Positions 1 through 5,814 of a stretch of DNA of 5,814 nucleotides are shown here, in pieces. Each line of letters starts with the position of its first letter. Position 1 is the stretch's first letter. Source of the DNA: Octopus sinensis. Its lineage: Eukaryota. The DNA lies in NCBI RefSeq assembly GCF_006345805.1, contig NW_021829852.1, positions 1-5,814 of the forward strand, read 5' to 3'. The notes beneath the pieces were generated by a model. It was not told where the DNA came from. It searched no databases and was given only the letters and a program-made list of their open reading frames with translations. The position numbers were made by a program, and so were the translations under genes.

Positions 1-387
1 CGTCTCTGGATCGTCTGCTTCGGTGGGTTCTGGTTTCTCGTCATTACAAGTTGCTGTTCGTCGCCATTGTGGTCGTGTCTGGACAGCGCTGCTTCGGTGG
101 GTTCTGGTTCCTCGTCAGTACAAGTTGCTGGTTCGTCGGCCATTGTGGTCGTTTCTGGATCGTCTGCTTCGGTGGGTTCTGGTTCCTCGTCAGTACAAGT
201 TGCTGGTTCGTCGGCCATTGTGGTCGTCTCTGGATCGTCTGCTTCGGTGGGTTCTGGTTTCTCGTCAGTACAAGTTGCTGGTTCGTCGGCCATTGTGGTG
301 ATGTCTGGACAGCCTGCTTCGGTGGGTTCTGGTTCCTCGTCAGTACAAGTTGCTGGTTCGTCGGCCACTGTGGTGGTCTCTCGAACG
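1..387 (-). repeat. Coding minisatellite, about 5 units of 75 bp, continuing beyond the window
   Basis: The anchor GCTTCGGTGG occurs at 17, 91, 166, 241 and 316, with the next anchor (first array) at 391. Spacings are 74,75,75,75,75. Confidence 0.96.
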
Positions 388-1132
388 TCTGCTTCGGTTG
401 GTTCGAACTCATTACCACAAAAGGCCACTCTGGTGGTCTCTGGAACGTCTGCTTCGGTTGGTTCGAACTCACCATCATCACAATCGGCCACTGTGGTGGT
501 CTCTGGAACGTCTGCTTCGGTTGGTTCGAACTCACCATCATCACAATCGGCCACTGTGGTGGTCTCTGGAACGTCTGCTTCGGTTGGTTCGAACTCATTA
601 CCACAAAAGGCCACTCTGGTGGTCTCTGGAACGTCTGCTTCGGTTGGTTCGAACTCACCATCATCACAATCGGCCACTGTGGTGGTCTCTGGAACGTCTG
701 CTTCGGTTGGTTCGAACTCACCATCATCACAATCGGCCACTGTGGTGGTCTCTGGAACGTCTGCTTCGGTTGGTTCGAACTCATTACCACAACGGGCCAC
801 TCTGGTGGTCTCTGGAACGTCTGCTTCGGTTGGTTCGAACTCACCATCATCACAATCGGCCACTGTGGTGGTCTCTGGAACGTCTGCTTCGGTTGGTTCG
901 AACTCACCATCATCACAATCGGCCACTGTGGTGGTCTCTGGAACGTCTGCTTCGGTTGGTTCGAACTCACCATCATCACAATCGGCCACTGTGGTGGTCT
1001 CTGGAACGTCTGCTTCGGTTGGATCGAGCTCACCATCACCACAATCGGCCACTGTGGTGGTCTCTGGCATAAGATCAACTTGTGTGGTCATCTGAGGGTC
1101 TGTTGTCCTTATAGTCGCTGCTTCAGTCTTGC
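1..1132 (-). CDS. Large coding exon, running off the window: secreted acidic Thr/Pro/Cys tandem-repeat (mucin-like) protein
   Basis: Acceptor aataacttttattttcAG|gc (AG at 1134-1133). The spliced codon T+GC is Cys, followed by KTEAATIRTTDPQMTTQVDLM, 11 units of PETTTVADCDDGEFEPTEADV or PETTRVAFCGNEFEPTEADV, then PETTTMADEPATCTDEEPEPTEADD units. No stop codon. Repeat lengths are multiples of 3 except for single-base indels below position ~88. This frame is absent from the ORF track. Confidence 0.85.
388..1068 (-). repeat. Coding minisatellite, 11 units of 63 or 60 bp with a 186-bp higher-order repeat
   Basis: The anchor GCTTCGGTT occurs at 391, 451, 514, 577, 637, 700, 763, 823, 886, 949 and 1012, giving spacings of 60,63,63,60,63,63,60,63,63,63. 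Confidence 0.97.
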
Positions 1133-1323
1133 CTGAAAATAAAAGTTATTTAAATATATAACGAAGAGTTATGTCGTAAGGAGAGAAAGTTTGGTGAGTA
1201 AGGGAAGAGCATCGCCCATGATAGTTTTCAAGCCCTCTGAGACTTTTGAGAAAAACAGGATTGTGTTATCTTTAGAAAATTTCATTTAAATGCTGCAACC
1301 GAGTAAAGTTCATTGAAGCCACA

Positions 1324-1728
1324 GGCGCAGGAGTGGCTGTGTGGTATGTAGCTTGCTAACCAACTACATGGTTCCGGGTTCAGTCCCACTGCGTGGCATC
1401 TTGGGCAAGTGTCTTCTGCTATAGCCCCGGGCCGACCAATGCCTTGTGAGTGATTTGGTAGACGGAAACTGAAAGAAGCCTGTCGTATATATGTATATGT
1501 ATGTAAGTATGTTGTGTGTTTGTGTTTCTGTGTTTGTCCCCCTAGCTTGCTTGACAACCGATGCTGGTGTTTTACGTCCCCGTCACTTAGCGGTTCGGCA
1601 AAAGAGACCGATAGAATAAGTACTGGGCTTACAAAGAATAAGTCCCGGGGTCGATTTGCTCGACTAAAGGCGGTGCTCCAGCATGGCCGCAGTCAAATGA
1701 CTGAAACAAGTAAAAGAGTAAAAGAGTA
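1324..1728 (+). mobile_element. tRNA-derived SINE, family A (near full length, CORE-like body)
   Basis: A box TGGCTGTGTGG at 1334-1344, B box GGTTCAGTCCC at 1377-1387, CORE-like CTTGGGCAAGTG, an internal TA/TG microsatellite at ~1486-1533, and a (TAAAAGAG)n-type 3' tail. No clear target-site duplication. Confidence 0.85.
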
Positions 1729-1804
1729 AATGCCAGAAAAAGCATTGTCGATTGAATAATAATTATAGTCTCACCTATGTGTCTGTGTGTGCGTGCGTGC
1801 GTAT

Positions 1805-2000
1805 GAAGGTGTGTGGCCTAGTGGCTAGTGTATTACATTCACGATTGTTAAATCATGAGTTCAATTCCTGGACAGAGCGGGGCGTTGAGTTCTTAAACAA
1901 AACACTTCATTTTTTGCGGGTCCATTCCAGTCGGCTATAAATGAGCAACCCTGTGACGGACTGACCTTGCGATCAAGGTTAATGTTGGCCTGCTCGCCTC
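1805..2000 (+). mobile_element. Degenerate tRNA-derived SINE (third family)
   Basis: A box TGGCCTAGTGG at 1814-1824, B box GAGTTCAATTCC at 1857-1868, then CORE-like TTCTTAAACAAAACACTTCA. The 3' boundary is uncertain. Confidence 0.6.
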
Positions 2001-2033
2001 TCATCAAAGTTTTACCTTGCCTGTTTATATGTA

Positions 2034-2130
2034 TTTAAAGTTTTGCCTGAAGATGGTGGTTTATATGTTATGAAGTAGTCTATGACTACAACAATAAAAT
2101 TCTACTGAAACACCCGTCATAAATTTTAAA
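2034..2130 (+). other. Decayed type I hammerhead-ribozyme-like motif (possible Penelope-like terminal repeat remnant)
   Basis: CTGAAGA core at 2047-2053, an extended stem II, GAAAC-ACCC-GTC at 2107-2118, and flanking stem I pairing 2034-2043 with 2121-2130. Confidence 0.45.
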
Positions 2131-2519
2131 CTTCATCTGTGTTCTTTTCATGCATAACATATCAAAACTTTGAGACATACACAGCAAAGAGAAATGAGAC
2201 TTGCTTCTTATAATACCGACTGACGGAAAGACTGAAACAGAACGGGCGTTTGAAATTTCGCAGCCAAAATTCGTGCGCCATTATAAACTACGGAACTTCA
2301 ATTTGGTTTGGAATATATGCGTCCGTAGTTACAAGCAATTTCTGTATAACAACATATCACAACTTTGCTACATATGTACTCGGCTCAGGGTATTTCGTGA
2401 CAGTCGAGGAGCTCATACGGAGTGGCTTCACTTACAAGAAATAGCAGCCAAATCTACCTCAAATCACAGCTTACTACTTTAAGAACATTTTGGATAATAT
2501 TGTCATTGATATGGGAATG

Positions 2520-2657
2520 TCATAGCTGTAGGTTCAGGTTTAGAATTTCTCTTCACAACCAGGTGGAGTTCAGTCCAACTGCAGCAATTGGGACAAGTAT
2601 TTTCCACTTTAACCCATGATCGATGAATGCTTTGTGACGGATGAATGCTTTGTAGAC
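2520..2657 (+). mobile_element. Old, diverged 5' fragment of family A SINE
   Basis: Collinear with 1333-1463: CAACCAGGTGG vs CAACTACATGG, GTTCAGTCCAACTGC vs GTTCAGTCCCACTGC, TTGGGACAAGT vs TTGGGCAAGT, AATGCTTTGTGA vs AATGCCTTGTGA. Contains a local 14-bp duplication, GATGAATGCTTTGT (2622-2635 and 2640-2653). Confidence 0.65.
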
Positions 2658-2666
2658 TCTTGTTGG

Positions 2667-2691
2667 ATATATATATAAATATATATATATA
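2667..2691. repeat. (TA)n microsatellite
   Basis: Directly visible, with one interruption. Confidence 0.9.
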
Positions 2692-2827
2692 ATAATTTGA
2701 GGGAATATTATTCCTAACTTACAGAGAAAAATTCAATTTAGAAATACTAAATTATATGTAATTTTCTAGATGGTGTAATTTAATTGTTCATTTTGAATTG
2801 ATAAAAGGTGTTTTCTCCATAATTTAA

Positions 2828-2900
2828 ATATATACATATATATATATATATATGTAAAGGGAGAGAGACAGACAGATAGAGACAGAGACGGATAGATAGG

Positions 2901-2994
<94 letters not shown>
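2828..2994. repeat. Compound microsatellite: (TA)n, then GA/GACA, then (GATA)n
   Basis: (TA)n at 2828-2852 and a pure (AGAT)n run at about 2901-2994. Confidence 0.97.
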
Positions 2995-3130
2995 TGACTA
3001 AGCTTTGAATCATTTATCACTAATAGGTAACTTTGATTAAATTGAGGCCAGGGGTTGAAGTTCTGGTTCGTTTTGAGTCTTCATGTACTTAAGACCCGAA
3101 AGGCAGTTACTGTTAAATACTACTAGTTAA

Positions 3131-3510
3131 TCTCTCTATATATAAACGGCAGTTTGTTCTGTGTGTGTTTCTGTGTGTCTCTGTCAGGTTGTACCCTCAC
3201 CCTGACCACGGCTTTCACACAGATTCTGATGAAACTTGACACACACATAGCCCCAATGTCATAATTCAAACTAACGCAGCGAAACTTTTGAAAAGTTCCC
3301 CCATTCTGTTCTGAAAAAAATCGATAAATTCGACATGGAGTCGAGAATCAGAAACACAAACCACAGACTGTCTAGGGGACGCAACTCGACCTTTTTAACT
3401 AAAAAAAAATTTACCATCATTTTTTTTCCATTTTTTTGGCTATAACTCTCTAAAAATGCTTTATAGTTATTTCCCTTACAAACCCGAGCAACGCCGGGCG
3501 ATACTGCTAG
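3131..3510 (+). mobile_element. Non-autonomous Helitron (380 bp)
   Basis: Sits between A (3130) and T (3511) with no target duplication. 5' end TCTCTCTATATATAAA, 3' end CTAG, and a GC-rich hairpin CCCGAGCAACGCCGGG (3483-3498) 8 nt before the CTAG. A TG/TCTG microsatellite lies near the 5' end. These are established Helitron hallmarks. Confidence 0.88.
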
Positions 3511-3664
3511 TTAGAAATAAGCTCAAAGAAAGCTATATATGTATGGATTGATGGAGGTAGGAATGCTTACTTCCTTTCACTAACTAATTACTGTGAAATA
3601 ACTTTAACCTCTGTAAGAGGTTAAAAAGAATAAACACAAAGAGATTTATCCTTTACATCATGAC

Positions 3665-3878
3665 ACTGTGATACGCGATCCCTATTGATCGTTTTTTTTT
3701 TTTGTTTTTTCCCCCTTTTTTCCTTTTTTCTTCTTTCCTTTTTACGATCCCTTTTGATCGAAAACCTACCCCACCTTTTTTATTTTTTTTTTTTTTTTTC
3801 TCTCCCCAAAAAAGAAAAGCTCTACTTTGTAATCTGTCCCGTCTGTGTGCAGCCCTGTGTGGCTAATAAAGAAACATA
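3665..3878 (+). mobile_element. Candidate 5'-truncated LINE 3' UTR sharing its tail with SINE family B
   Basis: T-rich body with two CGATC-N6-GATCG hairpins. It ends in TGTCCCGTCTGTGTGCAGCCCTGTGTGGCTAATAAAGAAACATA, similar to the SINE B tail at 4081-4123, but has no SINE body upstream. The 5' boundary is uncertain. Confidence 0.55.
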
Positions 3879-3894
3879 ATTACGAATTATATAT

Positions 3895-4123
3895 GGCGAG
3901 CTGGCAGAGACGTTAGCACGCCGGGCGAAGTGCTTCGCGGTATTTCGTCCGTCGCTACGTTCTGAGTTCAAATTCCGCCGAGGTCGACTTTGCCTTTCAT
4001 CCTTTCGGGGTCGATAAATTAAGTACCAGTTACGCACTGGGGTCGATGTAATCGACTTAATCCGTTTGTCTGTCCTTGTTTGTCCCCTCTATGTTTAGCC
4101 CTTGTGGGTAATAAAGAAACATA
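3895..4123 (+). mobile_element. tRNA-derived SINE, family B, monomer
   Basis: Head GGCGAGCTGGCAGAGACGTTAG, B box GAGTTCAAATTCC at 3964-3976, central GTCGACTTTGCCTTTCATCCTTTCGGGGTCGATAAATTAAGTACC, and tail TAATAAAGAAACATA. Five more units occur in the window in reverse orientation. Confidence 0.9.
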
Positions 4124-4203
4124 TAAAAAAAGTAGGAGACATCTTGACGTCTTGTTCCCATTAATGTAAGATCTTTAGAAAAAATTGAACTTACAGTCCA
4201 AAA

Positions 4204-4605
4204 TATCATTTCTGTCATAGGCACAAGGCCAGACATTTTTGGGGAGGGGACTAGTCGATTACATCGACCCCAGAATTTCTCTGGTACTTAATTTATCGAC
4301 CCCCAAAGGATGAAAGGCAAATTCGACCCCGGCGTAATTTGAACTTAGAACGTAGCGACGGGTGAAATACCTATTTCTTTATTACCCACAAGGGGCTAAA
4401 CACAGAGGGGACAAACAAGGACAGACATAGGTATTAAGTCGATTACATCGACCCCAGTGCGTAACTGGTACTTAATTTATCGACCCCGAAAGGATGAAAG
4501 GCAAATTCGACCCCGGCGTAATTTGAACTTAGAACGTAGCGACGGGTGAAATACTGCTAAGCATTTCGTCAAGCGTGCTATCGACTCTGCCAGCTCGCCG
4601 CCGCC
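4204..4605 (-). mobile_element. SINE family B dimer: full unit (4605-4371) plus headless unit (4370-~4204) ending in a different tail
   Basis: Reverse complement of 3895-4123 with a 184-bp period. The second unit ends in CCCCTCCCCAAAAATGTCTGGCCTTGTGCCTATGACAGAAATGATA instead of the usual tail. Confidence 0.9.
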
Positions 4606-4611
4606 TTAGTA

Positions 4612-4880
4612 AAACAGGATTGGCTGAAGAAATGAAATGAAGAATAATTGAAAGAAGAAAGGAATGACCGACAGAACGAAAGGATTGAGAGAAAGTAAAG
4701 ATTGACATGAAGGAAGGACTGACAGAAAAGAAGGAAGGATAAGGAGGAAGTAGTAAGAGGAAGGAAGGACTGAAAAGAAAAAGGAGGACTGATTTAAAAG
4801 AAGGACGAGTCGAAAGGAACGACTAAAAAAAAAAATTAAGGACTGACAGACAGGAATGACTGAGGGAAAGGAAGGAAAAC
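4612..4880. repeat. Purine-rich low-complexity tract (degenerate GAAG/GACT repeats)
   Basis: Strong A/G bias with recurring GAAGGAAGGACTGA. On the transcribed strand it is a pyrimidine tract just downstream of the 4896 donor. Confidence 0.8.
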
Positions 4881-4896
4881 TGTGGTTATTACTTAC

Positions 4897-4948
4897 AAAA
4901 AGAGACAAGCATAAGGATTGCAAGGGTTGTAAATAGTTTCATAGCCAT
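4897..4948 (-). CDS. First coding exon (exon 4972-4897): signal peptide MAMKLFTTLAILMLVSF plus 1 nt
   Basis: Minus strand reads ttttattttacAG|aaagaaacaatttggTAAtccaagATGGCTATGAAACTATTTACAACCCTTGCAATCCTTATGCTTGTCTCTTTTT|GTAAGT. This gives an acceptor at 4974-4973, an in-frame upstream stop, a strong Kozak context (A-3, G+4), a basic residue plus hydrophobic core, and a consensus GTAAGT donor at 4896-4891. The 52 coding nt end in phase 1, matching the acceptor at 1132. Confidence 0.88.
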
Positions 4949-5181
4949 CTTGGATTACCAAATTGTTTCTTTCTGTAAAATAAAATCTTTTTATTATTTT
5001 CTTATGAAAGAGATAAAAAAAAACTTTGTGGTTATGGATACATTTATGCATTTTCCAAGACAGTATTTGCGTAAATAAAGACGACTGGAATTGGTTGAAA
5101 ATCGAAACTGGATCACGGGCTGTACTCAAGACGAGATAATCTTTTGGTCCTCGACAAGAGTCTGGACGTAGAAAAACTTAG

Positions 5182-5786
5182 TTTCTTATTTCTTTACGAC
5201 CTACAAGGGGATAAACACAGAAGGGACAAATAAGGACAGACAAACGGATTAAGTCGATTATATCGACCCCAGTACGTAACTGGGTTCTTATTTAATCGAC
5301 CCCGAAAGGATGAAAGGCAAAGTCGACCTCGGCGGAATTTGAACTCAGAACGTAGCGACAGACGAAATACCTATTTCTTTACTACCCACAAGGGGCTAAA
5401 CACAGAAGGGACAAACAAGGACAGACATAGGGTATAAGTCGATTACAATCGACCCCAGTGCGTAACTGGTACTTAATTTATCGACCCCGAAGGATGAAAG
5501 GCAAAGTCGACCTCGGGGGAATTTGAACTCAGAACGTAACGACAAACGAAATACCTATTTCTTTACTACCCACAAGGGGCTAAACACAGACGGGACAAAC
5601 AAGGACAGACAAACGGATTAAGTCGATTATATCGACCCCAGTGCGTAACTGGTACTTATTTAATCGACCCAGAAAGGATGAAAGGCAAAGTCGGCCTTGG
5701 CGGAATTTGAACTCAGAACGTAGCGGCAGACGAAATTCCGCTAAGCATTTTGTCTGGCGTGCAAACGTTTCTGCCAGCTCGCCGCC
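5182..5786 (-). mobile_element. SINE family B trimer: full unit 5786-5555, headless units 5554-5371 and 5370-~5182
   Basis: Three collinear units of about 184 bp, the same GAAATAC|CTATTTCTTT junction twice, and a single 5' head (CTGCCAGCTCGCCGCC at 5771-5786). Confidence 0.92.
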
Positions 5787-5814
5787 TTACTGTTAATTTC
5801 TTACAGTTCCAAAA

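Follow-up and report, generated by a model that had tools for sequence, protein, structure and literature searches.

Tandem SINE arrays joined at one base of the tRNA-like head, and a LINE inserted at the same base, in Octopus sinensis

SINE copies in the analysed window

The window, by which we mean the whole analysed stretch of 5,814 nucleotides of Octopus sinensis DNA, contains one 231-bp SINE as a monomer (3895–4119, plus strand), a dimer (4204–4600, minus strand) and a trimer (5187–5786, minus strand). The first trimer unit (5556–5786, minus strand) consists of a tRNA-like head (5740–5786), a body and a LINE-like tail and was taken as the reference: its positions in SINE sense are columns 1–231. 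The second unit (5372–5555, minus strand) is headless, begins at column 48 (GGTATTTC) and belongs to another subfamily. The third (5187–5371, minus strand) is headless as well, begins at the same column and has a tail that adjoins an AGAA-type flank. The trimer is bounded by a degenerate target-site duplication (minus strand), whose 5' copy (5793–5801) and 3' copy (5178–5186) are 8/9 alike.

The first dimer unit (4372–4600, minus strand) combines an old-type head (19T, 36A) with a young body and LINE-like tail, and its columns 48–97 are common to the second unit (4204–4371, minus strand), which is headless, begins at column 48 and closes in an older, different tail type. About seven private changes in columns 56–97 occur in both units; the two are alike in 111/118 positions, and in 97–106 of about 119 with the other units. 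Comparison of orthologous loci for monomer and dimer alleles, proposed in a preliminary description of this locus, was answered in part by a related species. The trimer site is empty there: a contig passes from 5176 into sequence like 5793–5812, with a single copy of the target and no SINE, so all three trimer units postdate the split, which is compatible with stacking as well as with whole-array copying. At the place matching the dimer, a SINE head is present, with an indel of about 10 bases. Judging from this head, the old-type head and the common columns 56–97, the dimer looks as if it had grown in place.

All three internal joints of the window are identical, as described before, in that the tail ...TAAAGAAATA passes into GGTATTTC in SINE sense; the positions given for them were one base off, and the cut points lie at 4371/4372, 5371/5372 and 5555/5556 (at unique sites, GAAATA is immediately followed by the duplication). 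The reported alternation of subfamilies in the trimer was borne out. Units 1 and 3 match in 172/184 positions and the middle unit matches them in 168/184 and 167/183, respectively, while it resembles the 4372–4554 unit of the dimer in 170/182.

A 14–15 bp direct repeat (4189–4203, 5800–5814) brackets the entire dimer-spacer-trimer block. The 3' end of a (TATC)n-targeting L1/Tx1-like LINE lies at 3800–3876 (plus strand), and its tail matches the SINE tail in 36/45 positions. The open frame at 1–1135 (minus strand) contains Thr/Asp/Glu-rich repeats of 21 and 25 residues with cysteine and is likely an exon of a mucin-like protein. Other tRNA-like repeats, by eye of different SINE families, occur at about 1330–1710 and 1810–1970.

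The SINE is short (231 bp), interspersed and of high copy number, its tail having 109,887 exact matches genome-wide. Box-like A and B motifs and an anticodon-like stem-loop are seen by eye in the head; ARAGORN predicted no tRNA and Rfam gave no tRNA match. Target-site duplications were found at 59/94 SINE loci at unique sites; the duplication test was passed by 33/56 monomers and by 24/38 and 14/22 arrays, with a null of 47/1,895. The 3' tail resembles the tails of four LINE groups (36–40 of 45). The OK, OR1 and OR2 SINEs of Octopus are candidate named families for it. OR2 is named in PMC4758252.

Most SINE loci were picked by the joint pattern, and frequencies are therefore given only from 100 heads, 260 kb of random DNA, 100 tails and the non-G joints. 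Overlapping duplicate loci, arrays within 60–110 bases of a locus edge and low-complexity flanks were left out of the counts, as were arrays of more than six units (age and haplotype tests) and five near-identical pairs.

Column 48 is an insertion site

The 21-mer of the tail|GGTATTTCGTC joint has 34,598 exact matches in the 2.72-Gb genome and its reversed control has none. Scattering of the junctions over the genome, which had been named as evidence against a targeted process, is thus not what we see. In the first 86 sequences, whose loci were mostly joint-chosen, 137/381 matches begin at column 48.

A pattern of the target copy followed by a new full head gave 88 exact matches, some of which are 65-bp head-only tandems. 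Nested full-length SINEs at this site lie behind a 15–17 bp target copy, and a matching copy was present at the 3' joint in 12/23 distinct loci (read from the first 30, by the rule of the script). Six of these 12 insertions are in heads and six in existing joints; at L176, a single private deletion is present in both target copies. We conclude that column 48 is a true insertion site. Insertion into existing joints explains A-B-A orders such as that of the window trimer.

At unique sites, the duplications of the SINE begin with GGTA-, AGAA- or TATA-like sequences, with A at position 4 in 47/58 and without a clear base bias upstream. Position 1 differs between the two duplication copies in 13/58 of these sites, which is only suggestive of overhang bases written into the joint. 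The search for nested copies in C-variant heads gave three matches at two loci, neither of them a clean nested insertion.

A second fixed joint (AGAAACGTTAG) was found at column 15, in the A-box region, with 1,614 + 243 exact matches. Units with this joint (L121–L150, L191–L220; window 5178–5187) are associated with the 219C tail and have a length of 217 bp. Head-only tandems of about 65–76 bp (columns 1–63 or 1–74), in up to nine copies, were seen at L154–L160, L167–L169 and L272 and apparently expanded from duplicated heads.

Growth of the arrays

The arrays have 1–10 units and their composition is not fixed across loci. Among 105 adjacent pairs, the 5' unit was less diverged in 68 and the 3' unit in 29; in the 57 pairs whose 3' unit has an older tail, the numbers were 43 and 12. 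None of nine diagnostic columns was linked between neighbours in 100 pairs. This age polarity and the independence of neighbouring markers indicate a sequential origin from many sources and exclude a single master multimer, so the amplification of one preformed dimer or trimer, which had been named as the other refuting result, does not hold.

In the long arrays, later neighbours have 77/218 rare variants in common in columns 167–231, and local duplication was added there. The earlier statement that simple local tandem duplication is insufficient agrees with the independent haplotypes of neighbours; such duplication does contribute in long arrays.

In several arrays, the first unit is truncated and the duplication adjoins the truncation (L072, L073 and L212, also L028 and L043), which means that these arrays were copied whole as one RNA. 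L072 lacks its head and has its duplication where it is truncated; the young-old dimers L212 and L043 are truncated in the head and have a duplication of the old family's type; and L073 is a truncated four-unit array lying within column 15 of an older SINE. The duplication test was passed by 2/4 and 0/6 headless arrays. Whole-array copying thus occurs, and is shown in few loci.

The heads of the arrays were of mixed age. Among 73 old-tailed arrays, a young GC head was present in 11, compared with 1/59 old monomers, and the old 63T head was present in 13, compared with 3/110 young-only loci. A T4 run before the last joint was present in 59 of 135 arrays and absent from 76. Head divergence did not correlate with that of the first or the last unit (rho 0.13 and 0.05, n 73). 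The concordance of unit 1 with the next unit was not significant at columns 61, 63 and 64, and only rare variants at columns 56, 59 and 62 were common to them.

A LINE confined to the same base

The site-specific LINE was searched with the 3' UTR of one copy as the query; 302 candidates were obtained, of which 40, all 100% alike, were scored. This young L1/Tx1-like LINE ends at column 48 of the SINE in 40/40 scored copies. Among its older relatives, of which six were fetched, the 3/3 with a readable tail end there as well. LINE 3' ends joined to the site, which the preliminary description had suggested looking for, do therefore exist. The target allele at column 48 was the C variant in 25/40 copies and G in 15/40.

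Full copies are about 5.35 kb long. The frames of L322 encode 282 aa (ORF1) and 1,133 aa (ORF2, of the APE-RT-zinc type), the latter with matches to PF03372, PF00078 and PF13966, that is, the APE endonuclease, the reverse transcriptase and the C-terminal zinc region. The best solved-structure matches of the endonuclease are L1-type (E 9e-10), and NCBIfam gave a sub-threshold reverse transcriptase match only. The full 1,133-aa frame is kept in several copies. The label Tx1-like is provisional and follows a resemblance to Tx1 elements.

A 16-bp target copy stands in front of the LINE in 32/32 copies with the standard start. What precedes this copy is a SINE head in most cases, a column-48 joint in one and a column-15-derived head in another. 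The host SINE heads differ from one another while the LINE copies are 98–100% alike, which indicates independent LINE insertions. The 5' and 3' target copies are the same at columns 48–54 in 32/32 and differ at column 61 in 14/32. The column-61 mismatches imply that part of the 5' target copy is RNA-derived and that 5' joining is homology-assisted. With RNA-derived letters of its own target at the 5' end, each LINE copy restores an insertion site upstream of itself (L314–L352).

One LINE sub-lineage, which is the older one, lies in C-variant sites in 12/12 copies and the remaining copies in 6/19; among copies without shared endonuclease changes, the split is 7/7 versus 6/19. On the LINE tree, from which 8/39 copies were left out as short or as having a changed start, the target-allele label clusters weakly (7 changes versus 10.2; 11 of 500 shuffles).

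The claim that a LINE endonuclease cuts the head of the SINE, so that new copies stack inside old ones, holds as far as the true target, the nested copies and the LINE at this place are concerned. It fails for that part of the arrays which was copied whole.

Choice of target by the SINE and the LINE

The SINE is far less site-specific than the LINE. Of 100 unselected SINE tails, GGTATT follows 36 (hand count), and most of the others stand at look-alikes of 4–5 bases; in 260 kb of random DNA, column-48 joints account for 10/28 tails. The two elements also differ in the allele that they use. Although 45/100 heads carry C at column 48 and 43/100 the combination 43G/48C (hand count), only about 0.6% of the SINE joints begin with C (10 in the first 100 of 2,357 non-G joints, versus 34,598 with G). 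The endonuclease of this LINE alone therefore does not explain the site choice of the SINE: the base itself is the same, but the specificity of the SINE is looser and its C sites stand at about 0.6% against 25/40 in the LINE.

Columns 43 and 48 co-vary, with 63 GC, 92 TG, 4 TC and 1 GG in 186 matches (L241 and L242 included). The 43G/48C variant replaces a loop wobble by a G–C pair and keeps the stem; SINE insertions avoid it, whereas the LINE favours it. GC heads were young monomers in 11/12 cases among 30 head-chosen loci, and GC units were not clearly younger (p 0.10).

The joint used is linked to the tail. Column 219 is T in 226/232 column-48 joints and C in 1,614/1,857 column-15 joints. 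In the 100 unselected tails, the next base is G after 57/82 T tails and after 1/18 C tails (hand count); the same contrast without GGTATT sites is 22/47 versus 0/17, so that the link persists at unique sites. The LINE tail carries C at column 219, which in the SINE is the variant associated with column 15. Target choice tracks the SINE tail variant and the LINE sub-lineage, which hints at steering by an RNA overhang. These links in cis could also fit different partner enzymes or different times.

Several sister LINE families have other targets. Their tails match the SINE tail in 40/45 positions, compared with 36/45 for the site-specific LINE, and their endonuclease identity is 71–75%. Copies of these families (L353–L366) have repeated flanks of their own, five of them in one shared flank and two and two in others, and they form a radiation of target-specific families. 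A stringent pairing of the SINE with the site-specific LINE was not found in tail closeness or in target spectrum, while the base itself is the same. By the closer tails of the sisters, the LINE that moves the SINE may be another than the site-specific one.

Proposed mechanism and alternatives

We consider it probable that the arrays are SINE chains joined at column 48 which grow by a two-step cycle of insertion and of whole copying of read-through RNA. In the first step, target priming would place a new SINE copy at column 48, either in an older copy or in a joint that is already there. In the second, read-through transcripts from the 5'-most head would likely be copied whole to new places. 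Arrays with one head and no seam could arise if an inner head drives Pol III read-through, if the cDNA joins the old head by homology, or if duplicated heads collapse. An enzyme of this LINE clade would give a nick preference, approximately N-R-W-A at the SINE sites. A read-through overhang would correspond to the flank of the source copy, pair with the primer strand and bias the lineage to sites of the source type; such pairing would act as a positive feedback favouring column 48 and also column 15. The LINE joints carry no direct sign of overhang bases, their first base being that of the target in 32/32. That this amounts to a heritable target memory encoded in RNA is a tentative reading, to which we give less than even chances: the overhang would return lineages to their sites without protein change, the SINE would be its own main target, a LINE living nowhere but in the head of its passenger would have been recruited, and the stem-preserving 43G/48C would have been selected as a head variant that escapes the SINE and not the LINE.

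It is rather unlikely that enzymes alone account for the arrays, that is, that columns 48 and 15 are the cutting sites of one or two LINE endonucleases directed at the SINE, each of which moves the tail-matched subfamily, with the copies stacking in place. Strict insertion of the LINE at column 48 (40/40 scored), nested SINE copies with age polarity, the window dimer with its old head and long shared tract, and several sister LINE families each with its own flank all agree with such enzymes. The same enzymes should not leave SINE tails at the site in just about 36/100, nor C in about 0.6% of SINE joints despite 45/100 C heads when the LINE has 25/40 C; moreover, the LINE tail has 219C, the column-15 variant of the SINE, and the headless arrays with adjoining duplications require whole-array copying. 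Still less probable is an origin from founders, in which a preference of 4–6 bases hits the SINE's own head at about the chance rate, read-through RNAs of many founders multiply the joints, and the LINE comes later as a separate parasite. In its favour, 1.3% of the GGTA words and 11% of the GGTATT words found in 260 kb of random DNA are SINE sites, there are few nested forms (88 exact matches versus 34,598 joints, with patterns that differ in length), many heads are of young type, and the sister LINEs with other targets are closer in tail. However, nested forms undercount events in place, as 5' joins can be seamless (the LINE 5' copies are partly RNA-derived, and the window dimer is another instance), the old 63T is kept in 13/73 old-tailed arrays, and the LINE and the SINE use the identical base.

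One or a few preformed dimer or trimer masters, or local tandem duplication with unequal exchange, would fit the long arrays L032 and L051, whose later units have private variants in common, and the arrays of the same shape in S. broughtonii, which were linked to unequal recombination (PMC11481361). Independent neighbour haplotypes, age polarity and the different tails inside one array make this origin very improbable for the arrays as a whole, as do the nested copies and the use of that base by the LINE; it is largely refuted for dimers and trimers, and is a contributor in arrays of more than about five units. The least credible route is a cut of the RNA at the anticodon-like loop, after which the reverse transcriptase jumps to the 3' end of another SINE RNA or rolls round a circle. 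Column 48 does lie immediately 3' of a loop of four bases that is carried by a long stem, and GAAATA is complementary to TATTTC. Nevertheless, unique DNA sites with duplications begin with the same motif, the column-15 joint is outside that loop, LINE copies occur with old heads and the 16-bp duplication, and neighbours differ in age; DNA target duplications at column 48 refute the RNA cut as the main route.

Relation to known systems

The SINEU and Tx1-Mar elements of crocodilians, and Tx1L in Tx1D, were described by Kojima 2015 (PMC4494074). There, too, a target-preferring Tx1-type LINE and a SINE have a common site inside another abundant repeat, tandem SINEs arise by sequential insertion, and co-transcription with the target was discussed as strengthening targeting. 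In those systems, a DNA transposon serves as the target and the target-site duplication lies between full units, whereas here the target is the tRNA-like head of the SINE itself, headless units meet at one base-exact joint and arrays are also copied anew as a whole. The hotspot at Alu position 133 (Levy 2009, PMC2836564) resembles column 48 as a sense self-insertion at one base, explained there by an L1 nick together with an RNA tail that pairs with the target. It differs in that the pairing is that of poly(A) at the linker, with a loose enzyme, and the parts of that paper at hand describe neither a base-confined LINE nor headless chains.

The closest arrays in shape are the TSD1-(SINE)n-TSD1 elements of the blood clam S. 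broughtonii (Martelossi 2024, PMC11481361), with a headed first unit, later units cut at the same head position, one outer duplication and mixed families. They comprise 64 elements in arrays of 4–15 with truncated internal tails, for which unequal recombination was suggested; in the octopus, the joints number in the tens of thousands, the tails are complete and the evidence for targeted insertion is direct. Squamate SINE satellites and the Dip/B1 multimers of jerboas (Vassetzky 2023, PMC10702118) likewise consist of head-to-tail SINE parts in frequent multimers. In the available portion of that work, they are ascribed to unequal recombination or are made up of full-length units, with no target-specific LINE.

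As regards overhang pairing, four matching bases prime L1 (PMC3649969) and a read-through end of four bases raises the efficiency of R2Ol (PMC6530143). Common to both is that efficiency rises when the RNA carries some bases of the downstream target, by which it anneals to the nicked DNA. Their target is fixed rDNA or poly(A), whereas the octopus overhang would be inherited and come from a variable flank.

The O. vulgaris repeat paper (PMC13282606) lists young L1-Tx1 and SINE families, and its first third does not mention this system. The accessible sections of PMC3531059, PMC4758252, PMC8967140 and PMC3747384 contain no description of these arrays. Our literature search brought up no account of such arrays or of a LINE restricted to the head of a SINE; Repbase, Dfam, supplements and subscription papers lay outside it and may hold one.

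Through such joints, a dispersed SINE can turn directly into tandem arrays. They also provide a mechanism of SINE module shuffling, in which heads, bodies and tails of different families recombine at one fixed joint. A LINE that lands at one base of a SINE head and keeps full frames is a natural test of endonuclease versus RNA–DNA pairing in targeting, which matters for gene insertion based on retrotransposons. Repeat annotation would split such a SINE family into many apparent consensus sequences.

Other LINE ends

The LINE end of the window (3800–3876) was also considered as the targeting partner and was rejected: almost all of 30 loci continue into (TATC)n-like repeats and none into the SINE site. 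The pattern of this family's 3' end followed by GGTATTTCG gave 10 matches, none of which was shown to be a LINE. Further L1/Tx1-like 3' ends, at L178, L203 and L231, are followed by (ATT)n, a flank of the type that older SINE tails have, and LINEs with this flank are possible partners of the older-tail SINE families.
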